Shown here: one piece after another, positions 1 to 64,000 of the stretch | How positions within the stretch are numbered: the stretch's first letter is position 1 | Layout: each line of letters opens with the position of its first letter | Assembly: GCA_001816585.1 (NCBI GenBank) | Contig: MHCJ01000003.1 | Location: 220,228-284,227 of the forward strand | Length of the DNA: 64,000 bases | Reading direction: 5' to 3' | Source: Candidatus Chisholmbacteria bacterium RIFCSPHIGHO2_01_FULL_52_32 | GTDB lineage: Bacteria; Patescibacteriota; Microgenomatia; UBA1400; Chisholmbacteraceae | Position numbers and translations under genes: made by a program | The notes under the pieces: model-generated | The model's input: the letters and a program-made list of their open reading frames with translations, nothing else | Told to the model about the DNA's origin: nothing | Database searches by the model: none

Positions 1-1216
1 CCATTCCGGCCAGGGCAACGCCGTAGGCGGCAGTGAGGGGATCCGGGAAGAGGAGGAAGGAGGCGAGGATCGTGGCGCCGATTGCAAGAATTGCCCAAAC
101 GGTTGAAGAAAATCCCGAAACGAGCCCAGAGAGGATAACGGTTGCCGGTCCGGTCTGGCTTTGTTTGGCGATCTCTCTCACCGGTTTATGATCCCCTGTG
201 GCGTAGTCGGTCAGATAAAAGATAAGGACGGAAAGCGCAATACCGATGGTTGTGGCAATGGCGAGCTTCGGATTTCCAAAGATCAGGTTTGAGAGGAGGA
301 AGAAGCCGATGACCGAAGCGCCGGCTGAGATGCCAAAAGCCTTTAAAATTGCATTCATACCATCGCGGATTTGTTCTTTTCCGCGGGCACGGACTGCGAA
401 TATCCCGAGGATTGAGGTCAGGACGCCCAAGGCGCGGACGGCAAGCGGGAACAGGACACCGGGAAGTCCGAAGGTTGCCGCACCCAAGATCATGGCCGCG
501 ACCAGGGTAACTTCGTAGCTTTCAAACAGATCCGCCGCCATACCGGCGCAGTCTCCGACATTATCCCCGACCTGATCGGCGATCACGGCTGCGTTCCTGG
601 GATCGTCCTCGGGAATCCCCTTTTCGACCTTTCCCACCAGGTCGGCGCCGACATCGGCGGCCTTGGTATAGATTCCTCCGCCGACCCGCATGAAGAGGGC
701 AAGCAAACTTCCTCCAAACCCAAAGCCGATCAGGACTTCGGTTGCGAGAGCACCGTATTTCCAATAGATGAGGGTTGCTCCAAGGAGCCCTAAACCAACA
801 GTGAGCATACCGGTGGTGGCACCGGCCTTGAAGGAAAGTTCTAACGCTTCCGAGAAGCTACGCTTGGCTTGCTCCGCGACCTTCGTGTTGGTCCGTGTCG
901 CGATGTTCATGCCGATTGTCCCGACTAAGGCGGAAAAGAACGCCCCCAAGAGGAATGCCCCGGCGCGGCCCAAGGCGAGGCCGGGGTTCGGGCTTGCGGC
1001 GTAGAGAAGTACGGCGAGGATGACGACAATCGGGGCGATGGTGGTGAACTGACGCTTGAGGTAGGCGTTAGCCCCTTGAAGTATGGCGTTCCCGACTTCC
1101 TCCATCTTCGGATCTCCGGAAGGCTTTGCCAGGACAAGCTTGGCAAGGTAGATGGCTACCCCAATGCCGGCGAGGGCGGAGGCAAGGATAACGCTTAGGA
1201 ATGTGTTGGTATCCAT
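1..1216 (-). CDS. hppA: membrane-bound H+/Na+-translocating pyrophosphatase (M-PPase), N-terminal ~405 codons; gene continues past the left window edge
   Basis: Absent from the ORF track because it is partial. Minus-strand ATG at 1214-1216 opens a frame with no stop down to position 1. My translation MDTNTFLSVILASALAGIGVAIYLAK... contains GGGIYTKAADVGADLVGKVE and DQVGDNVGDCAGMAADLFESY, signature motifs of M-PPases. Strongly hydrophobic multi-TM profile. Confidence 0.8.
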   Translation of the reverse strand, partial: MDTNTFLSVILASALAGIGVAIYLAKLVLAKPSGDPKMEEVGNAILQGANAYLKRQFTTIAPIVVILAVLLYAASPNPGLALGRAGAFLLGAFFSALVGTIGMNIATRTNTKVAEQAKRSFSEALELSFKAGATTGMLTVGLGLLGATLIYWKYGALATEVLIGFGFGGSLLALFMRVGGGIYTKAADVGADLVGKVEKGIPEDDPRNAAVIADQVGDNVGDCAGMAADLFESYEVTLVAAMILGAATFGLPGVLFPLAVRALGVLTSILGIFAVRARGKEQIRDGMNAILKAFGISAGASVIGFFLLSNLIFGNPKLAIATTIGIALSVLIFYLTDYATGDHKPVREIAKQSQTGPATVILSGLVSGFSSTVWAILAIGATILASFLLFPDPLTAAYGVALAGM

Positions 1217-1374
1217 TACAATACAAGTTAAAAGTTTAAAGTGAAAGGTTTAAAATTGCAATTCAAATAAGTTAAAAGTTTAAAGTGAAAGGTTTAAAGT
1301 TGCAATTAAGAATTTAAAGTTTTCATTTTGTATTGAAATTTTGAACTTTGAATTTTAAACTTTGCACTTTCTTA

Positions 1375-3369
<1,995 letters not shown>

Positions 3370-3581
3370 TTAAATATTCAATTTTCAGTCCGCCTGCGCC
3401 AAGTCAGACTTGGCTACGGCAGGATTGCAGCTTCGGGATATGGAAAGGGCTCTCGTGATACCAGTCAGAGAATCCGAGGGCTCTTCGCCCTCGGAGCTTC
3501 AACAATCTCTTTAGCGTCAATTGTAACAGACTGATAACCGGGTGTCCAGGACATTTTGTCCCACAATCATGGGCTTTTCCT

Positions 3582-4283
3582 CTAGGAATTGCCTCTATTT
3601 CGATCGTTCCCTTTCCTATCTTGGGGAAACCGGAGCGCTAAATGTTCCAGGGTTAAGCGCGGATTGACGTTTGCATCAAGATCGAGAATCGCCTGATGAG
3701 TGAGTTTTACCACTTGGTACCACCAGGGGTCCAGCTTCATTTTCTCTCTTGCGAGCATGAGGATTTGGCGGAGCCTGGCCTTCGCTTCTTTTTGGTCAAT
3801 TTCGCCCACCGCTTTCAGACGCAGGGAAAGGGAGGGTTCCATGAGGCTCCGCGCGAGGTCAACTGCCTCGCCTCGGATCGTTGACCGCGGAGAAGGAGAG
3901 GTTGCCAGCATGAGCTGGCAGCGTGAACGAATGGTGGGGATGAGGGAATACTGGTTTCTGGTTTCCAGTATCAAGAAGGAGTTTGGTGCGGGTTCTTCAA
4001 GCGTTTTTAGGATCGCATGTTGGGCTTCGCGAGTCATGCGGTCGGCCCGAATTATAACGACGATCTTTGCTTTGCTTCTGAACGGTTTGAATTTAAGCGA
4101 TGAAATAATTCCCCTTATTGCCTCGATTCCGATGGTCGGATCGGGCCTTAAGATGAATGTGTCCGGATCGGAACGAATTAGCTCACTTTTATTTCCTGAC
4201 TCAGCCCGCAACCTGGCAATGAGATGCCTCACTTTTTCCCGGCGGGTTTTGGTTGTTCCTTGGCAGATGAGGAAGCTATGCAT
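3582..4283 (-). CDS. holB: DNA polymerase III delta-prime-like clamp-loader subunit
   Basis: 233 aa. SFLILETRNQYSLIPTIRSRCQ matches the delta-prime / AAA+ clamp-loader sensor motif (TIxSRC). Short for holB. Confidence 0.65.
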   Translation of the reverse strand: MHSFLICQGTTKTRREKVRHLIARLRAESGNKSELIRSDPDTFILRPDPTIGIEAIRGIISSLKFKPFRSKAKIVVIIRADRMTREAQHAILKTLEEPAPNSFLILETRNQYSLIPTIRSRCQLMLATSPSPRSTIRGEAVDLARSLMEPSLSLRLKAVGEIDQKEAKARLRQILMLAREKMKLDPWWYQVVKLTHQAILDLDANVNPRLTLEHLALRFPQDRKGNDRNRGNS

Positions 4284-4410
4284 GTTCCAAATTTAAAGTT
4301 TAAAATTCAAAGTTAAAAGTTACAACTAATAAAATTAAAAGTTTCTCTCCTAACTTGTAACTTTAAACTGCAACTTTGAACTTTACACTTTACACTTTAA
4401 ACTTTTTTGA

Positions 4411-4441
4411 CCCTCAACCCTCAACCCTCAACCCTCAACCC
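4411..4441. repeat. (CCCTCAA)x4 heptamer microsatellite in the holB/pilB divergent intergenic region
   Basis: ccctcaaccctcaaccctcaaccctcaaccc read directly, preceded by an AAAGTT-rich AT spacer. Confidence 0.9.
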
Positions 4442-4496
4442 TTTTCTATACCCCTTTCTTGCCTTGACATTCTAGCATAAAGCTTCATAATTTTAT

Positions 4497-6320
4497 TTGA
4501 CACCGCCCTCCTTCTCGCCTGGCGTATTTGGTGGAATTTATCATATGCCCAATGACCCTGCCACTTCAGACAGTCCACGTTCGAAACCGTCCTCTGCCCC
4601 CTCGTCCATTCTGGATTTCCTGCTTCAGGTAAAGACGCTTACTAAAGAGCAGTATGACCAGATTCGGTTTGAGTCGGCTAGCGGAGGAAGAAGCCCTGAA
4701 GATTTGATGGTTGAAAAAAACTTGGTCGGTGAAGAGGCGTTGGCTCGGGCAAAGGCCTCGTTCTATAATGTCCCCTTTCTCGATTTAGAGCGGACGGCCG
4801 CTTCTCCGGAGGCGCTTGATAAACTTCCCGAAAGTGTTGCCAGTCGGTATAAAGCGCTCCCTTTTGAATATAACCAGAAGGACAATACGTTGTCCGTGGC
4901 AATGGCAAACCCACTGGACCTTGAGGCAATCGAGTTTATCGAAAAGAAGTCTGGCTGTCAGGTCATTCCGTTCATGGTTGTTGAATCGCAACTTACGTCC
5001 TTGATCGGAGACCTCTATGCCCAGAGCCTTTCTGTCGAGGTTACCGAGGCTTTAAAAGAGGCGGCTCCGGGAGAGGGAAAGGTTACGACAATTGATATTA
5101 CGAAACTCGGGGAGGTCATCCGCGAGGCACCGATTGCGAAGGTCGTGGCAACCTTACTTGAGTTTGCGATTAAAGCCCGGGCTTCAGATATCCATATTGA
5201 GCCTTTGGTGGATAGAACACGGGTACGATACCGGATTGATGGGATTCTGGTAGAGAAGCTCATATTGCCACGGCGTGTCCATAACGCGGTCGTCTCGCGG
5301 ATCAAGATACTTTCCGGAATGAAGATTGACGAGAAAAGACTCCCGCAGGACGGTCGTTTCAATTTCAAGATTGGGGAGGAAGAGGTTGATCTTCGGGTTT
5401 CCACCTTGCCGATCGTCCATGGAGAAAAGGTGGTAATGCGGTTACTGAAGAAAACCGGTCGCGTTCCGACTATGCCCGAGTTGGGTCTGCGCGGTATGGC
5501 CCTGAAGAACCTCCAGGAAGCGGTTCGGGTTCCCCACGGAATTATCCTGATCACCGGTCCGACAGGATCTGGGAAGACGACGACGTTGTATGCGATTCTC
5601 TCCAAACTGAATACTCCTCAAGTGAATATCATCACCCTTGAGGATCCGGTGGAATACGAAATGGCCGGGGTGAATCAGGTCCAGGTTAACCCGCTGGCTG
5701 GCTTAACCTTTGCCTCAGGGATGCGCAGCTTCCTTCGGCAGGACCCCAATATCATCATGGTCGGTGAGGTACGAGATACCGAGACCGCAGAGCTTGCCAT
5801 CCAGGCATCGCTGACCGGGCACTTGGTCTTCTCAACCTTGCATACGAACTCCGCCTCTGGGGCTCTCCCCCGGCTTTTGGATATGAAAGCCGAGCCTTTC
5901 TTGTTGGCATCCTCGATGACTTGCGTAATGGCCCAGCGGGTGGTTCGAAAAATTTGTGAACATTGCAAAGCTCCGATTTCCCCCCCGCCCGAGCTCGTTA
6001 CGGATATGAAGAAGGTTCTCGGTTCGTTGTATGACACGGTCAGATACGGTCAGGGAACGGGAGAAGGAGCTGTCACGCTGTACCGAGGAAAACACTGTGC
6101 TGAATGCGGCGATACCGGATACAGCGGCCGGGTTGGGATTTTTGAAGTGCTGCCGGTGTCGGAGCGGATCGGGCGGCTCATCTTGGAACGTGCACCGGCC
6201 AGTCGTATTGAGGAACAGGCAGTTTCCGAGGGTATGGTGTTGATGAAGCAGGACGGATATTTGAAGGCTTTGGAAGGAATTACTACAATAGAAGAAGTGC
6301 TTAGAGTTGCGGAGTCCTAG
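4497..6320 (+). CDS. pilB: type IV pilus assembly ATPase PilB (GspE family)
   Basis: 607 aa. N-terminal GspII-like domain, Walker A ITGPTGSGKTTTLYA, C-terminal tetra-Cys (CEHC...CAEC). First gene of the pilus locus. Confidence 0.9.
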   Translation: MTPPSFSPGVFGGIYHMPNDPATSDSPRSKPSSAPSSILDFLLQVKTLTKEQYDQIRFESASGGRSPEDLMVEKNLVGEEALARAKASFYNVPFLDLERTAASPEALDKLPESVASRYKALPFEYNQKDNTLSVAMANPLDLEAIEFIEKKSGCQVIPFMVVESQLTSLIGDLYAQSLSVEVTEALKEAAPGEGKVTTIDITKLGEVIREAPIAKVVATLLEFAIKARASDIHIEPLVDRTRVRYRIDGILVEKLILPRRVHNAVVSRIKILSGMKIDEKRLPQDGRFNFKIGEEEVDLRVSTLPIVHGEKVVMRLLKKTGRVPTMPELGLRGMALKNLQEAVRVPHGIILITGPTGSGKTTTLYAILSKLNTPQVNIITLEDPVEYEMAGVNQVQVNPLAGLTFASGMRSFLRQDPNIIMVGEVRDTETAELAIQASLTGHLVFSTLHTNSASGALPRLLDMKAEPFLLASSMTCVMAQRVVRKICEHCKAPISPPPELVTDMKKVLGSLYDTVRYGQGTGEGAVTLYRGKHCAECGDTGYSGRVGIFEVLPVSERIGRLILERAPASRIEEQAVSEGMVLMKQDGYLKALEGITTIEEVLRVAES

Positions 6321-6355
6321 CTGTTCCATTAATTCTTAATTCGTGAAGGATCCTG

Positions 6356-7417
6356 ATGGATATTGTCAAGCTTCTTGAGAAAACGATTTCGGCTGCTGCC
6401 TCTGATTTACATATTGTTGTTGGTTTACCGCCAATGATCCGCGTTGAGGGAGAACTGTCTCCCGTCGAAGAGAGGCCGCTGACTGATGAAGAAACCCAGG
6501 AGATGGTCTTTTCGCTGCTTTCCCCGGAGCAAAAGGACCTCTTCTTAGTGAACCGAGAGCTCGATTTCTCCTATGACCATGAAGCGAAAGGGAGATTTCG
6601 GGTCAATGCCTACCACCAAAAAGGATTTGTTTCGGCCGCGCTGCGGCTCATCCCTTCCCAGATCCGGACCATTGAAGAGCTGAACCTTCCGAAGGTCCTC
6701 CATGATTTCGCCAAGCTCCGCCAGGGGTTTGTATTGGTCACCGGGCCTACCGGGCACGGTAAATCGACAACCTTGGCTGCGGTTATCCAGGAGATTAACG
6801 AGACTCAAGCCTCCCACATCGTGACCGTTGAAGACCCCATTGAATACGTCTACCCCATCGGAAGAAGCATCATTTCCCAGCGCGAGCTCCACTCGGATAC
6901 TCACTCTTGGGAAATTGCTCTCCGAAGTGCCCTTCGAGAAGACCCGGATGTGGTTTTGATCGGAGAAATGCGGGATTATGAAACCATCGCGGCAGCCCTC
7001 ACCATCGCTGAGACCGGCCACTTGGTTTTTGCGACCTTGCATACCAACAGCGCGGCCCAGACCATTGACCGGATTGTCGATGTGTTCCCCGAGCACCAGC
7101 AAGCGCAGGTCAAGATGCAGCTTTCAAACACGCTTGAAGCGGTGCTGTCCCAACGGCTCCTTCCTTCGGTAACCGGCGGAAGAATTCCCGTTGCAGAGAT
7201 TCTTTTGGCAAATGCGGCAGTCCGGACGACCATTCGTGAAGGAAAGACCCATCTTATCGATAACGTCATTCAAACTTCTGCCGACATCGGCATGAACACC
7301 TTGGAAACCAGCATGGCCTATTGGGTAAAGGCAGGGAAGCTTTCGCTTCAGGTTGCGACAGAGTGGGCGCTCCGGCCGGCTGAACTTCGGCGGCTGGTCC
7401 GTGGCGGAAAGGAGTAA
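6356..7417 (+). CDS. pilT: twitching-motility / pilus retraction ATPase PilT
   Basis: 353 aa. Walker A VTGPTGHGKSTTLAA and typical PilT size. Immediately downstream of pilB. Confidence 0.9.
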   Translation: MDIVKLLEKTISAAASDLHIVVGLPPMIRVEGELSPVEERPLTDEETQEMVFSLLSPEQKDLFLVNRELDFSYDHEAKGRFRVNAYHQKGFVSAALRLIPSQIRTIEELNLPKVLHDFAKLRQGFVLVTGPTGHGKSTTLAAVIQEINETQASHIVTVEDPIEYVYPIGRSIISQRELHSDTHSWEIALRSALREDPDVVLIGEMRDYETIAAALTIAETGHLVFATLHTNSAAQTIDRIVDVFPEHQQAQVKMQLSNTLEAVLSQRLLPSVTGGRIPVAEILLANAAVRTTIREGKTHLIDNVIQTSADIGMNTLETSMAYWVKAGKLSLQVATEWALRPAELRRLVRGGKE

Positions 7418-7447
7418 GATTGTTGGCTTTCTGGTGGGCCTGCCTGT

Positions 7448-8656
7448 ATGGAGCAATTTCGGTATAAAGCAAAATCTCATGAGGGTGGAAAAGCACAAAG
7501 CGGAAAAGTTGAGGCACGTGACATTCGTCAGGCAGCCTCCATTCTTCGTGAAAGAGGCTTAGTGGTTGTTGGGCTTTCTCCGATCAGCCACCACATCCGC
7601 TTCACCTTCGTTTCCTCCTTTTTACATCGGGTGAAGTTTGTCGACATCGCTAATTTTACCCGTCAGCTGTCTACAATGATTACGGCAGGATTGCCGCTCA
7701 CGGACTCGTTGTCTCTGTTGGAAACCCAGGTTTCCCCCGGGCTTCAGACGATCGTTTCCGAAGTCCTGCGGGACGTCGAGGGTGGAAAGCCGCTCGGTGA
7801 GGCGCTCGAGAAGCACCCGCATGTATTTAACACGGTCTACGTTTCCTTGGTCCGGGCCGGGGAGGCGGCGGGAAAGCTTGATGAAATGCTCGCCAGACTT
7901 GCCGACAACCTTGAGAAAGAGAGGGAGTTCCGGGCGAAGACCAAAGGGGCAATGATCTACCCTCTTATCATTATTATCGGCATGATCATCGTCACGGCGG
8001 TCATGATGATTTTTGTGATTCCGAAGATGACTCAATTGTATGACGACTTTGGGGCGAAGTTACCCTTTGCCACTCTTCTTTTGGTGAATATCTCCAAATT
8101 CTTTTCCTCATTTTGGTATATTGTGCTTCTCATTGGGGTGGGGTCAAGTTGGATGTTTCGCCTTTGGCGTGCAACCCCCATAGGACGGCGATCGTTTGAT
8201 GAGTTTATCTTCCGCATACCGGTCTATGGGAACTTGCGCAGAGAGGTGTTGCTTGCAGAATTTTGTCGGACGCTGGGTTTGTTGGTGGGTGCGGGTGTTT
8301 CGATCGTTGAGGGATTGAATATCGTATCCGATACCTTGCCCAACCAGGTCTACGCCGATTCCGTGCGCGAGACCGCAAAAAGAGTCGAAAAAGGGCTTTC
8401 CGTTGCGGCAACAATCGCTTTGTATCCCCATTTCCCCCCTATTCTTTCGCAGATGCTTTCCGTCGGAGAGGAGACGGGAAAAATCGATGAGGTGTTATTG
8501 AAACTCGCCGTCTATTTTGAAACGGAATCGGAACACCTCATAAAAGGCTTGACAACCGCAATTGAGCCTCTTATCATGGTTTTCTTAGGCATCGGTGTCG
8601 GGTTTTTGGTCATCTCAGTGATCATGCCGATTTATAACCTCACCAGCCAAATGTAA
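7448..8656 (+). CDS. pilC: type IV pilus inner-membrane platform protein PilC (GspF family)
   Basis: 402 aa. Two GspF repeats with TM segments. Confidence 0.85.
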   Translation: MEQFRYKAKSHEGGKAQSGKVEARDIRQAASILRERGLVVVGLSPISHHIRFTFVSSFLHRVKFVDIANFTRQLSTMITAGLPLTDSLSLLETQVSPGLQTIVSEVLRDVEGGKPLGEALEKHPHVFNTVYVSLVRAGEAAGKLDEMLARLADNLEKEREFRAKTKGAMIYPLIIIIGMIIVTAVMMIFVIPKMTQLYDDFGAKLPFATLLLVNISKFFSSFWYIVLLIGVGSSWMFRLWRATPIGRRSFDEFIFRIPVYGNLRREVLLAEFCRTLGLLVGAGVSIVEGLNIVSDTLPNQVYADSVRETAKRVEKGLSVAATIALYPHFPPILSQMLSVGEETGKIDEVLLKLAVYFETESEHLIKGLTTAIEPLIMVFLGIGVGFLVISVIMPIYNLTSQM

Positions 8657-8775
8657 TAAAAGTTTAAAGTTCAAAGTTGAAGAGCCGAATTATCTCATGA
8701 CTGTTAACTTTTCATTTTTAACTTTTCACTTTTTTGCTGTCCAGAGAGGGGGTGAAAGGAAAAGCTACTTTCCTT

Positions 8776-9324
8776 ATGAAACTCAAACTCTCAAGAGGAT
8801 TTACCCTTATTGAGCTACTGATCGTCATTGCGGTGTTGGGAATCCTTGTGGTTGCCATCCTTTCCGCCCTTGATCCTTTAGAGCAATTACGCAAAGCGCG
8901 GGATGCCGGACGAAAATCCGATGCGGCTGAACTGTTGGCTGCTTACGAGCGGTACTACACCACCTACAACTGTTATCCTTGGGATACCGGTGCACCGACC
9001 TGTACGGCAAGTGTCCTTCGGTCATCGGCGGTAAACCCAGATTTTGCCGTTGCGGGAGCTGATTACCGTCTGATCACTCAAGGTGAGATGAAAGCCCAGT
9101 TTGCCAACCGGCGAACCGTGGTAGCGACCACGCCGGCAAACCAAAGACTTTATGTCAGTGAAGCAGCCGGGAGACAAGTTTCCGTCTGTTTTGAGCCCGA
9201 GTCAGGATCTGCGAGAACCGCTGGTGCGCAGGGACCGCTTCGGAACAACACGAACAGTGCGACGGCGGTCTGCGGAGCGGGAGCGTATCCAAGTACGACC
9301 TGCTATATCTGCGTACCGCAATAA
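8776..9324 (+). CDS. type IV major pilin paralog 1 (GspG-like; prepilin leader, N-methylation domain)
   Basis: Preferred start MKLKLSRGFTLIELLIVIAVLGIL (ATG 8776); the track ORF starts upstream at 8734. Prepilin peptidase site G|FTLIEL, C-terminal Cys pairs. Its 5' ~245 nt plus ~30 nt of leader are nucleotide-identical to paralog 2. Confidence 0.8.
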   Translation: MKLKLSRGFTLIELLIVIAVLGILVVAILSALDPLEQLRKARDAGRKSDAAELLAAYERYYTTYNCYPWDTGAPTCTASVLRSSAVNPDFAVAGADYRLITQGEMKAQFANRRTVVATTPANQRLYVSEAAGRQVSVCFEPESGSARTAGAQGPLRNNTNSATAVCGAGAYPSTTCYICVPQ

Positions 9325-9433
9325 CATACGCAGTGATCGTTGGGCAAACGCGTTATTCTTTGCCCTGAAGCGGGATAGTGTAGAGTGCCTTAAATACAAA
9401 GAGGGGGGGTGAGAGGAAAAACTATTTTTCCTT

Positions 9434-9988
9434 ATGAAACTCAAACTCTCAAGAGGATTTACCCTTATTGAGCTACTGATCGTCATTGCGGTGTTGGGAA
9501 TCCTTGTGGTTGCCATCCTTTCCGCCCTTGATCCTTTAGAGCAATTACGCAAAGCGCGGGATGCCGGACGAAAATCCGATGCGGCTGAACTGTTGGCTGC
9601 TTACGAGCGGTACTACACCACCTACAACTGTTATCCTTGGGATACCGGTGCACCGACCTGTACGGCGGTTGTCAACAGAGCTGTGGCTGTCAATCCGAAC
9701 TTTGCCGTGGCCGGTGATGATTACCGTCTGATCACTCAAGGTGAGATGAAAGCCCAGTTTGCAAACCGGCGGACTGTGATAGCCACGACGCCCGCTGCAG
9801 AGCGGTTGTTTGTGAGCGAAATTGCCGCTACGCGACAAGCTTCAGTCTGTTTTGAGCCCGAATCCGGATCGGCGAGAAACGCGGGTGCCCAAGGACCATT
9901 GCGCACCAATACGAATGCGCCGGATGCGGACAACCTCTGCACCGGGACGTATCCGAACGCATCTTGCTTTATCTGCGTTCCGCAGTAA
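9434..9988 (+). CDS. type IV major pilin paralog 2
   Basis: MKLKLSRGFTLIELLIVIAVLGIL... The N-terminal 78 aa are identical to paralog 1. The C-terminal half is divergent but retains identical internal patches (DYRLITQGEMKAQFANRRTV) and Cys pairs. Confidence 0.85.
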   Translation: MKLKLSRGFTLIELLIVIAVLGILVVAILSALDPLEQLRKARDAGRKSDAAELLAAYERYYTTYNCYPWDTGAPTCTAVVNRAVAVNPNFAVAGDDYRLITQGEMKAQFANRRTVIATTPAAERLFVSEIAATRQASVCFEPESGSARNAGAQGPLRTNTNAPDADNLCTGTYPNASCFICVPQ

Positions 9989-10024
9989 AGACATACAAAA
10001 ATCGAGACAACCTCTGATCGTGGT

Positions 10025-10840
10025 ATGATTGGTACGATGATCATCGGAGCTGTCTCGGTTTTTTTATTCGGTTTGGCTATAGGGAGTTTTCTTAACGTTG
10101 TTATCTATCGAACCATCCATGGGGAGAGCCCGTTTGAGGGCCGCAGCCGTTGTCCTCATTGTAAAAAAACCATTCGGGCAATCGACAACATTCCCCTTCT
10201 CTCCTTTCTTTTTCTCGGCGGCCGGTGCAGATACTGCAAGACGAAGATCTCCTGGACCTACCCGGTCATTGAATTGTTGACCGGGGTTCTATTTGTCTGG
10301 TGGTGGCTGGGCGGTTCGCTTTTCTTTAAACTGACCGCTGCCCCGTTTGTTTACCTTCAACCGTTGTTTTGGCTTACGGTGGGGACACTCCTTCTTTCCC
10401 TGTTTTTTACCGATTTTCTCTACGGTATCCTCCCTGATATTCTGGTCGGCGTATTGGGAGTATTGGCCCTGGCGTACCGAGTGCTATTGACCTATACAGG
10501 AATCATGCAGTGGCCCGATTTTTGGTATTCTATCGCAAGCGGAATCGGCGCTTCACTGTTTTTCTTTGCCCTCCACGCATTAACCCGCGGGCGCGGGATG
10601 GGCATGGGCGATGTGAAGCTTGGTTTGGCCTTCGGAATCCTTTTGGGGTGGCCGAGGACACTTGTAGCGGTGTTTGCCAGTTTTGTCAGCGGGGCTCTGG
10701 TCGGGGTGTGGTTACTTGCGAGCGGTCGTCGGCAGTTTGGTCAGACTATTCCATTCGGTCCGTTTCTTGTTCTCGGGACGATGGTTTCTCTCCTTTGGGG
10801 CGGGGCACTTTGGAGTTGGTATATGGGGATGATATTCTAG
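10025..10840 (+). CDS. pilD: prepilin peptidase / N-methyltransferase PilD (A24 family)
   Basis: 271 aa. N-terminal CPHC...CRYC zinc-binding tetrad, multi-TM, catalytic Asp motif GMGDVKL. Confidence 0.85.
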   Translation: MIGTMIIGAVSVFLFGLAIGSFLNVVIYRTIHGESPFEGRSRCPHCKKTIRAIDNIPLLSFLFLGGRCRYCKTKISWTYPVIELLTGVLFVWWWLGGSLFFKLTAAPFVYLQPLFWLTVGTLLLSLFFTDFLYGILPDILVGVLGVLALAYRVLLTYTGIMQWPDFWYSIASGIGASLFFFALHALTRGRGMGMGDVKLGLAFGILLGWPRTLVAVFASFVSGALVGVWLLASGRRQFGQTIPFGPFLVLGTMVSLLWGGALWSWYMGMIF

Positions 10841-11038
10841 TTAAAAGTTAAAAGTTAAAAGTTAAAAGTTTCAGAGTGAACAGAAAACAGTTAAAAGTGG
10901 AAAGTGAGAAGTTGAAAACGCCCATTTTAAACGAGCGACGGTAACTTTGAACTTTGAATTGTAATTTAAACTTTTCATTTTTTATTTTTAACTTGTTCCT
11001 GTTGACAGGATTTAGGGAGGCTGTCATACTTTTTTTGA

Positions 11039-11437
11039 ATGCGAAAAAACAGGGGATTTACGATCATCGAGCTTCTGGTGGCTTTGACGATCGTTGCCAT
11101 CATCACCGCTCTGGCGGTGGCAAGCTATACCTCCGCCAGACGAAATAGCCGGAATGCCAAGCGGCGGGGCGACATGGTCGCACTTCAGCAGGCGTTCGAA
11201 CAGTATTATCTTTCGAACCAGACCTACGCAACTCCCTGCTCGACTATGGCAACGGGATATTTACAAGGTTCCTTCCCCGCGGAAACGCTCGTCGGTTGGA
11301 ACGCGTACGCGCAAAACTGTACGGCTACGACGTACTGCGTTTGTGCACGTTTGGAGGGCGGAGGAGGCGGAAATGCGTCGAACAGCACGTGTACGTTCGG
11401 AACGGGGGAATATTTTTGCGTTGCGAACCAACAGTAA
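11039..11437 (+). CDS. type IV pilin / pseudopilin (N-methyl domain)
   Basis: MRKNRGFTIIELLVALTIVAIITALAVASY prepilin N-terminus. Cys-rich C-terminal domain. Confidence 0.8.
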   Translation: MRKNRGFTIIELLVALTIVAIITALAVASYTSARRNSRNAKRRGDMVALQQAFEQYYLSNQTYATPCSTMATGYLQGSFPAETLVGWNAYAQNCTATTYCVCARLEGGGGGNASNSTCTFGTGEYFCVANQQ

Positions 11438-11500
11438 TGAATGGCAAATAGCTGATGGCGAATAGCACATAGCGTAGAGGATAGAGAGAATATCTAATTT

Positions 11501-11526
11501 CTAAACCCTAAACCCTAAACCCTAAG
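11501..11526. repeat. (CCCTAAA)x3 heptamer array
   Basis: ctaaaccctaaaccctaaaccctaag read directly; upstream of the minor-pilin block. Confidence 0.9.
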
Positions 11527-11538
11527 AACCTGACATTT

Positions 11539-11979
11539 ATGACTATAAACCAAAGACTGAAGACCAGCGACCAACATGAATCGTCTGGTTTTACCCTGAT
11601 TGAGCTCCTGGTGGCTGTTGCCATCTTTGCGATTTTGACCGCGCTCGCAGTGGTGAGCTACACTTCGGCGAACCGAAGGGCGCGGGATGGGCGACGACGG
11701 TCGGATTTGGAGCAGGTGAGAACTGCCCTTGAGATCTATCGGGCGGATAACACCAGTTATCCGGTCGGGACAAACTTCACGACCATGGTGAATACCTTGG
11801 TCGCGGGAAATTATCTGTCTACAGCCCCAACCGATCCCCGGGGATACGGCTACTACTACAATTCCGCGACCGGGGTTGATTACTACGTTTGTGGCTACCT
11901 TGAAACGGGTGGTCCTGCCAATTGTGGCGCGAACTGTGCTGCTCCCGGAAACTGTAATTATCGAGTGGATAGCCCATGA
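11539..11979 (+). CDS. GspG-like pseudopilin
   Basis: GFTLIELLVAVAIFAILTALAVVSY N-terminus. TAPTDPRGYGYYYN resembles the GspG PTDPWG motif. Confidence 0.8.
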   Translation: MTINQRLKTSDQHESSGFTLIELLVAVAIFAILTALAVVSYTSANRRARDGRRRSDLEQVRTALEIYRADNTSYPVGTNFTTMVNTLVAGNYLSTAPTDPRGYGYYYNSATGVDYYVCGYLETGGPANCGANCAAPGNCNYRVDSP

Positions 11980-12989
11980 AACAAGTTAAAAGTTTAAAGT
12001 TAAAAGTTAAAAGTTCTTCATTCGGCTTTACGCTGATTGAGATTATGGTTGCGGTGATGGTGATCAGCTTCATGTCCGGAGGAGGAGTGGCAGCGTATCG
12101 ACGCTTAAATGATCGGGCCCTGGTCGAAGGCGCAGCCAAACAAGTCGAGCAGGCGCTGCGGGAGACGCAGAAACGGGCTTCTTCAGGAGTGAAGCCAACG
12201 GGGTGCAGCGGAGCGTTGGCCTCGTATTCGATCTCAATGGGCGGGGCGCTCGGTGAGGATCGATATTCGATTCAAGCTGACTGCGCGACGACCGATCCTG
12301 CGGCGGAAACGTTTGATCTCCCAACCGGCACCCGTTTTCCACTGGAAAAAAGAGTCAGTTTCCCGGCTTTGGGAAAGGGGGCAACTCCGGAAACGATATG
12401 GGTGCAGAATGACTCGCAGCAGATTACGTATGAACTCCGTGTCAGTCAGGGTGGGTCCCTGAGCGGTTTGGGGCAGGCAGAGGGAGCCGTGCCAACCCCG
12501 ACGCCGACACCGATCCCGGAGGCGGCAAACTTGGTTCCCAACCCGGGCTTTGAGATAGGCTCGCCTGCCTCCTGGGGTACGAGTTCCTCCGGATGCAGTA
12601 TCACCCCAACCTATCAATGGACCTCCACTACAAAGCATAGCGGGACGTATGCGGTGGGGATTAAATATACCGGAGCTGTGGGCTGCACGGCTCAATATCA
12701 GACCTCATCGACTGCGGCCCCTGTTATTGCGGGGTCATCGTATTACTTCTCCGGTTGGATCAAAGCCTCGGGAGTGGTGAACAAGGCATTTCTTCGGGTC
12801 AGTTTTTACAACTCCTCTGGGTTGCTTATTACGAGCGTGAACTCGGCTTCGCAGGTGGGAACGACGTCCTGGACCCAGGTAACACAAACCATGAGTGCTC
12901 CGTCCGGTGCTGTGTCGGCGCGTATTCATGTCCGCCTGCTTGACGCCGGAACAGCGTACTTCGATGATCTCATGTTCGCCAAGCTCTAA
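11976..12989 (+). CDS. minor pilin with C-terminal carbohydrate-binding-module-like beta-sandwich domain
   Basis: Start overlaps the previous gene stop (ATGA). Prepilin-like N-terminus FGFTLIEIMVAVMVISF, a PTPTPTPIPE linker, then LVPNPGFEIGS...W...YFDDLMFAKL, resembling CBM4/9-type sugar-binding modules. Confidence 0.7.
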   Translation: MKQVKSLKLKVKSSSFGFTLIEIMVAVMVISFMSGGGVAAYRRLNDRALVEGAAKQVEQALRETQKRASSGVKPTGCSGALASYSISMGGALGEDRYSIQADCATTDPAAETFDLPTGTRFPLEKRVSFPALGKGATPETIWVQNDSQQITYELRVSQGGSLSGLGQAEGAVPTPTPTPIPEAANLVPNPGFEIGSPASWGTSSSGCSITPTYQWTSTTKHSGTYAVGIKYTGAVGCTAQYQTSSTAAPVIAGSSYYFSGWIKASGVVNKAFLRVSFYNSSGLLITSVNSASQVGTTSWTQVTQTMSAPSGAVSARIHVRLLDAGTAYFDDLMFAKL

Positions 12990-12996
12990 GGCACAT

Positions 12997-13461
12997 ATGC
13001 TTCGGAAAAATGGTCAAACCATGGTTGAGATGTTGGTTGCGGTGGCCATCGTTGTGTTGGTGTTGGTTGCGGTGGTATCAAGGGTGGTGGCAGCGGTCGC
13101 GAGTGCGAATTTTGCCAGGAATCAAGCCCTTTCCACCCGATTTTCCCAGGAAGGCCTTGAATGGGCGCGTTCCCAACGGGACTCGCTCGGTTGGGCCGGT
13201 TTTTCACCCTATGTCTCAAGCAGTCCTACTTACTGCGTTCCTGATCTTACGCAGGGAATCGGTTCGCTGACTTCCGGGAGTTGTTTGACAACCGCGACAA
13301 TTCCCGGGACGATCTTTTTACGCGAGGTGAGATTTATCTACGTTGCTCCCGGAGGTCAAGAGCCCTATACCGATATTATTTCAACCGTTTCTTGGAGAGA
13401 TCGGGTCGGGTGGCATCGTTCTACTCTCGCGACCCGATTAACACGGTGGAGCACACAATAA
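12997..13461 (+). CDS. pseudopilin (minor pilin)
   Basis: Preferred start MLRKNGQTMVEMLVAVAIVVLVLVAV at ATG 12997; the track ORF 12895 would overlap the previous gene. Hydrophobic prepilin-like N-terminus. Confidence 0.65.
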   Translation: MLRKNGQTMVEMLVAVAIVVLVLVAVVSRVVAAVASANFARNQALSTRFSQEGLEWARSQRDSLGWAGFSPYVSSSPTYCVPDLTQGIGSLTSGSCLTTATIPGTIFLREVRFIYVAPGGQEPYTDIISTVSWRDRVGWHRSTLATRLTRWSTQ

Positions 13462-13466
13462 AAATA

Positions 13467-13997
13467 ATGGGGAAAATTTCTGAACGCGGCTATACGATGA
13501 TGGAACTGATTATGGTCGTGGGGATTGTTGCCCTGCTGTCCTTGACTGCCACTGCCCTTCTCTTGGCGAGTCTTTCCGGAACCGGAAAGGCATCTGCCTT
13601 GGCGGTGGTCAAGCAAAATGGGGACTTTGCAATTGGGGTTATCGAACGTCTAGTTCGGGATGGCATGGGGGTTTCTTGTACTACCGTCGCAGGATTTGAC
13701 GAACTTACGGTGACCGATGCCAACGGAACGACGACTTTTAAAGTCGAGAATGACACGTCTCTCGTGCCTGCAGTTCCCCGAATTGCATCCAATTCGGCCA
13801 GTTTTCCGCAAAACTATTTAACCAGTGAGAAAATCCAGGCCTCAAACTTTCAATGCACGCATGCCGCCGGTTCGGATGGCGTCCCTGACGTCGTTTTCGC
13901 CTCTTTTCACCTCACTGTCGGTAATCCCGGCGTGGATCGACCTTCGGATGTCGCACAGGATACGTTTGAGACCCGGGTATCCCTGCGAACCTACTAG
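13467..13997 (+). CDS. pseudopilin (minor pilin)
   Basis: Preferred start MGKISERGYTMMELIMVVGIVALLSL at ATG 13467; the track ORF starts at 13281. Confidence 0.65.
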   Translation: MGKISERGYTMMELIMVVGIVALLSLTATALLLASLSGTGKASALAVVKQNGDFAIGVIERLVRDGMGVSCTTVAGFDELTVTDANGTTTFKVENDTSLVPAVPRIASNSASFPQNYLTSEKIQASNFQCTHAAGSDGVPDVVFASFHLTVGNPGVDRPSDVAQDTFETRVSLRTY

Positions 13998-14010
13998 GGG
14001 CGGAGAATAC

Positions 14011-14110
14011 AGGGTATAGCGTATAGGGTTTAGGGTTTAGGGTATAGGGTATAGGACAGAAGGCAGAGGACAGAAGACAGAGAAAAGAAAACAGAGAACA
14101 GAGAAACAGA
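14011..14110. repeat. (TTTAGGG/TATAGGG)n heptamer array followed by an (ACAGAR)n purine-rich repeat
   Basis: agggtatagcgtatagggtttagggtttagggtatagggtatagg, then acagaaggcagaggacagaagacagagaaaagaaaacagagaacagagaaacagac. The heptamers are the reverse complement of the CCCTAAA array at 11501. Confidence 0.9.
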
Positions 14111-14190
14111 CATTCTTTCACAAGCGTTTGCCCTTCACGTTCACTTCTCGTCGGTTGACACGATCAGCGGCATGCGGCTACAATGGATCT

Positions 14191-14964
14191 ATGAAGCGGA
14201 GCTTTTCCTGGCAGTATGGAAGAGGTCAAAGCGGTCAGGTTGGTATTGTTATCCTTCTTTTGACTGTAGTTCTGTTGACGATCGGACTTTCGATTGCCTC
14301 CCGTACCATTACCGATGTTCGTCTTTCGCGTCAGGAAGAGGAAAGCTCGCGGGCATTTAACGCGGCAGAGGCCGGGATTGAGGAAGCGCTTCGGCTAAAC
14401 CTGTCCGCATTGATCGCAGCCGGCGGGGCGGGGTCTGTGACGGTTGGCGGAATTACGGCAAATTATCGAGTGGCTGAAGAAAACACGCTTGAGACCCAGA
14501 TTGATGAAGGTGAGACTATCGAGGTGAATGTCGCAGGACTCGGAAGCGGCAACCAGGTTTCCATCGATTGGGCGCGGGATACTTGTCCGTCCGCCGCATC
14601 CGTTGTGGTTGCGGTGTACAACGGGACTTCGACAACCATCCGAAGGACTCCTTATCAGGGTTGCCCCCGAGGTGATAACTTTGCTTCATCGAGTCCTGGC
14701 GTGGATGGGTACCAATTCCGCACAATTGTTTCCCTTGCGAATGGCGACCAGTTCATTCGGGTCCGTGCCGTGTATGCCGGGACCCAGTTGCGTGTGTTGG
14801 GTGCCGGAGGTACGGCTTTGCCCGTCCAGTTTTGGCGAATCCGCTCGGAAGCACAGACCCTTGGAGGAGAGACACGCTCGGTTGAGGTTACTCAAACTCC
14901 CCCTGCTCCTCCGTCCATTTTCGACTTTGTCATTTTTTCAGGGAGCTCTCTAACGAAACCATAG
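14191..14964 (+). CDS. PilX-like minor pilin
   Basis: Preferred start MKRSFSWQYGRGQSGQVGIVILLLTVVLLTIGLSIA at ATG 14191 (track ORF 14128). Single N-terminal TM, then a predicted extracellular domain. Confidence 0.55.
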   Translation: MKRSFSWQYGRGQSGQVGIVILLLTVVLLTIGLSIASRTITDVRLSRQEEESSRAFNAAEAGIEEALRLNLSALIAAGGAGSVTVGGITANYRVAEENTLETQIDEGETIEVNVAGLGSGNQVSIDWARDTCPSAASVVVAVYNGTSTTIRRTPYQGCPRGDNFASSSPGVDGYQFRTIVSLANGDQFIRVRAVYAGTQLRVLGAGGTALPVQFWRIRSEAQTLGGETRSVEVTQTPPAPPSIFDFVIFSGSSLTKP

Positions 14965-14968
14965 ATAC

Positions 14969-16000
14969 TTGCCCATGGCGCGCCTCATTGGTCTTGACCT
15001 TGGAAGTTTTTCCATCAAAGTTGTCTGTCTGTCGAAACACGGAAAGGGGTATCGACTTGAGGCAATTGGTATCGCTCTCAACCCCTATGGTGCGAGGCCC
15101 GGCGGTGATGACGCAAGTCAGGTAAAGGTCGCCGAGGCGGTAAAAAAACTTCTTTCAGATACCCGACTGTCCTCTGCCAAGGCAATGCTGGCGCTCCCGG
15201 AATCCTCGGTGTATACCAGAGTGGTTGAGATGCCTTCCCTCTCCGATTCCGAACTCGCTTCCGCGATCCACTGGGAGGCTGAGCAATACGTTCCTGTCCC
15301 TTTGGATCAAGTCAATATTGATTACGAAGTGATATCCCGACCCGATAAGAGTAGCGAGAAAGAAAAGATGGAGATATTTTTGGTGGCGGCGCCGAAAACG
15401 GTCGTCTCAAGAACCGTCGAATTTGCCTCAAAGTGCGGTATTGAAGTGGTGGGATTGGAAACCGAGATGGTGTCGCTGGCGCGGGTGATGGTTCCTGAAG
15501 ATCAAGGACTCGGGCCAACAATGCTGATTTCTCTCGGGGCGTCAAGTACGAACCTGGCTGTGGTACGGGACGGAATGCTCGTTCTGACGCACTCCATTGA
15601 ATCCGGCGGAACGGCTCTGACGCGTGCGATCGCAACCGAGTTTGGACTGGATTTTCCCCAGGCTGAGGAGTACAAGCGAAGTTATGGTCTTGAGCCAACC
15701 CAGCTTGAGGGCAAGGTGCGGAACGCGTTGCTGCCTTTGGTTGATCGACTCCTTTCTGACGTGCGAAAGGCCATCCAATACTACAATTCCTCCAACCAGG
15801 AAGCCCCGATTAAACGAGCGGTTCTGGCGGGGGGAACGGCGCTTCTTCCAGGACTCGTGTCTTATGCTGCGGTGAACTTTGGTATGGAGGTTGTAATGGG
15901 AAATGCGTTTTCATTCGTTGAACCGTCTGCCAACGCCGCAATTCCTCAAGATACGGTTTCTTTTGGTACTGCAGTGGGGCTCGCGATGCGCGTCTTATGA
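14969..16000 (+). CDS. pilM: type IV pilus assembly protein PilM (actin-like ATPase fold)
   Basis: 343 aa. N-terminus LIGLDLGSFSIKVV, typical of PilM/FtsA-like proteins. Followed by PilN/PilO-like genes. Confidence 0.8.
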   Translation: MPMARLIGLDLGSFSIKVVCLSKHGKGYRLEAIGIALNPYGARPGGDDASQVKVAEAVKKLLSDTRLSSAKAMLALPESSVYTRVVEMPSLSDSELASAIHWEAEQYVPVPLDQVNIDYEVISRPDKSSEKEKMEIFLVAAPKTVVSRTVEFASKCGIEVVGLETEMVSLARVMVPEDQGLGPTMLISLGASSTNLAVVRDGMLVLTHSIESGGTALTRAIATEFGLDFPQAEEYKRSYGLEPTQLEGKVRNALLPLVDRLLSDVRKAIQYYNSSNQEAPIKRAVLAGGTALLPGLVSYAAVNFGMEVVMGNAFSFVEPSANAAIPQDTVSFGTAVGLAMRVL

Positions 16001-16545
16001 ATATATCAATTAACCTTCTTAAGGAGTCTCAACATCTTCAAGCCCGTTTGCGCCGCATGGGGCTTATGCTTCAGACAGGGAGCCTGGTCGTCTTAGTCGC
16101 TTTTGCCGCGGTGGTTTTTTTTACCATAAGCTATCTCGTTTGGTCTCAGACACAGGCTAACCGGCTAAATTCGGATATCGACCAAGCCAAGGTGAGCATT
16201 GAGGAAATGCGACCCCGGGAATCCAAGCTGTTGTATGTGAAGCAGAAGCTTTCCTTTGCCACGCGCGTTCTTGGCGAACCGGGTCTGCGGCACGATTTAG
16301 CAACCGAGCTTTACCGGATTGCTGAAGGAGAAGTCGAGGTTTCGCATATGACGATCAGCGGGGGAGATGAGGCGTTCAGGGTTGAAGCTCAAGCCTCCGA
16401 CGTTTTTTCTCTGGTCCGTTTGCTTGATTTAGTTATGACTTTTGCCGGTGAGAACGAGATAAACCGGATATCCGGAGAGAGCTTTACCCGCACGGAAGAG
16501 GGAGGCTACCAATTTTCCGTTTTGCTGGCTCTGGGAGGCGAGTGA
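15997..16545 (+). CDS. pilN: PilN-like bitopic membrane protein
   Basis: 182 aa. Short cytoplasmic N-terminus, one TM (LVVLVAFAAVVFFTISYLVW), coiled-coil periplasmic part. Start overlaps the pilM stop. Confidence 0.5.
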   Translation: MNISINLLKESQHLQARLRRMGLMLQTGSLVVLVAFAAVVFFTISYLVWSQTQANRLNSDIDQAKVSIEEMRPRESKLLYVKQKLSFATRVLGEPGLRHDLATELYRIAEGEVEVSHMTISGGDEAFRVEAQASDVFSLVRLLDLVMTFAGENEINRISGESFTRTEEGGYQFSVLLALGGE

Positions 16546-17375
16546 TGAAAATCGAATTTCCTTCACAAATTTCATTTCGACACTTACTTCAGATTAAGAA
16601 GTATGTCTACTTTCCGCTCATCACGCTGGTGGTGGTGTCGGCTCTGTTGGTTTTTGTGATCATCCCGACGTTTCGAAATTTGACCTTGCTCAGATCGGAA
16701 ATTTCACGGAGAAAGGAGATACAAAGAGGGCTCGAGATGAAGATTGAAATCCTTCGGGGTCTTGATGAAGCTCGTCTGCTTGAACAGGTGGAGACGCTCG
16801 AGAAGGCGATTCCCAGCCGAAAAGATGTATTCTTACTCCTCACTTCTCTCAATGGGTTGGCCTCTCAGACGGGGGTGGCTTTGGGGAGCTTTTCACTTAG
16901 CCCCGGAAGTCTGGCTACCGGGGCAGCAACGGGCTCCGCCACCAGCCAACCGGATAGACCTGCGGAAACCGGTTCGGGCAGGGCCGCCGCTTCCTCACAG
17001 CTTGCCTCAATAGAGGTCGGCATTGAAGTACTAGGCCCTTTTGAGGGAGTCCAGATGTTTCTTTCCGGTTTGGAACATGTTGTTCCTCTCATGAGGCTGA
17101 CCTCTGTGGATCTCGCACCCGCGACTTTAGAAACCCCCGTTTTCGCTTCTACATCCTCGGCTTTCCCTTTGGTTTCGGATATCACCGCAAACGCAATCCT
17201 TGGAATGTTTTACGCTCCTCTCCCGACCGAGCTCGGGGCCGTTACCGATCCCATTGAGACTCCTTCCGAAACTGAACAGGGGGTATACGAACAGCTACTT
17301 TCCTTTACTTCATTTCCGGCTTCTTCATCCGCCAACATTCCGACCGGCCGGGAGGATGTCTTTGCGCCGTTCTAA
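16542..17375 (+). CDS. pilO: PilO-like bitopic membrane protein
   Basis: 277 aa. One TM then coiled coil, Ser/Ala-rich linker. Start overlaps the pilN stop. Confidence 0.45.
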   Translation: MMKIEFPSQISFRHLLQIKKYVYFPLITLVVVSALLVFVIIPTFRNLTLLRSEISRRKEIQRGLEMKIEILRGLDEARLLEQVETLEKAIPSRKDVFLLLTSLNGLASQTGVALGSFSLSPGSLATGAATGSATSQPDRPAETGSGRAAASSQLASIEVGIEVLGPFEGVQMFLSGLEHVVPLMRLTSVDLAPATLETPVFASTSSAFPLVSDITANAILGMFYAPLPTELGAVTDPIETPSETEQGVYEQLLSFTSFPASSSANIPTGREDVFAPF

Positions 17376-17440
17376 AAATAAAGAATAAAGAGTAAAGATT
17401 AAAGAGTAAGGAGTAAAGAATAAAGAAAAAAGACTTCGTA
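17376..17440. repeat. (RTAAAGA)n tandem repeat in the convergent pilO/khpA spacer
   Basis: aataaagaataaagagtaaagattaaagagtaaggagtaaagaataaagaaaaaag. Confidence 0.85.
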
Positions 17441-17475
17441 CTTATTACCTAGTCCTTAATACTTAACTCTAAAGA

Positions 17476-17772
17476 CTAGGGGGTTTCTTCGGCTTGAGGA
17501 GGTTCAACCTGAGAGGGGGCTTGGTGTGAGGCGGCCGGCGGTTCTACGAGATCGACACGGACACGTTTCCCCTGCTTCATGGCAGCCAGACGCATGAGGG
17601 TACGGAGGGCGGTGATGATTTTTCCTTCCTTTCCAATGACCCTTCCGATGTCTTCCTGGTGGACCTTGAGTCTTAAGGTTGATGACCCTTGTTCATCCAC
17701 TATTTCTTCAACAGAGACTTCCTCAGGATGGTCCACAATTTTGCTCACGATGTCCAGGAGGAGTTGGTTCAC
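17476..17772 (-). CDS. khpA: KH-domain RNA-binding protein (KhpA/YlqC-like)
   Basis: KH core VNQLLLDIVSKIVDHPEEVSVEE...IGRVIGKEGKIITALRTLMRLAA. Likely GTG start at 17772 forming a GTGA start/stop overlap with rpsP; the track ORF extends to 17829, which would overlap rpsP by 60 nt. Confidence 0.6.
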   Translation of the reverse strand: MNQLLLDIVSKIVDHPEEVSVEEIVDEQGSSTLRLKVHQEDIGRVIGKEGKIITALRTLMRLAAMKQGKRVRVDLVEPPAASHQAPSQVEPPQAEETP

Positions 17773-17999
17773 GCTTTTTTCTCCAAAAGGCGCACCGTTT
17801 GGGTGGGCTGTGCACCTTTCTTTAACCAAGCATTGTAACGCTCTTTATTAATCCTCACGGTCGCCGGTTCCGTAAGGGGGTCGTAGATGCCGAGATTTTC
17901 GAAGTATTTCCCATTCGACTTACTTCGGTCAACCGCCACGACTATCCTGTATTTTCGCTGGTTTCGTTTTCCTGTCGGAAAAAGCTTTATCTTAAGCAT
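17769..17999 (-). CDS. rpsP: 30S ribosomal protein S16
   Basis: MLKIKLFPTGKRNQRKYRIVVAVDRSKSNGKYFENLGIYDP matches S16. Confidence 0.9.
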   Translation of the reverse strand: MLKIKLFPTGKRNQRKYRIVVAVDRSKSNGKYFENLGIYDPLTEPATVRINKERYNAWLKKGAQPTQTVRLLEKKA

Positions 18000-18012
18000 G
18001 TCGTTTATTGTA

Positions 18013-18699
18013 TCAGGAAGGGTTCAATTTCTCAAGGGCTGACCGGGCTCCTTCTTGCTGGGCTTGTTGCTTGCTCTTCCCTACCCCTTTGGCGACCCGT
18101 TCTCCGTTCACGAGCACCGCCACGGTGAATATCTTACTATGATCCGGTCCTTCTTCTTTTTCCACCCTGTAGATTGGAGCCGGGAGGCCTTTAGCCTGGA
18201 CCTTTTCCTGGAGGAGACTTTTGGCATCCCTGTCTAAATGATTGGTAATGATTTCTTCAAGGATGGGAAAGAGGTGTTTTTTCACGAACGCTTTAACCGT
18301 TGTTTTCCCGCTATCCTTGTAGATTGCGCCCACCATGGCCTCGAACACGTTTGCCAGAAGCTGTGGGTTTTCCCTCCCGCCTGTCGCATCTTCCCCTTTG
18401 GAAAGACGGAGATGGCTTCCTAACTTCAGCACCTGGGCAATCCGGGCAAGGGTTTCCGTCTTTACCAGAGATGATCGGAGAGCCGTAAGCGTTCCTTCCG
18501 GTTCTTCGGGGAATTTTTCATAGAGCTCTTCGGTTACTACCAATTCAAGCACAGCATCTCCCAAGAATTCGAGGCGTTCATTGGACTGAGTTCTTTCTTT
18601 CGGATGTTCGTTTAACCAGGAACGATGGGTTAGCGCTTGGAGAACGAGTCCTTCATCCTTTATCGGTATTCCCCTGATTTTCTTTGGGTGTTTCTTCAT
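18013..18699 (-). CDS. rnc: ribonuclease III
   Basis: Signature ERLEFLGDAVLELVVTEELY plus C-terminal dsRBD. Confidence 0.9.
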   Translation of the reverse strand: MKKHPKKIRGIPIKDEGLVLQALTHRSWLNEHPKERTQSNERLEFLGDAVLELVVTEELYEKFPEEPEGTLTALRSSLVKTETLARIAQVLKLGSHLRLSKGEDATGGRENPQLLANVFEAMVGAIYKDSGKTTVKAFVKKHLFPILEEIITNHLDRDAKSLLQEKVQAKGLPAPIYRVEKEEGPDHSKIFTVAVLVNGERVAKGVGKSKQQAQQEGARSALEKLNPS

Positions 18700-18706
18700 T
18701 GCGGCC

Positions 18707-18934
18707 TCAGGTTTCTTGGAAAAACGCGACGATATCGTTTACGGTCCGAAGCTTTCTCGCATCTTGAGGAGTCACGTGTTGCGAGAATTCCTTTTCAAGC
18801 TTTGTAAAGAGATCGGCAACCTCAAGATCTTCGGCGTTGAGGTCTTTTCGGAGATCTGCATTCGGGGTCAGTTCTTGAGCGGCGATACCCAGTTGATCTG
18901 AGATGATTTTTTTGATTTTTTCTTCGTCGTTCAT
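18707..18934 (-). CDS. acyl-carrier-protein-like protein with Asp in place of the phosphopantetheine-attachment Ser
   Basis: 75 aa. Aligns along its length with bacterial ACP ([14 protein letters not shown]...[20 protein letters not shown] versus EERVKKIIGEQLGV...[20 protein letters not shown]). The DSLD serine position reads EDLE. Sits in the conserved acpP-rnc synteny. Confidence 0.7.
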
Positions 18935-19353
18935 GACCGGATTTGCCTGTTTGTTTCCCCCTCGTTTCCTTGCGGTTTGGCCCCTCTCCCCTCTTTTTCC
19001 GGGAAGAGTTTTTTCAATGCGCTTCCGAGTACCCCGTTAACGAAAGATGCGCTCGATTGACTGCCGTAGGTTTTGGCAAGCTCAATGGCTTCATCAATGA
19101 CCACTTTCCGCGGTTCTTTTTTTATGAGCAATTCTGTGAGCGCCAGTCTTAATATTGCCAAATCGACTTTATTGATTTTTTCCAATGGCCACTCCGTTGC
19201 GCATGAGCGAATCAGGGCGTCCGATTGGGCTAATCCTTCGATTGCTTTTCTGGCCAATCCCCCCAACTTTCTGTGGGGATGGAAGCTAAAGGCAAATAAC
19301 TCGCGTACCGCTTCTTCCCGCCTTCGATGGCGAGGGTCATCTGCACGTTTCAA
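18931..19353 (-). CDS. nusB: transcription antitermination factor NusB
   Basis: 140 aa. NusB-like helical fold motifs ([12 protein letters not shown]..., ALTELL). Confidence 0.8.
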
Positions 19354-19372
19354 GTATCCCCTTTTTTACTGG

Positions 19373-19528
19373 CTACCATTTGCCGCAAGCAGGACAGATT
19401 CTGTGTGGAAGTTTCTTTGCACCACAATGGGGGCATGTTACGAGGTTACGCGCGGAAAGCCTCCTCTGCCCGCTTCTTCGCTTCCCTTGCCTTCTGGTTG
19501 AAATTTTGCGTTTTGGGAGTGCACCCAT
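19373..19528 (-). CDS. rpmF: 50S ribosomal protein L32
   Basis: Absent from the ORF track (51 aa). My translation MGALPKRKISTRRQGKRRSGQRRLSARNLVTCPHCGAKKLPHRICPACGKW has the basic N-terminus and C4 zinc ribbon of L32. ATG at 19526-19528, TAG at 19373-19375. Confidence 0.7.
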   Translation of the reverse strand: MGALPKRKISTRRQGKRRSGQRRLSARNLVTCPHCGAKKLPHRICPACGKW

Positions 19529-19622
19529 AAGATTAAAGGATAAAGATTAAATATTAAAGAATAAAGACGAACAGCTCACAACTTAACACTAATGACTATT
19601 AGCTAATGGCTAATAGCTAATT

Positions 19623-21668
19623 CTAGTTGGGTTCGATGTCTTTTTCAAGGGTAGAAAGCTTCGTTCTCACCGATTGCAGTTTCAGAAGCTTGGAGTTCTC
19701 CTCAAGGATTTCTCGAGCGAGCCTTTGAGTGGTTGCGATAAGCCGTGTATCTGAAAGTTCGGCGTACTTTAGGTTTACATACCCATGTTGTTTTGTCCCG
19801 TAGATTTCCCCTGGTCCACGCAGTTTAAGATCGAACTCCGCGAGCTGCCCTCCGGATTTTGCCGTTCCCAAGATCCGCAGCCGGGAGAGGCCCTGTGTCT
19901 TGGGATTTGAAGGAAAGAGGAGGCAGTAGCTTTCCTTGATCCCCCTGCCTACTCTGCCCCGGAGTTGGTGGAGCTGTGCAAGGCCAAAACGCTCCGCTCC
20001 CTCGATCATCATGACTGTCGCATTCGTGATGTCGATTCCCACTTCAACGACTGGTGTGGTGACGAGGATATTGGTTTTGCCTTTCCGAAACTTCTGGATT
20101 TCTTCCTCTTTTTTCCGTGACGAGAGGCGTCCGTGAAGCAGTGAAAGCGCAAGATCCGGGAAGACCTTGTCTTTCAGCCTGTCGAATTCCTCTGTTGCGG
20201 CACGGACTTGGAGCATCGTTTCGTTGGTACTCTCTTCGATCAGCGGACAAACGATGAAGGCTTGTTCCCCGAGCTTTATCCGCTCTCTCATCCATCTGTA
20301 GGCAGACTCCCGCTTGTGGGGAGGAATCACCCATGTCTTTATCCTGACCCGCCCCGGAGGCATTTCATCAAGGATGGAGAGGTCGAGGTCTCCATAGAGG
20401 GTGAGGGCAACCGTGCGAGGGATTGGGGTTGCCGTCATGGTAAGGATATGCGGAGTGCGGCTCTTTTTGATAAGCAAAGCCCGTTGTTCTACACCGAACC
20501 GATGTTGCTCATCGATGACCACGAGGGCATGGGAGCCGGTTTCTACCGTCTTATAGAGGAGGGCGTGTGTGCCGATCGCGACGTCGTATTTGGTGAGGTT
20601 TTCTTTCATTGATGAAGTTACCATCGCGATTCTCATCCCGAACGGAGCCAGAAGCTTCTTTATGGTCTCAAGGTGTTGCATGGCGAGGATCTCTGTCGGT
20701 GCCATCAGGGCTGACTTTTCCCCACTGATGAAGGCCGCATAGATCGCGATTGCCGCAATGACGGTTTTACCCGAGCCTACATCTCCCTGAAGGAGCCGGT
20801 TCATCGGTTTGTCCTGCCCTAAATCTCCCAATACTTCTTGGGTTACCCTCCTTTGTGCTTGCGTCAGCCTGAAAGGCAGACTGGAAAGGAAGACGTTCAG
20901 CTTGCTGTCCTCGATGACAAGTTTCTTTCCGAGCTTTCTCCTATCCCAACTTTTCCGTCTATTCTGAACTGCCAGCTGGATGTTTACCATCTCTTCGAAC
21001 GCAAGTCTGCCCCAAGCCTTTTTGGCTTCGGAGAGCGCACTTGGGAAATGGAGGGAAACAATCGCTTTGGGCAAAGGGACGAGGCTCTCTTGCTTTAGAA
21101 TAGATTCGGGAAGCCACTCCTCAAGTTCTGAGGCAAGGAGAGGAAGGAGCGGAGCGATCCGGGAACGGATCCACTTCGAGCTTACGCCTTTTGTTTCCGG
21201 GTAGACCGGGACGAGTCGGCCGGTGTGGATTGTGGTACCTTTTTCACGCATGTCGGTACTGGAGAGCTTCTCGTATTCCGGTGAGGTAAACTGGACCCCT
21301 TTTCCAAATTGTTGCGCTGTCCCTGCCAGGCTTACCCAGGACCCTGGTTTGAGCGTATTGGGGATATAGGGTTGATTAAACCAGGTTGCCTTAAGAGTTC
21401 CGGTTTGATCCGTGATGACGATTTTTTGGATGGTTTTGTGACTCCTGGTGAAAACGTTTCGGCTGGTTTTAACTTGTCCCCGGATCGTGACGACTTCCCC
21501 ATTTTGAACTGATCCGATCGGGGAAACCCGCGAATAATCCTCATACCGACGCGGGGGATGCATAAGGAGGTCTCCGACAGAATCAATGTCCAGTTTATTG
21601 AGGCGCCCGGCGTAGGTTGGGCCAACCATGTGCAGGGCTCGCACGGGGGTTTTTAAGGTGAGCTTCAT
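19623..21668 (-). CDS. recG: ATP-dependent DNA helicase RecG
   Basis: Wedge domain, helicase motif I GDVGSGKT, DEQHRFG, C-terminal helicase domain. Preferred start MKLTLKTPV at 21668; the track ORF extends to 21794. Confidence 0.85.
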   Translation of the reverse strand: MKLTLKTPVRALHMVGPTYAGRLNKLDIDSVGDLLMHPPRRYEDYSRVSPIGSVQNGEVVTIRGQVKTSRNVFTRSHKTIQKIVITDQTGTLKATWFNQPYIPNTLKPGSWVSLAGTAQQFGKGVQFTSPEYEKLSSTDMREKGTTIHTGRLVPVYPETKGVSSKWIRSRIAPLLPLLASELEEWLPESILKQESLVPLPKAIVSLHFPSALSEAKKAWGRLAFEEMVNIQLAVQNRRKSWDRRKLGKKLVIEDSKLNVFLSSLPFRLTQAQRRVTQEVLGDLGQDKPMNRLLQGDVGSGKTVIAAIAIYAAFISGEKSALMAPTEILAMQHLETIKKLLAPFGMRIAMVTSSMKENLTKYDVAIGTHALLYKTVETGSHALVVIDEQHRFGVEQRALLIKKSRTPHILTMTATPIPRTVALTLYGDLDLSILDEMPPGRVRIKTWVIPPHKRESAYRWMRERIKLGEQAFIVCPLIEESTNETMLQVRAATEEFDRLKDKVFPDLALSLLHGRLSSRKKEEEIQKFRKGKTNILVTTPVVEVGIDITNATVMMIEGAERFGLAQLHQLRGRVGRGIKESYCLLFPSNPKTQGLSRLRILGTAKSGGQLAEFDLKLRGPGEIYGTKQHGYVNLKYAELSDTRLIATTQRLAREILEENSKLLKLQSVRTKLSTLEKDIEPN

Positions 21669-22144
21669 GAGGAGATTATAACTGACTCTTTCTTTACTTG
21701 TCCAAACGCGGTGCAACTTTCTTTGCGTGCCCAAAGAAAGTGGCGAAAGAAAGGGCACCCCATGAGCGGTCTTTCGGGAACAGGTTTCGCTCATGCTGTG
21801 CGATCAAACTCCTATCCGCCAACTGGCGGATCGTTACACAGTGATCGCTTCTTTACAGTAATCGCTCAACCTGCTCTCGATACGCTTCGCTCAAAGGGGA
21901 ATTTGTTTCGGTTGAATTCGCTCACTTCGTTCTCGACCAAGTCTGACTTGGTTCTCGAATGGCTGCGTTCAAAGGGGGAAGGGATGGATTGGTCTTGTAT
22001 TTGCTCAATAGTAATAGAAAAGCGGTAGGAGTGCAGTGGTGGTAAGGACTTTTCCTGGCCGTGAGTTCCGTCTCTCGGTGCTCCCCCGCCGACGAGGCGG
22101 GGTTGCGCTTCATAGTCCATCTTGGTGTCAGTCGAAGGAAAGGA

Positions 22145-22600
22145 TTACTGTCGGATTAGCCGGTACGGGCCGAAGAATTCCGTTCTCTCGCCACATTCCT
22201 CTACTTGGATCCAGAAGACGGACCAGAGTCCGTCAATTCTCAGAGAGCGCCTCTGCCCGGACACGAGCTCGGTCTTGCCCGCACTATGTTGGTAGTTACA
22301 CGCTCCCTCGCCAACCACAGGAATTCTCTTTAATCCTACATAAGGGAAGAACGTCGATGCCAAATACTCCCGGTCTCCCTTGCAGACTAAGGATAGAAAC
22401 TTACATCGATACCCAAGGTCCGCGGGTTCCCGACCCTCCGTGACAAAGCCCTCGGCGAAACCCCCAGGATCATGGACGGCTTGTAGCCTTACAATCCGAA
22501 GGAAAGTGAGGAGCATGAAGGTGGCAAAACCAATAGCTGCGGTGAATATCAGAGCAAGCACCCACTGGTAGATTGGTCTCTTTCCCCATCTGTTCCCCAT
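22145..22600 (-). CDS. hypothetical membrane-anchored protein
   Basis: 151-aa ORF with one N-terminal TM (WVLALIFTAAIGFATFMLLTF). No recognisable family; it lies in a region otherwise free of long ORFs. Confidence 0.3.
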   Translation of the reverse strand: MGNRWGKRPIYQWVLALIFTAAIGFATFMLLTFLRIVRLQAVHDPGGFAEGFVTEGREPADLGYRCKFLSLVCKGDREYLASTFFPYVGLKRIPVVGEGACNYQHSAGKTELVSGQRRSLRIDGLWSVFWIQVEECGERTEFFGPYRLIRQ

Positions 22601-23310
22601 ACGGATAGCTGAAGTGTAGCAAACCTACTTGGTGAAAAAAAGGGGAAGCAGATACCGAGGAGACCACCAGATCAACTCTTCTACAACCGAGCTCGCTACC
22701 GATCCAATTCGACCGCAGCTAGATTGACGAAATCTGAGATTGTTGCGGCACCGACCTCATTCGGGTGGAAACAGTCACCTGGACCTTCCTCCTTCCTTCG
22801 TATTGGGAGAGGCAGGGGGGAGTTTGACTCTGGATCACCTGGGTACTGAATCCAGGTATTGGAGATTTCAGGCGGGTCATCACCACAAACCACCTTAGGC
22901 GATTCATGGCCATGAAAAGCCAGATGCAGTACTGCCGTCACGGACATTTGTTCCGGCTCTCCCAATGGAATCCAAACATCCGATTCGAAAGATCCGTTCA
23001 GGAGGTGGCGGATGAGAGACCCGCGGGCAAGGACGCTAGAGGCCTACATGCGCGTTGTGGCGGAATCCCTCCCGCAGGTTTTCCTTCTGGAGCATGTTCA
23101 CGGAATTGCGTACACTGGAAAAAAGGAGGGCTTCACTTATCTATTGACGCTTACTGACCAGATCAACAGGTAAAGAGGTGTTTCCTATCAGCTGTCTCGG
23201 GCCGACCTGATCCACTCGGGGCGCTCTCTCAGTGCTCCCCCCACCGAATAGGCGTGGTTGTGCTTTGTGATGGACCGTAGATCACCCACATGCTATGCTG
23301 AAGCTACACG

Positions 23311-23832
23311 ATGAGAATTCGCCAGCCGATGGTCTTCATCACCCTTGCGGTTGTCCTTGTTACACTACTCATTGTCGCAAGAGGCCGCTACCCCGCTTCT
23401 CCACCGGAACGGTCATCGCCTCGCGATACCTCCTCGCTTCTCCCTCCGAGAACTGGCGAGTCGCCAACACCCCTCCAGTCCTACACATCTTCAATTCCTC
23501 CAGGGGAACTCCCCAACCTTTACCCTGGAACTCAGTGGACAACTCCAAAGAGTGCCGAGTATCCATTTGTGACACTGACCGGTGAGGGCAAGTTCCTTGA
23601 TGGATTTGGGCTTGAATCGACCGCACTCGTGGACTCTCCAAACGATTTCCTCGAGCACTACCAGAGGGAACTAGCTCGAGGAGGTTGGACTTTCCTCGAA
23701 GTGGCAGGAGACGAAGTGTACAGTTACGCGAAGGGAGAATCGCTATTCATGTATCGTTACGATGAGATTACCGAAGGCGAGGGACTATCTCGCCACGTTG
23801 TCGGATATAAGCTGTTCGTACAATACAACTAA
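23311..23832 (+). CDS. hypothetical secreted/anchored protein
   Basis: 173 aa. N-terminal TM/signal (MVFITLAVVLVTLLIVA), Pro/Ser-rich linker, ~110-aa C-terminal globular part. Higher local GC than the flanks. Confidence 0.4.
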   Translation: MRIRQPMVFITLAVVLVTLLIVARGRYPASPPERSSPRDTSSLLPPRTGESPTPLQSYTSSIPPGELPNLYPGTQWTTPKSAEYPFVTLTGEGKFLDGFGLESTALVDSPNDFLEHYQRELARGGWTFLEVAGDEVYSYAKGESLFMYRYDEITEGEGLSRHVVGYKLFVQYN

Positions 23833-24112
23833 AGCATTCCCCCGGAAAGAGGGTCCGCGTGATGCGGCTGCATTCGTCCAGGTTTCCGGTGCTAATGTAC
23901 CCAAGTGTGCTGCATTGAAGCTCCGGCGCCTCCTACTGCCCACCCTTTAGCGACAACCATCCGTACAGGGGGACGCGCAGGAGATGTTCCGCCGCCTCAG
24001 CAAGACAGGTCTTCGAGAATTCTATGAGCCGTAGAAGACCCTTCTAGCGAGATACATTAATGCGTAGAGCCCAAGACTGTATCCCCTCTAGAGTGGAAGT
24101 TTCACTGCTCGT

Positions 24113-24328
24113 TTATCGAGTTCGGCTTGACCTATACCTTAGGTATTCGACAACGAAGGCAATAAGAGTGGTTATTAGTATGATTTGTGCGAGAAATGGA
24201 GGCAATACTCCTACCATAATAATCACTACCACTAACACAAACGTCCAGATCTTCCAGTTTGGCTGATTCAGGAATGGCGTGTCAAGCCTACGTTTCTCCC
24301 GCAGATAGTCAATTACTGAATAGCCCAC
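24113..24328 (-). CDS. small two-TM hypothetical protein
   Basis: 71 aa, two hydrophobic helices. First gene of an AT-rich block. Confidence 0.25.
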   Translation of the reverse strand: MGYSVIDYLREKRRLDTPFLNQPNWKIWTFVLVVVIIMVGVLPPFLAQIILITTLIAFVVEYLRYRSSRTR

Positions 24329-24347
24329 GAGGTCCTAGAGATTCAAT

Positions 24348-24605
24348 TTAACCGTAAAGATTGCTGTGCGAATCGATTACAACAAAAATTGCTTCTCCTG
24401 CTTCTCTTTTAAAAATTGCTCTTATATCGCCAGTAACATTTATGCTTCTGTAGCCGGAGTACTTCCCTTTGAGTGCGTGGTTGTTCAAAATTGGATGAAA
24501 CTCGTCTTTACTAAAAAGTCTTAATCTGTCTTCTAGTTTTTCTTTTACTTGGGGGAGCAATTTCTTATAACTCTTTTTGAAGTTAGCATGATAGACTATG
24601 ATCAT
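24348..24605 (-). CDS. relE: type II toxin, RelE/ParE superfamily
   Basis: 85 aa. LKGKYSGYRSINVTGDIRAIFKREAGEAIFVVIDSHSNLY matches the RelE/YafQ fold signature. Its start overlaps the stop of the upstream antitoxin gene (ATGA). Confidence 0.7.
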   Translation of the reverse strand: MIIVYHANFKKSYKKLLPQVKEKLEDRLRLFSKDEFHPILNNHALKGKYSGYRSINVTGDIRAIFKREAGEAIFVVIDSHSNLYG

Positions 24606-24877
24606 CGAGATTTCAGCCAGTCAATAGACTCTTTCACCGACTTAAATCTAGGGGATAGATTTAGACCCCTTTTTATGTCTTCATCTACTCTATCAAGAAG
24701 CTTCTCGAGCTCGCGACTCATATGAGGCGTATCGGAAAAAACTATTTTCCTTGTTCTAATAAAATTTCTTAGAGACGCATTAATGACATCACTCAGGTTT
24801 AACCCCAATTTTCGTGCAAGCGCCGCTGCATTTTCTTTCACCTCTTTATCAGCTTTGATGTGGATTACTGTTTGCAT
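24602..24877 (-). CDS. relB: RelB/DinJ-family antitoxin
   Basis: 91 aa. IKADKEVKENAAALARKLGLNLSDVINASLRNFI resembles the DinJ/RelB ribbon-helix-helix. 4-nt overlap with relE. Confidence 0.65.
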   Translation of the reverse strand: MQTVIHIKADKEVKENAAALARKLGLNLSDVINASLRNFIRTRKIVFSDTPHMSRELEKLLDRVDEDIKRGLNLSPRFKSVKESIDWLKSR

Positions 24878-25196
24878 AATAACTGAAGTATATACAATAG
24901 TTACTGATGTGTCAATAGTCCATTTTCGCCACCTATGATATCGGCACGGGACTAGAGGGAGTAGAACAGGGGTAGGAGGGAGGTTGCAACCAGGGCCAAG
25001 CTTGCGATGGCAACCAGGATAGTCCAGATTCGTTTATGGCGTTTGGAGAGGAGCACAGGAATAAATGTAAAATTTAAAATTCAAAGTTAAAAGTTACCGT
25101 GTAAGGTTAAAAGCTTGCGGAGTAACTTTCAATTTTGAACTGCATTTTTTCATTATTACCTTTTCATTTTGAACTTTTTATCCTATCCCCTACTGC

Positions 25197-26399
25197 CTAT
25201 TTCGTGAGGCGGATGAATTTCCGCTTGCCGGCCCTGATTACCGAGCCAGGTTGTAATTGAGGTTTCTCAAGCGGAGTATTGATACGCTTTCCGTTTATTG
25301 CTACGCCACCTTGACTGATGAGCCTTTTGGCTTCGGATCTGGTTTCAGCAAGCTTGGCTTTTGTCAGGATATCCGTGATGGTATCGTTTTCGGATATATT
25401 TTCCATTGAGAAATCCTTTAGTTCTTCAGGAGGTAGGCCACGTTGAACCACCCGCTCGAAGGCTTCTTTTATTTGTGATGCCTTGGATTGGCCATGGAAT
25501 GTCCGGGTGACCTCGAAAGCCAGGCGTTTCTTGTTTGCGAGAGGATCGTTGGGAAGGGACCTTATCTCCACAAGAGGAATATCAGTCACAAGCTCGAGGT
25601 AAGGGAGGATTTGGCTATCCGGGAGACTCATGATCTTTCCGTACATGTCTTCCGCCGAATCGGACAGCCAGATGCAGTTTTTAGAGGTTTTGCTCATCAT
25701 CTTTCCGTCAGTCCCCATGATCATGGGGACGGTGAGGATATATTTTTCCCTGTGATTGATTTTCGCTTGGAGTTCCCTTCCGATCAGCATGTTGAACTCC
25801 TGATCCGTTCCCCCGATCTCGAGGTCAACATCCATGACGACGGAATCATATCCCTGAAGGAGCGGGTACATGGTTTCGTGGTACCAGACCGTATCTCCTT
25901 GATCGAGGCGACGCTTAAACATGTCTCTCTTAAACAGCTGAATTGCCGAGATGTGCGAGGCGACAGTGATGATTTCCTTTAAGCTTAAGTTTGTGAGCCA
26001 GTCGGCATTCTTTCTGATCGTCACTTTCGTAAAGTCAACAATCGGTTCCACCTGTTTCTTCCAGGTTCTGATGTTTGACTCAATCTCTTCTCCTTTAAGG
26101 ACCTTCCTTCCGCTTTCCCGCTGTGACGGGTCTCCGACGAGGACGGTTCCCGTTCCGAACAGAAAGATAACCTCGTGTCCGAGACTGGCGAATTCCATGA
26201 GTTTCCGAAGCCCGATTGTGTGTCCCAGATGAAGCTTTGCACCGGTTGGATCAAACCCTTGGTACAGGCGAATTTTCCGGGTTGTGATAAGTTGTTTTAA
26301 GCCCTCTTTGGAGGGGAGAATTTTGTCTACCCGTCGGGAGAGCAACGAATCGATCGCATCTTTTGTGTTTCCGATAGTCATTTCGTTAAAATTATACAT
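25197..26399 (-). CDS. tyrS: tyrosine--tRNA ligase
   Basis: HIGH motif (KLHLGHTIG), KMSKS (KMMSKTS), C-terminal S4 domain. Start MYNFNEM (26399) or MTIGN (26381). The track ORF to 26525 would overlap the divergent PBP gene. Confidence 0.85.
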   Translation of the reverse strand: MYNFNEMTIGNTKDAIDSLLSRRVDKILPSKEGLKQLITTRKIRLYQGFDPTGAKLHLGHTIGLRKLMEFASLGHEVIFLFGTGTVLVGDPSQRESGRKVLKGEEIESNIRTWKKQVEPIVDFTKVTIRKNADWLTNLSLKEIITVASHISAIQLFKRDMFKRRLDQGDTVWYHETMYPLLQGYDSVVMDVDLEIGGTDQEFNMLIGRELQAKINHREKYILTVPMIMGTDGKMMSKTSKNCIWLSDSAEDMYGKIMSLPDSQILPYLELVTDIPLVEIRSLPNDPLANKKRLAFEVTRTFHGQSKASQIKEAFERVVQRGLPPEELKDFSMENISENDTITDILTKAKLAETRSEAKRLISQGGVAINGKRINTPLEKPQLQPGSVIRAGKRKFIRLTK

Positions 26400-26441
26400 C
26401 TTTTGAGTAAAGAGGAGGTTCGGGATGGACCCCTTGCTTGA

Positions 26442-29096
26442 TTGATCCATCGGACGAAGCGCGATACAATAAACCTTATGTTCCATCATCTTCCCTGGCG
26501 AAGAGCTTGGAGGAAGAGACTTCAAAAGATCGGGTTTCGTAAGGTGGGCAATTCTTCCTCCGTTCGAGCAAAGATCCTGCGCGGTGTCGCATTGTTGGCA
26601 TTTTTCTCCGTTCTTTTTCTGGCACTTGTCTCTTCTGTTCTGTTTGCTTGGTATGCAAAGGATCTCCCCAGGCCGGATAGGGTTGTGCGGCGGGAGGGGT
26701 TTGCTACCCAGATTCTTGATAGGGAGGGAAAGCTACTCTGGGATGTTTACAGTGAGCAGCGCCGGATTCCGGTTGCTTTGGACCAGGTTCCTGTTTATCT
26801 TCGGCAAGCCGTGATTGCCGTTGAGGATAAGGATTTCTATACCCACGAGGGATTTGATCCGCGGGGGATTCTCCGGGCTGTGAAAAATATTATTTTATAC
26901 CGCCGGCTGCAGGGAGGTTCTACGCTGACCCAGCAGCTTGTGAAAAACGTGCTTTTGACTTCTGAACGAACGCTTCCGCGAAAGATTAAGGAGTTTCTCC
27001 TGTCTGTCCAGATAGAACGCCGTTTCTCAAAGGATGAAATTCTGACGATGTACTTGAACGAAGCCCCTTTCGGAGGAACAGCCTGGGGCGTTGAGGCTGC
27101 GTCTGAGGTCTATTTCGGCAAGAAAGTGTCTGAGTTATCGCTTATCGAATCCGCCATTTTGGCGGGATTCCCCCAGCGTCCGACCGCGTATTCCCCGTTC
27201 GGACCCAACCCAAAGGCGTACTTGGGTCGAACCCGTGAGGTTTTGCGACGGATGCGCGAAGACGGTTACATCAATAAGGACCAGGAACAAGAGGCCGAGA
27301 CAGCCCTTTCGCAGATCACCTTTGCTCCCACCGACACAAGTATCTTGGCACCCCACTTTGTGATGTACGTGCGGGAAAAGCTGGCGGAGCTCTATGGGGA
27401 CCAGGTGGTTGAGCAGGGTGGGTTACGGGTAACCACGAGTTTGGATCTCACGCTGCAGGAAAAGGCCCAGCAGTTTGTTTCGGAGGAGATTTCGAAAGTG
27501 ACCGGAGTTCACATCACCAATGGTGCGGCAGTCGTCATGGATCCCCGGAGTGGTGAGATTCTGGCGATGGTGGGGAGTAAGGATTTCTGGGCTTCGGATT
27601 ACGACGGCCAAGTGAATGTTTCCCTCGCCTTGCGTCAGCCCGGCAGCGCGATCAAGCCGGTGACGTATGCGACTGCGTTTGGCAGGGGCTATACCCCCGC
27701 GACACCGATTATGGATGTTCAAACGGAGTTTCCCGGAAGGGTTCCGGAGGAGCCATACATTCCGGTTAACTACGATGGGAACTATCATGGGCCGCTTTCC
27801 CTCCGGTTTGCCCTCGGAAGCTCCATTAACGTACCGGCGGTGAAGATTTTGCAGCTTATAGGTTTGCGCGATATGTTAACGACGGCACATGAGATGGGCT
27901 TCACCACACTTTCCCCGAGCCAGGAGAACATGCAGCGGTTTGGGCTTTCCGTGACTCTGGGTGGAGGGGAGGTTAAGCTTATCGACATGGTTTCCGCATA
28001 CAGCTCTCTAGCAAACGGCGGTCTTCGAGTCGAACCGGTTTCCCTGCTTCGGGTTGAGGATCGTTCGGGTAAGGTGTTGCTCGAGCAAAAACCATTGGAA
28101 GGCCGGAGGGTGCTCACAGGTGAGGTCGCTTTCCTTATTAACAACGTGCTTTCTGATAATTCCGCCCGGCTCATCACCTTTGGACCCAATAGTCTTATTA
28201 ACATCAGCGGCAGTAATATTGCCGTAAAGACCGGGACCACCAACGATCGACGTGACAACTGGACAGTCGGTTGGACCAATGGAACGGCAGTGGTCGGCGT
28301 CTGGGTGGGTAATAATGACAACACTCCCATGCGTGAGGTTGCCTCGGGGGTAACCGGGGCGGCTCCGATCTGGCGGCGGATCTTTTTAGAAGTGCTTCGG
28401 ACGCGTGATGATCCGCCTTTTTCTGCCCCTTCCGGGATTGAGACGCACAAAGTGGATGCAGTCTCCGGTTACCCTGAACATGACGGTTACCCTTCCCGAG
28501 ATGAGTCGTTTATCCCAGGCACCCTTCCGAGCGGTGAAGACCCTATCCATGTGAAGCTCAAGGTTTGCCGTTCCTCCGGAAAACTGGCTACGTCGGCACA
28601 GATTGCAAACGGCGACTATGAGGAAAAGGAATTCTTCGTTTTTCAACCTCCGGTTGTATTGTCATCGGAAGTGCAGGCTCGTTGGAAAAAAGGGATCGAC
28701 GAATGGGCAACTTCTCAATCGGACGGGCGGTACCATCCTCCGACCGAACTGTGCGAAGGCCAGGGAGAGATCGTTGTTCGCGTTAAGAGTCCGGTTGACA
28801 AGACCCAACTTTCGTCAAACGATGTCGCCATGGATGTTGAGGTATTTTCCGATTCGTCGGTGGAGTGGGTACAGATCATGGTTGATGGTGTTGTCCGCGA
28901 TACCCTTGCGAACCGGCCATTTCGCACGACCATGTTTCTTTCCGACGGAAGGTACACCCTGAAGTTTCGGGCCCGAAGCGGCGGGAAGGAAGCGGAAAGC
29001 GGAGAGCTCGCAATCGGAGTGAATGTGCCTTGGGAGGTTCCTCCTACTCCTACGCCCTCCCCAACCCTTACCCCACCCCCAACCCCTACCCCCTGA
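26442..29096 (+). CDS. mrcA: class A penicillin-binding protein (bifunctional transglycosylase/transpeptidase)
   Basis: 884 aa. N-terminal TM, GT51 motifs (AVIAVEDKDFYTHEGFD, RRLQGGSTLTQQ), transpeptidase SxxK (GSAIKP). C-terminal extension ends in PTPTPSPTLTPPPTPTP. Confidence 0.9.
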   Translation: MIHRTKRDTINLMFHHLPWRRAWRKRLQKIGFRKVGNSSSVRAKILRGVALLAFFSVLFLALVSSVLFAWYAKDLPRPDRVVRREGFATQILDREGKLLWDVYSEQRRIPVALDQVPVYLRQAVIAVEDKDFYTHEGFDPRGILRAVKNIILYRRLQGGSTLTQQLVKNVLLTSERTLPRKIKEFLLSVQIERRFSKDEILTMYLNEAPFGGTAWGVEAASEVYFGKKVSELSLIESAILAGFPQRPTAYSPFGPNPKAYLGRTREVLRRMREDGYINKDQEQEAETALSQITFAPTDTSILAPHFVMYVREKLAELYGDQVVEQGGLRVTTSLDLTLQEKAQQFVSEEISKVTGVHITNGAAVVMDPRSGEILAMVGSKDFWASDYDGQVNVSLALRQPGSAIKPVTYATAFGRGYTPATPIMDVQTEFPGRVPEEPYIPVNYDGNYHGPLSLRFALGSSINVPAVKILQLIGLRDMLTTAHEMGFTTLSPSQENMQRFGLSVTLGGGEVKLIDMVSAYSSLANGGLRVEPVSLLRVEDRSGKVLLEQKPLEGRRVLTGEVAFLINNVLSDNSARLITFGPNSLINISGSNIAVKTGTTNDRRDNWTVGWTNGTAVVGVWVGNNDNTPMREVASGVTGAAPIWRRIFLEVLRTRDDPPFSAPSGIETHKVDAVSGYPEHDGYPSRDESFIPGTLPSGEDPIHVKLKVCRSSGKLATSAQIANGDYEEKEFFVFQPPVVLSSEVQARWKKGIDEWATSQSDGRYHPPTELCEGQGEIVVRVKSPVDKTQLSSNDVAMDVEVFSDSSVEWVQIMVDGVVRDTLANRPFRTTMFLSDGRYTLKFRARSGGKEAESGELAIGVNVPWEVPPTPTPSPTLTPPPTPTP

Positions 29097-29119
29097 GGCA
29101 TGGATAAGCGGAATGTTCC

Positions 29120-31147
29120 TTAGAGGTTACCCACAAGCTTGGCGTTGAAATGGTGCTCGAGGTTTTGTTTGATTTTTCTGCGGAGCGGGGCGACTTCTTC
29201 ATCGGACAAGGACTTATCCGGATGCCGATAAATAACCCTGAAGGTGGCATTTTGCCCAAAGACCTCCCCCAGTTCGACCTTTTCAACGTATCGACTGGTG
29301 TCATAAATTTCCTCTATGACCTCTCCGAGGTAGGTTTTGGTTGGGAGAATGAAGGTCATCTCCTCTTTTACCGGAGGATGCTTGGGTAAGGGTTGATAGG
29401 TCGGGTAGTACCTCGCGACTTTCTGGAGTTTGTCCATATCAATGATGACTGCCGAAACCCGAGGCGCGAGTCCTAACCCACCCAGAATCTCCGGCTTTAC
29501 TTCCCCGATTTCGCCAATCACTTCCTGGTTGGAGATAATGGCGGCTGATCTTAAGGGCTCCAACGTTCGGGCTACACCATCGGTCGGAAGAATTTGGTAT
29601 TCAACGTGCAGCCGCTCAAGGAGAGGCTCCAGTATTGCCTTGGCTTCCGGATATGAACCCACAATGGTGAAGAGGAGCTGGGTTTTCTCCTTGGGAAGTT
29701 TTGTTCCCTCTGTTTTGCGATACACGTTTGCACATTCGAAGATGTTCATTTGTTCAAAGGTGGGATTGCTTTTGATGACTTCTAGATGGGAAGGAATCAG
29801 AGAGCGGCGGAGATACACCTGATCTTCAGAAAGCGGATTTGAAACTTTCAAGTGTTTTTCTAAAGGTTCAGATGAGAGTATTGCCAGAGTCTCACTGACC
29901 AACGAATGGGTGTAGACCTCTATCAGACCCCAGTCTGCACAACTTTGTTTCACGAGCCGCTCAAGGCGAAACGTGTCAAACGGGCGGGTCGCGACAGGGA
30001 TTTCTCCTCCCATCAGAACACTGGGGAGATTATGATACCCGTAGATCCTTGCGATCTCTTCGATCGCGTCCTCGGGAATTGTCAGGTCAAGGGCTCTCCA
30101 GGATGGGGGTGTGATTTGATAGGAGATATTTTGTTTGTCTTTTTTATCGGTTTCCACCGTGCAGCCGAGACTGGTGAGGATCCGCTCGACCTTGGTCGGT
30201 TCGACTACAAGGCCCATATACGCGGTCAGTCGCTCCTGCGGCAAACGGATAGTGTGAATGCGAGGTTTGTTGGGGTATTGATCAACCAGGGAACTACCGA
30301 TTGTAGCCTGACAGTGATCGCGATAGAGCTCAATTGCACGAAGGATCGCATCTTTGCCAAGCTCGGGATCAACGCCTTTTTCATTAAGGATGGCGGCTTG
30401 GCTACGGATCGCAAGTCCCATCGATGCATGGCGGATTTTCTTTTTGTCGATAGACTCAATCCAAAGGAGGATGTTTTTGGTGGTTTCCGTTACGACGGTA
30501 TTTTCAGTTCCCATGATTCCGGGGAGGTCAATGAGTGTTCCTGTCCCGTCGTCGAAGACCACTTCACCGCCCCGTAGTACGTGCTCTTTTCCATCGAGCG
30601 TAACCAGGCGTTCGTCTGTTCTTCCTTCTCGGACAAGGATCGTCTTTGCCGCGAGTCGGTCGTAATCAAATACGTGGATCGGGTGTCCGAGTTCCCACAT
30701 GACATAGTTGGTGATGTCGATAATATTATTAAGCGGCCGTTGCCCGACTTTTGTGAGACGATCTGCGAGCCATGCGGGTGATTTTGTTATGCGGACGCAC
30801 GTAAGTTTTATGGCAAGAATGCGATGGCAGAGTTTCTGATCATTGACGATTTTGATATCGAGGGGTTTTCTGCTTGCGACGGGTGTGAGTGCCATGGGTT
30901 TTAGCCGCGCACTACTTCCGAACTCAGGAAGGATAGCTGCCGCCTCCCGGGCGATACCGCGTACGCTCATGCAATCGACTCGGTTGGTTGTTACTTCGAT
31001 ATCAAAGACGACATCCTTACCTGCGGGAATGGTCTTCTCTACGGATAAGCCACAGAGTGAGAGAGCATCCTTTAACTCCTCCGGTGTTGCCCGAGTGTCC
31101 AAATGCGTTTTCAGCCATTCATGAGGAATGAGAATGTTCATAATCAA
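29120..31147 (-). CDS. pheT: phenylalanine--tRNA ligase beta subunit
   Basis: 675 aa. B1/B3-B4/B5 domain order with ferredoxin-like C-terminus. Shorter than typical bacterial PheT. Confidence 0.85.
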   Translation of the reverse strand: MIMNILIPHEWLKTHLDTRATPEELKDALSLCGLSVEKTIPAGKDVVFDIEVTTNRVDCMSVRGIAREAAAILPEFGSSARLKPMALTPVASRKPLDIKIVNDQKLCHRILAIKLTCVRITKSPAWLADRLTKVGQRPLNNIIDITNYVMWELGHPIHVFDYDRLAAKTILVREGRTDERLVTLDGKEHVLRGGEVVFDDGTGTLIDLPGIMGTENTVVTETTKNILLWIESIDKKKIRHASMGLAIRSQAAILNEKGVDPELGKDAILRAIELYRDHCQATIGSSLVDQYPNKPRIHTIRLPQERLTAYMGLVVEPTKVERILTSLGCTVETDKKDKQNISYQITPPSWRALDLTIPEDAIEEIARIYGYHNLPSVLMGGEIPVATRPFDTFRLERLVKQSCADWGLIEVYTHSLVSETLAILSSEPLEKHLKVSNPLSEDQVYLRRSLIPSHLEVIKSNPTFEQMNIFECANVYRKTEGTKLPKEKTQLLFTIVGSYPEAKAILEPLLERLHVEYQILPTDGVARTLEPLRSAAIISNQEVIGEIGEVKPEILGGLGLAPRVSAVIIDMDKLQKVARYYPTYQPLPKHPPVKEEMTFILPTKTYLGEVIEEIYDTSRYVEKVELGEVFGQNATFRVIYRHPDKSLSDEEVAPLRRKIKQNLEHHFNAKLVGNL

Positions 31148-31164
31148 CAGATATAAACTGATTT

Positions 31165-31569
31165 TTAAGCGGATTTAAACAGATATTTGTTTGGTAATAT
31201 TAATCGTTTGATCTGAAGCTTTGGTTGTCTAAAGTTCGCGAGAAGCCCTACTCTCACTTGTAGTTGATTCATGTAAGAAAGGATTTGATGGTGGTATGTG
31301 CTCAGGGCGATGTCAGTTGTTTTGATTTCAAGAATTACTTTGTCCTCAATAACGAAATCGACTTTGTAGTGACCGATTTTCTGTCCATCAAGCAAAATAT
31401 TTACCGGTTTCTCTTGATTGAACTTGATTCTTTCTCGCGTAAGAAGCCTGGCAATTGCTCGTTGATAGTATTTTTCTTGCAAAAGATTCCCTAACTTATT
31501 CTGCGCTTCGAAAGCAATGCCTATTATCTGATGTGTTAGTTTCTGTTCGATAAGAGTTGACTTGTGCAT
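31165..31569 (-). CDS. GxxExxY-family protein (PD-(D/E)XK-like fold)
   Basis: 134 aa. IIGIAFEAQNKLG ... VDFVIEDKVILEIKTTD ... LLANF is the typical GxxExxY pattern. About 35% GC against ~50% flanks. Sits inside the pheS-pheT operon. Confidence 0.7.
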   Translation of the reverse strand: MHKSTLIEQKLTHQIIGIAFEAQNKLGNLLQEKYYQRAIARLLTRERIKFNQEKPVNILLDGQKIGHYKVDFVIEDKVILEIKTTDIALSTYHHQILSYMNQLQVRVGLLANFRQPKLQIKRLILPNKYLFKSA

Positions 31570-31606
31570 CTGTTTACATCTGCTTTAATCTGTTGCCATC
31601 TGGTGA

Positions 31607-32686
31607 TTAGAATTGTTCAAGGAATTCCAAGTTGTTGCTGTATAAGAGTCTGATGTCGTCGAGTTTCAGACCGGGCTTTAAGCGGTAGGCACGTTCAACT
31701 CCCATCCCGAAGGCAAAACCTGTGTACATCTTCGGGTCGATCCCTCCGGCCTGAAGCACAGCCGGGTGAACCATGCCTGCTCCCCCAACTTCCAGCCAGC
31801 CGCTCTTGCAGAATCGGCAGCGCTCACCTGTATCAAGCTGCCCTTTTCCCTGGCAGATTGTACAGGTAAAATCGACCTCAAAAGAAGGCTCCGTAAATTG
31901 GAAATGAAAGGGGCGAAGCCTTGCGCTTATTTCTTTGCCGTAGAACTCCCGGGCAAAATAGTCAAGTGTTCCCTTTAAGTGTTGGATGGTTATATTTTCG
32001 TCGATGACCAGGATTTCAAACTGATGGAACATGGATGTATGGGTAGCGTCCTGTTGGCGACGATAGCACTTTGCGATATTCAGCATGCGGATGGGAGGTT
32101 TACCGACCCGCTCCATTTCGCGTACCTGTCCATTTGAGGTGTGGGTCGTGAGGACAAGACCGCCATATTTCGGGTGTTTTGGACTTTTGATGAAAAACGT
32201 CTCCCATTCATCGCGAGCGGGGTGGTTTGCGGGCATGTTGAGTGCCGAGAAGACGTAATAATCGTAATCAACCTCCGGGTAGCGGGCACGAACAAAACCG
32301 ATTCGTTCAAAGATTTTCGTGATTTCATCTATGGCCTGGGTAACGGGATGGAGGTGCCCAAGCGGAGGGCGTTTAGCGGGCAGGGTGACATCGATCCAGT
32401 CTTCGGAAGATGCGGGTGGATTTTTTGTTTTTGACTCAAGGGCTTCTTGGACCGCAATCTTTGCATCATTGAGAAGCGTTCCGAATTCCCGTTTCTGACT
32501 TTCGTCTCCTTTCTTGATGTTCCCCACGAATTTGTTGATCTTGCCTTTTCTGCCCAAATAAACAACGCGAAGCCGTTCGAGCTCTGCTTCAGATTTCGCA
32601 TCCTGAATGAGTGCGATGGCTTCGTTTTTGAGGTTTAAGAGTTTTTCCCTTAACTGCTGATTGTCCATTGTCTTTATTGTAATCAA
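31607..32686 (-). CDS. pheS: phenylalanine--tRNA ligase alpha subunit
   Basis: 359 aa. Class II catalytic core motifs (FRPSYFPFTEPSFE-like RPFHFQFTEPSFEVD, GAGMVHP). Confidence 0.9.
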   Translation of the reverse strand: MITIKTMDNQQLREKLLNLKNEAIALIQDAKSEAELERLRVVYLGRKGKINKFVGNIKKGDESQKREFGTLLNDAKIAVQEALESKTKNPPASSEDWIDVTLPAKRPPLGHLHPVTQAIDEITKIFERIGFVRARYPEVDYDYYVFSALNMPANHPARDEWETFFIKSPKHPKYGGLVLTTHTSNGQVREMERVGKPPIRMLNIAKCYRRQQDATHTSMFHQFEILVIDENITIQHLKGTLDYFAREFYGKEISARLRPFHFQFTEPSFEVDFTCTICQGKGQLDTGERCRFCKSGWLEVGGAGMVHPAVLQAGGIDPKMYTGFAFGMGVERAYRLKPGLKLDDIRLLYSNNLEFLEQF

Positions 32687-32780
32687 TTCCTACCCTGAAA
32701 TGAAGACTCCATGCGCACGGAGACTACGGCCTGCCTGCTTATAAAGGCTAACGGATTGTGCGGGGGAAATATTACTTCGG

Positions 32781-33143
32781 TTACTCTTTGGAAGAGCTTC
32801 TTGCTTTGGCTACGATAGCCTGGAATGTTTCCGCATCCCTGACTACGAGGTCGGCGAGCATTTTTCGATTGAGGACAATCTTTGCGACTACAAGGTCGTG
32901 AATGAATGCGGCATACGAATAGCCGTCTTTTTTCAAGCTCAAACCGGCTTGGATACGTTGGATCCAGAGCCGTCTTTGGTCCCTTTTACGCAGGCGTCTC
33001 CCGACATAGGCATATTGGCCGGCATGGAGATCCGCTTCTTTCGCCACCTTGTACAGGCGGTGCTTGGTCATTCGCATGCCGCGAGTTCTTTTCAGGACCT
33101 TGTGATGGCGTCTTCTTCTGGTGATACCGGTTTTGACTCTCAT
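32781..33143 (-). CDS. rplT: 50S ribosomal protein L20
   Basis: MRVKTGITRRRRHHKVLKRTRG...YAYVGRRLRKRDQRRLWIQRI. Confidence 0.9.
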   Translation of the reverse strand: MRVKTGITRRRRHHKVLKRTRGMRMTKHRLYKVAKEADLHAGQYAYVGRRLRKRDQRRLWIQRIQAGLSLKKDGYSYAAFIHDLVVAKIVLNRKMLADLVVRDAETFQAIVAKARSSSKE

Positions 33144-33219
33144 ACAACAAGTTAAAAGTTAAAAATGAAAAGTGAAAAGTTAAAAAGCAAGGTAATAATA
33201 TTTGAATTTTAAATTTGTT

Positions 33220-33414
33220 TTATTGGCCGAGCATTCGCCGGATTTTGATCGCAAGTTTCCCAGTAACTCTGACCGGAACCTTGTAGCGACGGCGCTGTTT
33301 TGATGATTTCTTGCGTCTTAAGTGACGCATCGTTTGGACGCGCCGGAGGACCTTACCGGTTTTGGTGACCTTGAATCGCCTGGCGACCGATTTTCGAATC
33401 TTTACTTTTGGCAT
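33220..33414 (-). CDS. rpmI: 50S ribosomal protein L35
   Basis: MPKVKIRKSVARRFKVTKTGKVLRR. Confidence 0.9.
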   Translation of the reverse strand: MPKVKIRKSVARRFKVTKTGKVLRRVQTMRHLRRKKSSKQRRRYKVPVRVTGKLAIKIRRMLGQ

Positions 33415-33415
33415 G

Positions 33416-33955
33416 TTATGACCTCTTCTTGGCCGGCGAGAGAGTGGTAATGAGAAGCTTTCCCTTCAGCGATGGTTCGCGGTCCATGGTGGCGAGGTCC
33501 TCAAGGCTTTGACAGGCCCTTTTAATCAGCCCTACTCCGAATTCCTTTCGGGTGATTTGGCGACCAACGAATTTTACCACAAGGTTGACCCTGTTCCCTT
33601 CTTCCAGGAACGCCCTGGCTCTTTTCAGGCGAATTTGAAAGTCGTTTTCAGCAATGAATGGGGTGAATCTGATCTCTTTCAAATCCTGACCTTTTGATCC
33701 TTTCTTTTTCGCCAACTGATGTTTGCGACGTTCCTGGTATTTGAATTTGGCAAAATCAATCAGTTTCGCAACCGGAGGCGTTATTTTGGGCGCGACTTCT
33801 ACCAAATCAACGCCTTCCTCTTGAGCAAGCTTCAGGGCCTCACTAATTGGCATCACGCCGAGTTGTTTGCCCTCTTCGTCGACGACACGAACTTCTTTGG
33901 CTCTGATGTACTGGTTGAGCTGGTAGATTCTTCTCAAGGCTTTTCTCATTGGCAC
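33416..33955 (-). CDS. infC: translation initiation factor IF-3
   Basis: IRAKEVRVVDEEGKQLGVMPISEALKLAQEEGVDLVEV and the C-terminal domain. Classic thrS-infC-rpmI-rplT-pheST order. Confidence 0.85.
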   Translation of the reverse strand: MPMRKALRRIYQLNQYIRAKEVRVVDEEGKQLGVMPISEALKLAQEEGVDLVEVAPKITPPVAKLIDFAKFKYQERRKHQLAKKKGSKGQDLKEIRFTPFIAENDFQIRLKRARAFLEEGNRVNLVVKFVGRQITRKEFGVGLIKRACQSLEDLATMDREPSLKGKLLITTLSPAKKRS

Positions 33956-33991
33956 GAATTATATCATGTGATGACCGTTGGCGGAAATCAT

Positions 33992-35752
33992 TTATCGTTT
34001 CTCTGCGATTTGCTTAAGGAGCTTTTTTTCAAGGGTAGCGAGGCTCATTCTGCCGAGATCGGCCTTGCCTCTGGTTCGGACCGAAATGTCTCCTTTAATT
34101 CGCTCGTTATCGCCGACGATGATCATGAAGGGGACTTTGGCAAGTTCCGCATCTCTGATGCGTTTTTGCATCGAGCTTGGGCGATCATCCAGTTCGACAC
34201 GGAGGTGTTTATCGTTGAGTGATGCGGACACCTTTTTGGCATACGAATGGTGGCGGTCGGCAATAGGTATGACAATGACCTGTGTCGGTGATAACCAGAG
34301 AGGAAAGGCTCCGGCGTAATGTTCGATAAGTAAGCCAATGGTACGTTCCAATGATCCCGTCAGGCCGCGGTGGAGAATGACCGGGTGTTTCTCGGAACCA
34401 TCGGCGTCCGTGTAGACGAGACCAAGCTTTTTGGCCATGAAGAGGTCAAGCTGCAAGGTGCTCATCTGCCAAGCCCTTCCGATGGCATCCTTGACCATGA
34501 AGTCAATCTTGGGACCGTAGAAGGAAGCTTCCCCTTTGGCAATTTCATAGGTAAGCCGGCTCTTTTTGACAATTTCCTCAAGTTTCCTGCCTGCTTTTTT
34601 CCACGTCTTCGGATCGGCGATGTATTTGGCGTGGTCGGCAGGGTCATTGAGGGACAGGCGAACCCAGTACTTGTTAAGACCGAAGGCTTTAAACATTGCC
34701 AGCACAAGATTGATGCAAAGTTCGAACTCGGCGTCGATCTGCTCCTCCCGCATGAGGATATGGGAATCGTCGATAGTGAGAGACCTCACCCGGGTTAATC
34801 CACCGAGCTCTCCTGACTTTTCGTACCGATAACAGGTTCCGGGCTCGGAGAGACGGAGCGGCAACTCGCGGTAGCTTCTGGGTCGGGACGCATAGATCAT
34901 GTAGTGGTGGGGACAGTTCATGGGTTTTAACACATAGGTTTCTGACTCGATCCCGAAGGGAGCGTACATTATTTCCCGGTAGTGATCCCAATGGCCGGTA
35001 CGCTTATAGAGATCGCTTTTGGCAATGTGCGGGGTCCAAACTTCCTGGAAACCCGTACGACCTTCAAGCTCCTTTTCGTAGGCGAGGATCTCGTTTCTTA
35101 CAACCGTTCCTTTCGGGGTGAGAAGCGGAAGCCCTTTTCCGATGTCTTCATTGATTACAAACAAGTCGAGCTTCGGACCGAGTTTGCGGTGGTCGCGCTT
35201 CTTGGCTTCCTCGATTTGCCAGAGGTAGCGATCGAGCTCTGGCTTCGTCTCGAACGCAGTCCCGTAAATGCGTGTGAGCATCTTTTGATTTTCGTCACCG
35301 TGCCAATAGGCACCGGCAACCGTGAGAAGTTTGAAGGGACCTATTTCACCCGTTGAGGCAACATGCGGGCCGGCGCAAAGGTCAACGAACTCGCTGCCCG
35401 TCCAGTAGAGTGTGGGGGTTTCTCCTTTTTTCTCTATTTCGTCAAGCCATTCTTGTTTGTAAGGGTTGTGGTTGAAGAGCTCACGGGCTTTTTTCATCGG
35501 ACAGGCTTCTTTTCTGATCGGGAGGTTCTTTTTAATGATATTTTTCATCTCGGCTTCTATATTGGGTAAATCCTGTTCGGAAATCTTGCCAGAGAAATCG
35601 AAATCGAAGTAGAACCCATCCTCTATTGCAGGGCCCATAGCCATCATGAGGCCGGGATAGAGCTTGAGCATGGCTTGTTCGAGCACGTGCTCAGCTGAGT
35701 GACGCATTGCTTGGAGTTTTTGAGATCGGGGGGTTTCTTGACTCTGTTTCAT
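33992..35752 (-). CDS. thrS: threonine--tRNA ligase
   Basis: 586 aa. Class II core plus anticodon-binding domain. Lacks the long N-terminal TGS extension. Confidence 0.9.
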   Translation of the reverse strand: MKQSQETPRSQKLQAMRHSAEHVLEQAMLKLYPGLMMAMGPAIEDGFYFDFDFSGKISEQDLPNIEAEMKNIIKKNLPIRKEACPMKKARELFNHNPYKQEWLDEIEKKGETPTLYWTGSEFVDLCAGPHVASTGEIGPFKLLTVAGAYWHGDENQKMLTRIYGTAFETKPELDRYLWQIEEAKKRDHRKLGPKLDLFVINEDIGKGLPLLTPKGTVVRNEILAYEKELEGRTGFQEVWTPHIAKSDLYKRTGHWDHYREIMYAPFGIESETYVLKPMNCPHHYMIYASRPRSYRELPLRLSEPGTCYRYEKSGELGGLTRVRSLTIDDSHILMREEQIDAEFELCINLVLAMFKAFGLNKYWVRLSLNDPADHAKYIADPKTWKKAGRKLEEIVKKSRLTYEIAKGEASFYGPKIDFMVKDAIGRAWQMSTLQLDLFMAKKLGLVYTDADGSEKHPVILHRGLTGSLERTIGLLIEHYAGAFPLWLSPTQVIVIPIADRHHSYAKKVSASLNDKHLRVELDDRPSSMQKRIRDAELAKVPFMIIVGDNERIKGDISVRTRGKADLGRMSLATLEKKLLKQIAEKR

Positions 35753-35759
35753 AGGTTGA

Positions 35760-36110
35760 CTATGGACGTAACGATTCTGGCTGCGATCCTTTTTCCAGTT
35801 GGAGTTGTTGCAGTTCCTGCAGTACCCCCGGGGTAAGTCCGCCCTGCTGTTCTGATGGGGCGTTAAAAAGCGGCATGGTTGAGATTACGCTTTGGAGGCG
35901 CGGGACGATAATCGTTGACGTTGCGTAGTACAGAACGGCAATGACAATGAGGTAGAGAAAGAGCATACCCAAGGCGTGGGAGAAGCCGGCGAGGAAGTTT
36001 CTGGCAAAAATCGAGGCATACGAAGCGTCATAGATAGTTTGTTTTTCTTTTTGTGAACGAGTATCTTCCTGCATTGTTTTCCTTAAATCTATTGCAACAA
36101 AAAAACCCAC
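35760..36110 (-). CDS. hypothetical small membrane protein
   Basis: 116 aa with one or two TM helices (LGMLFLYLIVIAVLYYA). No family recognised. Confidence 0.35.
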   Translation of the reverse strand: MGFFVAIDLRKTMQEDTRSQKEKQTIYDASYASIFARNFLAGFSHALGMLFLYLIVIAVLYYATSTIIVPRLQSVISTMPLFNAPSEQQGGLTPGVLQELQQLQLEKGSQPESLRP

Positions 36111-36168
36111 TCAGCGCAAGCGGCGCTTGGGGGTCGTTCTCCTCTTCCATATACCATTCCTGGCCTGC

Positions 36169-36244
36169 TGGTGACCGCTGGTGGGCTCGAACCACCGACC
36201 TTCACGATGTCAACGTGACGCTCTGCCGACTGAGCTAAGCGGTC
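36169..36244 (-). tRNA. tRNA-Val (anticodon GAC), CCA encoded
   Basis: Reverse complement folds as GACCGCT/AGCGGTC acceptor, GCTC..GAGC D-stem, TCACG/CGTGA anticodon stem with loop TTGACAT, GGTGG/CCACC T-stem, TTCGAGC T-loop. Confidence 0.85.
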
Positions 36245-36290
36245 TCGATAAGTTTTCCCATCTTGAGGCTACGGATAATGTAAAGGAATC

Positions 36291-36358
36291 CCTGCCTCGA
36301 ACCACCGACCTGTCCGATGGATCGGACCGCTCTAACCAACTGAGCTACGGACCCCCCC
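36291..36358 (-). pseudogene. truncated tRNA-like element
   Basis: Reverse complement begins GGGTCCGTAGCTCAGTTGGTTAGAGCG (good acceptor 5' strand plus D-arm). It continues as a perfect hairpin GTCCGAT-CC-ATCGGAC where the anticodon arm should be, then AGGTCGGTGGTTCGAGG (variable plus T-stem/loop identical to the neighbouring tRNA-Val). No T-stem 3' strand or acceptor 3' strand follows. Confidence 0.4.
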
Positions 36359-36403
36359 AGATAGCGGTATTGTACACAAGCGGAGCTTCTCACGCAAACG
36401 TAT

Positions 36404-36577
36404 CTAGAATGAGCTCGTATGATCTAAATCTGCCTCGAGCTCCCGAAGTCTCTCGGGAGTAAGGACTTGAGAAGGATGTGCTTCGGCATCCACACTTTGG
36501 TCAGTCTCCAATTGTTCACCTTGCAGCGCGGCACCTTCTCCCCTACTTTCATCGTTCTCCACTTCTGGCATAATCAT
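36404..36577 (-). CDS. small acidic hypothetical protein (ORF A, 57 aa)
   Basis: MIMPEVENDESRGEGAALQGEQLETDQSVDAEAHPSQVLTPERLRELEADLDHTSSF. Perfect SD AAAGGAGGTG 9 nt upstream of the ATG. 18 nt downstream of the ORF B stop. Confidence 0.45.
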   Translation of the reverse strand: MIMPEVENDESRGEGAALQGEQLETDQSVDAEAHPSQVLTPERLRELEADLDHTSSF

Positions 36578-36595
36578 AGAGTATTCCACCTCCTT

Positions 36596-36850
36596 TCAGT
36601 AACTATTTTTCTCATCCTCTCCTTTCTCTGCCTGCGTATGCGTATGAAATGAGTTCCTGTACCTCTTCTCGTAGATGTGGATTAGACGCGGTTGTATGTG
36701 AAAGATATTCACCTTCCAAATATTCTTGAGGAGGAAGGGTGGGGGTGGGTGTCCGTTAGGATTCCACCATGCCCCACCCCATTTGCTGTTTTCTCTTATT
36801 GTTTGGTAACTCCGTAATCCACTAATGATTGTTCGTGTTCGTCTTGCCAT
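36596..36850 (-). CDS. small basic hypothetical protein (ORF B, 84 aa)
   Basis: MARRTRTIISGLRSYQTIRENSKWGGAWWNPNGHPPPPFLLKNIW... Preferred ATG at 36850; the track GTG at 36859 lies inside the SD. Perfect SD AAAAGGAGGTGA with 5-nt spacing. Confidence 0.45.
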   Translation of the reverse strand: MARRTRTIISGLRSYQTIRENSKWGGAWWNPNGHPPPPFLLKNIWKVNIFHIQPRLIHIYEKRYRNSFHTHTQAEKGEDEKNSY

Positions 36851-36870
36851 CTTAATCACCTCCTTTTATC

Positions 36871-36900
36871 CCAACAAAAAACCTCCCTTTTTGGGGGAGG
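36871..36900 (-). terminator. intrinsic terminator hairpin immediately upstream of the ORF B SD
   Basis: Minus-strand CCTCCCCCAAAAAGGGAGG followed by TTTTTTGTTGGG, read directly. Confidence 0.6.
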
Positions 36901-36931
36901 TTGGTTTGGCTTTTTTCTGTTAGTTAGTTAG

Positions 36932-37012
36932 TTACGATACACCACCATACCTCCCCTTTGCGAGGCTAAAAAAGAAGACAAAGTACTTGGTATGGTTTGC
37001 TGCCATCGTCAT
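36932..37012 (-). CDS. candidate leader peptide L2 (26 aa, Phe-rich)
   Basis: Starts 2 nt after a TAAAAT -10 box (37015-37020). MTMAANHTKYFVFFFSLAKGRYGGVS. Its last codons overlap GGGGAGG, which is complementary to the terminator 5' arm CCTCCCC. Followed by stops in all three frames (TAACTAACTAACTAA). Confidence 0.35.
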   Translation of the reverse strand: MTMAANHTKYFVFFFSLAKGRYGGVS

Positions 37013-37096
37013 ATATTTTATTCGTTTGTTGTCATGTTAACCACCGGTTGTGGATTGCATTTCTCTGGCCACTGCGAATTCCCGATTCACATAAAT

Positions 37097-37327
37097 CTAG
37101 AGATTTGGGAGTTCCGGTAAGAACCTTGTTAATGCCGCACGCTTCTGACGCAGCGGTTCGGCTAACTGCGCTACCTCCGGCAAGAGGCTGCCTGTATTCG
37201 GATCGCGCGGCAGGGTTCTGAGTGTTTCGTTCAGCTCCTCCCGAAGAACCAGGGCTTCGTTTGGCGATAGAGAATCCGGTAAAGTCACTGAGAATGTCGT
37301 CTGTTGTAGGGTTTCTTGGAATGCCAT
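37097..37327 (-). CDS. small hypothetical protein (ORF C, 76 aa)
   Basis: MAFQETLQQTTFSVTLPDSLSPNEALVLREELNETLRTLPRDPNTGSLLPEVAQLAEPLRQKRAALTRFLPELPNL. Perfect SD AAAAAGGAGGTGA 7 nt upstream of the ATG. Confidence 0.45.
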   Translation of the reverse strand: MAFQETLQQTTFSVTLPDSLSPNEALVLREELNETLRTLPRDPNTGSLLPEVAQLAEPLRQKRAALTRFLPELPNL

Positions 37328-37347
37328 CTGTTTTCACCTCCTTTTTC

Positions 37348-37375
37348 CAACAAAAAACCTCCCTGGTTTGGGAGG
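37348..37375 (-). terminator. intrinsic terminator hairpin immediately upstream of the ORF C SD
   Basis: Minus-strand CCTCCCAAACCAGGGAGG followed by TTTTTTGTTGG. The hairpin plus a T-run also reads as a terminator on the plus strand. Confidence 0.6.
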
Positions 37376-37403
37376 TTTCTATTTTCTTGTTTTGTATTTT
37401 TCC

Positions 37404-37487
37404 TTACACCAACAGACCTCCCAAACCACGTCTGGCCATGATAATGAGGCCGAAAAAGATGCAAGGGTTTGTGGAAGTTCTGTTCAT
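37404..37487 (-). CDS. candidate leader peptide L1 (27 aa)
   Basis: ATG 7 nt after a TAAAAT -10 box. MNRTSTNPCIFFGLIIMARRGLGGLLV. Its 3' end overlaps TTTGGGAGG, which is complementary to the terminator 5' arm CCTCCCAAA. Confidence 0.35.
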   Translation of the reverse strand: MNRTSTNPCIFFGLIIMARRGLGGLLV

Positions 37488-37494
37488 CAGTATG

Positions 37495-37524
37495 ATTTTA
37501 CGATGTGTGTAATAGATGTGTCAA
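37495..37524 (-). promoter_or_regulatory. sigma-70-like promoter TTGACA-18 nt-TAAAAT driving L1 / ORF C
   Basis: Minus-strand TTGACAcatctattacacacatcgTAAAAT, read directly. Confidence 0.55.
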
Positions 37525-37573
37525 CTGGTAAATGGCTTATAGCTAATAGCAGATGGAAAAAGCGTCTAAACGA

Positions 37574-38191
37574 TTATCCGGCTTGCGTACTCATGTAGCG
37601 CTCTTGAGAAAGCATATACTTGGTTCCGGACTTTCCGACCTGTGACCAGAAGAAGGAACGGGCTTGGGCTCTGGAATTGACCGAGTGCATCCAGGTTTTG
37701 GAGTCGGCCACCTTTTTTCGAAGCAGGATAAGTGTTTGCCGTATCTTGTCAAAGAAGTTGAGATGATAAACACCGGGATCGACGACCATCTGCTCTACGG
37801 CGACTTCAACCTCCGCAGCAAGTCCAGCCGCCTCCCCAATGAGCTTTTTTAATTCTTCCTGAATCGCGTTGATTTGAAGCTTGATTTCTTCCTGCTTTCT
37901 TGAATAGACCAGCTGCTCCTGCCTTCGTAGGTGCTGGAAATGCATGCGCTCACTGCGGATGGCATCCTCTTCTCTCCGGCGAATTTCTGTTTCGATGTCG
38001 AGGGATTGTCCGGGCCGTAACTCACCTGATACCGGTTGCCTTTGGGCAAATGTGGAGATCTGGGAAATTACATCAGAAGCGGCATCCGTGACAGCATCTG
38101 CTCCGTTTCTTACGGTTTGATTGCCGAGTTCGCGAAAGGCCTCAAAGAAATTGTCGGATTGGTAGTTTGTTTGGGTTTTCGGCTTGTTCAT
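37574..38191 (-). CDS. hypothetical coiled-coil protein
   Basis: 205 aa, central charged coiled coil. No family recognised. Confidence 0.45.
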   Translation of the reverse strand: MNKPKTQTNYQSDNFFEAFRELGNQTVRNGADAVTDAASDVISQISTFAQRQPVSGELRPGQSLDIETEIRRREEDAIRSERMHFQHLRRQEQLVYSRKQEEIKLQINAIQEELKKLIGEAAGLAAEVEVAVEQMVVDPGVYHLNFFDKIRQTLILLRKKVADSKTWMHSVNSRAQARSFFWSQVGKSGTKYMLSQERYMSTQAG

Positions 38192-38269
38192 CTTCTCTCC
38201 AAAGCTACATACTTCCTATGTAGGAAGCGTGATGGATGGTACCATACAAGTCTTCCGTAGTCAAGTGTA

Positions 38270-39169
38270 CTACATTTTCAGCAGCGCATCGACAACCTTG
38301 CGTTTTTTTAGGCTTGCCCCAATGGTACGTCGTTGGTCCTCGGTACTCAACCTTTCCCGGAGTTTTTCATCCCCTACAGCCTTAATGAGTTCGTCAATTT
38401 CTTCCTTTGTGATCGTGATTTGGAGATCGATCGCGATTTCGTTTAAGATAAGCTCAAGCTTGATCTCTTCTTCCGCTCTGGTTCTGTACTCCGTACGGAG
38501 CTGATCGCTGGTTTTCCCTAAGGAAGTAAGATACTGGTCGAGCGACAAATCGAGCCTTTGCAGTTGTTCGATAAGGTGGGTCAGGGAGTGGTTGAGTTCG
38601 TCTTCAATCAGGATTTCAGGTACCGGTATTGAAATTGCCGAGAGTAAGGCTTGGAATATTTTGGCGAGCTTCTCATCGGTTGACGGTTGGGAAGGAGCGT
38701 TTTTGGGTTGGGTTGATCCAGGTTGTTCAGGTGACGGCTGGTCTTTTCCGGGGACCCAGATTTTCGCAGTGGCCAGAGCCCCTGAAACCACTTTCCTATA
38801 ATTTCCCAGGGTAAACGGAGGTTTTTCTGCGAGCGTGACCGTCAGTGTCCAATCCTGTCCTTCCTCGATCTTTTGGGGTTCGATTTTTGGACTTGCGATG
38901 GGCTTTAGGTTAAGCCGATTTACCTCTTTTAAGTATGCCTCTGGGAGAACCCGTTTGAGTACGGTGGTGTAGAGCTGTTGTTTCCCAACCTTTTCCTCAA
39001 CAAGATTGGTTGGGGCTTTGCCTTTCCGAAACCCACTTACTTCCGTATTTTTCGTGGCATCTGTCAAGACCTTTTCGTACTCTGAAGCGACCGTATCTTT
39101 GGGGATGACGAGCTCAAAGACCGCTGTCCCATCCGGTTTTTTGTTTATTTCTGTCGCGTCTGTTGGCAT
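38270..39169 (-). CDS. tig: trigger factor lacking the PPIase domain
   Basis: 299 aa. N-terminal ribosome-binding domain with GFRKGKAP signature and a C-terminal chaperone arm. The FKBP domain position holds a Pro/Ser/Gln-rich linker. Confidence 0.8.
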   Translation of the reverse strand: MPTDATEINKKPDGTAVFELVIPKDTVASEYEKVLTDATKNTEVSGFRKGKAPTNLVEEKVGKQQLYTTVLKRVLPEAYLKEVNRLNLKPIASPKIEPQKIEEGQDWTLTVTLAEKPPFTLGNYRKVVSGALATAKIWVPGKDQPSPEQPGSTQPKNAPSQPSTDEKLAKIFQALLSAISIPVPEILIEDELNHSLTHLIEQLQRLDLSLDQYLTSLGKTSDQLRTEYRTRAEEEIKLELILNEIAIDLQITITKEEIDELIKAVGDEKLRERLSTEDQRRTIGASLKKRKVVDALLKM

Positions 39170-39397
39170 TTCTGGTTCGTTTTGGGAAACTACCTGGATT
39201 TCGGACTCCCCTTCTTCATTGGTGCGAACTCGGCTTTTAAAATATTTTTCTCATATTTTATCGTTCTCCTGAACCAGTTTGGAGTGCGATAGGCCAGTTT
39301 ATCCCTGCCTTTGATCTTTGAGTAAAACTTCGGCATTCGGTACCTTTCTTTGGGTAAAGATCGCTTTGTGTGTATGCAAAAGCCCTTAAATATGGAG

Positions 39398-39480
39398 TGC
39401 CGCAGGGAGGATTTGAACCTCCATGGGATTTCTCCCACACGGTTCTAAGCCGTGCCTGTCTGCCATTCCAGCACTGCGGC
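39398..39480 (-). tRNA. tRNA-Leu (anticodon TAG)
   Basis: Reverse complement: GCCGCAG/CTGCGGC acceptor, CACGG/CCGTG anticodon stem with loop CTTAGAA, long variable arm TGGGAGAAATCCCAT, GGAGG/CCTCC T-stem, TTCAAAT loop. Confidence 0.8.
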
Positions 39481-39660
39481 TGGTTTTCTCATTTTACCCT
39501 GGCGAAGGGAAAGAGACAAGTGGTGTGTATTCCGTGTGTAGAAATGTAATCCCATAAAAAAACCCCAAAGTACTCCCCGGTGAGGGATTACTTCAGGATC
39601 TGCGCGATATTATATCTATTTCTATAGGGTTGTCAAGAACCTTTCTGTATTGGACTGTTT

Positions 39661-40272
39661 TTAAAAATTTCCAGTGGTTAACTCTTCGATAAACTGATCG
39701 ACACCGCTTGCCCATGAGCCATTGGAGAATGGTGTGTACGTCCGCATGATATCTTCCGGGTCGGTCAGTCCTCGCTCGAGATATTTATTGCTCAAACCCT
39801 TAAGGACCGTTTCGATACCCTCTTCCCAGGAGGTGAAGCAGAGTGTTCCTCTGGAATGGATGCCATATCCCCAGGCGTTGTAGCAATCGCTTGACGGCAT
39901 TTTTTTCCCAAGGTTTGATTCCTGCTGGGCAATTGCGATGAAAAGGTATGGATCAACGTCGTAGCGCTCTGCCGCTTGCACGATGAACTGCCCGTATCCG
40001 GCAAGAGGAGAATCGTAGCGCGTCAGGTACTGGTCAATCATCACCGGCCTGGCATCTTCTATCTGAACCGCTGTTTTTATGGTTGTTGACGCTTGCGGGA
40101 TGGCTGCGTATGCCAGGAACGGTGTTTGAGACGAAAGCACCTGGCGCGCCTGGACCTTTACAAGGGACTCGAGGTCCTTGGTTCTTACCAACTGTTCATA
40201 CATCCGCAGGCTAGTGAAAATGGTGAGAAGAGTGATGGGGAACCAACTGATGAAAAGAACAAGTTTTTTCAT
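39661..40272 (-). CDS. lytic transglycosylase / lysozyme-like protein
   Basis: 203 aa, signal/TM N-terminus. FIAIAQQESNLG resembles the catalytic E-S motif of SLT-family enzymes. Confidence 0.55.
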   Translation of the reverse strand: MKKLVLFISWFPITLLTIFTSLRMYEQLVRTKDLESLVKVQARQVLSSQTPFLAYAAIPQASTTIKTAVQIEDARPVMIDQYLTRYDSPLAGYGQFIVQAAERYDVDPYLFIAIAQQESNLGKKMPSSDCYNAWGYGIHSRGTLCFTSWEEGIETVLKGLSNKYLERGLTDPEDIMRTYTPFSNGSWASGVDQFIEELTTGNF

Positions 40273-40411
40273 ACGGCAGGCTGACTGGGTATGGGAATTT
40301 TCCTGTCCATTTGTGATAAGAGGATCTTGCCGTATCCTGACATATCGTGATACGGAATGTCAAGCGATTTGAAGTTTTTTTAGGTTAAAGGGCTTTGTTT
40401 CGGCGGAAGGA

Positions 40412-40708
40412 TTATAAGGAGAGCTTTTTTAAAAGCCTTCGGAAGAGCGATGGTTTGCGGGTTTCTTTTTCCTGTTTTGTCCACACGGAAAGGATGACCC
40501 ATTCTTCTTTCTCATTCTTTTTTGCCACGACCCGCATGGACTGGTTTTCCCATGTCTTCTTGTATACCCAGGCACCTTTGATCCGGGCGTATTCGGAGAG
40601 ATCGGGATTTCTCCATGTAGCCCAGGCGTCTGACTGTTTGATGCCCCGTTTTCGCATCCGATCGAGCGCATGGTTTGTCCAGATGACACCGCCGAAATGT
40701 TGGTCCAT
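40412..40708 (-). CDS. DUF4258-like small protein
   Basis: 98 aa. IWTNHALDRMRKRGI resembles the DUF4258 N-terminal motif. Confidence 0.45.
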   Translation of the reverse strand: MDQHFGGVIWTNHALDRMRKRGIKQSDAWATWRNPDLSEYARIKGAWVYKKTWENQSMRVVAKKNEKEEWVILSVWTKQEKETRKPSLFRRLLKKLSL

Positions 40709-40741
40709 AAGGTGTGGGAGTGATTGAACGAGCTTTTCCTT

Positions 40742-40816
40742 TGGTGAGCCGCACAGGGGTCGAACCTGTAACCTACTGCTTAAGAGGCAGTTGCTCTACC
40801 ATTGAGCTAGCGGCCC
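40742..40816 (-). tRNA. tRNA-Lys (anticodon CTT), CCA encoded
   Basis: GGGCCGC acceptor, GCTC/GAGC D-stem, ACTGC/GCAGT anticodon stem with loop CTCTTAA, ACAGG/CCTGT T-stem. Confidence 0.85.
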
Positions 40817-40878
40817 AGTACAGATACTTGTCTTTTGTCTTTAGCCAATAGCCACGAGCTATGAGCTGATTGCTGACT

Positions 40879-40954
40879 TGGCGCTCCCGGCGTGATTTGA
40901 ACACGCAACCTCCTGTTCCGAAGACAGGCGCTCTATCCGTTGAGCTACGGGAGC
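40879..40954 (-). tRNA. tRNA-Arg (anticodon TCG), CCA encoded
   Basis: GCTCCCG/CGGGAGC acceptor, CCTGT/ACAGG anticodon stem with loop CTTCGGA, GCGTG/CACGC T-stem. Confidence 0.85.
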
Positions 40955-40958
40955 TTTG

Positions 40959-41031
40959 TGCCGAGGGCAGGAGTTGAACCCGCATCTCGTGTTTTTCAGA
41001 CACGCGCCGTGACCACCTTGGCTACCTCGGC
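40959..41031 (-). tRNA. tRNA-Phe (anticodon GAA) with atypical 3-bp D-stem and long D-loop
   Basis: GCCGAGG/CCTCGGC acceptor, CGTGT/ACACG anticodon stem with loop CTGAAAA, 4-nt variable loop, GCGGG/CCTGC T-stem. The D-arm GCC-AAGGTGGTCAC-GGC resembles class II tRNAs. Only 4 nt separate it from tRNA-Arg. Confidence 0.7.
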
Positions 41032-41082
41032 CAGTTAAAACACTGGTTATTGAAACCTATCTCTTTTTAAAAAGCTACTATG

Positions 41083-41156
41083 TGGTCGCTGCAGGGATCG
41101 AACCTGCGACCTTGCGGATGTAAACCGCACGCTCTAACCGGCTGAGCTAAGCGACC
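41083..41156 (-). tRNA. tRNA-Val (anticodon TAC)
   Basis: GGTCGCT/AGCGACC acceptor, TGCGG/CCGCA anticodon stem with loop TTTACAT, GCAGG/CCTGC T-stem. Confidence 0.85.
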
Positions 41157-41161
41157 TCATG

Positions 41162-41245
41162 TGCCGAGGAGAGGACTCGAACCTCCAAGGGATTTCTCCC
41201 ACAGCCTCCTCAAGACTGCGCGTCTGCCAATTTCGCCACCTCGGC
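41162..41245 (-). tRNA. tRNA-Leu (anticodon GAG)
   Basis: GCCGAGG acceptor, CAGTC/GGCTG anticodon stem with loop TTGAGGA, long variable arm TGGGAGAAATCCCTT. Confidence 0.8.
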
Positions 41246-41267
41246 ATAATACGAAAACATGATTTTG

Positions 41268-41351
41268 TGGGCAAGAGAGGACTCGAACCTCCAAGGACTT
41301 TCGTCCATACGGTCCTGAACCGTACGCGTCTGCCAATTCCGCCACTTGCCC
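41268..41351 (-). tRNA. tRNA-Leu (anticodon CAG)
   Basis: GGGCAAG/CTTGCCC acceptor, TACGG/CCGTA anticodon stem with loop TTCAGGA, long variable arm TGGACGAAAGTCCTT. Confidence 0.8.
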
Positions 41352-41423
41352 AGGAGCAAGTTCCAATTATATCATCGTCTTTTCTCTGGGACAAATTGGT
41401 TATCAGGAATTCGATAGGCAATA

Positions 41424-42158
41424 CTAGGAGCTTGAAGGCAGTCTCAATCGTCGGGCTGTTTTGGGGAACTTATTTCTGAAGGCTTCGATGACAAGTGAAG
41501 CTGCGTTCTCAATCGTCATAGAGGTGGTGTTAATCACGATGTCGTAATAATTGGGGCTAGAAACATCTTTTCCGAAGTACTGACGGATGAATTCTTTCCT
41601 CTTCTTGTCGGTTTCACGGATGACATTGATTGCTTTTTCTCTGTTGATGTGTTCGAACTTGACTGCCCGTTCGACGCGTACGAGGTAGGGCGCGCATATC
41701 CGAACGTGAAGACCCTTGCTAAACGGTGTAATAAAATTTGCACCTCTGCCGAGGATAACAACTTCTCCTCGAATTGCGGCAGAGAGAACGATAGAAGAAA
41801 GCGAATGAATATATCGGATGTCTGAAACATAGTCCGGGTTGAAGGTTGAATGAATGATATCGTCTATCGCGGTTCGGCTGTGTTCGTCAATTGACTCAAG
41901 GAGTGCGCGCCTTTGGTGCACATTCTTTGCCACATCCTCGATGATCTTGCGGTCATAAAGGGTGAAGCCGAGACGTTTGGCAACGAGGGATGCGACTGGT
42001 TTGCCTCCGCTCCCCGGCTCCCTGGAGATGGTGATGAAGGGCTTCTTGAATCGCCCGGATGGTGACTCCGTTTCTTCTTGCAGCTCGCTGCGTTTCAGGC
42101 GTACAAAGGGTGCAGAGCTGAGGACTTTATTGATCAGGCGGCCATAAAAATGGTGCAT
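41424..42158 (-). CDS. cytidylate-kinase-like family protein (P-loop NTPase)
   Basis: 244 aa. P-loop ISREPGSGGKPVASLVAKRLGF and Cytidylate_kin2-like organisation. Confidence 0.7.
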   Translation of the reverse strand: MHHFYGRLINKVLSSAPFVRLKRSELQEETESPSGRFKKPFITISREPGSGGKPVASLVAKRLGFTLYDRKIIEDVAKNVHQRRALLESIDEHSRTAIDDIIHSTFNPDYVSDIRYIHSLSSIVLSAAIRGEVVILGRGANFITPFSKGLHVRICAPYLVRVERAVKFEHINREKAINVIRETDKKRKEFIRQYFGKDVSSPNYYDIVINTTSMTIENAASLVIEAFRNKFPKTARRLRLPSSS

Positions 42159-42205
42159 TTGGAAAGACGATACACAGTTTAGCGGTTCTGGTCAATGCTC
42201 CGTCG

Positions 42206-42235
42206 TTACACCAGATACCTATCTTTTGTTATAAT
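42206..42235 (+). promoter_or_regulatory. candidate promoter for tRNA-Gly(GCC): TATAAT -10 at 42230-42235
   Basis: TTACAC-18 nt-TATAAT, ending 9 nt before the tRNA 5' end. Confidence 0.35.
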
Positions 42236-42244
42236 GCGGGAGAT

Positions 42245-42316
42245 GCGGGTGTGGTGTACCGGTAACACGACTCCTTGCCAAGGAGTAAACAGAGGGTTCG
42301 ATTCCCTTCACCCGCT
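42245..42316 (+). tRNA. tRNA-Gly (anticodon GCC)
   Basis: GCGGGTG/CACCCGC acceptor, GTGT/ACAC D-stem, ACTCC/GGAGT anticodon stem with loop TTGCCAA, GAGGG/CCCTT T-stem, TTCGATT loop. Confidence 0.85.
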
Positions 42317-42477
42317 CTGGTTCGACAGGCTCACCATTCGCGTGAGGCTGTCGAAGCAAATTGATGAAGGGATGAGAAGTTTACCTCTTCGAGCCTGAGC
42401 GATTCGACTGAGCTCATCGTAGATAACCTCAGAGCCGAAAGCCTGAGTGAAATCGAAGGGATTCCCTTCACCCGCTC
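42317..42477 (+). repeat. 160-nt tRNA-associated mini-element ending in an 18-nt direct repeat of the tRNA-Gly 3' end
   Basis: gattcccttcacccgctc at 42300-42317 (T-loop to 3' end of the tRNA) recurs at 42460-42477. The segment between starts with a perfect 14-bp hairpin ttcgacaggctcac/gtgaggctgtcgaa and shares gggatgagaagtt ... cctgagtgaaatcgaaggg with the element after tRNA-Gln. Confidence 0.5.
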
Positions 42478-43540
42478 ACTTGTTGTTCCTTCGAAGTCCG
42501 TAGCGCGTTTCGGCTGCGCTTATGAGAGTTTTTATCAGCTCATCATAATCCATCCCCGCTACACGGGCGGCGAACGGAAAATAGGAACTTTTTGAGACCT
42601 CTGGGGGAGTTAGCCCCGGCGGAGAGTTGATTTCGAGGAAAAACGGATTTTCCTCTTCATCGCAGCGGATATCGATTCGGGAGAGATCTTTGATGTCCAA
42701 TGCCTCCCAGATTTGTCTACCCATGTTCTCCAATTTTCCGCGGAGTCTGGTATCGATTTTGGCGGGACAGAGGAGATGGTCGCTATCTTTTTCTTCTTCC
42801 ACGTACCATTTCACTTCGAGGGAATCGAGCGGTTGGTAGCCTTTGGGTAAGTGTGCGTGGTTTGATTCGATAATCGGGAGAAATTTTGGCGGATTGCCAA
42901 GCATTGCAATAGAGAATTCCCTGCCTGTCAGGAATGGCTCAACGAGGGCGGGTTCGTGAAATGTTTTTAGAATCAGAGTTACCTGCTTTTTCAACTCGGC
43001 ATCGCTTCGGACGACGCTGTCGTTTGTTATCCCGGCTGAAGAACCTTGACCAACCGGTTTGACGATGAGCGGATAAGAGAGACGGCTTTCCCGCTTGTCG
43101 TCTGGGGAGCTGAACAGTTGGTACGGGAGCGTCGGTATTCCGTACGCCTTGCAAAGCTGTTTGGCTTTTGCCTTGTTCATCACCAGCGCTTGGGTTAACG
43201 GAGAGGCGCCGGTATAGGGAATACCTAGCATTTCACACATCGCCGGGATGTGGGCGTAACGATCTTTACCGTGTATCCCGAGGGAATAGTTCAATGCCAG
43301 GTAAATTTCATATCTGTGGCTGTAAAGCGACAGGTAGGCTTTCTCGTCGGCTTCTATTTGCAGGACGTTGTAGCCCACGTGTTTGAGGTGGCTCACCATC
43401 TCCTCGATAGCTTGTGGGTCATCGTAGTCCGCTTCTGTGTACGTTGAGGGGTCTTTAGGGTCCGGATAGCGGTGCCTGACGTTATACAAGAATGCGATGA
43501 GGCGTTTGTTCACGGGTTTGCGGGTAGTTGCCATGTCCAT
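42476..43540 (-). CDS. D-alanine--D-alanine ligase family ATP-grasp enzyme (paralog 1)
   Basis: IHGKDRYAHIPAMCEMLGIPYTGASPLTQALVMNKAKAK matches the Ddl N-terminal/central region. ATP-grasp C-terminal part (EPFLTGREFSIAMLG...IRCDEEENPFFLEINSPPGLT). Start uncertain; the track ORF runs to 43588 and overlaps paralog 2. Confidence 0.7.
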   Translation of the reverse strand: MDMATTRKPVNKRLIAFLYNVRHRYPDPKDPSTYTEADYDDPQAIEEMVSHLKHVGYNVLQIEADEKAYLSLYSHRYEIYLALNYSLGIHGKDRYAHIPAMCEMLGIPYTGASPLTQALVMNKAKAKQLCKAYGIPTLPYQLFSSPDDKRESRLSYPLIVKPVGQGSSAGITNDSVVRSDAELKKQVTLILKTFHEPALVEPFLTGREFSIAMLGNPPKFLPIIESNHAHLPKGYQPLDSLEVKWYVEEEKDSDHLLCPAKIDTRLRGKLENMGRQIWEALDIKDLSRIDIRCDEEENPFFLEINSPPGLTPPEVSKSSYFPFAARVAGMDYDELIKTLISAAETRYGLRRNNK

Positions 43541-44621
43541 TACCGTCCGGTGTCGGTAGTACCTTTGTTCCGACTCCCGTTGCGTCACGCATGGTATTTA
43601 ACAGCAGTCTTTTGAGAATTTCCACAAAAGAAATTCCGTACAGATTCAGGATGTTTGCAAGCGCGCAATCCACTTCTTTCGGGCCGAAGGCCGGATTGGA
43701 GTTTGCGTCGATGAAAAAGTAGCGTCCGGAGCTGTCCATGCGAACGTCAAACTTTCCGTAATCGGCCATTTTCGTAATCTCAAATGCCCGTTTGACGTAC
43801 GCTTTCAACAGCTCATCATGATACCGTTGATAGTGGAACGATTCATCTCCGTGCAGTAACCATTGGTCCTCAAAGGTTGAGAAGACGTACTGTTGGTTTT
43901 CTTTATGGAAGACTTTTTCAGCCAGGTATACTTTCTTGTTTAAGCCTTCAAGGAGCATACCGGTAATTTCACGGCCGACAATAAACTCTTCGACTAAGAC
44001 CGGCTGGTCGTATGTTTGGGTTAAGAATTTGATGCGATCGCGGAGGTGTTTCTCGTTTTCCGAGATTGCGTCCACGGTTATTTCAACGCCGCCGTGGATT
44101 TCGTTTAACTTGGAGATAAGGGGAAAGCGAAGCGTTGGATCGAGTGGGTCATTGGGCGTGTTGAATAGCTGGTTGTTCGGTACGGGAACGCCGTACTGTT
44201 GGAGGAGTTTTTTGACCAAAAACTTGTTGTAGTCAAGTGACTCTCCCAAGATTCCGGCTCCGGTATAGGATATTCCCAACAATTCGAGCACAGCGGGAAT
44301 GGTTGATGCCAAGTATTCGTTTCCTTTGACGGAACCGACCAAATTCATGACGATATCAGGCTTATCGCGGCGAAGCTTTTGCGGGAGCAGAGCATCTCCG
44401 GGGTAAAGCTCGGTTCGGATGCCCATCTTTTCCAAGTAGCTTACGATGATTTTCGCATCATGGAGTGCGTCTTTTTCCGTGAGGTACTGCGCTTCTGTGG
44501 GAAAGTATTCTCGCTTGACTTCGCTATAGGTGACTGCGACTTTCTTTGGAAGCTCAAGGGGAGTTTTGCCGTTTTGGGTCGTTGGCTGGCTGGGCGGTTT
44601 GTCTTCGGTGTCTGCGTTCAT
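43482..44621 (-). CDS. D-alanine--D-alanine ligase family ATP-grasp enzyme (paralog 2)
   Basis: VMNLVGSVKGNEYLASTIPAVLELLGISYTGAGILGESLDYNKFLVKKLL and an ATP-grasp C-terminus. Tandem to paralog 1. Confidence 0.7.
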   Translation of the reverse strand: MNADTEDKPPSQPTTQNGKTPLELPKKVAVTYSEVKREYFPTEAQYLTEKDALHDAKIIVSYLEKMGIRTELYPGDALLPQKLRRDKPDIVMNLVGSVKGNEYLASTIPAVLELLGISYTGAGILGESLDYNKFLVKKLLQQYGVPVPNNQLFNTPNDPLDPTLRFPLISKLNEIHGGVEITVDAISENEKHLRDRIKFLTQTYDQPVLVEEFIVGREITGMLLEGLNKKVYLAEKVFHKENQQYVFSTFEDQWLLHGDESFHYQRYHDELLKAYVKRAFEITKMADYGKFDVRMDSSGRYFFIDANSNPAFGPKEVDCALANILNLYGISFVEILKRLLLNTMRDATGVGTKVLPTPDGNGHGNYPQTREQTPHRILV

Positions 44622-44753
44622 TGTTCAATTCTCTTTTTCGTGTACTATCCATAATTTATTCATTTTTCACAATTGTCAAGTAGGAATATTGGAAGAATCC
44701 TGATAAAATATACTCGTTTCAAAGTATTTGCGTAGTGGTGGAGCTGGAGTCAT

Positions 44754-44824
44754 TGGGAGGTCGTCTAACGGTAGGACATCAGGTTTTGGACCTGAGTATC
44801 GGGGTTCGAATCCCTGCCTCCCAG
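44754..44824 (+). tRNA. tRNA-Gln (anticodon TTG)
   Basis: TGGGAGG/CCTCCCA acceptor, GTCT/GGAC D-stem, TCAGG/CCTGA anticodon stem with loop TTTTGGA, CGGGG/CCCTG T-stem. Confidence 0.85.
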
Positions 44825-44927
44825 CACTTCGACAAGCTCAGTGCTTTAGCACCGGGGTTGTAGAAGCATTGGCAGGGATGAGAAGTTGACCCTGAGTGAA
44901 ATCGAAGGGAATCCCTGCCTCCCAGCA
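44825..44927 (+). repeat. ~100-nt tRNA-associated mini-element ending in a 19-nt direct repeat of the tRNA-Gln 3' end
   Basis: gaatccctgcctcccagca at 44808-44826 recurs at 44909-44927. The element shares ttcgacaRgc, aagca, gggatgagaagtt and cctgagtgaaatcgaaggg with the tRNA-Gly(GCC) element. tRNA-Leu(TAA) begins 7 nt later. Confidence 0.5.
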
Positions 44928-44933
44928 TCACTT

Positions 44934-45017
44934 GCCGCGGTGCTGGAATTGGCAGACAGGCCAGACTTAAAATCTGGTGACCGCAAGGTCGTGTGGGTTC
45001 GACTCCCTCCCGCGGCA
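44934..45017 (+). tRNA. tRNA-Leu (anticodon TAA)
   Basis: GCCGCGG/CCGCGGC acceptor, CCAGA/TCTGG anticodon stem with loop CTTAAAA, long variable arm TGACCGCAAGGTCGT. Confidence 0.8.
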
Positions 45018-45120
45018 CAAATGACTTAAAACTTAAAACTGAAGACTTAAGACGCAAAACGAAAGAGGAGCATGACATTTAGTATTTGGTCTTTCCTGTT
45101 AAGTTGACTATAAGGCAATC

Positions 45121-45175
45121 GCGGAGAGTGGAGCAGCTGGTAGGACGCCCCGTGAGATAAAGAAGTTAAGCGTAT
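45121..45175 (+). pseudogene. tRNA 5'-half-like fragment
   Basis: GCGGAGAGTGGAGCAGCTGGTAGGAC resembles an acceptor strand plus D-arm. Anticodon/T arms are not recognisable downstream. Confidence 0.3.
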
Positions 45176-45189
45176 CACTATTACAATTT

Positions 45190-45264
45190 CGGAGCGTAGT
45201 TCATCGGTAGAACGCTCGGTTTGGGACCGAGAGGTAGTGGGTTCAATTCCCTCCGCTCCGACCA
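45190..45264 (+). tRNA. tRNA-Pro (anticodon TGG), CCA encoded
   Basis: CGGAGCG/CGCTCCG acceptor, GTTC/GAAC D-stem, CTCGG/CCGAG anticodon stem with loop TTTGGGA, GTGGG..CCCTC T-arm, ACCA 3' end. Confidence 0.85.
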
Positions 45265-45269
45265 ATTAA

Positions 45270-45410
45270 TTTTGGTGAGTAGAGCCAGTGTTCGAGTCTC
45301 GACCTCCAACATTGTATCTCACGGGGAGGTCCCGGGTTCGAATCCCGGCTCTCCGACATCGTATCTACCGGGGGGGTCGTCAGTTCAAATCTGACATCCC
45401 CGACATTGCT
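45270..45410 (+). other. array of three ~45-nt tRNA acceptor/T-arm minihelix-like units
   Basis: Unit 2 (45322-45358): CGGGGAG-GTC-CCGGG-TTCGAAT-CCCGG-CTCTCCG-ACA, where the 7-bp acceptor pairs and a T-arm is closed by a 3-nt linker. Unit 3 (45369-45405): CGGGGGG-GTC-GTCAG-TTCAAAT-CTGAC-ATCCCCG-ACA. Unit 1 (about 45270-45310) is degenerate. Each is preceded by tNgtatctNNc. Confidence 0.4.
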
Positions 45411-45434
45411 CATGCTTTGCTCAGTGTTATTGGC

Positions 45435-46421
45435 TCAAAGTCCCCGTTTTTCCCTTCGTATTTTTTCTATGAAATAGGTTATCCAATATCGGGGAGAGAG
45501 TACGTAGTCCTTTGCGTGAACGTACGTTTCCGCATACCCTCCGAATCCCTGTTTAAATAGAGTAATACCCGCCCATGGATGATTAGGTTCATTTTCCGGG
45601 GCAATACCCCAAAAGTTATAGCGTTTTAGGCCGCTCTTTTTTGCTTCACGGATAGCTTCCCATTGCAGCAGAGCGGACGCGGGGACGCTCGGGTACTTTT
45701 GGCTTGAGGCGCCGTGATGGTAAAAGGCGCTTCCGTTACTTTTGATTACCATTGCTCCCGAAACAATTTCCCGGTTGTACTTTGCAAAGAACCACATTGC
45801 CTGACCGTCTTTTCGGAAAACCTCAAATTCCGTTGTGAGGTACTGTTCGGAGAACGGGGTAAACCGCTGACGGTCGACGGTGGTTCCGTAGAGAGGGAAA
45901 AAACGTAGGCTGTGTTTCGGATTATCGCTTTGTATTATTCGGACGCCGTCTCTTTGGGCTTTACGGATTGAATATCGAGTCGTTTTTCGCATGCTTTTTA
46001 AAAGTTCCTCTTCACTTGGCCGTAAATCGAGAATCCAAGAACGCTCCGCATGCATATGGGTAGGAGCGTTGCGAAATCCAAGAGAAAGGAAGAGCTTTTC
46101 GTTGTCATCCGCGGCCTCCATCAGCGGGCTTACTCTCACGAACGAGCAATTTTCTTTTCTTGCGATCAGTTTCCCTTCACTGAGAAATTTTTTGATGTCT
46201 GTTTTTCTTTCCTCAAGCGACCGCGCTTTGAAGATCGGGCCGTGCGGACAAAAAAGAAATGTTCCCCGGCGGGCGGGGATTTTTATGAACAAGGCAACGG
46301 CAATGAGGCCATTCTTTTTGCTTATGCCTAAACGGAAGATTTTGTAGCCAAGTTTTTTATGGAATTCTCCCCAATTCCATGAATGCAGGAACGTGTTTGG
46401 GGCTTGGGATTCCATGAACAC
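45435..46421 (-). CDS. FemAB-family peptidoglycan interpeptide-bridge aminoacyltransferase
   Basis: 328 aa. FemAB/FemX-like pattern (two GNAT-like halves, ...SAFYHHGASS...). Confidence 0.75.
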   Translation of the reverse strand: MFMESQAPNTFLHSWNWGEFHKKLGYKIFRLGISKKNGLIAVALFIKIPARRGTFLFCPHGPIFKARSLEERKTDIKKFLSEGKLIARKENCSFVRVSPLMEAADDNEKLFLSLGFRNAPTHMHAERSWILDLRPSEEELLKSMRKTTRYSIRKAQRDGVRIIQSDNPKHSLRFFPLYGTTVDRQRFTPFSEQYLTTEFEVFRKDGQAMWFFAKYNREIVSGAMVIKSNGSAFYHHGASSQKYPSVPASALLQWEAIREAKKSGLKRYNFWGIAPENEPNHPWAGITLFKQGFGGYAETYVHAKDYVLSPRYWITYFIEKIRREKRGL

Positions 46422-46462
46422 TTCCCACTTCGATTTGGAATCAATTGGAGAGAGTGCCGTAG

Positions 46463-47695
46463 TCAGCGATACCTCCTCAAGTGGTTGATAATTGTCTGTG
46501 CGTCGTTTTCCGATATGTGGATGTGGGTCGGCAGATTGATCGATTGGCGACAGAGTTTTTCGGCAACCGGACAGCTACCCGGTTTATAACCCACCTTTCT
46601 TACGTTTACTCCGGCCGGTGCCACCGGAGTTTGGTACCAGTCCCCCAGCTCGATATGGTTTTGCCTCGCTTCCCTGATAATACGCGTTGCCATATTAGAA
46701 CGGACTGTATAACGAAGGTAGATGGGTTTTATGTTTTTCTTCTCGATCGGAAGCACGAGTTCACTGTTTTCCAGTTCCCTATTGTAGATCTTGGTGATTT
46801 TTCTTCGGTGCGCGTTAAAGCGCTCTAATTTTTGGAATTGGTGTAAGGCCAGAAGGGCAAGTGCATTGGGTATTTTTTTGTCTATGAAGGAGGGTTTCCG
46901 GCCCTGCTTTTCCAGTTCCTCCACCGCTTTTGAAAGCAGCGTCAATCGATACGCCAACCAGAGCAGTGCCTTTCCGAAGGAAAACATTTCGTACATCGGT
47001 TTTGCAACTGCCGTCATGGGAAGATGGCGGAGCTGCTTAAGAATCCAGTATCTTGATGGATACGGTAATGATTGCTGATACCGGCTTATTTTGAGAGCCA
47101 ACAAAGAGTTATTTGTCACGGCAACGCCGCCGAAAATTGAGGACAGCACTTTATCTCTTCCAAAGCTAAAAAAACCGGCGTCACCGAATGACCCGACAAG
47201 CTTTCCTTTGTACCTTGCGCCCATTGCGTGCGCGCAGTCCTCAATCACAAAAAGCTTATGTTTCTTCGCGAGTTTGAGAAGAGCATCCATTTCTGCAGGG
47301 TGGCCGAAGGTATGTTGGATAATGAGGACTTTGCTTCTCGCGGTGATCTTACGGGTGAGATCCGCCGGGGACATCGTAAAGGTTTGTTCTTCGCAGTCGA
47401 CGTACACGGGTGTTACCCCTGCCCAGATAACCGGGTCCGGTACCGCCACGCAGGTATAGGCTTGGAGTAATACCTCATCCTCTTTATTGAGGTTGAGCGA
47501 TGACAGAATAGCCAGGAGACAGGACCGTCCGCATGAGAATGCGAACGCATGTTTTATTGGTAACCAGTTTTTGAACGCGTTTTCAAGACTTACGGCTGCG
47601 CTGCCCGTGACCCATTTTCGGGGTGAGAAGAACGTTTTTATCGCGAGCACGATGTCATCTGTCTCTGCGTTCGGTGAAAGACTGGTAAAAATCAT
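46463..47695 (-). CDS. DegT/DnrJ/EryC1/StrS-family PLP-dependent sugar aminotransferase
   Basis: 410 aa. EDCAHAMGARYKGKLVGSFGDAGFFSF...K resembles the AAT I-fold sugar aminotransferase active-site region. Confidence 0.7.
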   Translation of the reverse strand: MIFTSLSPNAETDDIVLAIKTFFSPRKWVTGSAAVSLENAFKNWLPIKHAFAFSCGRSCLLAILSSLNLNKEDEVLLQAYTCVAVPDPVIWAGVTPVYVDCEEQTFTMSPADLTRKITARSKVLIIQHTFGHPAEMDALLKLAKKHKLFVIEDCAHAMGARYKGKLVGSFGDAGFFSFGRDKVLSSIFGGVAVTNNSLLALKISRYQQSLPYPSRYWILKQLRHLPMTAVAKPMYEMFSFGKALLWLAYRLTLLSKAVEELEKQGRKPSFIDKKIPNALALLALHQFQKLERFNAHRRKITKIYNRELENSELVLPIEKKNIKPIYLRYTVRSNMATRIIREARQNHIELGDWYQTPVAPAGVNVRKVGYKPGSCPVAEKLCRQSINLPTHIHISENDAQTIINHLRRYR

Positions 47696-48684
47696 CGCAG
47701 TCGTTTTGTTACCACCTTTTTCGTAACCTTGATGGATGTTGGGCCGCGGTCGGCAAGGATAATCGGATTTTGCAGGATATCCACACTTAACGTTTTGCCT
47801 CCGAATTTCAGAGGAATGTCACAGCCTATTGAACAAGCAATGCGGTCGCTTCCGACAAAACCGAACCTGCCTGATTTTGAAAATCTTCCGGTTGTCCGTA
47901 AGTTTTCTGCCGAAGGATCGACCGGAAGCCATCTCCCATCGGGAAGCAGGACTTCGGCCCAGGCGTGCATGGTGCTTTTCGGATAGCCCGCCCAAAAGCC
48001 GGAAACGAGGCGGGCGGGCAGATGTTGGGCAATACAGAAGCTTATAAACAAGGTGTTAAATCCCCCGCAATCCACGCTTGGCATCTCAAGGGCATCCAGG
48101 GACGTGTAAAGCCCTTCAATGGGATTTCCATAGGTCAGATGAGTTACCACATATCGGTTGAGTTTGCGGGCTATGAGGCGCGGATCGGTTTCTCCGCGAA
48201 CGATGGTTTTTGATAAAACTTTTATCCTGTTTGAGTTTGATTGAAGGTGTGTGCTCGGACGGAAGAAAAGCAATGCCTCTTTGGGAACGACTTTCGTGTG
48301 TTTGATGCCCGAAAGCCCGATCATTTCCACTTTCCTCGGTGAAACCTCCACTGCGGCGGTGAGGCTAAATCGTCGTGTTTCGTTGGACGCAAGGACTATG
48401 TTCCAACTTGCATACTCGTTTCCGAAGACATCATCTGTTCGGATGTCGGTCGGAATTGGCCGATATTTTGTCCCTGCTTGCCTTCTTTGGTACGGCGTCT
48501 CCAGAGGAACGGGGATTGAAACGGAAATGCTGTTTTTCCTCGCGGCCGTGTTTTTGACCGAGACTCTGAAGCGAAGCAGATAGGTTTGTTTTGTGGTGAA
48601 GAAAGACAGACCCAGTTTTTCCCGGGCCAGCGATATGTTTTTCTTGATGAACACTGAAGAGGATGAGCCCATTATTACCAGCAC
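47692..48684 (-). CDS. transglutaminase-like cysteine peptidase superfamily protein
   Basis: CGGFNTLFISFCIAQHLPARLVSGF...HAWAEVLLPDGRWLPVDP: Cys-His-Asp transglutaminase core. Confidence 0.65.
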   Translation of the reverse strand: MLVIMGSSSSVFIKKNISLAREKLGLSFFTTKQTYLLRFRVSVKNTAARKNSISVSIPVPLETPYQRRQAGTKYRPIPTDIRTDDVFGNEYASWNIVLASNETRRFSLTAAVEVSPRKVEMIGLSGIKHTKVVPKEALLFFRPSTHLQSNSNRIKVLSKTIVRGETDPRLIARKLNRYVVTHLTYGNPIEGLYTSLDALEMPSVDCGGFNTLFISFCIAQHLPARLVSGFWAGYPKSTMHAWAEVLLPDGRWLPVDPSAENLRTTGRFSKSGRFGFVGSDRIACSIGCDIPLKFGGKTLSVDILQNPIILADRGPTSIKVTKKVVTKRLR

Positions 48685-48909
48685 GTCGTCCGCTTATTCT
48701 ATCCTATTTAACAATCTACCGCCTCCATACCGATCGTTAAACGAGACAGCATTATTCAACTTCCTGGCTTGTGGAAATCGATCTGCGGACATCTGTTTTG
48801 TCTATCGGTCGGGCTGTGGTAAAATTTGGATGTCTCACGCGGGTATAGTTGAAAGGCTGGACGTCAAACGTCCCAGGCAATGCCACCCTTCCCCGCCTGC
48901 AGACGCTAT

Positions 48910-48980
48910 GCGGGATTAGTACAATGGTAGTACGCCACCCTTCCAAGGTGGATGTGCCAGTTCGATTCTGGTATCCCGCT
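48910..48980 (+). tRNA. tRNA-Gly (anticodon TCC)
   Basis: GCGGGAT/ATCCCGC acceptor, GTAC/GTAC D-stem, CCACC/GGTGG anticodon stem with loop CTTCCAA, GCCAG/CTGGT T-stem. TTGTCT-16 nt-TAAAAT promoter-like sequence ~45 nt upstream. Confidence 0.85.
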
Positions 48981-48994
48981 CAGAGCGTTGCATT

Positions 48995-49040
48995 GCGGGC
49001 AGGCAAGGTGGAGATGCGGGTTCGATTCCCGCTATCCGCT
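48995..49040 (+). other. internally deleted tRNA-Gly copy (acceptor 5' strand + anticodon-loop-to-3'-end half)
   Basis: GCGGGCA-G-GCAAGGTGG-AGAT-GCGGG-TTCGATT-CCCGC-TATCCGC-T. CAAGGTGG equals the 3' half of the tRNA-Gly(TCC) anticodon loop and stem. Lies 15 nt after the intact tRNA. Confidence 0.45.
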
Positions 49041-49067
49041 CATCTTGCCAAAAGGAGGATGAGCGAG

Positions 49068-49110
49068 GCTCGCCCCGCACAAGAGGCGGGCGGCCCGCTA
49101 CGGGCTTTTT
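49068..49110 (+). terminator. tandem GC hairpins plus T-run (intrinsic terminator)
   Basis: cgccccgcacaagaggcgggcg, then gcccgctacgggc followed by ttttt. Confidence 0.5.
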
Positions 49111-49162
49111 GGCGTAATTTAATGGATGGAGATACTTATTTTGGTATGCCAAAAAGGTGATT

Positions 49163-49234
49163 GCCCCTGTAGCTCAATGGATAGAGCACGCCCCTTCTAA
49201 GGGCAAGATGGAGGTTCGATTCCTCTCAGGGGTG
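49163..49234 (+). tRNA. tRNA-Arg (anticodon TCT)
   Basis: GCCCCTG/CAGGGGT acceptor (one GU), GCTC/GAGC D-stem, anticodon loop CTTCTAA on a 4-bp stem plus mismatch, GGAGG/CCTCT T-stem. Confidence 0.8.
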
Positions 49235-49339
49235 CAAGATAAAGTGAAAAGTTAAACCCATTCGACAAGCCCTTCGGCCGCGAGCTCAGGACCGAGTGGC
49301 TCAGAGCAAGAATGAAAAGTTAAAAGTTATCATACGTTT

Positions 49340-49528
49340 ATGGGATATGATGATCCGCTGACAGATGCCTATTACGATCGGAAGCTTGCCAACGATATCA
49401 AGTGGCAGGCTCAGCAAGCGACTCGTAAGGGCTATCATAAGGTTGCCAAAGAGCTTTGGGACGCGTACAATTCCCTTCTTTCTGAGGCTCACCTTGAAGA
49501 AGAGAAAGCGCGAGAAAAAAGCGAATGA
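49340..49528 (+). CDS. small hypothetical protein (62 aa)
   Basis: MGYDDPLTDAYYDRKLANDIKWQAQQATRKGYHKVAKELWDAYNSLLSEAHLEEEKAREKSE. Between two tRNAs, downstream of an AAAGTT-rich spacer. Confidence 0.3.
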   Translation: MGYDDPLTDAYYDRKLANDIKWQAQQATRKGYHKVAKELWDAYNSLLSEAHLEEEKAREKSE

Positions 49529-49531
49529 CAT

Positions 49532-49607
49532 GGTGGTCGTAGCTCAACGGTAGAGCGTCGCCCTGTGGAGGCGAATGTTGCGGGTTCGATTCCCGTCGGC
49601 CACCCCA
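49532..49607 (+). tRNA. tRNA-His (anticodon GTG) with encoded G-1 and CCA
   Basis: G-1 plus GTGGTCG/CGGCCAC acceptor, discriminator C, TCGCC/GGCGA anticodon stem with loop CTGTGGA. Confidence 0.9.
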
Positions 49608-49659
49608 AGGAAAAGGTCACGCCTCGCTGTCTATTCATCTTTTTTTATATGAAGCGGTT

Positions 49660-51282
49660 GTGAAGACTTTTTTCTCTTTCAAAAAGCGCTTTCCTATGCC
49701 TCTTCCATGGAAATTTCGGTTCAAGCTCGGTAGAAGGGCTTTGCTTCAGAAGCATGAACAATATCTTATCCTGATTCTCTTTTTCCTTGCGGTGCTGTTT
49801 CGTTTTATCCTGGTTCGCGACAACTCCGTTCATTTCTACTTTGATCAAGCGCGAGACGCTTACACTTCCCGCCATATTCTTGAGAAGAAAGATTTCAAGA
49901 TCCAGGGGCCCTCGGCCAGCGCAACGGATGATTCCGTTTATCACGGAGTTCTCTACTACTATCTTATTGGCCCAATTTATACCTTTTCCGGGGGAAACCC
50001 GGGAGCTGCTGTATCTTTCCTGATTGTTCTTACTTCTTCCGCTGTCGTGCCTATTTACCTTATTGCCAGAGGACTGTCAGGATCTATTATCGTTTCGCTT
50101 TTTTCTGCTGTCCTTTACGCTTTCTCGGCTGATGCTGCACAGATGGATTCTCAGCTTATCAATTCAAGCCTAGCCGGTGTGACGATGGCTTGGGTATATT
50201 ATTTTCTTTGGAGGGTATTTTTCGACGGCCAGACAAAGTACCTCCCTGCATTATTTCTCTTCCTGGGACTGACCCAGCAATCGGCGGTATTCTCTGTTTA
50301 TTTGTTCTGGAGCATTGCCGTTTTTTATTTTATACGGGCTCAAGAAAAGAACCGAGTTATCCTGTTTGAGGCAAAGACGTTCGTACGAGCTGCTGCGGTG
50401 TATTTCCTGGCAACGGCTAGCATGATTCTGACCCAAGTTCGCCTGTTTCAAGCCGGAATTTTTTCCCCGCAAAAAGTCCTTTCGGGGGTTCGATTCGATG
50501 TCGATGCAGCGGAAAAATTTTCCAATATTTTCAATTTCTACTTAAGGAAAATATCAAATGCCTTGTTCCCTTCCCTCCCAACAATTTCCTTATTCACTTT
50601 TTTTATCGCTTTTATTTGGTTTTTCTCACAGCGGAAGTACAGACATACAAGGCTTTTTTTAACGGTTTGGTTACTTGGCCCACTGTTTCTGTTCAGCTTT
50701 GCCTTCCGGGATCATTACCACACCATGGTCGGGATTCTTCCTTCCATCTTTATTATCCTTTCCATTGCGCTTTCCGTCCTTACAAAGACTGGGATTGGTA
50801 AAATCCTGGTCGCATCATTTTTTTTCCTTTTTCTTTTGTCTAATTTTACTGTGCTTAACACCTATCGCCGGCAACAGTTCGACGATCTGTCGGTCCAGAA
50901 AGGTGCGTACCTTCAGAGACAGATTAATCTGATTGATCGAACGTACAAGATTGCTTTCGGAAAGCCTTTTTCCATTTCTTCCCTCACCGCTCCGCACGGA
51001 TACGGCACCACCTGGGCGTACCTTTATGATTGGTATGGGCTTAAAAAGTATGGCTATAAACCATACTGGTTTGGGGGGTCCCAGGTCGGTATCCCGGCGG
51101 GAGAGCTACTGGAGCGGGTTGAGAAGCCTTCCGATCTTCACTTTACCATTTATGAACCGGACCCGGGCACCATCGAATTTCACCGTTTACAGTTCATTCA
51201 GCTTCAGAACGATTATATGGGGTCCCCGTCGGCAGACTATCGGTTCGGGCGTCTTCAGCTTGAGCAGCGGGACCGGTATTGA
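49660..51282 (+). CDS. GT-C-fold glycosyltransferase-like polytopic membrane protein (ArnT/PMT-like)
   Basis: 540 aa, >10 TM. N-terminal FDQARDAY loop motif. Size and topology match the ArnT/PMT family. Confidence 0.55.
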   Translation: MKTFFSFKKRFPMPLPWKFRFKLGRRALLQKHEQYLILILFFLAVLFRFILVRDNSVHFYFDQARDAYTSRHILEKKDFKIQGPSASATDDSVYHGVLYYYLIGPIYTFSGGNPGAAVSFLIVLTSSAVVPIYLIARGLSGSIIVSLFSAVLYAFSADAAQMDSQLINSSLAGVTMAWVYYFLWRVFFDGQTKYLPALFLFLGLTQQSAVFSVYLFWSIAVFYFIRAQEKNRVILFEAKTFVRAAAVYFLATASMILTQVRLFQAGIFSPQKVLSGVRFDVDAAEKFSNIFNFYLRKISNALFPSLPTISLFTFFIAFIWFFSQRKYRHTRLFLTVWLLGPLFLFSFAFRDHYHTMVGILPSIFIILSIALSVLTKTGIGKILVASFFFLFLLSNFTVLNTYRRQQFDDLSVQKGAYLQRQINLIDRTYKIAFGKPFSISSLTAPHGYGTTWAYLYDWYGLKKYGYKPYWFGGSQVGIPAGELLERVEKPSDLHFTIYEPDPGTIEFHRLQFIQLQNDYMGSPSADYRFGRLQLEQRDRY

Positions 51283-51694
51283 TTGAAGGTTCACCGATAC
51301 CCGGTGTATTGGTGGGTTTTTGCGGTGGTTGAGAAGGTCTGTCATTCGTATCCGTTTCCGATTGGATTATGTTTGATTTGAACTTGGAGCGGCGGATGAT
51401 GCCGATTACGCTCCCAAGGGTTAAGCCGGGTAACAGTTCTTTTCCTTCGTACAGCGCTTTTTTGTCTTCGAGCTGTTTAATAAGGTCCGTGAGGTCATCT
51501 GCGACGGAGATCGCGCGCGTCAGCTCCTCGTATTTTGAGATTTTCGTGCGGGCGAAGTGGGCGTATTCATAGAACAGGAGGATGAGGCCGAGAAGGATAA
51601 GGACGGCAAGGAGCATACCTTTCTGGGTGGCGTCACCGGCTATGAAGACAAAAAGACTGTAGGTGACAACAAGGACTGCGATCACCGCTTTCAT
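51194..51694 (-). CDS. hypothetical membrane protein
   Basis: 166 aa, two N-terminal TMs, Pro/Thr-rich tail. Overlaps the convergent GT-C gene's 3' end by ~90 nt. Confidence 0.3.
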   Translation of the reverse strand: MKAVIAVLVVTYSLFVFIAGDATQKGMLLAVLILLGLILLFYEYAHFARTKISKYEELTRAISVADDLTDLIKQLEDKKALYEGKELLPGLTLGSVIGIIRRSKFKSNIIQSETDTNDRPSQPPQKPTNTPGIGEPSINTGPAAQAEDARTDSLPTGTPYNRSEAE

Positions 51695-51996
51695 AGAAGT
51701 TTTTTTGTTGTTTCCTCCTCCTTCTTTTCAAGTTGATGTTCCAGCTCTTCTAAGCGCTCGGAAAAGCGTTTTTTTGTTTCTTCAAGATCCGCTTTAAGCT
51801 GTCTTTCCTGATAGAAAGCAGTAATGGCAACAACGCCCGTGAGGAAGAAGAAGGTTTCAGCCAATGTTCTTTTCCCGAAGAACAAGAATGCGAGCCCGCC
51901 CGCAACAACCGCGACAATAAGCATTACCCGACGATTCGGCATTTTTATCGCCTTCTGTATAAAAGCGTAGACCGTTTCGCTGAATTTGGCAAGCAA
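51691..51996 (-). CDS. hypothetical membrane/coiled-coil protein
   Basis: 101 aa, two TM helices and a C-terminal EEL-rich coiled coil. Confidence 0.35.
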   Translation of the reverse strand: MLAKFSETVYAFIQKAIKMPNRRVMLIVAVVAGGLAFLFFGKRTLAETFFFLTGVVAITAFYQERQLKADLEETKKRFSERLEELEHQLEKKEEETTKKLL

Positions 51997-51999
51997 ACG

Positions 52000-52242
52000 C
52001 TACGGAGTAACTTCAAAGAGCGTCATAATAATTCCTTTCAGTTCGACCCTTACGGGTCTGAAGCCCATGAATGCCTCTCCGGTCGGGACAATTTCAACAC
52101 TTGGATCCAGGTGGACTAACTCTGCATCGAGGCTTGGTCCGGAGAGGAGCAAGCGAGCCGATTTATTTTCATACGACACAGCTCTCGGTTGACTTTCTGA
52201 AGATCCCATGTATGTTTTGGCTTCTTTATTGCGAATACACAA
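52000..52242 (-). CDS. hypothetical small protein
   Basis: 80 aa. No family recognised. Directly upstream (on the minus strand) of the two small membrane proteins; the GspE-like ATPase lies further upstream. Confidence 0.3.
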   Translation of the reverse strand: MCIRNKEAKTYMGSSESQPRAVSYENKSARLLLSGPSLDAELVHLDPSVEIVPTGEAFMGFRPVRVELKGIIMTLFEVTP

Positions 52243-52340
52243 AAAACCAGAGCGCTTCCTTCGACAAGCTCAGGATAAATAGGCTCTGGGAATTAATCCT
52301 ACTTTTACGAGGCAGGCCGTGTCAATACGACGATTTTCCT

Positions 52341-53621
52341 CTAGGTCTTTCGGATGCTGTTACGGAGCACCTCCTCCGGAGTTGTAATACCTTGTTCGCA
52401 CTTTTCCAGGCCGTCCCGGAAAAGTGAGATAAAGCCTTCTTTCTGAAGCGTGTCGCGGAGGATGTCCTCGTTGGCTTTGGCACGGATAAGGTCCCTCATC
52501 CTTGCAGTCATCGTCAGTACTTCATAGATTCCGGTTCGTCCCTGGTAGCCAAGGTCCTGGCAGGAAAGACAGCCTTTTCCCTTGACGAGTTTTTTCGGAG
52601 GTCTGCCAAGAATTTTCTGAAACAGGTCCAATTCCTGAGGAGAAGCCTGGTACTCGGCATTGCACTCCGGACATACTCTCCTGACCAGCCGCTGGGCAAC
52701 GATTCCCAATATGGAGGAGTTTAAAAGGTAGGTTTCAATGCCGAGGTCAAGCAGTCGAAAAAGGGCGCCGACCGCATCTCCGGCATGGATGGTTGAGAGG
52801 ACAAGTTGTCCGGTAAGGCCGGATTCGACGGCGATTTCGGCTGTTTCTTTGTCACGAATCTCTCCAACCAGGATAATATCGGGACTTAACCGGACGATCG
52901 TCCGTAAACCCTCTGCGAAGCTGAACCCGGCCTCTGCGTTTGTCTGCATCTGATTGACTCCCGGGAGCTGAAATTCCACGGGATCTTCAATGGTCATGAT
53001 ATTGTAGTTCTGATTGAGGTTGATTTTTGAAATGGTTGAGTACAAGGTTGTTGTTTTTCCGCATCCCGTTGGGCCGCAGACAAGAATCAGGCCGCTCCTG
53101 GCATTGAGCATTTCCTGATAGTTTTGGTAGGCTTGGGCGTTGAACCCCAGTTCGGAGAGTTCCATGATAATGGTTCGCTTCTCGTGAATACGTATGACGA
53201 TCACTTCTCCGTGGACGGTCTGCGCAATTTCAACCCGAAGATTTACTGCTCTTCCCTCGATGTCCAAAGACAACTGACCTTCCTGGATTTTCCTTTTTTC
53301 CGTAGGATCAAGCTTTGCCAGGATCTTGATGCGGGAGGACACTTCCGGGTAGTCATCGTGGGTGATCTCGCCGAGCTCGTAGAATACTCCGTCGATCTTT
53401 GCCCTGATCCGAACGACCGCCTTCATCGGCTCTATTAGGAGATCTGAAGCCTGAAGCGAGGCGGACTCGCGCAGTAGCGTGTTCACGAACGGAATCGCAT
53501 CAATTGGAGATTGGGCAAACGCATCCCGCAAGAAGCGGGTTGAGACCTTCTGTGGGGTTTGGGGTTCGGTGGGCAAGGTCTTGGTCATTGAGGGCTTCTT
53601 TGACCAGGTTAACATAGCCAA
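52341..53621 (-). CDS. GspE/PilB-family secretion ATPase lacking the N-terminal GspII domain
   Basis: 426 aa. Walker A VCGPTGCGKTTTLYS, Asp/His boxes, C-terminal CPEC...CLSC tetra-Cys. Confidence 0.8.
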   Translation of the reverse strand: MAMLTWSKKPSMTKTLPTEPQTPQKVSTRFLRDAFAQSPIDAIPFVNTLLRESASLQASDLLIEPMKAVVRIRAKIDGVFYELGEITHDDYPEVSSRIKILAKLDPTEKRKIQEGQLSLDIEGRAVNLRVEIAQTVHGEVIVIRIHEKRTIIMELSELGFNAQAYQNYQEMLNARSGLILVCGPTGCGKTTTLYSTISKINLNQNYNIMTIEDPVEFQLPGVNQMQTNAEAGFSFAEGLRTIVRLSPDIILVGEIRDKETAEIAVESGLTGQLVLSTIHAGDAVGALFRLLDLGIETYLLNSSILGIVAQRLVRRVCPECNAEYQASPQELDLFQKILGRPPKKLVKGKGCLSCQDLGYQGRTGIYEVLTMTARMRDLIRAKANEDILRDTLQKEGFISLFRDGLEKCEQGITTPEEVLRNSIRKT

Positions 53622-53659
53622 AACCTCGGGTCAATTCAAAAGCAGGATCCCTTAATGGA

Positions 53660-55015
53660 TCAGGAGCGCTCGATGGTATAGGTCGTTAAGTGGAAGAGGA
53701 ATGCAGCGGGGCTGTCTTCAACCAGAAATCGCTGGAAATCCTGATAAATTTGGGTGCGTTCTTTTTGGTCTTCGATTTGGCGTCCGTCTTCGAGCAGTTT
53801 ATCGATCTTGGGGCTGTTGTAACGAGTCAGGTTTGTTCTTTGGGTTGAATGCCAGAGGCTGTACTGGTCCGGGTCAGGAGGGATCTCCTGACCAATGAGG
53901 AGCGTCTGAAATGAATCCGGGATAAAGGTTGCCACTTTGACCGTTGTGGGGATACCCAAAGCCAACCACTGCTCTTTGATATGCTCCGCCGTCGTCAGAT
54001 ATGGGAGGGTCGTCGTTAATTCCAGATTTGGATTAAAGTTCGGATTTCCTTCTTTTTCCACTTCGAGGAGACGTTTCGCATCTTCGAGGTTAAACTCGTA
54101 TGGTTTTACCTGTGGGTTGAACGCCCAAGAGGTCGGACTAATCGGGCTAATTGTGCGTTTGTCATCAGACGGTTTGTCCGGAATGGCATATGTTAATGCC
54201 TGACGAAATCCTTTACTCACAAGAAACTGATCGTTGGTGTTGTAAAAAAGTGCGACGTATCGGTCCTTATGATGGACCTCTTCAATCTTTGTATTCGGCC
54301 ATTGGGCTAACTCACCAGGAGAGGAAAGTTCAAGGACTTTGTCGACTTCGCCGAGCTTGAATGCAACGACCGCAGATTCTTGCGTCGGATAGAACCTGTA
54401 GTGGATGTTTCGTTCATCAGACTGGATGAACAGATCCGTTATCTCGTGGCCATTCCTCTTGATTTGCCTGACCCGCATCGGGCCTAAGCCAATCAGTGAC
54501 AACCTTCCCATGAAGAGTGGGGATTTTGTTTGCCGGAAGAGCGGTTGGCTGACGACCGTTGGAAGCGGGGCGAAGGGTTCTTTCAGATCAAAGGCAACCG
54601 TTTCTTTCGAAAGCACCGTGGTTGTAACATTCTGGAAATTGTATTTCACGTCTTCGGCAACAAACGGCTTTCCGTCTTGCCAGCGTACGTCTTTTTTTAG
54701 CGTGAAGATATATCGTTTTCCTTCCTCTTCGATCCTGAAGGATGTTGCAAGGGCCGGTTGGGCTTCCCCTTCCGGCGTTATACGGGTTAAGCCAAGGCTG
54801 ATTTGGTTTTGAATTTCCATAGGCAGTTCTGCCAATGTCGGACGCCCGATAATGGCAATTTTTTCTGTCGGGATAAGTTTCGGAAAGAAGCGAATAAGCC
54901 CCGGAGTTAGCAGAGACCCTGCTACGCCAAGTGCGACGCTTGAAATAAGAAGTTTCGGATGTTTTTTAAAGAAACCGGCCAGGAGCCAGTACGTGAAGCG
55001 GATTTTTTTGATCAT
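53660..55015 (-). CDS. ABC transporter substrate-binding protein, family 5 (peptide/nickel type)
   Basis: 451 aa, N-terminal TM/signal. GKRYIFTLKKDVRWQDGKPFVAEDVKYNF matches the SBP_bac_5 signature region. Confidence 0.6.
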   Translation of the reverse strand: MIKKIRFTYWLLAGFFKKHPKLLISSVALGVAGSLLTPGLIRFFPKLIPTEKIAIIGRPTLAELPMEIQNQISLGLTRITPEGEAQPALATSFRIEEEGKRYIFTLKKDVRWQDGKPFVAEDVKYNFQNVTTTVLSKETVAFDLKEPFAPLPTVVSQPLFRQTKSPLFMGRLSLIGLGPMRVRQIKRNGHEITDLFIQSDERNIHYRFYPTQESAVVAFKLGEVDKVLELSSPGELAQWPNTKIEEVHHKDRYVALFYNTNDQFLVSKGFRQALTYAIPDKPSDDKRTISPISPTSWAFNPQVKPYEFNLEDAKRLLEVEKEGNPNFNPNLELTTTLPYLTTAEHIKEQWLALGIPTTVKVATFIPDSFQTLLIGQEIPPDPDQYSLWHSTQRTNLTRYNSPKIDKLLEDGRQIEDQKERTQIYQDFQRFLVEDSPAAFLFHLTTYTIERS

Positions 55016-55024
55016 ACTCAGGCC

Positions 55025-55243
55025 TTAGCGCAGGGCGAAGTTCACCGCTGCAAGTGTGAGGAAGAGAACGGTAAGAACCACGGTTGCCACGAGGAGTACG
55101 CGTTCGACACCTCTTTTGGAGCGGTACATTTCACCGCCTCCTCCCCATGCCGATCCGAGCCCGGTTCCTCTTGCTTGGAGGAGAATTGTTCCCATAAGAA
55201 GAATTGAAACAATAATCTGGATTACCAGAAGTACATTGCGCAT
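55025..55243 (-). CDS. secG: preprotein translocase subunit SecG
   Basis: 72 aa, two TMs. LLQARGTGLGSAWGGGGEMYRSKRGVERVL matches the SecG Gly-rich loop. Confidence 0.75.
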   Translation of the reverse strand: MRNVLLVIQIIVSILLMGTILLQARGTGLGSAWGGGGEMYRSKRGVERVLLVATVVLTVLFLTLAAVNFALR

Positions 55244-55271
55244 CAGTGCCCTGAGTATACCATAACCCGGT

Positions 55272-55679
55272 TTACTCTTCGCTTGAGACCCAGATAAGGA
55301 AGCTACTGGTCAGGCTGATTGTCAGGGAGGCTACTACAAGCGTCCAAAACTTGGTCACCTCAAGCTCCGGCATCACGAATCCCCGGAATGTGTAACCCGG
55401 AAAAGTGAAAGAAGTTATCTTTATCTGTGAAACCGCAAGGGTTAAGAGAAACAACACCATCACGTTCACGATCCATCGAAAAGCCCCCATGGTAATAAGA
55501 TTCACCGGAAGGAGGAGAAGCGAAATGAGCGGTCTAATGAGACGGTTCATGAGCCCTAGGACCAAGGTAGCCAGTACGAGTGATTTTGTCCCGCCGTTAT
55601 TGGACACACCCGGTATCAGGAGAATTGCGGACTGGAGCGATGCCAAGCTAATGATGAAGGAACGCAGCAGCGATTTCAT
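55272..55679 (-). CDS. hypothetical 4-TM membrane protein
   Basis: 135 aa, four hydrophobic helices. Confidence 0.35.
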   Translation of the reverse strand: MKSLLRSFIISLASLQSAILLIPGVSNNGGTKSLVLATLVLGLMNRLIRPLISLLLLPVNLITMGAFRWIVNVMVLFLLTLAVSQIKITSFTFPGYTFRGFVMPELEVTKFWTLVVASLTISLTSSFLIWVSSEE

Positions 55680-55717
55680 GCTTATTGCTTACAGTATTCT
55701 CTAGGTTGAGTAGCCTG

Positions 55718-57124
55718 TCAATTGGAATTCGATTTGTGGGTGTTTTCGAATGCGCGTTCACGAAGGACACGGTGGTAGTTCCTCGCAAAGCGGTGGGCTT
55801 CGTCGCGTACGTGCATAAGGAAGAGGATCACCGGGGAATGCTTCGGAATACTCAAGACGTAAAACCTTTGTTTGTAGATGACCAACTGCTCAAACCGCTT
55901 GGCCAGTCCTACGATCGGAATCCGATGGTGAAGTCCATAGCCTGCAAGGGCTTGCTTTGCGGCTTTAACCTGACCTTTGCCCCCGTCGATTAAAATAAGA
56001 TCCGGAAGCGGCCACTCACGATGACGAAGTCTTCGGAAGAGCACCTCGGACAGCATTGTCAGGTCATCAGGTCGGTCAGAAAAGCGGATTTTAAACATGC
56101 GGTAGTTTGTTTTATCCGGTATTCCATCGGTAAATACGACCATCGCGCCGGTTGCATTTTTCCCGGAGAGATTTGAGATATCGTACGCCTCTACCCGACG
56201 AAATGGATTTTCCGGGACGATTTGGTTGGTTTTGGCATAAAATGGCGCCAGCGTTGACCAAAGCTCCTGCCTCGGATCTTTTCGATGAGGTGCGTATCCC
56301 ACTGCGTCGCTTCCGTTCGCTGATGTTCTTCTGTTTACGACATCCTCAATTGCTTGCATTTGGTCACGAAGATCGGCAGCTTTTTCAAAATCGAGCGTAT
56401 TCACCGCTTGTTTCATCATTCTTTTCAAGTCCCGAATGACGGTTTGTTTTTTCCCGAGGAGAAAACGGCGAAGATTATCGATCATACGAGCATAGGCTTC
56501 TTCGCTGATCTTCCCTACACAGGCACCCGGGCAGAGAGCGAGGTGGAAATAAAAGCAGGCTTTTCCCTGTTTCTTTTGGGAAGGTTTTGCGTTGCAAAAG
56601 GGGAAGGCGTGGCGTATTACCTGTAACACTTGACGCGTTTGCTGGGCGGATGGGTATGGCCCGAAGATGGTACGTTTTTTCCCGCTTTCTCGTCCTTCAG
56701 GTTTTCGGATCATCAGGACACGGGGAAATATCTCATCCGTGATGGAGATATAGATCGGGGATTTGTCGTCCTTCAGGCGGACGTTGAATCTCGGCTGATA
56801 AGAACGGATGAGTTCCGCTTCCGAAAGGATTGCCTCAAAATCGCTTTCACAACGAATCCACTTGAGCCTTTTGGCAAGCTTTAGCATGAGTTGTATTCTT
56901 GGTTCAAGGTTTCTTTTGTGCTTGTAAGAGCGAATGCGCTTATTGAGATTTCCGGCCTTACCGACGTACAGCACCTCTCCTTCTTGAGAGAGAAAGAAGT
57001 AGACTCCCGGCTCTTGTGGAAGCTTTGGCGAGCGCTGCGCCCACGAGGAGCGCGAGTGTGTATTTTGCAATTTCCCCTGAGATCGGTTGAAACGTAATTT
57101 GTGTTTCACTTTTCTCGTTCCCAA
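55718..57124 (-). CDS. uvrC: excinuclease ABC subunit C (short form)
   Basis: GIY-YIG (GVYFFLSQEGEVLYVGKAGNLNKRIRSYKH), UvrB-interaction region and RNase H-like endonuclease domain. 468 aa at most. The GIY-YIG motif itself lies within the last ~50 nt of the upstream gene, so the start is uncertain. Confidence 0.8.
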   Translation of the reverse strand: MGTRKVKHKLRFNRSQGKLQNTHSRSSWAQRSPKLPQEPGVYFFLSQEGEVLYVGKAGNLNKRIRSYKHKRNLEPRIQLMLKLAKRLKWIRCESDFEAILSEAELIRSYQPRFNVRLKDDKSPIYISITDEIFPRVLMIRKPEGRESGKKRTIFGPYPSAQQTRQVLQVIRHAFPFCNAKPSQKKQGKACFYFHLALCPGACVGKISEEAYARMIDNLRRFLLGKKQTVIRDLKRMMKQAVNTLDFEKAADLRDQMQAIEDVVNRRTSANGSDAVGYAPHRKDPRQELWSTLAPFYAKTNQIVPENPFRRVEAYDISNLSGKNATGAMVVFTDGIPDKTNYRMFKIRFSDRPDDLTMLSEVLFRRLRHREWPLPDLILIDGGKGQVKAAKQALAGYGLHHRIPIVGLAKRFEQLVIYKQRFYVLSIPKHSPVILFLMHVRDEAHRFARNYHRVLRERAFENTHKSNSN

Positions 57125-58862
57125 CGGTTATTGTAAGCTCTCCAGCCGTATTGCTCAGCCAGTCCCGGTTTTTGAGCCGTATCGGTATGCTGGTTGAAGT
57201 AGAGGGCAGGAGTAGTTCGAGGCTTTGCGGAGGCAGTGTGAGTATATCAAACCCGTGAGACTCAAGGCGAATTGGTATTTGATGGAGGGCTGTCCCTCCA
57301 ACGTTCGTGACTTTAAGGAGCCCAGACACCTGAACACCACCGATAATATTTTTCGGTAACTTCAGAGTGAGAAGCATCTTTGATTCCAGGTCAGGATCTT
57401 CGTCATCCGGGGTAATGACGATGTCTTTTCCTTCGGAATTATCAATTTTGTAGAAACCGGCCGGGTAGGGCGTTTCAGCATTATTTCCGTGAATCACGAA
57501 GACCATGTGATTGAGGTCAAAGCGGGAGAAGTAGTCGATTCCTTGGGTTGTATTTTCCCAAGTAGGATCAACCGGTATCCAGCTTCTTTTTTCCTGATCG
57601 TAGTATTCAGGCCATGCATGAAGAATATCTTCGCGAAGGCTTAACGGGCGAAGGGTGGGGTTTTGGGTGTAGGCAAAGCCGTTGATCTCCCTGGCCGGAA
57701 TACCAGCGGACCGGGCGAGAGCGATGAAGAGGTCTGTGAATTCCATGCAGGTGGCTTGGTCCGGTTGCTCTAAGGCCTGTTTTGCTCCCAAGCGTCGTGC
57801 GCCGATCTTTACCCTATCATAGTTGTAGGAAAGTGTTTTTACGACATAACTATAGATGTTTTCGGGAGATTTCAGTTGTTGCGCGAGTGACCGGATCGCT
57901 TCGTCGTCCACCTGCCATGGTGGTTCGGGTTTCAAATATTCCTCCAGGTTGATTGATGTATCATTGGTGCTTGCTGTGTTACTCCAGCTTTGCGGCGTCA
58001 GATACAGAAGAGCTTTTCCTGTTGCATGGATTTCGAGCTCTTGATTTGCCCTGACGATGTAGGTTGCGAGCCAATTGCCATCGGTGTCCATCCGTATCGT
58101 TTGAGGAGGAGGAGAAATCCTGTCGTAGACCATCCGTTGGTATGCAGTATCGGGCGGTAAGGCAATTTCAAGCGACTTACTGATTGGGCCTTGGTTGTCT
58201 AATGCATAGCGAAGGTCGAAGTCAAACACCTGTTTATCTCCGAAAAGCGCGGTGACACCGCGAGACTTCAGGTTTTCATCCGTAAAGATATAGTGCGTTC
58301 CATCCGATCTGACCGCCACGCTTTGGGGTTCCGGGGTGATTTGCACCGGAGCCTTAAATTCCTTTGGAACGATGAGCGTGATGGTATAGGAGGTAAACTC
58401 GGTCAGGTCTTCCGGACGGGGAACATTGATTTCCCAGACCCTGCCAACTTTTGAGGCAATATCTTCATCGTCGTATCCGATCGTAAAATGCAGAATTTGC
58501 CCGAGTCCCACGACCTTGTCTCGAAAATCTACCTTAATCGTTGAGGCATTGGGGCTCGTTTGTATTGAAGGCTCAAGGTTACCGATTCCATCTTTCGCCC
58601 AGACATGATTAATTCTTGTGGTTCCGATTGTCATTGAGTACTGGGTGGCGTAGATATTGTGGCGTTTGTTCTTAAGGGAAATTGTGTGGTTCACTGAAGT
58701 CGTTCCAGAAAGGTCCACCCGGTAGGTAGCTTGGGCAGATGCATCGAAATCTTCGGAAGCTTGGGCCGCTTTTCCCGTTAAGGCCGAAAAGACTATCACG
58801 CAAAGAAATACGCGCCAAAATCGTTTAAGGAATGACATCTTTCCCCATTGTAGTGAAAGCAT
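56958..58862 (-). CDS. secreted transglutaminase-like protein
   Basis: 634 aa, signal peptide. C-H-D transglutaminase core (TCMEFTDLFIALARSAGIPAREINGF...HAWPEYYDQEKRSWIPVDPTWEN). N- and C-terminal beta-rich domains. Confidence 0.6.
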   Translation of the reverse strand: MLSLQWGKMSFLKRFWRVFLCVIVFSALTGKAAQASEDFDASAQATYRVDLSGTTSVNHTISLKNKRHNIYATQYSMTIGTTRINHVWAKDGIGNLEPSIQTSPNASTIKVDFRDKVVGLGQILHFTIGYDDEDIASKVGRVWEINVPRPEDLTEFTSYTITLIVPKEFKAPVQITPEPQSVAVRSDGTHYIFTDENLKSRGVTALFGDKQVFDFDLRYALDNQGPISKSLEIALPPDTAYQRMVYDRISPPPQTIRMDTDGNWLATYIVRANQELEIHATGKALLYLTPQSWSNTASTNDTSINLEEYLKPEPPWQVDDEAIRSLAQQLKSPENIYSYVVKTLSYNYDRVKIGARRLGAKQALEQPDQATCMEFTDLFIALARSAGIPAREINGFAYTQNPTLRPLSLREDILHAWPEYYDQEKRSWIPVDPTWENTTQGIDYFSRFDLNHMVFVIHGNNAETPYPAGFYKIDNSEGKDIVITPDDEDPDLESKMLLTLKLPKNIIGGVQVSGLLKVTNVGGTALHQIPIRLESHGFDILTLPPQSLELLLPSTSTSIPIRLKNRDWLSNTAGELTITVGNEKSETQITFQPISGEIAKYTLALLVGAALAKASTRAGSLLLSLSRRRGAVRR

Positions 58863-59083
58863 GTTTGAAAAGGAACTATACCCCTTTTACTCCAGATTGT
58901 TTCGTTCGTGGGCTTATTCCCTCAATCGCACCAGATGTTTCGCCTTTGTCATCAGCCAGGGCTTTATTCTGGCTGCTTCGGCGGGCAGGCAGCCAAACTC
59001 CACATCTGGAGAATCGGGCTCGCCTCGCTGTCGAAGCGGGGTATTGCACGCTATTGTTATTTGCAAATTCAAGTAAGATGAGT

Positions 59084-62020
59084 TTAGGATGTTAACGGAA
59101 GAAATTGCCTCAAGTATTGACCGGTGTATGATCGTTTTACTTTTGCCACTTCAAGCGGCGTTCCTGTGGCGACCACTTCTCCCCCATCGTCTCCTCCGTC
59201 GGGGCCAAGGTCAATGATGTGGTCGGCATTTTTGATGACATCGAGGTTGTGTTCGATGACAATGACGGTGTTCCCGGCATCGGTCAGCTTACGGAGTACC
59301 TTCAAAAGCTTTTCAAGGTCTGCGAAATGCAGACCCGTGGTGGGCTCATCGAGAAGGTAGACGGTGTGGCCGGTGGTTTTTACCGAGAGTTCCCTAGCGA
59401 TTTTTATTCTCTGGGCTTCGCCTCCGGAGAGGGTTGGGGCTGGTTGTCCCAGTTCGATGTATCCCAGACCAACGTCCTTGATCGTCTGAAGCTTCTCCTG
59501 AAGAACCGGTACGTTTGCGAAAAAGTCCAGCGCTTCTTCCACCGTCATTTGTAACACGTCGCTCACCGTTTTTCCCTTGTATTGAATTTCCAGTGTTTCG
59601 GTATTATAGCGTTTTCCAAGGCATACCTCACACTTCACGTATACATCCGGGAGAAATTGCATTTCTATTTTCACCTCTCCGCCACCTTGACAGGCTTCGC
59701 AGCGCCCTCCGCGGATATTGAAGGAGAAACGACCGGGTCGGTAGCCTCGGACAGCGGATTCTTTGGTGAGTGCGAAGAGCTGGCGGATGTGGTCGAATAC
59801 TTTGGTATAGGTGGCCGGATTTGATCTGGGGGTTCTCCCAATCGGGTTTTGGTCAATCAATCGTACCCGTGCCACGCCTCCGAGACCGACGATCTCTTCG
59901 AATCTGCCCGGCTTATCCCGATGAAGAAAATTAAGTTCCCTGGCAATGGCGTGATAGAGAATACTGTGAACCAGCGTCGATTTTCCGGATCCGGATACCC
60001 CTGTCACGCAGATCAATCTTTGCAAGGGAAAGGATACTGTGATGTTCTTCAAGTTGTGCTCTTTGCATCCGCGCAGGATAAGATTTGATGGTTCCGAAGG
60101 TTTCTCGGTCAGATGTTTCTCAATTGCAATTCTTTTCTTGCCTGAGAGATACTTTCCGGTGAGTGAAACGGGAGATCGTTTAATCATGTTCGGTGGTCCT
60201 TTGGCAACAACCTCTCCCCCACGCTTCCCCGCACCGGGACCGAAGTCGATGATCCAGTCCGCGTTCTCCATAGTTTCGCGATCGTGTTCAACCAAAAGGA
60301 CGGTGTTGCCCAGGTCTCTCAACTGCTTCAGCGTGGTCAGGAGTCTCCTGTTATCTTTTTGATGAAGACCGATGGTCGGTTCATCTAGCACATACAGAAC
60401 ACCCGACAGTCCACTGCCGATCTGTGAGGCGAGCCTGATCCGCTGCGACTCTCCTCCGGAGAGCGAAGACGCTTCTCTTGAGAGGGTGATGTATGAGAGA
60501 CCAACGGAAGTCAAAAATCCCAAGCGTGCTTTCAACTCTTTGAGGATTGGAGATGCAATTTGCGTTTCGCGCTGCGAGATTGCATTCTCCTGAGACAGAC
60601 TTTGTACCCACTCCAAAGACTCGCTAATTTGAAGGTCTGTTGATTCGACGATGTTGTGATCCCGTATCGTTACGGAAAGGGCTTCTTTTTTCAGGCGTTT
60701 TCCTTCACATGCCGGACATATTTCTTTACGCATGAACTTTTCTATCTCTGCCCGGATGATTTCAGAGTCGGTCTCTCTGTATCTTCGATTGAGATTTTCG
60801 ATTACTCCCTCGAATACGGTATCAAAGGATGTAGTTCTCCCGAACCGATTCGGACCGTATACCGTAAAAATGCGGGAGGGATCTCCGAACAAAAGCAAAT
60901 TTCTTAACGATTCAGAACAATTCTTCCAGGGGGTATGAGGGGATTCATTGTAGGCCTCAAGGATCGTGCCGATGGTTCTTGCGAACCATGTTTCCCTTTG
61001 TACTGTCCGTGCATACGGCAAGATTGCTCCCTGGGCGATTGTGAGGTCCGGATTTACTACGAGCTCCGGGGCAACCTTTAATAAGGAACCGATACCGTTG
61101 CAGGTTGGACAGGCTCCATGGGGAGAATTAAAGGAGAACGAACGCGGTTCAATTTCCGGGAGGCTCAGGTTGTCCTCCGGGCAAGCAAACCATTCTGAGT
61201 ACAAATGATCCGTTGTTTGCGACGGTTTTTCCGGAAACGTAAACCCACTATCTTTGACTATACATGCCGTGAGGAGGCCACCGGAGACCTCAAGGGCTTG
61301 CTCAACGGTACCGGCGATCCTGGCGCGGAGATTTACCTGTGCTTCTGGTTGACGTGATTCCCTCATTGTCCAGGTGATCCTGTCAAGAACAACGTCAATA
61401 CTATGCTTGTTCGTCTTAATCAGGAGGAAATCTTCGTCTAAGGCGAACATCCGGCCATCGATACGCACCCTTTGAAAACCTTGTGAGCGCAGGTTTTCAA
61501 ACAGAGCCGTGAACTCCCCTTTCCTGTCCCGGATTACCGGAGCGAGAATGATGGCTTTTACCTGCCCACTATTTTGGATTTCCGAACCAAGAAGTTTCAT
61601 CACTGAATCTGTGATCTCGCCCGGAGATTGCTTGGAGATTTCGCGGCCGCATTTCGGACAATGCGGGTGGCCGATGCGTGCAAATAGCAAGCGCAGGTAG
61701 TCGTATATTTCGGTGGTGGTACCGACCGTAGACCTTGGGTTGTGGGAGATGGATTTTTGGTCAATGGCGATTGCGGGTGAGAGACCGTCAATCGTCTCGA
61801 CATCCGGTTTGTCCATGATACCTAAAAACTGCCTGGCGTAGGCTGAGAGTGATTCTACGTATCTCCGTTGGCCCTCTGCGTAAATCGTGTCAAAAGCAAG
61901 AGAGCTTTTACCGCTACCGGAAAGTCCCGTGAGTACGATCAATTTGTTCTTCGGAATATCTACGTTTATATTTTTGAGGTTATGTTGTCTGGCTCCCTTG
62001 ATGCTGATCACGTCTTTCAT
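59084..62020 (-). CDS. uvrA: excinuclease ABC subunit A
   Basis: Two ABC ATPase modules (GLSGSGKSSLAFDTIYAEGQRRY, second Walker A GVSGSGKSTLV), zinc fingers. Preferred start MKDVISIKGA at 62020 with SD AAAGGAGGG; the track ORF runs to 62047. Confidence 0.95.
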   Translation of the reverse strand: MKDVISIKGARQHNLKNINVDIPKNKLIVLTGLSGSGKSSLAFDTIYAEGQRRYVESLSAYARQFLGIMDKPDVETIDGLSPAIAIDQKSISHNPRSTVGTTTEIYDYLRLLFARIGHPHCPKCGREISKQSPGEITDSVMKLLGSEIQNSGQVKAIILAPVIRDRKGEFTALFENLRSQGFQRVRIDGRMFALDEDFLLIKTNKHSIDVVLDRITWTMRESRQPEAQVNLRARIAGTVEQALEVSGGLLTACIVKDSGFTFPEKPSQTTDHLYSEWFACPEDNLSLPEIEPRSFSFNSPHGACPTCNGIGSLLKVAPELVVNPDLTIAQGAILPYARTVQRETWFARTIGTILEAYNESPHTPWKNCSESLRNLLLFGDPSRIFTVYGPNRFGRTTSFDTVFEGVIENLNRRYRETDSEIIRAEIEKFMRKEICPACEGKRLKKEALSVTIRDHNIVESTDLQISESLEWVQSLSQENAISQRETQIASPILKELKARLGFLTSVGLSYITLSREASSLSGGESQRIRLASQIGSGLSGVLYVLDEPTIGLHQKDNRRLLTTLKQLRDLGNTVLLVEHDRETMENADWIIDFGPGAGKRGGEVVAKGPPNMIKRSPVSLTGKYLSGKKRIAIEKHLTEKPSEPSNLILRGCKEHNLKNITVSFPLQRLICVTGVSGSGKSTLVHSILYHAIARELNFLHRDKPGRFEEIVGLGGVARVRLIDQNPIGRTPRSNPATYTKVFDHIRQLFALTKESAVRGYRPGRFSFNIRGGRCEACQGGGEVKIEMQFLPDVYVKCEVCLGKRYNTETLEIQYKGKTVSDVLQMTVEEALDFFANVPVLQEKLQTIKDVGLGYIELGQPAPTLSGGEAQRIKIARELSVKTTGHTVYLLDEPTTGLHFADLEKLLKVLRKLTDAGNTVIVIEHNLDVIKNADHIIDLGPDGGDDGGEVVATGTPLEVAKVKRSYTGQYLRQFLPLTS

Positions 62021-62192
62021 TAACGGTGGCCCTCCTTTCAGTCCCAAACTGCCATTATACCTCGGGCAGCTTGGTTTTGGAAGGTACCAGCTAGTCTATT
62101 TATTTAAGGAAAGGAGAGGAGTTTGGGAGAGCCGCTTGAAGAATTTAAAGCGCCTTTCGGAATGTCCGGAAGGTGTGTTCTGGGTTTCTTTA

Positions 62193-64000
62193 TCATTCAC
62201 TTGTTAATTTAGCAATCGCATCGCGAAGTTTTGCTGCGAGCTCGAAGTTTAAGTGCCTCGCTTCGGCATGCATTGCCTTGGTGAGTTTGTCTTTCAACTG
62301 GTTTTTGTTTTGAGGAGTCAGGGAGTCAACTTCTATGTTATCGAGGCTTACAGAGTGCCATTTTGACAGTTGAATTTGATATCCCTCCCCTTGCTTGGCC
62401 GAAGCTTCCCTTATTAACTTTTCGCGGATTGGTTTTTGTATCGACTTTGGTGTAATGCCATGTTTTTTGTTGAACTCGAGCTGAACGCCGCGTCTTCTTC
62501 GGACCTCTTCAATTGCCCTTTGCATAGATCCGGTAACGCTGTCCGCATACATAATCACTCGTCCATCGAGATGCCTGGCTGCACGGCCCATCGTTTGAAT
62601 GAGTGATGTTTCGGATCGTAGGAATCCTTCTTTATCTGCATCGAGGATAGCTACAAGTGAAACTTCCGGAAGGTCAAGCCCTTCCCTGAGGAGGTTGATG
62701 CCCACAACGACGTCGTATGTTCCCTGCCTAAGATTGTCCAAAATATCGCTTCTTTTGAGTGTCGTGATATCGCTGTGAAGGTAATGAATACGGATTTGGC
62801 GTGTCTCAAGGTATTCCGACAGGGCTTCGGCAGTCCTTTTCGTCAGTGTTGTTACGAGAGTACGCTCTCCCCGGTTCACCCTTTGGCGGATTTCTTTCAG
62901 GAGGTCGTCAATCTGATTTTCCGTCGGCCGGATTTCAATCTCCGGATCAATAAGTCCTGTCGGGCGGATGAGTTGCTCGACCGTTTGGGTGGCGGCGCGT
63001 CGTTCCCAGTCGTTGGGTGTTGCAGAGGTACAGATGATCCGCGGCGTTCTCGAAAGGAATTCGGTAAAGTTCAACGGGCGATTATCGATTGCAGATGGGA
63101 GCCGGAATCCATAATCAACCAGCGTTTGCTTGCGCGACTTATCTCCTTCGTGCATCCCTCGAATTTGGGGGATAGTGATATGGCTTTCGTCGATCATGAC
63201 AAGGAAGTCCGGATCGCAATGAAGGAAATGGTCAAGAAGAGTTTGGGGCGGCTCACCCGGCCTTCTGCCGTCAAAATACCGCGAATAATTCTCGATGCCG
63301 TTAACGTAACCGAACTCCTTAACCATTTCTAAGTCAGCTTGGACACGCTGCTTTAAGCGATGCGCTTCGAGCTGTCTGTCTTCTTGGTTCAGCTGTTTGA
63401 CTCTCTGCCGCAGGTCTTTTTGGATTTCCAGAAAGACTTCCTTGTACGATGCCGGATCGGTTATGTAGTGTTTTGACGGGTAGATGATGACTTTGCCCGG
63501 ATTACTATCTGCTTTGGACTTTGGCTTTGCGCGCGTGAGCGGGTCAAAGGAGGTGATGCTTTGCACGGTATCCATGAGCCACTGGATTCTTAACGCTTTG
63601 TCCTCATATGCCGGCCAAACCTCGGCAGAATCACCCCTGACACGGAATGTCCCTCTTTGGAGTTCGTAATCACTCCGTTCGTATTGGAGTTCAACCAAAC
63701 GGGACAGGATTTCTTTTTGAGGCCTGGTTTCCCCGACCTTGATCTCGAGAATAAACCTTCCGTACTCGATCGGAGAACCGAGATTATAGATACACGATAC
63801 CGAGGCAACGACAATGACGTCTTTCCTCGTCAGAAGGTTTGTTGTAGTTGCGAGCCTTAACCTATCAATTTCCTCATTTATCTCCGTTTCCTTGTCAATG
63901 AAGGTGTCGGTTTGAGGGATGTACGCTTCCGGTTGATAGTAGTCGTAATACGAGACGAAGTAACTGACCGCGTTTTCGGGAAAAAAGTCCCTGAATTCCT
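62193..64000 (-). CDS. uvrB: excinuclease ABC subunit B (5' end beyond the right window edge)
   Basis: The track lists only from an internal TTG at 63698. The same frame stays open to position 64000 and encodes ...VVASVSCIYNLGSPIEYGRFILEIKVGETRPQKEILSRLVELQYERSD, which includes the UvrB VSCIYGLG motif. C-terminal helicase domain and UvrB/UvrC interaction region present. Confidence 0.9.
   Translation of the reverse strand, partial: EFRDFFPENAVSYFVSYYDYYQPEAYIPQTDTFIDKETEINEEIDRLRLATTTNLLTRKDVIVVASVSCIYNLGSPIEYGRFILEIKVGETRPQKEILSRLVELQYERSDYELQRGTFRVRGDSAEVWPAYEDKALRIQWLMDTVQSITSFDPLTRAKPKSKADSNPGKVIIYPSKHYITDPASYKEVFLEIQKDLRQRVKQLNQEDRQLEAHRLKQRVQADLEMVKEFGYVNGIENYSRYFDGRRPGEPPQTLLDHFLHCDPDFLVMIDESHITIPQIRGMHEGDKSRKQTLVDYGFRLPSAIDNRPLNFTEFLSRTPRIICTSATPNDWERRAATQTVEQLIRPTGLIDPEIEIRPTENQIDDLLKEIRQRVNRGERTLVTTLTKRTAEALSEYLETRQIRIHYLHSDITTLKRSDILDNLRQGTYDVVVGINLLREGLDLPEVSLVAILDADKEGFLRSETSLIQTMGRAARHLDGRVIMYADSVTGSMQRAIEEVRRRRGVQLEFNKKHGITPKSIQKPIREKLIREASAKQGEGYQIQLSKWHSVSLDNIEVDSLTPQNKNQLKDKLTKAMHAEARHLNFELAAKLRDAIAKLTSE

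What the first reader, a model, noticed from the sequence alone, without database searches (positions are those of the whole stretch)
36404..37530. Two tandem promoter / leaderless mini-ORF / terminator / perfect-SD / small-ORF units: candidate ribosome-mediated attenuators controlling unknown small proteins
Seen directly on the minus strand. Unit 1: TTGACA-18-TAAAAT promoter (37495-37524), then a 27-codon ORF starting 7 nt after the -10 box (MNRTSTNPCIFFGLIIMARRGLGGLLV). An intrinsic terminator follows (CCTCCCAAACCAGGGAGG plus TTTTTTGTT, 37348-37375), then immediately AAAAAGGAGGTGA and the 76-aa ORF C. Unit 2: TAAAAT box (37015-37020), then a 26-codon ORF (MTMAANHTKYFVFFFSLAKGRYGGVS) ending in three-frame stops TAACTAACTAACTAA. 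A terminator follows (CCTCCCCCAAAAAGGGAGG plus TTTTTTGTT, 36871-36900), then AAAAGGAGGTGA and ORF B (84 aa, basic), then 18 nt later ORF A (57 aa, acidic) with its own perfect SD. In both units the last codons of the mini-ORF (TTTGGGAGG / GGGGAGG) are exactly complementary to the 5' arm of the downstream terminator. A ribosome reaching the mini-ORF stop would mask the antiterminator, and a ribosome stalled earlier (for example at FVFFF) would free it. This is the trp/pheL attenuation logic; leader 2 is Phe-rich like pheL. The regulated genes are three unannotatable small proteins next to a tRNA cluster and a broken tRNA copy. I know no described system with this architecture.
Basis: partly seen in the sequence, partly recalled or inferred. 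Interest (0 to 1): 0.7.

Follow-up and report, generated by a model that had tools for sequence, protein, structure and literature searches.

The report
Two amino-acid-sensing leader-peptide attenuators
Two short "test" reading frames, each followed by a transcription stop signal, most likely let this uncultivated groundwater bacterium switch on three tiny unknown proteins when phenylalanine (and probably isoleucine) runs short; the switch is a textbook type, and only its host and the genes it controls are unusual.

Summary
On the minus strand there are two units, each made of a mini-ORF, an intrinsic terminator, a strong Shine-Dalgarno (SD) sequence and a small ORF. The CCTCCC..GGGAGG hairpin occurs only at these two sites in 64 kb (0.08 expected).

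Both units are conserved at the same position, after a DUF5660 gene, in three Candidatus Chisholmbacteria relatives and one metagenome contig. Each copy can fold into three mutually exclusive hairpins: 1:2, antiterminator 2:3 and terminator 3:4.

Unit 2 carries a conserved Phe-codon run with synonymous TTT/TTC changes. Unit 1 shares its promoter and leaderless geometry with its ortholog, but it has no clean run (three Ile, plus Phe and Leu).

A pattern scan of metagenomes found more than 100 similar units. In 30 sampled downstream genes, the leader's amino-acid run usually matched the pathway of the downstream gene (Phe with DAHP synthase or PheA, Cys with cysteine synthase and CysRS, Ser with SerA/SerB, Thr with ThrRS).

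These are therefore classical ribosome-mediated transcription attenuators, not a new architecture. Two things are unusual. The host belongs to the candidate phyla radiation (CPR). The cargo is lineage-specific: three proteins with no homologs (ORFans) here, and peptidases plus unknown proteins in relatives.

I rate this a new member of a known kind, of moderate interest.

The parts
37495..37524 (-). Unit 1 promoter: TTGACA, 18 nt spacer, TAAAAT. The ATG lies 7 nt after the -10 box, so the transcript is leaderless or nearly so.
   Evidence: (11/12 match). The -35 box and the start of the spacer (TTGACACATCYATTACA), the 18-nt spacing, and a 7-8 nt distance to the ATG are all conserved in ortholog L009.
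37404..37487 (-). Leader ORF 1, 27 codons: MNRTSTNPCIFFGLIIMARRGLGGLLV. The candidate regulatory codons ATC TTT TTC GGC CTC ATT ATC lie at 37440-37460.
   Evidence: The ortholog in L009 reads MNKVSQTYMLIDPIFVLITKGSFGLGETL, with three Ile plus Phe and Leu at the equivalent distance from region 2.
37466..37484 (-). Unit 1 region 1 (AACAGAACTTCCACAAACC). It pairs with region 2 when the leader is not being translated.
   Evidence: The leader ORF alone folds at -30.9 kcal/mol. The same 1:2 pairing is present in L009_1.
37416..37427 (-). Unit 1 region 2 (GGTTTGGGAGGT), the 5' strand of the antiterminator. It ends 9 nt before the stop codon.
   Evidence: It is a perfect 12-nt complement of 37365-37376. 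The antiterminator state folds at -32.4 kcal/mol. The duplex is -28.6 kcal/mol against -16.7 with shuffled flanks (z = -4.6, 0 of 200 shuffles).
37352..37378 (-). Unit 1 intrinsic terminator (regions 3 and 4): AAACCTCCC, loop AAACCA, GGGAGGTTT, then TTTTTT.
   Evidence: -14.1 kcal/mol. The motif occurs only twice in the window.
37097..37343 (-). SD AAGGAGGTGA (37334-37343) and ORF C (37327-37097; 76 aa, pI 4.8, no Ile).
   Evidence: No homologs. Codon usage is gene-like (0.165, against a spurious-ORF 95th percentile of 0.109). AlphaFold2 gives a two-helix hairpin at pLDDT 75.
37015..37020 (-). Unit 2 -10-like box TAAAAT. There is no convincing -35 box.
   Evidence: not listed as a promoter. 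The best -35 candidate matches 3/6, judged by reading.
36932..37012 (-). Leader ORF 2, 26 codons: MTMAANHTKYFVFFFSLAKGRYGGVS. The Phe run TTT GTC TTC TTT TTT lies at 36968-36982. Stops in all three frames lie at 36920-36934.
   Evidence: The Phe run is conserved in L007, L008, L025 and L009_2 with TTT/TTC synonymous variation. Rfam Phe_leader scores 29.4 bits full length, below threshold.
36942..36956 (-). Unit 2 region 2 (GGGGAGGTATGGTGG), the 5' strand of the antiterminator.
   Evidence: it pairs with CCAAACCAACCTCCCC (36894-36909), and the antiterminator state folds at -22.4 kcal/mol. The extension beyond the core is modest (z = -1.3).
36876..36902 (-). Unit 2 intrinsic terminator: AACCTCCC, loop CCAAAAA, GGGAGGTT, then TTTTTT. 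It is also the only terminator downstream of ORF C.
   Evidence: -12.1 kcal/mol.
36596..36865 (-). SD AAGGAGGTGA (36856-36865) and ORF B (36850-36596; 84 aa, pI 10.3).
   Evidence: only identical copies exist. Codon usage is ambiguous (0.038). AlphaFold2 pLDDT is 58.
36404..36595 (-). SD AAGGAGGTGG (36586-36595) and ORF A (36577-36404; 57 aa, pI 4.05).
   Evidence: only itself, found on 26 contigs. Codon usage is gene-like (0.18).

Best explanation
Both units are classical three-hairpin transcription attenuators that depend on translation of a leader peptide.

How a unit works (inferred):
1. RNA polymerase starts at or near the leader ATG. Unit 1 has a strong sigma-70-type promoter and a leaderless start.
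2. A ribosome translates the 26-27 codon leader while polymerase transcribes the downstream segments.
3. If the ribosome runs freely to the stop codon, it covers region 2, the GGAGG-containing end of the leader. Regions 3 and 4 then form the CCUCCC/GGGAGG hairpin followed by a U-run, and transcription ends about 25 nt before the small ORF.
4. If the leader is not translated at all, region 1 pairs with region 2 and the terminator forms again.
5. If the ribosome stalls at the hungry codons in the middle of the leader, it breaks the 1:2 pairing but leaves region 2 free. Region 2 then pairs with region 3, the terminator cannot form, and polymerase reads into the downstream ORFs, which have very strong SD sequences.

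What each unit senses and controls (inferred):
- Unit 2 senses charged tRNA-Phe through the run F-V-F-F-F and controls ORF B and ORF A.
- Unit 1 probably senses Ile, possibly together with Phe and Leu, through I-F-F-G-L-I-I. It controls ORF C.
- The unit 2 terminator also ends ORF C transcripts.

Shown versus inferred:
- Shown: the sequence elements, their rarity, their conservation, the alternative folds, and the class-wide match between leader amino acid and downstream pathway.
- Inferred: translation of the leaders, the actual transcript 5' and 3' ends, the response to amino-acid shortage, and the function of ORFs A, B and C.

My working guess is that ORFs A-C are starvation-induced small proteins of an amino-acid auxotroph.
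For: 1. Rarity. The hairpin motif occurs twice against 0.08 expected, and the hairpin 3' arm with its T-run (GGAGGTTTTTTGTTGG) matches exactly only at these two sites.

2. No independent promoter. Only about 25 nt separate the T-run from the ATG, and the SD fills that gap. The small ORFs can therefore only be reached by read-through.

3. Conservation.
- The same mini-ORF plus hairpin follows the DUF5660 gene in L007, L008 and L009 (Ca. Chisholmbacteria, 58-69% protein identity) and in L025.
- Unit 2 aligns to L007, L008 and L025 at 75-77% nucleotide identity.
- The stretch from the 3' part of the DUF5660 gene through unit 1 aligns to L009 at 66%.
- The coding sequences downstream are unrelated.

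4. Alternative folds. All seven units fold into a terminator (-9.6 to -14.1 kcal/mol), an antiterminator 2:3 state (-19 to -32) and a 1:2 state (-15.5 to -31). The antiterminator extension differs between subtypes but stays complementary: a loop-invading GGUUUGG:CCAAACC, a 5'-flank AUGGUGG:CCAAACCA, and UGUGUUCUUGC:GCAAGAAAUAUACA.

5. Evidence that the leaders are translated.
- The Phe run is kept in five unit-2-type leaders with TTT/TTC changes.
- The frame is kept despite leader lengths of 24-28 codons.
- GGAGG is read in two different frames, which argues that the Phe run is under coding constraint while the GGAGG region is under RNA constraint.

6. Geometry. The stop codon lies 9 nt (unit 1) or 14 nt (unit 2) after GGAGGT, so a terminating ribosome covers all or part of region 2. 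The regulatory codons lie 12-33 nt upstream of region 2.

7. Similarity to known attenuators. Both units give full-length but sub-threshold Rfam hits to Phe_leader (29.4 and 26.3 bits), and unit 2 also to Trp_leader (25.5 bits).

8. Class-level test.
- Of 119 unique hits, 104 carry a 12-50 codon ATG mini-ORF ending between the two elements, against 20% at control GGAGGT sites.
- Runs of at least 4 identical residues within 7 occur in 48% of hits against 20% of controls.
- Complementarity extends beyond the enforced core (mean z = -1.9, p about 1e-33).
- In the 30 downstream genes sampled, the leader run usually fits the gene: Phe/Tyr with DAHP synthase, DHQ synthase or PheA; Cys with cysteine-synthase-like PALP enzymes and CysRS; Ser with SerA/SerB; Thr with ThrRS; aromatic or His with aminotransferases and TrpB-like proteins.

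9. Weak hints from cargo composition. All 8 proteins behind Phe leaders are below the window's background Phe content (4.2%), and ORF C has no Ile (P about 0.006, uncorrected).
Against: - There are no expression data of any kind: no transcript 5' or 3' ends, and no evidence that the leaders or ORFs A, B and C are translated.
- None of the seven mini-ORFs has an SD sequence. In L007, L008, L025 and window unit 2 the promoter geometry does not clearly give a leaderless start, so how those leaders are translated is unexplained.
- Unit 1 has no homopolymeric run, so its signal is a guess.
- Hydrophobic Leu/Ile leaders elsewhere precede SAM methyltransferases. Not every such leader need be an amino-acid sensor.
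- The unit 2 antiterminator extends little beyond the 8-bp core (z = -1.3, 27 of 200 shuffles). A ribosome at its stop codon covers only the 3' half of region 2.
- The cargo has no recognisable link to Phe or Ile metabolism.
- ORF B has ambiguous codon usage and a low-confidence structure model.
- Covariation inside the terminator stem is minimal because the CCUCC/GGAGG core is invariant.
- The class-level evidence comes from a pattern that enforced the core complementarity. The taxonomy of those contigs is unknown, and only 30 downstream genes, chosen by me, were annotated.
Confidence: 0.75

Rival explanations
1. The units are attenuators driven by ribosome stalling, but the signal is not amino-acid supply. 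A small molecule, an antibiotic or a property of the nascent peptide would arrest the ribosome on the hydrophobic stretch, as with erm, cat and ABC-F leaders or TnaC and SpeFL. This applies mainly to unit 1.
For: - Unit 1 and its ortholog have no clean run of a single amino acid.
- Leu/Ile-rich leaders of the same layout precede class I SAM methyltransferases in L029, L030 and L100, which recalls erm-type regulation.
- The cargo is unrelated to amino-acid metabolism.
Against: - Unit 2 has a conserved Phe run, and comparable runs precede aromatic-pathway genes elsewhere.
- The two unit-1-type peptides share little sequence apart from the Ile/Phe/Leu positions.
- No resistance-type gene lies downstream.
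Confidence: 0.12
2. The attenuators are real, but ORFs A, B and C are not functional genes (ORF B in particular). The original cargo was lost or replaced at a variable site next to a tRNA gene, leaving conserved switches in front of junk or very young ORFs.
For: - No homolog was found for any of the three among billions of proteins.
- The cargo differs completely between close relatives.
- A decayed tRNA-Val copy lies next to the locus.
- ORF B has ambiguous codon usage (0.038) and pLDDT 58.
Against: - All three ORFs have near-perfect SD sequences at ideal spacing, and such SDs are rare in this window.
- Codon usage of ORFs C and A lies above the 95th percentile of spurious ORFs.
- ORF C is predicted from a single sequence to form a confident helical hairpin.
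- The locus is identical or nearly identical in contigs from several samples.
- No remnants of the relatives' cargo were detected.
Confidence: 0.1
3. The hairpins are ordinary terminators, of the DUF5660 gene and of ORF C. The mini-ORFs are chance ORFs, and the small ORFs are expressed independently.
For: - Hairpins with U-runs are generic gene ends.
- Promoter-like and terminator-like sites in the region are only slightly above shuffle expectation overall.
Against: - There is no room for a promoter between the T-run and the SD.
- Unit 1 has its own promoter downstream of the DUF5660 stop codon.
- The mini-ORFs, the Phe run and the 2:3 complementarity are conserved across relatives while the flanking cargo is not.
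- A mini-ORF is present in 87% of pattern hits against 20% of controls.
Confidence: 0.03

Closest known systems
pheL-pheA and trpL-trpEDCBA leader-peptide attenuators of Proteobacteria (Rfam RF01859, RF00513; PMC3082878, PMC1183508)
   Same: - A short leader ORF carries a run of codons for the sensed amino acid.
- There are 1:2, 2:3 and 3:4 alternative hairpins.
- An intrinsic terminator lies just before the regulated gene.
- A ribosome at the stop codon blocks region 2, while a ribosome stalled at the run frees it.
- Both units give full-length matches to the Phe_leader model.
   Different: - The scores are far below the Rfam gathering thresholds (29.4 and 26.3 against 55; 25.5 against 41), so this is an analog and not a homolog.
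- The host is a CPR bacterium.
- The leader lacks an SD and, in unit 1, is leaderless.
- The regulated genes are small proteins without homologs, not biosynthetic enzymes.
- The core of the 2:3 and 3:4 pairing is the GGAGG/CCUCC (SD/anti-SD-like) sequence.
Leaderless poly-Cys short ORFs acting as Cys-responsive attenuators in mycobacteria (bioRxiv 10.1101/834739); leaderless leader peptides of Corynebacterium attenuators (PMC11857589; the rest from my own knowledge)
   Same: The leader ORF starts at the transcript 5' end without an SD sequence. A run of one amino acid's codons sets expression of the downstream operon.
   Different: This is a different phylum with no sequence relationship. Here a canonical hairpin followed by a U-run is present.
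Tandem attenuators in one leader (Salmonella mgtCBR, PMC3641672)
   Same: Two short ORFs that each control a structure sit in series on one transcription unit, which allows two signals to be combined.
   Different: In mgtCBR both short ORFs lie in one long leader ahead of the first gene. Here a gene (ORF C) sits between the two attenuators, and the second unit may have its own start.
pheST attenuation by the pheM leader in E. coli (from my own knowledge)
   Same: It is a Phe-codon leader controlling genes that are not Phe-biosynthetic. The thrS-infC-rpmI-rplT-pheS cluster lies just downstream in this genome.
   Different: The attenuators here are not in front of pheS. They precede lineage-specific small ORFs.

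Membership tests
Ribosome-mediated (leader-peptide) transcription attenuator | A short translatable ORF lies in the 5' leader, on the same transcript as the regulated gene. | tested here: met
   ATG ORFs of 27 and 26 codons. They are conserved in five further units. Translation itself was not shown.
Ribosome-mediated (leader-peptide) transcription attenuator | A cluster of regulatory codons for the sensed amino acid sits at the right distance upstream of region 2. | tested here: met
   For unit 2, 4 of 5 consecutive codons are Phe, lie 12-27 nt upstream of region 2, and are conserved with synonymous changes. For unit 1 alone the result is inconclusive: three Ile, two Phe and one Leu within 7 codons, with no run.
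Ribosome-mediated (leader-peptide) transcription attenuator | An intrinsic terminator lies between the leader ORF and the regulated gene. | tested here: met
   Stems of 8-9 bp with 5-6 G-C pairs, at -12.1 and -14.1 kcal/mol, each followed by TTTTTT. The termination activity itself cannot be tested here.
Ribosome-mediated (leader-peptide) transcription attenuator | A mutually exclusive antiterminator (2:3) and anti-antiterminator (1:2), the latter overlapped by the leader ORF. | tested here: met
   One search shows both in all seven units. Unit 1 has a perfect 12-bp 2:3 helix (z = -4.6). The unit 2 core is 8 bp with a modest extension.
Ribosome-mediated (leader-peptide) transcription attenuator | The stop codon is placed so that a terminating ribosome masks region 2. 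| tested here: met
   In unit 1 the stop lies 9 nt after GGAGGT, fully within a ribosome footprint. In unit 2 it lies 14 nt after, so only the 3' half of region 2 is covered, which is borderline.
Ribosome-mediated (leader-peptide) transcription attenuator | Read-through rises when the cognate aminoacyl-tRNA is limiting. | not testable with these tools
   This needs Term-seq, reporter assays or in vitro transcription-translation.
Ribosome-mediated (leader-peptide) transcription attenuator | The regulated genes belong to the supply pathway of the sensed amino acid (usual, but not obligatory). | tested here: not met
   ORFs A, B and C have no hit in Pfam, PHROGs, NCBIfam or PADLOC and no homologs. 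Relatives carry M24 and C26-type peptidases plus unknown proteins.
Rfam RF01859 Phe_leader (enterobacterial pheL) | A covariance-model score at or above the gathering threshold (55 bits). | tested here: not met
   29.4 bits (unit 2) and 26.3 bits (unit 1). Both matches span the full model (positions 1-125), with E = 0.02 and 0.099.
Rfam RF00513 Trp_leader | A covariance-model score at or above the gathering threshold (41 bits). | tested here: not met
   25.5 bits for unit 2.
Riboswitch, T-box or any other curated cis-regulatory RNA | A match to any Rfam family at its gathering score. | tested here: not met
   Only tRNAs reach the gathering score in the window.
Drug-responsive leader-peptide attenuators (erm, cat, ABC-F type) | A resistance determinant lies downstream, and the arrest peptide depends on the drug. 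| tested here: not met
   No methyltransferase, acetyltransferase or ABC-F domain occurs in ORFs A, B or C. Drug dependence cannot be tested here.

The most novel reading that the evidence does not exclude
In a CPR bacterium that presumably cannot make its own amino acids, conserved Phe- and Ile-type attenuators act as portable starvation switches. They sit at a variable site flanked by tRNA-Val, and the cargo there has been exchanged between lineages: peptidases plus large unknown proteins in relatives, and small proteins without homologs here. On this reading ORFs A, B and C are a new kind of starvation-induced small effector, for example acting on the host cell, on peptide scavenging or on the translation apparatus. 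The leaders would then give a direct readout of which genes an uncultivated symbiont switches on when a particular amino acid runs out.
Probability: 0.25. Interest if true: 0.6.

Novelty: new member of a known kind. Interest (0 to 1): 0.4.

Why it matters
Leader-peptide attenuation is textbook biology. However, three full-text searches of the held library found no paper that links leader-peptide attenuation to Patescibacteria/CPR.

CPR bacteria are thought to depend on other cells for amino acids, and little is known about how they regulate their genes. A leader that names its own signal, here Phe, gives a sequence-only way to list the genes such organisms induce when a given amino acid is short. 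In this lineage those genes are peptidases, unknown 360-570 aa proteins, and very small proteins without homologs. This assigns a testable physiological context to otherwise unannotatable genes.

The finding does not change how attenuation is understood.

Tried and rejected
- **Close strain variants.** L001 (99.85% identical) has only 10 SNPs, so it cannot support a selection analysis. L002 is a chimeric contig and was ignored.
- **Homology of ORFs A, B and C.** The word-indexed search found only identical or near-identical copies. The exhaustive HMMER search for ORF C gave one spurious hit, to a low-complexity repeat in a 2362-aa eukaryote-like protein. Pfam, PHROGs, NCBIfam and PADLOC gave nothing. 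NCBIfam also has no match to the leader peptides.
- **Structure.** ORF C is a generic two-helix hairpin, and Foldseek against the PDB gave no hit with E below 1. The ORF B model has low confidence.
- **Pseudogene remnants.** I tested whether ORFs A-C are remnants of the relatives' cargo with tblastn and blastn, and found nothing.
- **Foreign island.** GC content dips only mildly, to 43-47% against 48-53% nearby, so I did not pursue this.
- **Other attenuators in the window.** A loose scan for a terminator preceded by a mini-ORF found only these two convincing units.
- **Covariation counting.** The MAFFT alignment of the five unit-2-type leaders is out of register in the stems. I therefore used per-sequence folding and a flank-shuffle test instead of the count of structure pairs, and I built no covariance model.
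- **pheL frameshifting.** I checked whether it explains the three-frame stops. In pheL the shift occurs at CCC_UGA, not in the Phe run, so the link is only an inference.
- **tRNA-Val(GAC) as the sensed tRNA.** I considered this because of the GTC codon inside the Phe run. I rejected it because L008 lacks the Val codon.


Full report

Unit 1:
- Promoter TTGACA-18-TAAAAT at 37524-37495, an 11/12 match.
- An ATG 7 nt after the -10 box, opening a 27-codon ORF at 37487-37404.
- Hairpin AAACCTCCC/GGGAGGTTT followed by TTTTTT, at 37378-37352.
- SD AAGGAGGTGA, then ORF C (76 aa, 37327-37097).

Unit 2:
- TAAAAT at 37020-37015 and a 26-codon ORF at 37012-36932.
- That ORF ends in TAACTAACTAACTAA, which places a stop in all three frames.
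- Hairpin plus T-run at 36902-36876.
- SD, then ORF B (84 aa), and 18 nt later ORF A (57 aa) with its own SD.

These features are not chance.
- The CCTCCC-N-GGGAGG hairpin occurs twice in 64 kb against 0.08 expected.
- The hairpin 3' arm with its T-run (GGAGGTTTTTTGTTGG) matches exactly only at these two sites.
- The exact AAGGAGGTGA occurs only three times in the window.

Three corrections are needed.
- Unit 2 has no credible -35 box, and its -10 box ends 2 nt before the first ATG. The leaderless claim is therefore solid only for unit 1.
- Only one intact tRNA is adjacent.
- The "broken tRNA" is a decayed tRNA-Val copy.

**2. Where the window comes from, and whether the unit is conserved**

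The locus is identical to a 352-kb contig from the Rifle aquifer, and it occurs in several other samples.

The upstream gene encodes a DUF5660 protein. Its relatives, at 58-69% identity, lie in three Patescibacteria genomes, two of them labelled Candidatus Chisholmbacteria. In all three the DUF5660 gene is followed by the same kind of unit, and L009 has two. A fourth relative, L025, came from the metagenome scan.

At the nucleotide level, window unit 2 aligns to L007, L008 and L025 at 75-77%. The stretch from the 3' part of the DUF5660 gene through unit 1 aligns to L009 at 66%. That alignment includes the promoter (TTGACACATCYATTACA), the 18-nt spacer and the 7-8 nt distance to the ATG.

The genes behind the hairpins are unrelated between genomes.
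- L008: an unknown 361-aa protein plus an M24 peptidase.
- L009: an unknown 538-aa protein plus a GATase1/C26-type protein, then a second leader and an unknown 547-aa protein.
- L007 and L025: two other small proteins.

The switch is conserved and the cargo is not.

**3. Structure**

Each of the seven units, folded on its own, gives three states:
- a terminator, at -9.6 to -14.1 kcal/mol;
- a long-range antiterminator, when the 3' arm is left out, at -19 to -32 kcal/mol;
- a hairpin inside the leader ORF that ties up region 2, at -15.5 to -31 kcal/mol.

In unit 1 the antiterminator is a perfect 12-bp helix that invades the terminator loop. Its duplex energy is -28.6 kcal/mol against -16.7 with shuffled flanks (z = -4.6, 0 of 200 shuffles). 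In unit 2 the core is GGGGAGGU:ACCUCCCC with a modest extension (z = -1.3).

The extension differs between subtypes but stays complementary, which is the only real covariation available. The CCUCC/GGAGG core never varies.

An Rfam scan at a relaxed threshold gives full-length matches of both units to Phe_leader (29.4 and 26.3 bits, gathering score 55) and of unit 2 to Trp_leader (25.5 bits, gathering score 41). These scores indicate the same architecture but not membership of those families. Nothing except tRNAs reaches a gathering score in the window.

**4. Are the leaders translated, and what do they sense?**

The five unit-2-type leaders are MTMAANHTKYFVFFFSLAKGRYGGVS, MKSANTFFFACFFSLAKGRYGSGA, MNTLSPNTRNSFFVFFFSLLQGRYGGV, MNTLSLNTRKSLFVFFFSPLQGRYGGGV and MNLITRITTSFEFFSFCKGGCVLAEK.
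- They keep four to five Phe codons, with TTT/TTC exchanges.
- The frame is kept despite length changes.
- The GGAGG element downstream is read in two different frames.

The Phe run is therefore constrained as coding sequence, and the GGAGG region as RNA.

The run lies 12-27 nt upstream of region 2. The stop codon lies 9 nt (unit 1) or 14 nt (unit 2) after GGAGGT. A terminating ribosome would thus cover all or part of region 2, while one stalled at the run would free it. This is the pheL model as described in PMC3082878 and PMC1183508.

Unit 1 (MNRTSTNPCIFFGLIIMARRGLGGLLV) and its ortholog (MNKVSQTYMLIDPIFVLITKGSFGLGETL) share three Ile plus Phe and Leu at the equivalent position, but no run. 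I take Ile, possibly with Phe and Leu, as the most likely signal, with low certainty.

**5. Class-level test**

I scanned public collections for GGAGGT-N30-55-ACCTCC-N5-9-GGAGGTTTTTT.

- Of 119 unique matches, 104 have a 12-50 codon ATG mini-ORF ending between the two elements, against 20% at control GGAGGT sites.
- Runs of at least four identical residues within seven are 2.4 times more frequent than in controls.
- Complementarity extends beyond the enforced core (mean z = -1.9).

The peptides carry runs of Phe, Cys, Trp/Tyr/His, Ile, Leu, Met, Thr or Ser.

I chose 30 downstream genes and annotated them with Pfam. They usually fit the run:

| Leader run | Downstream gene |
|---|---|
| Phe/Tyr | DAHP synthase, dehydroquinate synthase, chorismate mutase-prephenate dehydratase, aminotransferase |
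| Cys | cysteine-synthase-like PALP enzymes and CysRS |
| Ser | SerA/SerB-type fusions |
| Thr | ThrRS |
| Aromatic or His | aminotransferases, a TrpB-like enzyme, M20 peptidases |

Exceptions exist. Some leaders precede PfkB kinases, an epimerase or unknown proteins.

The pattern enforced the core pairing, and the taxonomy of those contigs is unknown. This therefore shows that the layout is the classical attenuator. It does not show how common the layout is in CPR.

Leu/Ile-rich leaders in front of SAM methyltransferases are a warning that hydrophobic leaders may sense something else.

**6. The cargo**

ORFs A, B and C have no homologs beyond identical or near-identical copies among 5.8 billion clustered proteins. 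For ORF C there is also none among 1.8 billion representatives searched exhaustively; the one extra hit is a low-complexity artefact. No protein-family library matches them.

- Codon usage is gene-like for ORF C (0.165) and ORF A (0.18) and ambiguous for ORF B (0.038). Real genes average 0.21 with sd 0.10, and the 95th percentile of spurious ORFs is 0.109.
- AlphaFold2 on single sequences gives a two-helix hairpin for ORF C (pLDDT 75) and a poor model for ORF B (pLDDT 58). No fold match was found.
- Their SD sequences are among the strongest in the window.
- ORF C contains no Ile. All eight proteins behind Phe leaders are below the window's background Phe content. These are weak hints that fit expression during shortage.

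**7. Mechanism and logic of the tandem**

The best-supported model is amino-acid-responsive, ribosome-mediated transcription attenuation.

No terminator separates ORF C from unit 2. Transcripts that pass attenuator 1 therefore meet attenuator 2, whose terminator also ends the ORF C message. ORFs B and A then need either a separate start at unit 2 or read-through of both switches. Which of these applies cannot be decided without transcript ends.

The core of region 2 is an SD-like GGAGG, and the terminator 5' arm is CCUCC. The anti-SD of a ribosome translating the last codons could therefore also hold region 2. In L009_2 the terminator 3' arm is itself the SD of the downstream gene. Both points are inference only.

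**8. Comparison with known systems, and novelty**

The closest known systems are:
- pheL and trpL attenuators (PMC3082878, PMC1183508);
- leaderless poly-Cys attenuator ORFs in mycobacteria (10.1101/834739);
- tandem attenuators in mgtCBR (PMC3641672);
- pheM-pheST (from my own knowledge).

Three full-text searches found no paper that links leader-peptide attenuation to Patescibacteria/CPR.

The units meet the structural criteria of the class. They fail the Rfam thresholds of the enterobacterial families, and their cargo lies outside amino-acid biosynthesis. I therefore file them as a new member of a known kind.

**9. Verdict**

The claim of a new architecture is not supported.

Interest is 0.4. 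The value lies in giving a physiological handle on unannotatable genes of an uncultivated lineage, not in a new mechanism.

Noticed in passing
L011:10046-10116 (-), L013:777-848 (+), L014:7955-8021 (-); also L035, L052, L058, L086: In IMG/VR contigs with a Bacteroidetes-type promoter, a 23-codon mini-ORF (MKTTMLHTQRLLQPDNLSGGIGV and variants) plus a terminator of the same layout sits directly upstream of a tRNA array. The array is Pro-Gln-His-Arg in L011 and L014, and Pro-Asp-Met-Gln-His-Arg in L013. The conserved residues of the mini-ORF (His CAT, Gln CAA, Arg CGA/CGC, Pro CCC/CCG, plus Asp and Met) are the ones decoded by those tRNAs. This looks like a leader-peptide attenuator giving feedback control of a phage tRNA operon. 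One literature search found no description of it.
   Followed up: partly
window 36282-36347 (-): A decayed copy of tRNA-Val lies between ORF A and the intact tRNA-Val(GAC). The D-arm and anticodon stem are kept, one base is missing from the anticodon loop, and the 3' half of the T-arm and the acceptor stem are lost. It scores 14.5 bits against the tRNA model. A promoter-like TTGCGT-17-TACAAT lies just upstream (36371-36399; read). L008 has a 3' tRNA fragment after its tRNA-Val. Together these suggest a recombination-prone site.
   Followed up: partly
L009:9383-11026 (+) and L044:1137-2852 (-): An unknown protein family of about 550-570 aa (34% identity, E = 2e-77, no Pfam match) lies directly behind Phe-type leaders in two unrelated contigs. 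In L044 it is followed by an M20 peptidase. It is a candidate Phe-starvation-induced enzyme.
   Followed up: partly
L008:6640-6690, L007:1900-1955, L025:1930-1965: Between the DUF5660 stop codon and the Phe leader there is a second, out-of-context copy of the gene's last codons (..RMSTQAG*). The leader region may therefore have arisen by duplication of the gene's 3' end.
   Followed up: no
window 36999-37008 (-), versus L001:2780-2789: A strain variant that is 99.85% identical carries three SNPs within 10 nt at the start of leader ORF 2 (MTMAAN becomes MRMEEN). All three change the amino acid and weaken the outer part of the 1:2 pairing. Four of the 10 SNPs in 6.7 kb fall within the finding's region. 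This could be real relaxation of the leader's N-terminus or an assembly artefact.
   Followed up: no
L029:4692-5417, L030:8847-9554, L100:617-2005: Leu/Ile-rich leaders of the same layout (for example MELNFVRISLINACLLLGKRRGEVLA) precede class I SAM methyltransferases. These may be erm-like, drug-responsive attenuators rather than amino-acid sensors.
   Followed up: no
window 37097-37327 (-) and the cargo proteins of related loci: ORF C has no Ile at all, where 6.7% is expected (P about 0.006, uncorrected). All eight proteins behind Phe-type leaders have less Phe than the window's long ORFs (0-3.6% against 4.2%).
   Followed up: partly
L002 (JGI 3300025313, Ga0209431_10375651): The contig is identical to the window for 838 nt. 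It then switches, inside ORF C, to unrelated sequence of higher GC content. This is probably an assembly chimera, and it created the 56-aa 'homolog' P0002.
   Followed up: yes

Follow-up and report, generated by a model that had tools for sequence, protein, structure and literature searches.

In E. coli, rtT has been reported as a processed RNA of the tyrT operon that is linked to the stringent response. Integrase core sites classically occupy the part of a tRNA gene between T-loop and 3' end, and the SDR elements of Nostoc are repeats of 21-27 nt. In phage T4, a tRNA cluster encodes SegB, a GIY-YIG enzyme that recognises the conserved T-arm motif GGTTCRANTCC and cleaves the tRNA gene at its 3' end (PMC2330249). 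Here, a 64-kb stretch of DNA (64,000 nt, the window) is analysed in which a short segment behind tRNA-Gly(GCC) ends in a second copy of the tRNA 3' end. On balance, we read this segment (42318-42459), together with its flanking 18-nt repeats, as an ORF-less member of a family of cassettes at tRNA 3' ends, nuclease-driven homing included. For the narrower statement that it and an element behind tRNA-Gln belong to a large family with a common architecture, our confidence is high.

Two elements behind tRNA genes of the window

A repeat search of the window finds the 18-nt sequence GATTCCCTTCACCCGCTC at 42300-42317 and, 100% identical, at 42460-42477. It spans tRNA-Gly(GCC) from the T-loop boundary G57/A58 to one base beyond the discriminator; the tRNA gene encodes C74 but not CCA. 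The element is composed of the following parts:

42245-42317 (+): tRNA-Gly(GCC), called by ARAGORN; Rfam tRNA match at 42245-42316 with 63.1 bits.
42300-42317 (+): repeat copy 1 (DR1), tRNA G57/A58 to C74; repeat search.
42318-42358 (+): left-end hairpin starting with tggTTCGACAGGCTCAC, an inverted repeat with 88% complementarity; predicted fold.
42365-42373 (+): X' arm TGAAGGGAT, which complements the repeat at tRNA positions 59/60-67; from the sequence, and covariation of the arm across 126 units.
42374-42385 (+): 5' part of the core, GAGAAGTTTACC; partial match of covariance model R1 at 42362-42421, alignment.
42386-42441 (+): insert of about 55 nt in the core; a gap in comparison with the Gln copy, at which the R1 matches are split.
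42442-42459 (+): 3' part of the core, CCTGAGTGAAATCGAAGG, the last G being common to DR2; motif search and R1.
42460-42477 (+): repeat copy 2 (DR2); repeat search.
42476-43588 (-): convergent Ddl-like gene; Dala_Dala_lig_C by Pfam, homologues.

The original prediction had described the direct repeat at the tRNA-Gly 3' end and its start at the classic T-loop position, and both were confirmed, the former with 18 of 18 identical bases. Its recurrence 143 nt downstream needs a correction of the figure, as the copies lie 160 nt apart from start to start and enclose 142 nt. The hairpin at the 5' end of the segment exists, but is not the perfect 14-bp stem proposed: 13 of 14 pairs form, with one G-G mismatch, or, in another delimitation, 17-nt arms are 88% complementary. 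The stop codon of the Ddl-like gene (42476-42478), said to sit inside the right-hand copy, overlaps DR2 by two of its bases only. Overlooked at that stage were the X' arm ahead of GAGAAG, which complements the first bases of repeat copy 2, the covariation of the core, the apparent kinship with E. coli RtT and the split of the core in the Gly copy.

The left-end hairpin of the Gly element is an inverted, core-like unit and matches the one with which GIY-YIG cassettes of other CPR loci begin; the same start is present in L159, L202, L380 and L367. The insert of about 55 nt contains a degenerate second unit (CCTGAGCGATTCGAC and a TTCGAC...CGAAAG hairpin) and is similar to the interior of E. coli rtT. 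Because this insert splits its core, the Gly copy is atypical and possibly decayed; it is probably an expanded or decaying member of the family. The Gln copy is its canonical sister. As predicted, a homologous element follows tRNA-Gln, bounded by a 19-nt repeat of its own (44808-44826 and 44909-44927):

44754-44825 (+): tRNA-Gln(TTG); ARAGORN and Rfam.
44808-44826 (+): DR1; repeat search.
44827-44866 (+): left-end hairpin CTTCGACAAGCTCAG...; predicted fold.
44871-44879 (+): X' arm GGCAGGGAT, perfect complement of tRNA-Gln positions 59-67; repeat search, fold and R1.
44880-44909 (+): intact 30-nt core, GAGAAGTTGACCCTGAGTGAAATCGAAGGG; R1 68.9 bits, E 6e-18, over 44868-44929.
44909-44927 (+): DR2, 7 nt ahead of tRNA-Leu(TAA); repeat search.

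The two motifs common to both elements, GGGATGAGAAGTT and CCTGAGTGAAATCGAAGGG, occur twice each in the window and nowhere outside these elements. For the 19-mer motif, 0.03 matches are expected by chance, and two copies were reached in none of 100 shuffles. The original prediction had itself raised two ways in which it could fail. One was that the downstream copy is part of a second tRNA gene; neither ARAGORN nor Rfam calls a tRNA there. The other was that the motifs are ubiquitous tRNA trailer sequence; the element is present at only two of the 15 tRNAs of the window. That tRNA T-arms are alike and short matches arise would speak for chance similarity, or for copy 2 as a second tRNA or pseudogene. 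Such an explanation has next to no probability in view of 18/18 identity within 160 nt, the missing tRNA call on copy 2 and the family evidence below.

The window holds further core-like units:

52256-52279 (-): stand-alone core-like unit UUUAUCCUGAGC..GUCGAAGGAA; R1 18.1 bits, without a link to a tRNA.
49261-49291 (-): core-like unit with an enlarged centre, CCTGAG-CTCGCGGC-CGAAGGG, antisense after tRNA-Arg(TCT).

A different, partial tRNA-Gly 3' half is located downstream of tRNA-Gly(TCC) at 49004-49042. A strain-level breakpoint was also seen inside the T-arm of tRNA-Leu.

A family of units at tRNA 3' ends

In CPR bacteria and Flavobacteriaceae, 22 or more tRNA species are followed by members of the family. 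Its units contain, in this order, a variable spacer, X' (a short arm complementary to tRNA positions 59-65), a 30-nt conserved core of the form GAGAAG-NNUNN-CCUGAG-YNNNR-UCGAAGGG, and an exact copy of tRNA A58-C74. The core 18-mer matches at least 120 genome loci and the GAGAAG-type pattern at least 120 metagenome loci; with 21 of the 30 core positions fixed by the patterns used, the apparent conservation of the core is inflated. Of the 137 units among the metagenome matches listed, 95 lie less than 300 nt downstream of a tRNA gene on their own strand, and an exact repeat of 10 nt or more is present in 82; their orientation is always that of the tRNA. The left boundary of the repeat is G57/A58 in every non-tandem unit, and the most frequent repeat length is 17. 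When 323 tRNAs were examined, repeats that begin at A58 and reach 15 nt or more were seen for 74, and all 74 carry the core or a mutated core or are E. coli RtT. The units measure 47-142 nt, and tandem arrays were found in about ten loci.

Core-like units are also scattered across phyla in non-tRNA hairpins and viral contigs. The family is absent from Rfam: scans of the window and ten related loci, at gathering thresholds and at E<=10, yielded only tRNA, besides weak, insignificant C/D-box and miRNA matches. No description of the family was found in the literature searched by motif sequences and by keywords for tRNA-trailer repeats. BLAST against annotated phages and plasmids gave partial core matches only, one of them inside the 3' end of a GIY-YIG gene, and Pfam yielded no match for the cargo ORFs of L237 and L217.

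Orthologous tRNAs are occupied in a patchy manner. In the window, tRNA-Gln is filled and tRNA-Leu(TAA) empty, in L159 it is the opposite, and the tRNAs for Thr, Trp and Gly in the tuf cluster vary likewise. Among near-identical strains no empty/filled pair was found; one sister contig with 99.7% identity (L365) has both elements unchanged. A check for empty sites in sister genomes met a best Ddl relative of 67% identity, with synteny lost or contigs ending at the tRNA. Across eight syntenic Flavobacterial loci, with 58-76% identity of the neighbouring protein, conservation amounts to 96% in DR2 and to about 60%, roughly background, in spacer and downstream DNA. In L171, DR2 follows a substitution in the acceptor stem of the tRNA. 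In 10 loci CA follows DR2, giving CCA, and does not follow DR1; the reverse was never seen. Among the element-free tRNA genes of these loci, 191 of 194 encode C74. Based on this CCA asymmetry between the flanks of DR1 and DR2, the DNA beyond the Gly DR2 is the original tRNA flank. The lack of CA behind DR1, together with the encoded C74, led to the rejection of mature CCA-tRNA as origin of the copy.

Two readings had been offered originally: decayed att scars of integrative elements, or tiny non-autonomous elements at tRNA 3' ends. The former would make the repeats attL and attR remnants of tyrosine-integrase islands or prophages once present in these tRNA genes. Their extent from the T-loop to the tRNA 3' end agrees with the classic core site, and the partial tRNA-Gly half and the tRNA-Leu breakpoint show that such events happen here. 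However, the core abuts the repeat in more than 100 independent loci and at no fewer than 22 tRNA species, and independent decay cannot leave one 30-nt core at A58 so often. Units of only 47-142 nt, tandem arrays and RNA-type covariation of the core argue in the same direction. The bounded segments, of 82-142 nt, have no tyrosine or serine integrase gene inside or next to them, and no element-linked integrase was found among the ORFs near the 240 matches listed. Clustering of these ORFs revealed no element-specific neighbour gene either, with a cut-off of at least 100-120 aa that excluded GIY-YIG genes of about 90 aa. The recurrent xerD-like, hpf, tuf and ribosomal-protein neighbours represent Flavobacterial synteny, the xerD-like gene, the only recurrent tyrosine recombinase, being located 0.6-3.5 kb upstream of the Flavobacterial tRNA-Thr cluster. 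The GAGAAG-type core has no match in the 2.9 million viral contigs of IMG/VR. Integrase scars are thus very improbable. The latter reading is supported as to the existence and architecture of such elements, which are moreover patchy at orthologous tRNAs.

RNA structure of the units

The covariation with its tolerance of G-U pairs supports a hairpin of tRNA-sense RNA in the family units. Across 126 units, helix P1, formed by X' and the repeat copy, has 319 double-change cells compared to 129 in shuffles, a value not reached in any of 500 shuffles. P1 positions pair to 83%, and any shift of the register lowers this to at most 56%. In the core, the Y30:R34 pair is CG in 97, UA in 21, UG in 7 and other in 1, and the 23:42 pair is CG in 66 and UG in 60. 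Compensatory double mutants of the CCU/AGG helix are present in diverged copies. The inner core pairs comprise 67 G-U and no A-C combinations and therefore point to the tRNA-sense strand, whereas P1 is without strand bias (62 G-U vs 49 A-C). X' is 72% similar to the Watson-Crick complement of positions 61-65 and 74% to the 5' strand of the tRNA's T-stem, figures that favour neither a complement made by a polymerase nor a copy of the T-stem strand as its origin.

In a tRNA-sense transcript, the right-end module would fold as a pseudo-T-arm. X' would pair with positions 59-65 of the copy to form P1, and the core hairpin would consist of CCU/AGG, tandem G-A pairs and then G-C and Y-R pairs closing a triloop, with GAGAAG-NNUNN as a one-sided internal loop. 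In the minimum-free-energy structure predicted for tRNA and element together, the 5' acceptor strand is paired with DR2, and DR1 with X'. Like RtT in E. coli, the unit would share a transcript with its tRNA, and according to the predicted fold, its RNA could displace the 3' end of that tRNA from the 5' acceptor strand in a competition of the two.

Such a predicted bistable fold is one of several points in favour of a structured RNA of the RtT type that resides in the tRNA 3' trailer, serves the host and is not mobile. It would be cut from the precursor by the nucleases of tRNA maturation and mimic the tRNA 3' end or compete with it, and the repeat would be kept identical for pairing with the 5' acceptor strand. 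Tuning of tRNA folding or maturation, a decoy for enzymes or toxins that recognise tRNA 3' ends, and stringent-response signalling of the kind proposed for rtT are possible roles. The sense-strand, wobble-tolerant covariation of the core and the invariable orientation with the tRNA are in agreement with this. The same is true for the long-term retention of DR2 and core at syntenic sites despite deletion-prone perfect flanking repeats, for the DR2 that tracks an acceptor-stem change, and for the reported processing of rtT and its link to the stringent response. On the other hand, patchy occupancy and at least 22 tRNA species with locally matched copies would need repeated de novo creation. Furthermore, the element ends also flank nuclease genes and other ORFs, core-like units are scattered across phyla in non-tRNA hairpins and viral contigs like a selfish repeat, and only two of the 15 window tRNAs carry the element. 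A host RNA of this kind is a serious explanation, but in our estimate an unlikely one.

A further alternative regards the core as a new small ribozyme or a processing signal, with cleavage precisely at GGG/A58 that would set free a 3' fragment of the tRNA, or assumes mobility by an RNA intermediate, the copy stemming from the 3' part of the tRNA transcript. The G/A58 junction is invariant, and a variable helix 3' of the junction with a conserved asymmetric loop is a layout like that of small self-cleaving RNAs. In L134, L199 and L150, the duplicated block extends from A58 to the end of an intrinsic terminator, i.e. to an RNA 3' end. We nevertheless consider this alternative quite improbable: Rfam models of the known ribozymes (hammerhead, hairpin, twister, pistol, hatchet, HDV) have no match, the hammerhead core (CUGANGA...GAAA) and the loop A/B cores of the hairpin ribozyme do not fit by inspection, a linked reverse transcriptase is missing, and mature CCA-tRNA is excluded as the source by the DR1 flank without CA. 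A k-turn was likewise rejected by inspection of the consensus core.

GIY-YIG cassettes and known systems

Returning to the preferred reading as tRNA-directed cassettes, CPR loci were found in which the TTCGAC left hairpin and the right end (core and tRNA-end copy) flank genes for GIY-YIG proteins of 80-96 aa (PF01541):

L121: tRNA-Gln, GIY-YIG gene, core and a tRNA-Gln end copy matching in 16 of 18 positions.
L236: GIY-YIG gene followed by a 35-nt spacer, X', core and DR2 identical to the ORF-less tandem units of L149.
L159: TTCGACAAGCTCACC hairpin, GIY-YIG gene, GAGAAG-core.
L380: tRNA-Gln, cTTCGAC..., GIY-YIG gene, core and a tRNA-Gln-type end.

Larger elements with matching ends, as originally suggested, thus exist, but their cargo is a small predicted GIY-YIG nuclease instead of an integrase. 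Since matching ends flank these cassettes, the short copies look like their ORF-less derivatives. A GIY-YIG ORF of at least 60 aa is found neither in the 64-kb window nor in the Flavobacterial loci, so the nuclease would act in trans there, or the link is only historical. The core lies at the 3' end of only about 4-5 of about 24 distinct GIY-YIG ORFs. GIY-YIG genes abound between CPR tRNAs in any case, so co-residence could account for part of the association.

A unit is inserted immediately behind C74 of the tRNA and ends in a second copy of A58-C74. By analogy with SegB, a T-arm-directed GIY-YIG nuclease may break tRNA genes between T-loop and 3' end, whereupon the cassette would be copied into the tRNA gene, with the tRNA body as left and the A58-C74 copy as right homology arm. 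According to this proposal, the copy stays identical to the tRNA because it serves as the right arm. Units could then multiply or vanish locally through recombination between repeats. We put this nuclease-driven step forward tentatively, and consider it somewhat doubtful. It does not account for the match of X' and of the two repeat copies to a tRNA that has just been colonised. A bolder version, which we rate as rather improbable, is that the X'-core hairpin and the A58-C74 copy are the cis device of an unrecognised minimal mobile element homing via a GIY-YIG enzyme of about 90 aa into the universally conserved region between T-loop and tRNA 3' end, with a ribozyme at GGG/A58 as a variant. 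If this were true, a homology or guide segment derived from the target would travel with the element, which could re-target to any tRNA by copying the 3' end of that tRNA, and E. coli RtT, unexplained since 1978, would belong to this class as a fossil or a domesticated form.

No landing sites in bacterial genomes are more conserved than tRNA genes, and the family looks like a very small and very widespread occupant of them that Rfam lacks. It ties together the unexplained RtT/tyrT repeats, a cross-phylum hairpin repeat of about 25 nt and the many small GIY-YIG genes among CPR tRNAs, which had been treated apart so far. If the RNA has a function, tRNA 3' ends would have a new regulator or mimic; if the units are mobile, they would be among the smallest target-copying elements known, and minimal GIY-YIG nucleases would have a testable role. 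In addition, the units break metagenome assemblies at tRNA genes and yield spurious short ORFs, so a model for annotation will be useful.

Among described systems, tRNA sites of tyrosine integrases share the repeat from T-loop to 3' end and the element-proximal copy that completes the tRNA. They differ by their integrase, in contrast to a 47-142-nt segment without one, and by the absence of the extra X' arm and of a core at many tRNAs with locally matched repeats. With SegB, the landmarks (T-loop and tRNA 3' end) coincide with the limits of the repeat, and GIY-YIG genes lie between tRNAs in both cases. SegB is larger and has a DNA-binding domain that the CPR proteins of 80-96 aa lack; target duplication, a conserved RNA hairpin and ORF-less derivatives are not described for it, and the window is devoid of such a gene.

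Like MITEs and the SDR of Nostoc, the units are tiny, non-coding, multi-copy, located in hairpins and sometimes nested or tandem. Short inverted termini (CTTCGA...TCGAAG) are present in the CPR copies only, and the target-side duplication has a fixed length (17 nt). Unlike in MITEs, the left end is conserved only in CPR, the 17-nt duplication is far longer than the usual ones of transposases, and a target-matched internal arm, strand-specific RNA covariation and extreme cross-phylum conservation of the core are present. The parent of a MITE is a transposase-bearing IS, here it would be the cassette. The omega-RNA of IS200/605 TnpB and the bridge RNA of IS110 offer an analogy, as they too combine a structured end RNA with a target-matching sequence. 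In contrast to these guide-RNA systems, TnpB, IscB and an IS110 recombinase are lacking, the module measures 30 nt and the adjacent intact tRNA would itself be a target.

The closest counterpart is E. coli RtT (RF00391). It comprises 130-178 nt (178-bp repeats of tyrT), whereas units here go down to about 47 nt plus 17 nt. RtT is known only at enterobacterial tRNA-Tyr, the family here at 22 or more tRNA species of CPR and Bacteroidota. The RtT copy includes an encoded CCA, and RtT is without the compact 30-nt core. The RtT covariance model (Rfam gathering threshold 45 bits) detected neither the window elements nor anything in five related loci when the cut-off was relaxed to E<=10, while it scored 133-138 bits on E. 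coli as a positive control; R1 in turn did not detect E. coli RtT. Because neither model scores the other family, homology is argued from architecture and short signatures. In these, the Gly/Gln family resembles the RtT repeats and appears akin to them. Both follow a tRNA gene immediately and share its strand, and the tyrT/tyrV units end in A58-A76 with the boundary G57/A58, sharing the start at A58. RtT X' GGGGAAGGAT pairs with positions 59-68 of the copy, which is the closing helix of the Rfam consensus, and X' of the family here pairs likewise. Finally, GAGAAG follows immediately after X' in both, RtT holds UUCGAC, CGAAGGG and CUGAG pieces, and its units, like those described here, occur in tandem.

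Two tRNA-bounded elements in the window

The window contains two segments bounded by direct repeats of a tRNA 3' end, which are best read as ORF-less members of a family of tRNA-3'-end cassettes. The features are:

42245-42317, tRNA-Gly(GCC), identified with ARAGORN and Rfam
42300-42317 and 42460-42477, 18-nt repeat GATTCCCTTCACCCGCTC of the tRNA-Gly 3' end, exact in the repeat search
42476..43588, minus strand, Ddl-like ORF, which ends within repeat copy 2
44754-44825, tRNA-Gln, followed by an 82-nt segment bounded by its 3'-end repeat
44808-44826 and 44909-44927, 19-nt repeat of the tRNA-Gln 3' end

This confirms the direct repeat at tRNA-Gly, the Ddl-like stop codon inside its right-hand copy and, with the repeat and shared motifs, the homologous element after tRNA-Gln, all of which had been proposed from the sequence. 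Two details of the original prediction have to be corrected: The segment enclosed after tRNA-Gly (42318-42459) comprises 142 instead of 143 nt, and the 5' hairpin described as perfect over 14 bp has 13 of 14 pairs. Copy 2 is not a second tRNA gene, as it lies outside any tRNA found by ARAGORN and Rfam. In tRNA numbering, the Gly repeat block extends from the T-loop border G57/A58 to C74, one base beyond the discriminator; CCA is not encoded in this gene. In a window search, GGGATGAGAAGTT and CCTGAGTGAAATCGAAGGG were each confined to the Gly and Gln segments (chance expectation for the shared 19-mer in the window, 0.03 matches).

Directly before GAGAAG, both elements carry a short arm, X' (Gly TGAAGGGAT, Gln GGCAGGGAT). 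It is the reverse complement of the repeat start, tRNA positions 59-67, and its sequence therefore varies with the tRNA. In both, X' leads into the constant core GAGAAGTT(T/G)ACC CCTGAGTGAAATCGAAGGG, after which the sequence continues from A58. The Gln copy is a canonical family unit and scores 68.9 bits with R1, a covariance model of X', core and downstream repeat. The Gly copy is matched by R1 as two separate halves only: Its core is divided by a ~55-nt insert that resembles a second unit in degenerate form. The copy may be decaying or, like the E. coli tyrT-tyrV repeat RNA RtT (RF00391), an expanded variant. Both elements are unchanged in a 99.7% identical contig from a different sample (L365). 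Two Ddl-like (Dala_Dala_lig_C) genes are arranged in tandem with ~100 nt overlap (42476-44621, minus strand), and the same pair is present in a relative (L241).

An uncalled truncated tRNA with CAT in its anticodon loop (36290-36357, minus strand) adjoins tRNA-Val(GAC). It covers position 1 through the T-loop (...GGTGGTTCGAG), is fused to GCAGGGATTCC, the inverted 3' side of the tRNA-Gln T-arm and identical to the X' arm of the Gln element, and looks like the relic of a T-loop recombination event. Behind tRNA-Gly(TCC) lies, within 48982-49042, a 39-nt piece of the 3' half of another tRNA-Gly (74% identical) that reaches from the anticodon-stem 3' strand to the acceptor. It lacks the core motif; in contrast to the element studied here, it is an ordinary att-type or tandem-tRNA remnant. 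The L365 contig is 99.7% identical to 41573-45019 and then diverges completely, beginning in the T-arm/acceptor of tRNA-Leu(TAA) (44934-45018) at ~45005-45019 (ACTCCC-TCCCGCGGCACA versus ACTCCC-ACCTCGGGCACA). The 1.5 kb that follow in L365, with RNase Y and a 135-aa gene, have no match across the whole window. Two explanations fit the breakpoint: a rearrangement or island boundary at the tRNA T-arm that arose at strain level, or a chimeric assembly.

A family with fixed geometry, patchy occupancy and constraint

An exact CTGAGTGAAATCGAAGGG scan of one genome per species matched at least 120 loci compared to ~17 expected by chance. The matches listed come from CPR groups, Anaerolineae, Planctomycetota, Proteobacteria, Acidobacteriota, Bacteroidota and others, and the majority are a conserved ~25-nt unit, RRGYUURYC-CUGAGUGAAAUCGAAGGG, capping hairpins with stems that vary between copies. 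Five of them show the full window architecture 3' of a tRNA, all with GAGAAG: Blackburnbacteria tRNA-Gly (L007), Levybacteria tRNA-Ser (L098), Flavobacteriaceae tRNA-Trp (L120) and both window copies. A metagenome scan with GAGAAGNNTNNCCTGAGNNNNNTCGAAGGGA yielded at least 120 loci. Among the matches listed are 137 units, of which 95 have a same-strand tRNA ending fewer than 300 nt upstream, and for 82 the sequence that follows is repeated exactly. At least 22 tRNA anticodon species carry an element. Across all fetched loci, 74 of 323 tRNAs have an A58-start repeat of at least 15 nt within 600 nt; 68 of these are accompanied by the core and four by a mutated form of it; the remaining two are E. 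coli tRNA-Tyr. These data support the proposed family of tiny elements at tRNA ends; the other reading offered originally, an integrase scar, is not supported.

In its bare form, the ~25-nt unit (GCCUGYC/AGUUUAYC-CUGAG-YNNNR-UCGAAGGG) is found across many phyla (L001-L120) and on IMG/VR viral contigs (L244-L363), where 87 of the 126 units listed have a C-G closing pair. It mostly forms hairpin tips with copy-specific stems, is at times interleaved with CCCTTCGAC...CTCAGGACAGGC and occasionally builds 24-nt tandem arrays (L044, L079, L119). The window itself has two core-like units without a tRNA-end copy (52256-52279 and 49261-49291, both minus strand), one within an intergenic hairpin, the other antisense after tRNA-Arg(TCT) with an enlarged centre.

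In all non-tandem units, the left repeat boundary lies between G57 and A58. The tRNA's own 3' end (DR1) and the downstream copy (DR2) are 95-100% identical over positions 58-74, 66% at 75 and 52% at 76. Repeats are most often 17 nt long (23 units), followed by 18 (14 units) and 19 nt (6 units); longer ones are tandem units or include the tRNA terminator (L134, L199, L150). Since C74 is encoded in 191 of the 194 element-free tRNA genes at element loci, the copied block comprises positions 58-73 plus the universal C. Of all tRNA genes in the window and L001-L240, ~99% (275/278) encode C74 and ~10% the complete CCA. At 10 loci CA follows DR2, completing CCA, but not DR1; the opposite case was found at none. 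Therefore, the DNA behind DR2 is the tRNA's original flank, with the unit starting after C74. DR1 and X' are separated by a spacer of ~7 to ~90 nt, which lacks sequence conservation outside CPR. Units can be as small as ~47 nt plus the 17-nt copy (L132, L200, L238), and ~10 loci contain tandem arrays, such as three 103-nt units in L239.

The tRNA-end copy is under constraint. In eight syntenic Flavobacterial loci with 58-76% identity between the adjoining xerD-like proteins, 96% of DR2 is conserved, although it was not selected by the search, and spacer and downstream DNA are ~60% conserved, which is near background. In L171, a tRNA substitution is mirrored in DR2. Because perfect 17-nt repeats ~100 nt apart should be deletion-prone, retention of the elements would argue for selection or constant renewal. 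Despite this retention, orthologous tRNAs are patchily occupied. In the Thr-Tyr-Gly-Thr-tuf-Trp cluster, units are found at Thr(TGT), Trp, Gly(TCC) or combinations, depending on the genome. In the CPR arrays, Gln is occupied and Leu(TAA) empty in the window, and the opposite holds for L159.

RNA-type structure of the right end

Covariation was analysed in an ungapped alignment (A2) of 126 distinct units. In the proposed fold 83% of cells are paired versus 72% in shuffles, and all register shifts remain at or below 56%. Double-change cells amount to 319 versus 129 in shuffles, with none of 500 shuffles as high. The covariation is carried by P1, the helix of X' with positions 59-65. Inner pair Y30:R34 is CG in 97, UA in 21, UG in 7 units and other in one; pair 23:42 is CG in 66 and UG in 60. 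The inner pairs comprise 67 G-U but no A-C, as would suit a structure in the tRNA-sense RNA and not on the opposite strand. The same bias was sought in P1, where none was found. The CCU/AGG helix was fixed by the search pattern; independently found diverged copies show compensatory changes in it (C:G to A:U, U:A to C:G, G-U).

The predicted fold consists of P1, a one-sided internal loop GAGAAG-NNUNN facing A58 alone, CCU/AGG, tandem G-A pairs and, at the tip, a G:C pair, a bulged U and a Y:R pair that closes a variable triloop. The right end would in effect amount to a T-arm with a replaced loop. An Rfam search of the window elements and related loci gave no family match for the unit. In the minimum-free-energy fold of tRNA plus element, the 5' acceptor strand pairs with DR2 and X' with DR1, which suggests that the unit could compete with normal tRNA folding.

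GIY-YIG nucleases and the comparison with RtT

A core match detected by BLAST falls within a small GIY-YIG gene, at its 3' end. A scan of short ORFs in the fetched loci yielded 36 GIY-YIG ORFs (PF01541; 80-96 aa), nearly all wedged between tRNA genes of CPR arrays, starting 4-85 nt past one tRNA and ending at the next. Several are enclosed by element-type ends:

L121: tRNA-Gln (AATCCTTGTCCCGCAGCC), GIY-YIG ORF, GAGAAatttacgCTGAGTGAAATCGAAGGG, AATCCTAGCCCCGCAGCC
L236: GIY-YIG ORF, 35-nt spacer, X', core, DR2
L159: tggTTCGACAAGCTCACC hairpin, GIY-YIG, GAGAAG-core
L380: tRNA-Gln, cTTCGAC..., GIY-YIG, CTGAGCGTAGTCGAAGGG, tRNA-Gln-type 3' end

GIY-YIG-bearing versions with matching ends hence exist. 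The stretch from spacer to DR2 in L236 is that of ORF-less tandem units after tRNA-Arg in L149, and the start of the window Gly element, tggTTCGACAGGCTCACC, can be compared with the L159 hairpin. As the L380 end is not identical to that of the tRNA upstream, the tRNA-end copy can travel with the cassette. The 90-aa GIY-YIG family is very large (75-87% identity across many CPR lineages); near the Flavobacterial elements, no GIY-YIG was found.

In the CPR tRNA arrays of L159 (~4.8-8.7 kb), L190, L235, L367, L230 and L098, 80-116-aa GIY-YIG genes lie between nearly all tRNA pairs. Many of them extend a few bases into the following tRNA, and GAAGG of a core-like unit 6-9 nt before ATG may double as ribosome-binding site (L367, L375, L121). 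Unrelated small ORFs of 125 and 211 aa without Pfam match are located between two copies of one X'-core-DR module (L237, 3790-4460; L217, 800-2230).

In phage T4, a tRNA cluster encodes the GIY-YIG homing endonuclease SegB, which recognises GGTTCRANTCC and cuts at the 3' end of the tRNA gene (PMC2330249). Recognition motif and cut site are the two landmarks bounding the repeat here, and a link of the family to minimal GIY-YIG nucleases is plausible. A T-arm-directed nuclease would make the break, and the cassette would be copied in using the tRNA body and the A58-C74 copy as homology arms. The RNA hairpin might play a role of its own.

The 178-bp repeats after E. coli tyrT were examined directly. 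Each ends with AATCCTTCCCCCACCACCA, tRNA-Tyr A58-A76, with the boundary between G57 and A58 as in the window family. They contain GGGGAAGGAT, the complement of positions 59-68, immediately followed by GAGAAG like X' and core (~1 in 4096 by chance after an arm defined by complementarity), as well as TTCGAC, CGAAGGG and CTGAG pieces. In the Rfam consensus structure of RtT, the closing helix is this arm paired with the tRNA-end copy. The interiors are also alike (CTCTTCGAGCC...GATTCGACTGAGC in the window Gly element, CTTCGACC...GGTTCGACTCGAGC in RtT). In a cross-search, the RtT model missed window-family units and R1 missed RtT; therefore, the window elements are called RtT-like and not RtT. At this locus (L364, E. 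coli K-12 1286200-1288000), a fourth RtT unit between tyrT and tyrV is more diverged (66% identical), and the annotated 29-aa tpr ORF falls within one unit. Published accounts of rtT are confined to a processed product of one repeat unit and a possible role in the stringent response. The architecture is common to both, and the family, which appears unannotated, is new and much broader than RtT, but of the RtT kind.

Follow-up and report, generated by a model that had tools for sequence, protein, structure and literature searches.

A tRNA-matched RNA module downstream of tRNA genes in ultra-small bacteria: a possible 3'-strand-swapping trailer

The 3' ends of tRNA genes are occupied by islands and prophages, and Williams (2002) is said to have sorted the corresponding tyrosine-integrase att sites into sublocation classes, one of which lies in the T-loop. 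RNAs that mimic tRNAs or trail behind them include viral TLS, mascRNA and the tRNA-like domain of tmRNA, and HDV-like "theta" ribozymes are reportedly found downstream of phage tRNAs. Archaeal tRNA genes may be split or carry non-canonical introns (e.g. at position 56/57), and in Thermoproteales exon-pairing intron-like sequences have spread among tRNA genes. Systems of the box C/D K-loop, TIGR-Tas and bridge-RNA types are common in CPR bacteria, TIGR-Tas being defined by tandem units of edge, spacer A, loop and spacer B beside a Nop-domain tas gene (PMC12045711). Here we describe a short element behind tRNA genes which resembles each of these in part, and which we compare with them below.

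The element was found in a 64,000-nucleotide stretch of DNA (the window, meaning the whole stretch analysed) whose genes, including ThrRS, trigger factor, two Ddl-like ligases and FemAB, are those of a Patescibacteria (CPR) chromosome. The best named homologues of the Ddl-like proteins belong to Woesebacteria, Roizmanbacteria and "Patescibacteria group" proteins (~60–67% identity), and with these relatives the window has no local gene order in common, hence no orthologous tRNA sites were obtained from synteny. The 3' portion of tRNA-Gln(TTG), from G57 in the T-loop to C74 plus A75, forms a 19-mer (GAATCCCTGCCTCCCAGCA) which is present exactly twice in the window, once in the tRNA itself (proximal copy) and once downstream (distal copy), with all 19 nucleotides identical. 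Its chance expectation is 0 in 100 dinucleotide shuffles, even with two mismatches allowed. The preliminary description had already reported this repeat and a tRNA-Leu(TAA) beginning 7 nt beyond it, and both observations held, with ARAGORN and Rfam agreeing on the start of tRNA-Leu (Table 1). The + strand between tRNA-Gln and tRNA-Leu showed no site resembling a promoter or a terminator, and tRNA-Leu(TAA) is probably co-transcribed with the element, which would make the latter an inter-tRNA spacer. The only open reading frames overlapping the element are short, mechanical ones of 42–99 aa that also cross tRNA genes; the genes neighbouring it are Ddl-like and FemAB (Pfam).

Table 1. Coordinates of the tRNA-Gln locus, its element and the sister element in the window.
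Feature	Position	Strand	Detail
tRNA-Gln(TTG)	44754-44825	+	ARAGORN; Rfam tRNA 61.8 bits
tRNA-Gln T-stem 5' strand	44800-44804		
tRNA-Gln T-loop U54-U60	44805-44811		
tRNA-Gln T-stem 3' strand	44812-44816		
tRNA-Gln acceptor 3' strand	44817-44823		
tRNA-Gln N73	44824		
tRNA-Gln C74	44825		
Proximal copy	44808-44826	+	tRNA-Gln's own positions 57-74 plus A75
Hairpin P1	44827-44866	+	predicted fold; loop TTTA
P1 5' arm CTTCGACAAGCTCAGTGC	44827-44844	+	
P1 3' arm GCACCGGGGTTGTAGAAG	44849-44866	+	
X' (GGCAGGGAT)	44871-44879	+	antisense to tRNA positions 59-67; P2 5' strand
GAGAAG + TTGA, 10-nt bulge	44880-44889	+	family consensus GAGAAGTTTA
Hairpin P3, CCCU-GA-G[UGAAAU]C-GA-AGGG	44890-44909	+	predicted fold and family comparison
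Distal copy	44909-44927	+	tRNA positions 57-74 (+A) again
P2 3' strand	44911-44919		predicted fold
Unpaired tail	44920-44926		acceptor 3' strand, N73 and C74
tRNA-Leu(TAA)	44934-45018	+	ARAGORN, Rfam; begins 7 nt past distal repeat
Gly sister element	42245-42477	+	
tRNA-Gly(GCC)	42245-42317	+	
Gly element P1	42320-42357	+	
Gly element X' (TGAAGGGAT)	42365-42373	+	
Gly element GAGAAGTTTACC	42374-42385	+	
Gly element nested insertion	42386-42442	+	
Gly element P3 remainder	42443-42460	+	
Gly element distal copy	42460-42477	+	

The order of parts within the element is an optional hairpin (P1), a short antisense segment (X'), the motif GAGAAG, a second hairpin (P3) and the copy of tRNA positions 57–74. 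The sequence of the P1 5' arm is kept across the family, the hairpin as such being optional in other members, and in the Gln element a 4-nt linker separates P1 from X'. X' is the exact complement of tRNA-Gln positions 59–67 (ATCCCTGCC); in the family it is an antisense of 5–9 nt to these positions. Where the T-stem of the tRNA has G·U, X' places an A opposite the U, so that it is no copy of the T-stem 5' strand. P3 is small and invariant, of the family form CCUGAG-UGAAAU-CGAAGG, with tandem G·A pairs and a GAAA-type loop. Its last G is position 57 of the distal copy, hence the conserved block ending in CGAAGGG, as first delimited, gives up this base to the repeat. In the predicted fold X' pairs with distal positions 59–67 as stem P2, leaving the rest of the copy as an unpaired tail.

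A sister element follows tRNA-Gly(GCC), where positions 57–74 (GATTCCCTTCACCCGCTC) occur at 42300-42317 and again as the distal copy. The two elements have the blocks GGGATGAGAAGTT and CCTGAGTGAAATCGAAGGG in common, each exactly twice in the window, with 0.03 matches expected by chance for the shared 19-mer block. Shared blocks in the same order had been proposed beforehand, and these two stand, with the exception that the proposed "aagca" is merely the end of P1 and is not conserved in the family. Conservation is also lacking immediately 5' of GGGAT, where each element complements its own tRNA, GGCAGGGAT facing ATCCCTGCC in Gln and TGAAGGGA facing TCCCTTCA in Gly (tRNA-Gly positions 60–67, the last T of TGAAGGGAT facing U59). 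The Gly version had been described as some 50 nt longer, and pairwise alignment indeed gives a single insertion, of 57 nt, between TTTACC and CTGAGTG, which is a palindrome of the same repeat family as P3.

Further copies were sought first with the exact sequence CTGAGTGAAATCGAAGGG in one genome per GTDB species. This returned at least 120 loci in many phyla, against a chance estimate of ~17 for an 18-mer in 596 Gb; among the matches listed are Anaerolineae, Planctomycetota, Omnitrophota, Acidobacteriota, Proteobacteria, Bacteroidota and Patescibacteria. Most belong to a palindromic repeat family and stand alone as hairpins, sit within terminator loops or form 24-nt tandem arrays, and hairpins related to P3 are scattered in this way over more than 120 species of many phyla, with their orientation to the upstream gene only mildly biased (51 to 32). 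One such hairpin lies in the window, on the minus strand within an intrinsic terminator (52240-52295). Three tRNA-linked cases were recovered from GTDB, at tRNA-Gly(TCC) in Blackburnbacteria (L019), tRNA-Ser(GCT) in Levybacteria (L110) and tRNA-Trp (L132). The motif GAGAAG was diagnostic among 126 GTDB matches, as all three matches with it were tRNA-linked, compared with three of the 123 without it. The L132 contig is binned as Flavobacteriaceae, and a Pirellulales contig (L058) has a looser form of the core.

A second search, with the pattern extended by GAGAAG, was made in JGI metagenomes and gave 44 loci, about 35 of which share the strand of a tRNA located 6–110 nt upstream and are followed by positions 57–74 of that very tRNA. 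The element is always on the tRNA strand, is often found between two tRNAs, and its hosts are mostly ultra-small (CPR) bacteria. At least 16 kinds of tRNA carry it: Gly(TCC/GCC), Ser(GCT, TGA, CGA, GGA), Leu(TAA, GAG, CAG), Gln(TTG, CTG), Glu, Asp, Met, Trp, Arg(TCT) and Phe. The sequences of P1 are specific to the tRNA type and common across genomes, and X' and the copy track the sequence of each tRNA. Most copies also have inverted left U' (CTTCGACAAGCTCAG) and right U (CTGAGTGAAATCGAAG) motifs, the left one being absent in L132, L143, L137 and the tRNA-Asp element of L147. Other variants include a terminator in place of P1 (L147, tRNA-Asp) and a 70-nt domain in place of P3 (L176, tRNA-Gly). 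Orthologous sites may be empty, as tRNA-Leu(CAG), Leu(GAG) and Phe(GAA) of the window lack the element that is present in L176, L175 and L134, and there are orphan modules without a tRNA (L133, L156 and a second copy in L151, 2.2 kb from the first). The preliminary description would have taken a lack of further copies or empty sites as a sign of coincidental similarity; dozens more copies and empty orthologous sites exist, and the Gln and Gly copies of the window belong to a real family.

Pairing within the family was assessed on P2 and P3 of 21 distinct modules, with shuffles and slid partners as controls. Pairs were formed in 87.9% of P2/P3 cells, seven of the eight P2 pairs had changes on both sides, and the covariation score of 0.325 exceeded both the shuffled value (0.16, with 0 of 500 shuffles reaching the score) and that of slid partners (0.08–0.13). 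The closing pair of P3, Y23-R57, covaries as well (C-G in 16 modules, U-A in four, U-G in one). Compensatory changes beyond these controls are a generic criterion by which the element may be regarded as a functional structured RNA. In P2, A·C mismatches (14) outnumber G·U pairs (6), which makes wobble asymmetry uninformative there. P1, scored symmetrically in 22 elements, has 271 Watson–Crick, 38 G·U and nine A·C pairs, and this excess of G·U suggests a helix formed by RNA of the tRNA strand. All 21 aligned modules have GAGAAG without variation, although the metagenome search pattern itself specified it.

The distal copy is matched to its tRNA most closely in the unpaired tail. At positions 68–74, 21–23 of 23 elements are identical to the tRNA, at position 75 only 8 and at position 76 only 4, and a tail that is best matched here and stops exactly at C74 fits a need to pair with the 5' acceptor strand. 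C74 is encoded in all 110 distinct tRNA genes of these contigs, most of them without CCA. The distal copy is followed by CA, completing CCA, in 9 of 23 cases, compared with CCA at 3 of 26 proximal ends and at 20 of 84 tRNAs without a module. Conservation is likewise centred on the tRNA and element: between L138 and L152 this block is 98.5% identical and the flanks 83–89%, and in more distant pairs it is the sole alignable DNA, at 83–90% identity (77% in one pair).

The antisense extends beyond X'. Together with GAGAA it forms 14 nt antisense to positions 54–67 of the real tRNA, GAGAA being predicted to face the T-loop from U54 to A58 through A-U54, A-U55 and G-C56, with tandem G·A opposite G57 and A58. 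As the distal copy lacks positions 54–56, this antisense fits the real tRNA better than the copy. A T-loop of TTCGA is found in 25 of 25 tRNAs that truly precede a module, and TTCAA in 15 of 85 tRNAs without one. Constrained folding of eight elements compared a conformation in which X' holds the distal copy (fold A) with one in which X' and GAGAA engage the tRNA (fold B), and fold B was predicted to be more stable in all eight, by 1.1–8.6 kcal/mol, with the UUC:GAA pairs forming in six. Covariation does not separate the two folds since the two copies are usually identical; in the heterologous cases X' fits the distal copy better in L165 and L140, and the proximal better in L142.

We tentatively favour, at rather less than even confidence, the reading that the element is a co-transcribed tRNA-trailer RNA able to swap the 3' strand of its tRNA by strand exchange started at the T-loop. 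The module would be transcribed as the 3' trailer of its cognate tRNA (in the Gln case as an inter-tRNA spacer, in line with the lack of a terminator-like site on the + strand before tRNA-Leu). Its core pieces would be the X'+GAGAA antisense (54–67), P3 and the sense copy of positions 57–74, with P1 as an optional separator of tRNA and module. In fold A the tRNA would adopt its normal cloverleaf and X' would clamp the distal copy as P2. Fold B would begin with GAGAA nucleating on the single-stranded, universally conserved T-loop UUCGA, after which X' would displace the T-stem and acceptor 5' strands, and these would re-pair with the distal copy. The body of the tRNA would then end in the distal 3' strand, with X'GAGAA holding the proximal T-loop and T-stem strand. 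The two folds would be nearly equivalent and the module a built-in 3'-strand swap, or T-arm invader, which may control the folding of the pre-tRNA, or whether it folds at all, and the choice of the 3' end that matures. Transcription through the module, the exchange and any physiological role are proposals.

On the strand-exchange reading GAGAAG would be constant and X' variable because the T-loop UUCGA is itself invariant, every tRNA preceding a module would have TTCGA because GAGAA is antisense to that loop, and the unpaired tail would still match the tRNA because it re-pairs in fold B. Like tRNA-like and trailer RNAs, the element mimics a T-stem-like helix and the acceptor 3' strand up to C74(CA) and would ride on tRNA transcription and processing; it differs in having the 3' strand only, without a 5' acceptor strand, in being specific to its neighbouring tRNA and in carrying the antisense. 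Several observations count against the trailer reading. An intrinsic terminator stands between tRNA and module at tRNA-Asp of L147, which argues against obligatory co-transcription, orphan modules exist and presence among orthologous tRNAs is patchy, and P2 has more A·C than G·U. The core was fixed by the search pattern, hence its invariance is partly ascertainment. The tRNA in fold B would also be without a normal T-loop, which is counted on the same side.

As fold B amounts to an insertion between tRNA positions 56 and 57, the element resembles an archaeal tRNA intron, with the differences that the host is bacterial and that a full replacement 3' exon is brought along, so that no splicing is needed. 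An archaeal-type intron was rejected, as inspection revealed no bulge-helix-bulge (a 4-bp helix between 3-nt bulges) at C56|G57' and G|G57''.

The main alternative, which we consider somewhat less likely, is a selfish miniature tRNA-specific integrative element. Its unit (the 57–74 copy, P1, X' and core) would enter between C56 and G57, or recombine through the 18-bp identity, and would bring a replacement 3' end that keeps the tRNA functional, the native end being displaced downstream. The pairing of X' with the copy would then be a folded attC- or CTX-like site, or a clamp against the displaced end, and a recombinase or reverse transcriptase encoded elsewhere would act in trans. Filled and empty orthologous sites speak for such an element, as does a single core behind at least 16 tRNA species and in the Flavobacteriaceae bin, looser in the Pirellulales contig. 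So do the orphan copies, including that of L151, the counts of CCA at distal, proximal and module-less ends, and the spacing from distal copy to next tRNA, which resembles native tRNA–tRNA junctions. A related palindrome is nested in the Gly copy, and hairpins related to P3 are spread over many phyla. There is also a strain-level breakpoint exactly at the 3' part of tRNA-Leu(TAA), where L012, another assembly of this organism that retains both elements and has 99.7% identity over window positions 41573-45019, departs from the window with a hybrid acceptor strand. Against this reading, no integrase, transposase or reverse transcriptase is evident in or beside any copy, the left end is unconserved, the distance to the tRNA is variable, and both a matched copy and an antisense are needed for each tRNA, for which no known mechanism makes both. 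Moreover, each P1 type has been inherited together with its tRNA type in genomes with unalignable flanks, and the G·U bias indicates constraint at the RNA level.

Comparison with described mobile elements is similarly divided. The direct repeat from T-loop to 3' end, the second copy that keeps the tRNA intact and the commoner distal CCA are all shared with tRNA-integrating islands and prophages; unlike these, the element has 82 nt (Gln) or 142 nt (Gly) between its repeats and no integrase or cargo, one internal sequence serves many tRNAs, and the antisense stem covaries with the distal repeat. In the manner of REP/BIME- or MITE-like repeats, the P3/U motif (CCTGAG-N5-6-CGAAGG) and its inverse are scattered through many phyla as hairpins, within terminator loops and in tandem arrays. 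The tRNA-linked element differs from these in adding GAGAAG, the tRNA-matched antisense and the 18-nt tRNA copy, in its fixed orientation to the tRNA, in apparently needing no terminal inverted repeats (L132, L143) and in having no transposase evident beside it. As for a MITE or IS signature, no short target duplication abuts both ends, the distance from proximal copy to module being 6 to ~110 nt. The genes upstream of 10 scattered P3 hairpins are ordinary housekeeping genes with no evident transposase, as judged by eye from their translations, and on the same housekeeping appearance the idea of a TnpB transposon end was rejected.

A mobile mini-element that duplicates the tRNA end had been the preliminary interpretation. 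An insertional origin is plausible in view of the patchy presence, the orphan copies and the commoner CCA after the distal than the proximal copy. The target-site type of duplication fits poorly with a tRNA–module distance that varies between 6 and ~110 nt and a left part that is absent in L143 and L132 and replaced by a terminator in L147, with a "duplicate" that is one strand of a covarying stem with tRNA-specific antisense, with the strand-specific G·U excess in P1, and with an element conserved like its tRNA amid unalignable flanks. A conserved RNA module matched to its tRNA describes the element better than a simple insertion with target duplication does. It probably reached different tRNA genes by insertion or duplication, and a mobile past is compatible with the trailer reading.

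A bolder reading, which we think improbable, regards the module as the RNA half of a programmable system aimed at tRNA T-arms. A K-loop-like P3 handle would present the X'GAGAA antisense and 57–74 sense arms, which would bind the two strands of the tRNA gene or exchange strands with the tRNA. A trans-acting protein would use this either to insert and maintain the element or to turn specific tRNAs off and on, which would make the module a naturally occurring device for toehold-mediated strand exchange.

A guide RNA for an RNA-guided protein is slightly less probable still. P3 would again be the protein handle, and the X'GAGAA and 57–74 arms would address the T-arm strands or the tRNA, in the manner of bridge RNAs, TIGR tigRNAs, TnpB omega-RNAs or the tRNA-matching homing crRNA of type V-K CRISPR-associated transposons. 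The layout is suggestive, in that a conserved scaffold leads straight into 18 locus-specific nucleotides that end sharply, and in that both target strands are represented; sub-threshold Rfam box C/D matches cover exactly the module (sR60, 12.7 bits, E = 1.2; SNORD93, 13.3 bits). Box C/D-like guide systems are known in CPR bacteria, and a tandem G·A motif together with target-matched arms on both strands is common to the element and to box C/D K-loop RNAs, tigRNAs and IS110 bridge RNAs (PMC12045711). The element differs from these in lacking a box C/D consensus, arrays and an adjacent Nop-domain gene. Its arms are mutually complementary over one target segment, whereas TIGR and bridge RNAs address adjacent segments, and its target is the gene next door, hence it would be self-targeting. 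Pfam analysis of 10 window ORFs round the tRNA cluster, including the flanks of both elements, found housekeeping families only and no nuclease or Nop-domain family.

Several specific identities of this type were considered and rejected. The single module, with tRNAs and cell-wall genes as neighbours, is not a TIGR-Tas array. A box C/D or K-turn RNA would share CUGA and tandem G·A with P3, but RUGAUGA is missing and the antisense lies 12 nt from CUGA, and a K-turn at the P2/P3 junction disagrees with R57 covarying with Y23 as a Watson–Crick pair. A TnpB/IscB omega-RNA or CAST homing crRNA would have the same scaffold and 18-nt layout, but no such gene is adjacent in the window.

About equally improbable is a trailer-processing device, either a ribozyme of a new self-cleaving type or a structure recognised by a nuclease, setting tRNA 3' ends or inter-tRNA cuts at C74, for which the "theta" ribozymes reported behind phage tRNAs offer an analogy. 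The sharp end of distal-copy identity at C74, the presence of C74 in all 110 tRNA genes and the frequent position between two tRNAs agree with it, and an invariant purine-rich bulge with tandem G·A is typical of small catalytic or protein-binding cores. However, no Rfam ribozyme matched, even when only 126 nt were scanned, inspection revealed neither the hammerhead core (CUGANGA...GAAA) nor loop B of the hairpin ribozyme, and a signal for processing would work without a copy and an antisense specific to the tRNA. Inert relics would be either attL/attR scars that islands integrating at tRNA genes left behind and that have since decayed, or tRNA 3' halves duplicated in tandem by chance and subsequently entered by a palindromic repeat. 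They would agree with the tRNA 3'-fragments and rearrangements listed at the end of this account, but are very improbable, given one 29-nt core that recurs without a change of register in at least 20 independent tRNA contexts, a covarying stem, conservation exceeding that of the flanks and no cargo between the repeats.

The tRNA-linked module appears to be undescribed. An Rfam scan of 16 kb at E ≤ 10 matched only tRNAs, over tRNA genes; a scan of 126 nt gave best relevant matches of 12–18 bits, compared with thresholds of 50–70, and 18 related loci matched no family. The families covered include hammerhead, hairpin, HDV, twister, pistol, hatchet, T-box and tRNA. Phage origin was rejected, as blastn against 50,697 phage records gave tRNA-Leu similarity only and the window genes are chromosomal (Patescibacteria); in IMG/VR a 17-mer had only seven chance matches, inside unrelated sequence. 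Full-text literature searches by sequence and peptide strings and by keywords returned no description within a coverage that excludes many subscription papers, hence absence there is no proof.

If the trailer reading is true, many ultra-small (CPR) bacteria attach a custom-matched RNA, a decoy plus an antisense of the 3' portion, to individual tRNA genes. This would add a new level at which tRNAs are made or controlled, or else a new route by which a tiny element may settle at tRNA genes and leave them functional. The module would offer a sequence-programmable RNA switch seeded on the invariant T-loop, which is directly testable, and its clear covariation marks it, for databases, as a new family of RNA motifs. 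Even under the mobile-element alternative, a ~100-nt tRNA-specific integrative element without its own recombinase would be unusual. The module may also account for the many tRNA 3'-fragments and rearrangements of these genomes, which were seen in the window at 45311-45400 and 48983-49042, in L073, and in L175 upstream of its tRNA.

A module-like design extends, in a looser form, outside the ultra-small bacteria (CPR) that hold most carriers of the tRNA-linked module (antisense element X', GAGAAG, hairpin P3 and a distal copy of the tRNA 3' part). In the Pirellulales locus L058, three elements come in order after tRNA-Ser(GCT): 15 nt antisense to the T-arm of this tRNA (GGCGGGATTTGAACC), the P3 motif and a copy of the tRNA 3' end (one mismatch, 176 nt downstream). 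In the window, the sequence resembling P1, the optional hairpin between tRNA and module, has neither P3 nor a tRNA copy; it may belong to the family in a partial or degraded form. In Levybacteria, contig L145 is nearly identical to L110/L160 but is missing 32 nt, in which tRNA-Ser(GCT) has its T-arm and 3' end; the tRNA body, P1, module and distal copy are present. L145 either offers a natural test of the distal copy's ability to complete the tRNA, or is a pseudogene or an assembly variant.

Features in the window, and in one GTDB locus where named, that carry tRNA pieces or module-related sequence
Feature	Position	Strand	Remark
tRNA-like 5' portion with acceptor, D-arm and an unusual anticodon loop of 6 nt	36281-36357	-	
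Pair of tRNA halves	45121-45357	+	gap ~160 nt
Orphan tRNA 3' half GTATCTACCGGGGGGGTCGTCAGTTCAAATCTGACATCCCCGA	45358-45400	+	
Diverged 60-nt copy of tRNA-Gly(TCC) 3' half, 74% identity	48983-49042	+	immediately 3' of tRNA-Gly(TCC)
P1-like sequence TTCGACAAGC...GAGCTCAGG..., then AGAATGAAAAGTT	49255-49320	+	3' of tRNA-Arg(TCT)
P3-family member outside module, UUUAUCCUGAG-CUUGU-CGAAGGA	52240-52295	-	
tRNA-Ser(GCT) with looser module-like design	L058 2271-2560, Pirellulales	+	

The DNA separating the paired tRNA halves contains tRNA-Pro(TGG). The 5' half terminates in ...CCCCG-TGAGATA and the 3' half opens with TATCTCA-CGGGG..., followed by GGTTCGAATCCCGG and the acceptor strand, such that the 7-nt extensions on both halves are mutually complementary; when the middle was deleted in silico, ARAGORN called a tRNA. 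The orphan 3' half has a lead-in similar to that of the 3' half just before it, with no 5' half in its vicinity. The tRNA-like 5' portion, upstream of tRNA-Val(GAC), is interrupted in the T-loop; the sequence fused to it there, GGCAGGGATTCC, is the 3' strand of the T-arm of tRNA-Gln in reverse complement.

Duplications of tRNA 3' ends also occurred without GAGAAG and P3. The tRNA-Gly(TCC) copy begins in the anticodon stem, continues through the 3' end and lacks both a 5' half and the module. L073 (tRNA-Glu) and L175 (positions 1-135) carry duplicates ~80–100 nt downstream of a tRNA; the sequence in between is unrelated and contains neither P3 nor GAGAAG.

The tRNA 3' end is also where two strains part. 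L012, another assembly of the organism that the window comes from, has 99.7% identity and departs from the window sequence precisely at the end of tRNA-Leu(TAA) (window 45019, L012 2946). Its tRNA-Leu 3' end is a hybrid (CCCACCTCGGGCA versus CCCTCCCGCGGCA), which indicates recombination between strains within the T-loop-to-3'-end segment. Across CPR contigs (window, L019, L110, L133-L176), C74 was present in all 110 distinct tRNA genes (110/110) but the full CCA was encoded in only 23 (about 21%), which suggests an unusual rule for tRNA 3'-end maturation.

Hairpins of the P3 family were also free-standing. The window example lies within an intrinsic terminator (CCAGAGC...GCUCUGG + U6), in its loop; this terminator follows the gene spanning 52341-53621. 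Among the GTDB loci (L013-L131, for example L056, L091 and L131), the 18-mer CTGAGTGAAATCGAAGGG and related motifs (CCTGAG-N4-6-TCGAAGG, inverse CCCTTCGACAAGCTCAGG) were found in >120 species from many phyla, with some of these motifs arranged as 24-nt tandem arrays.
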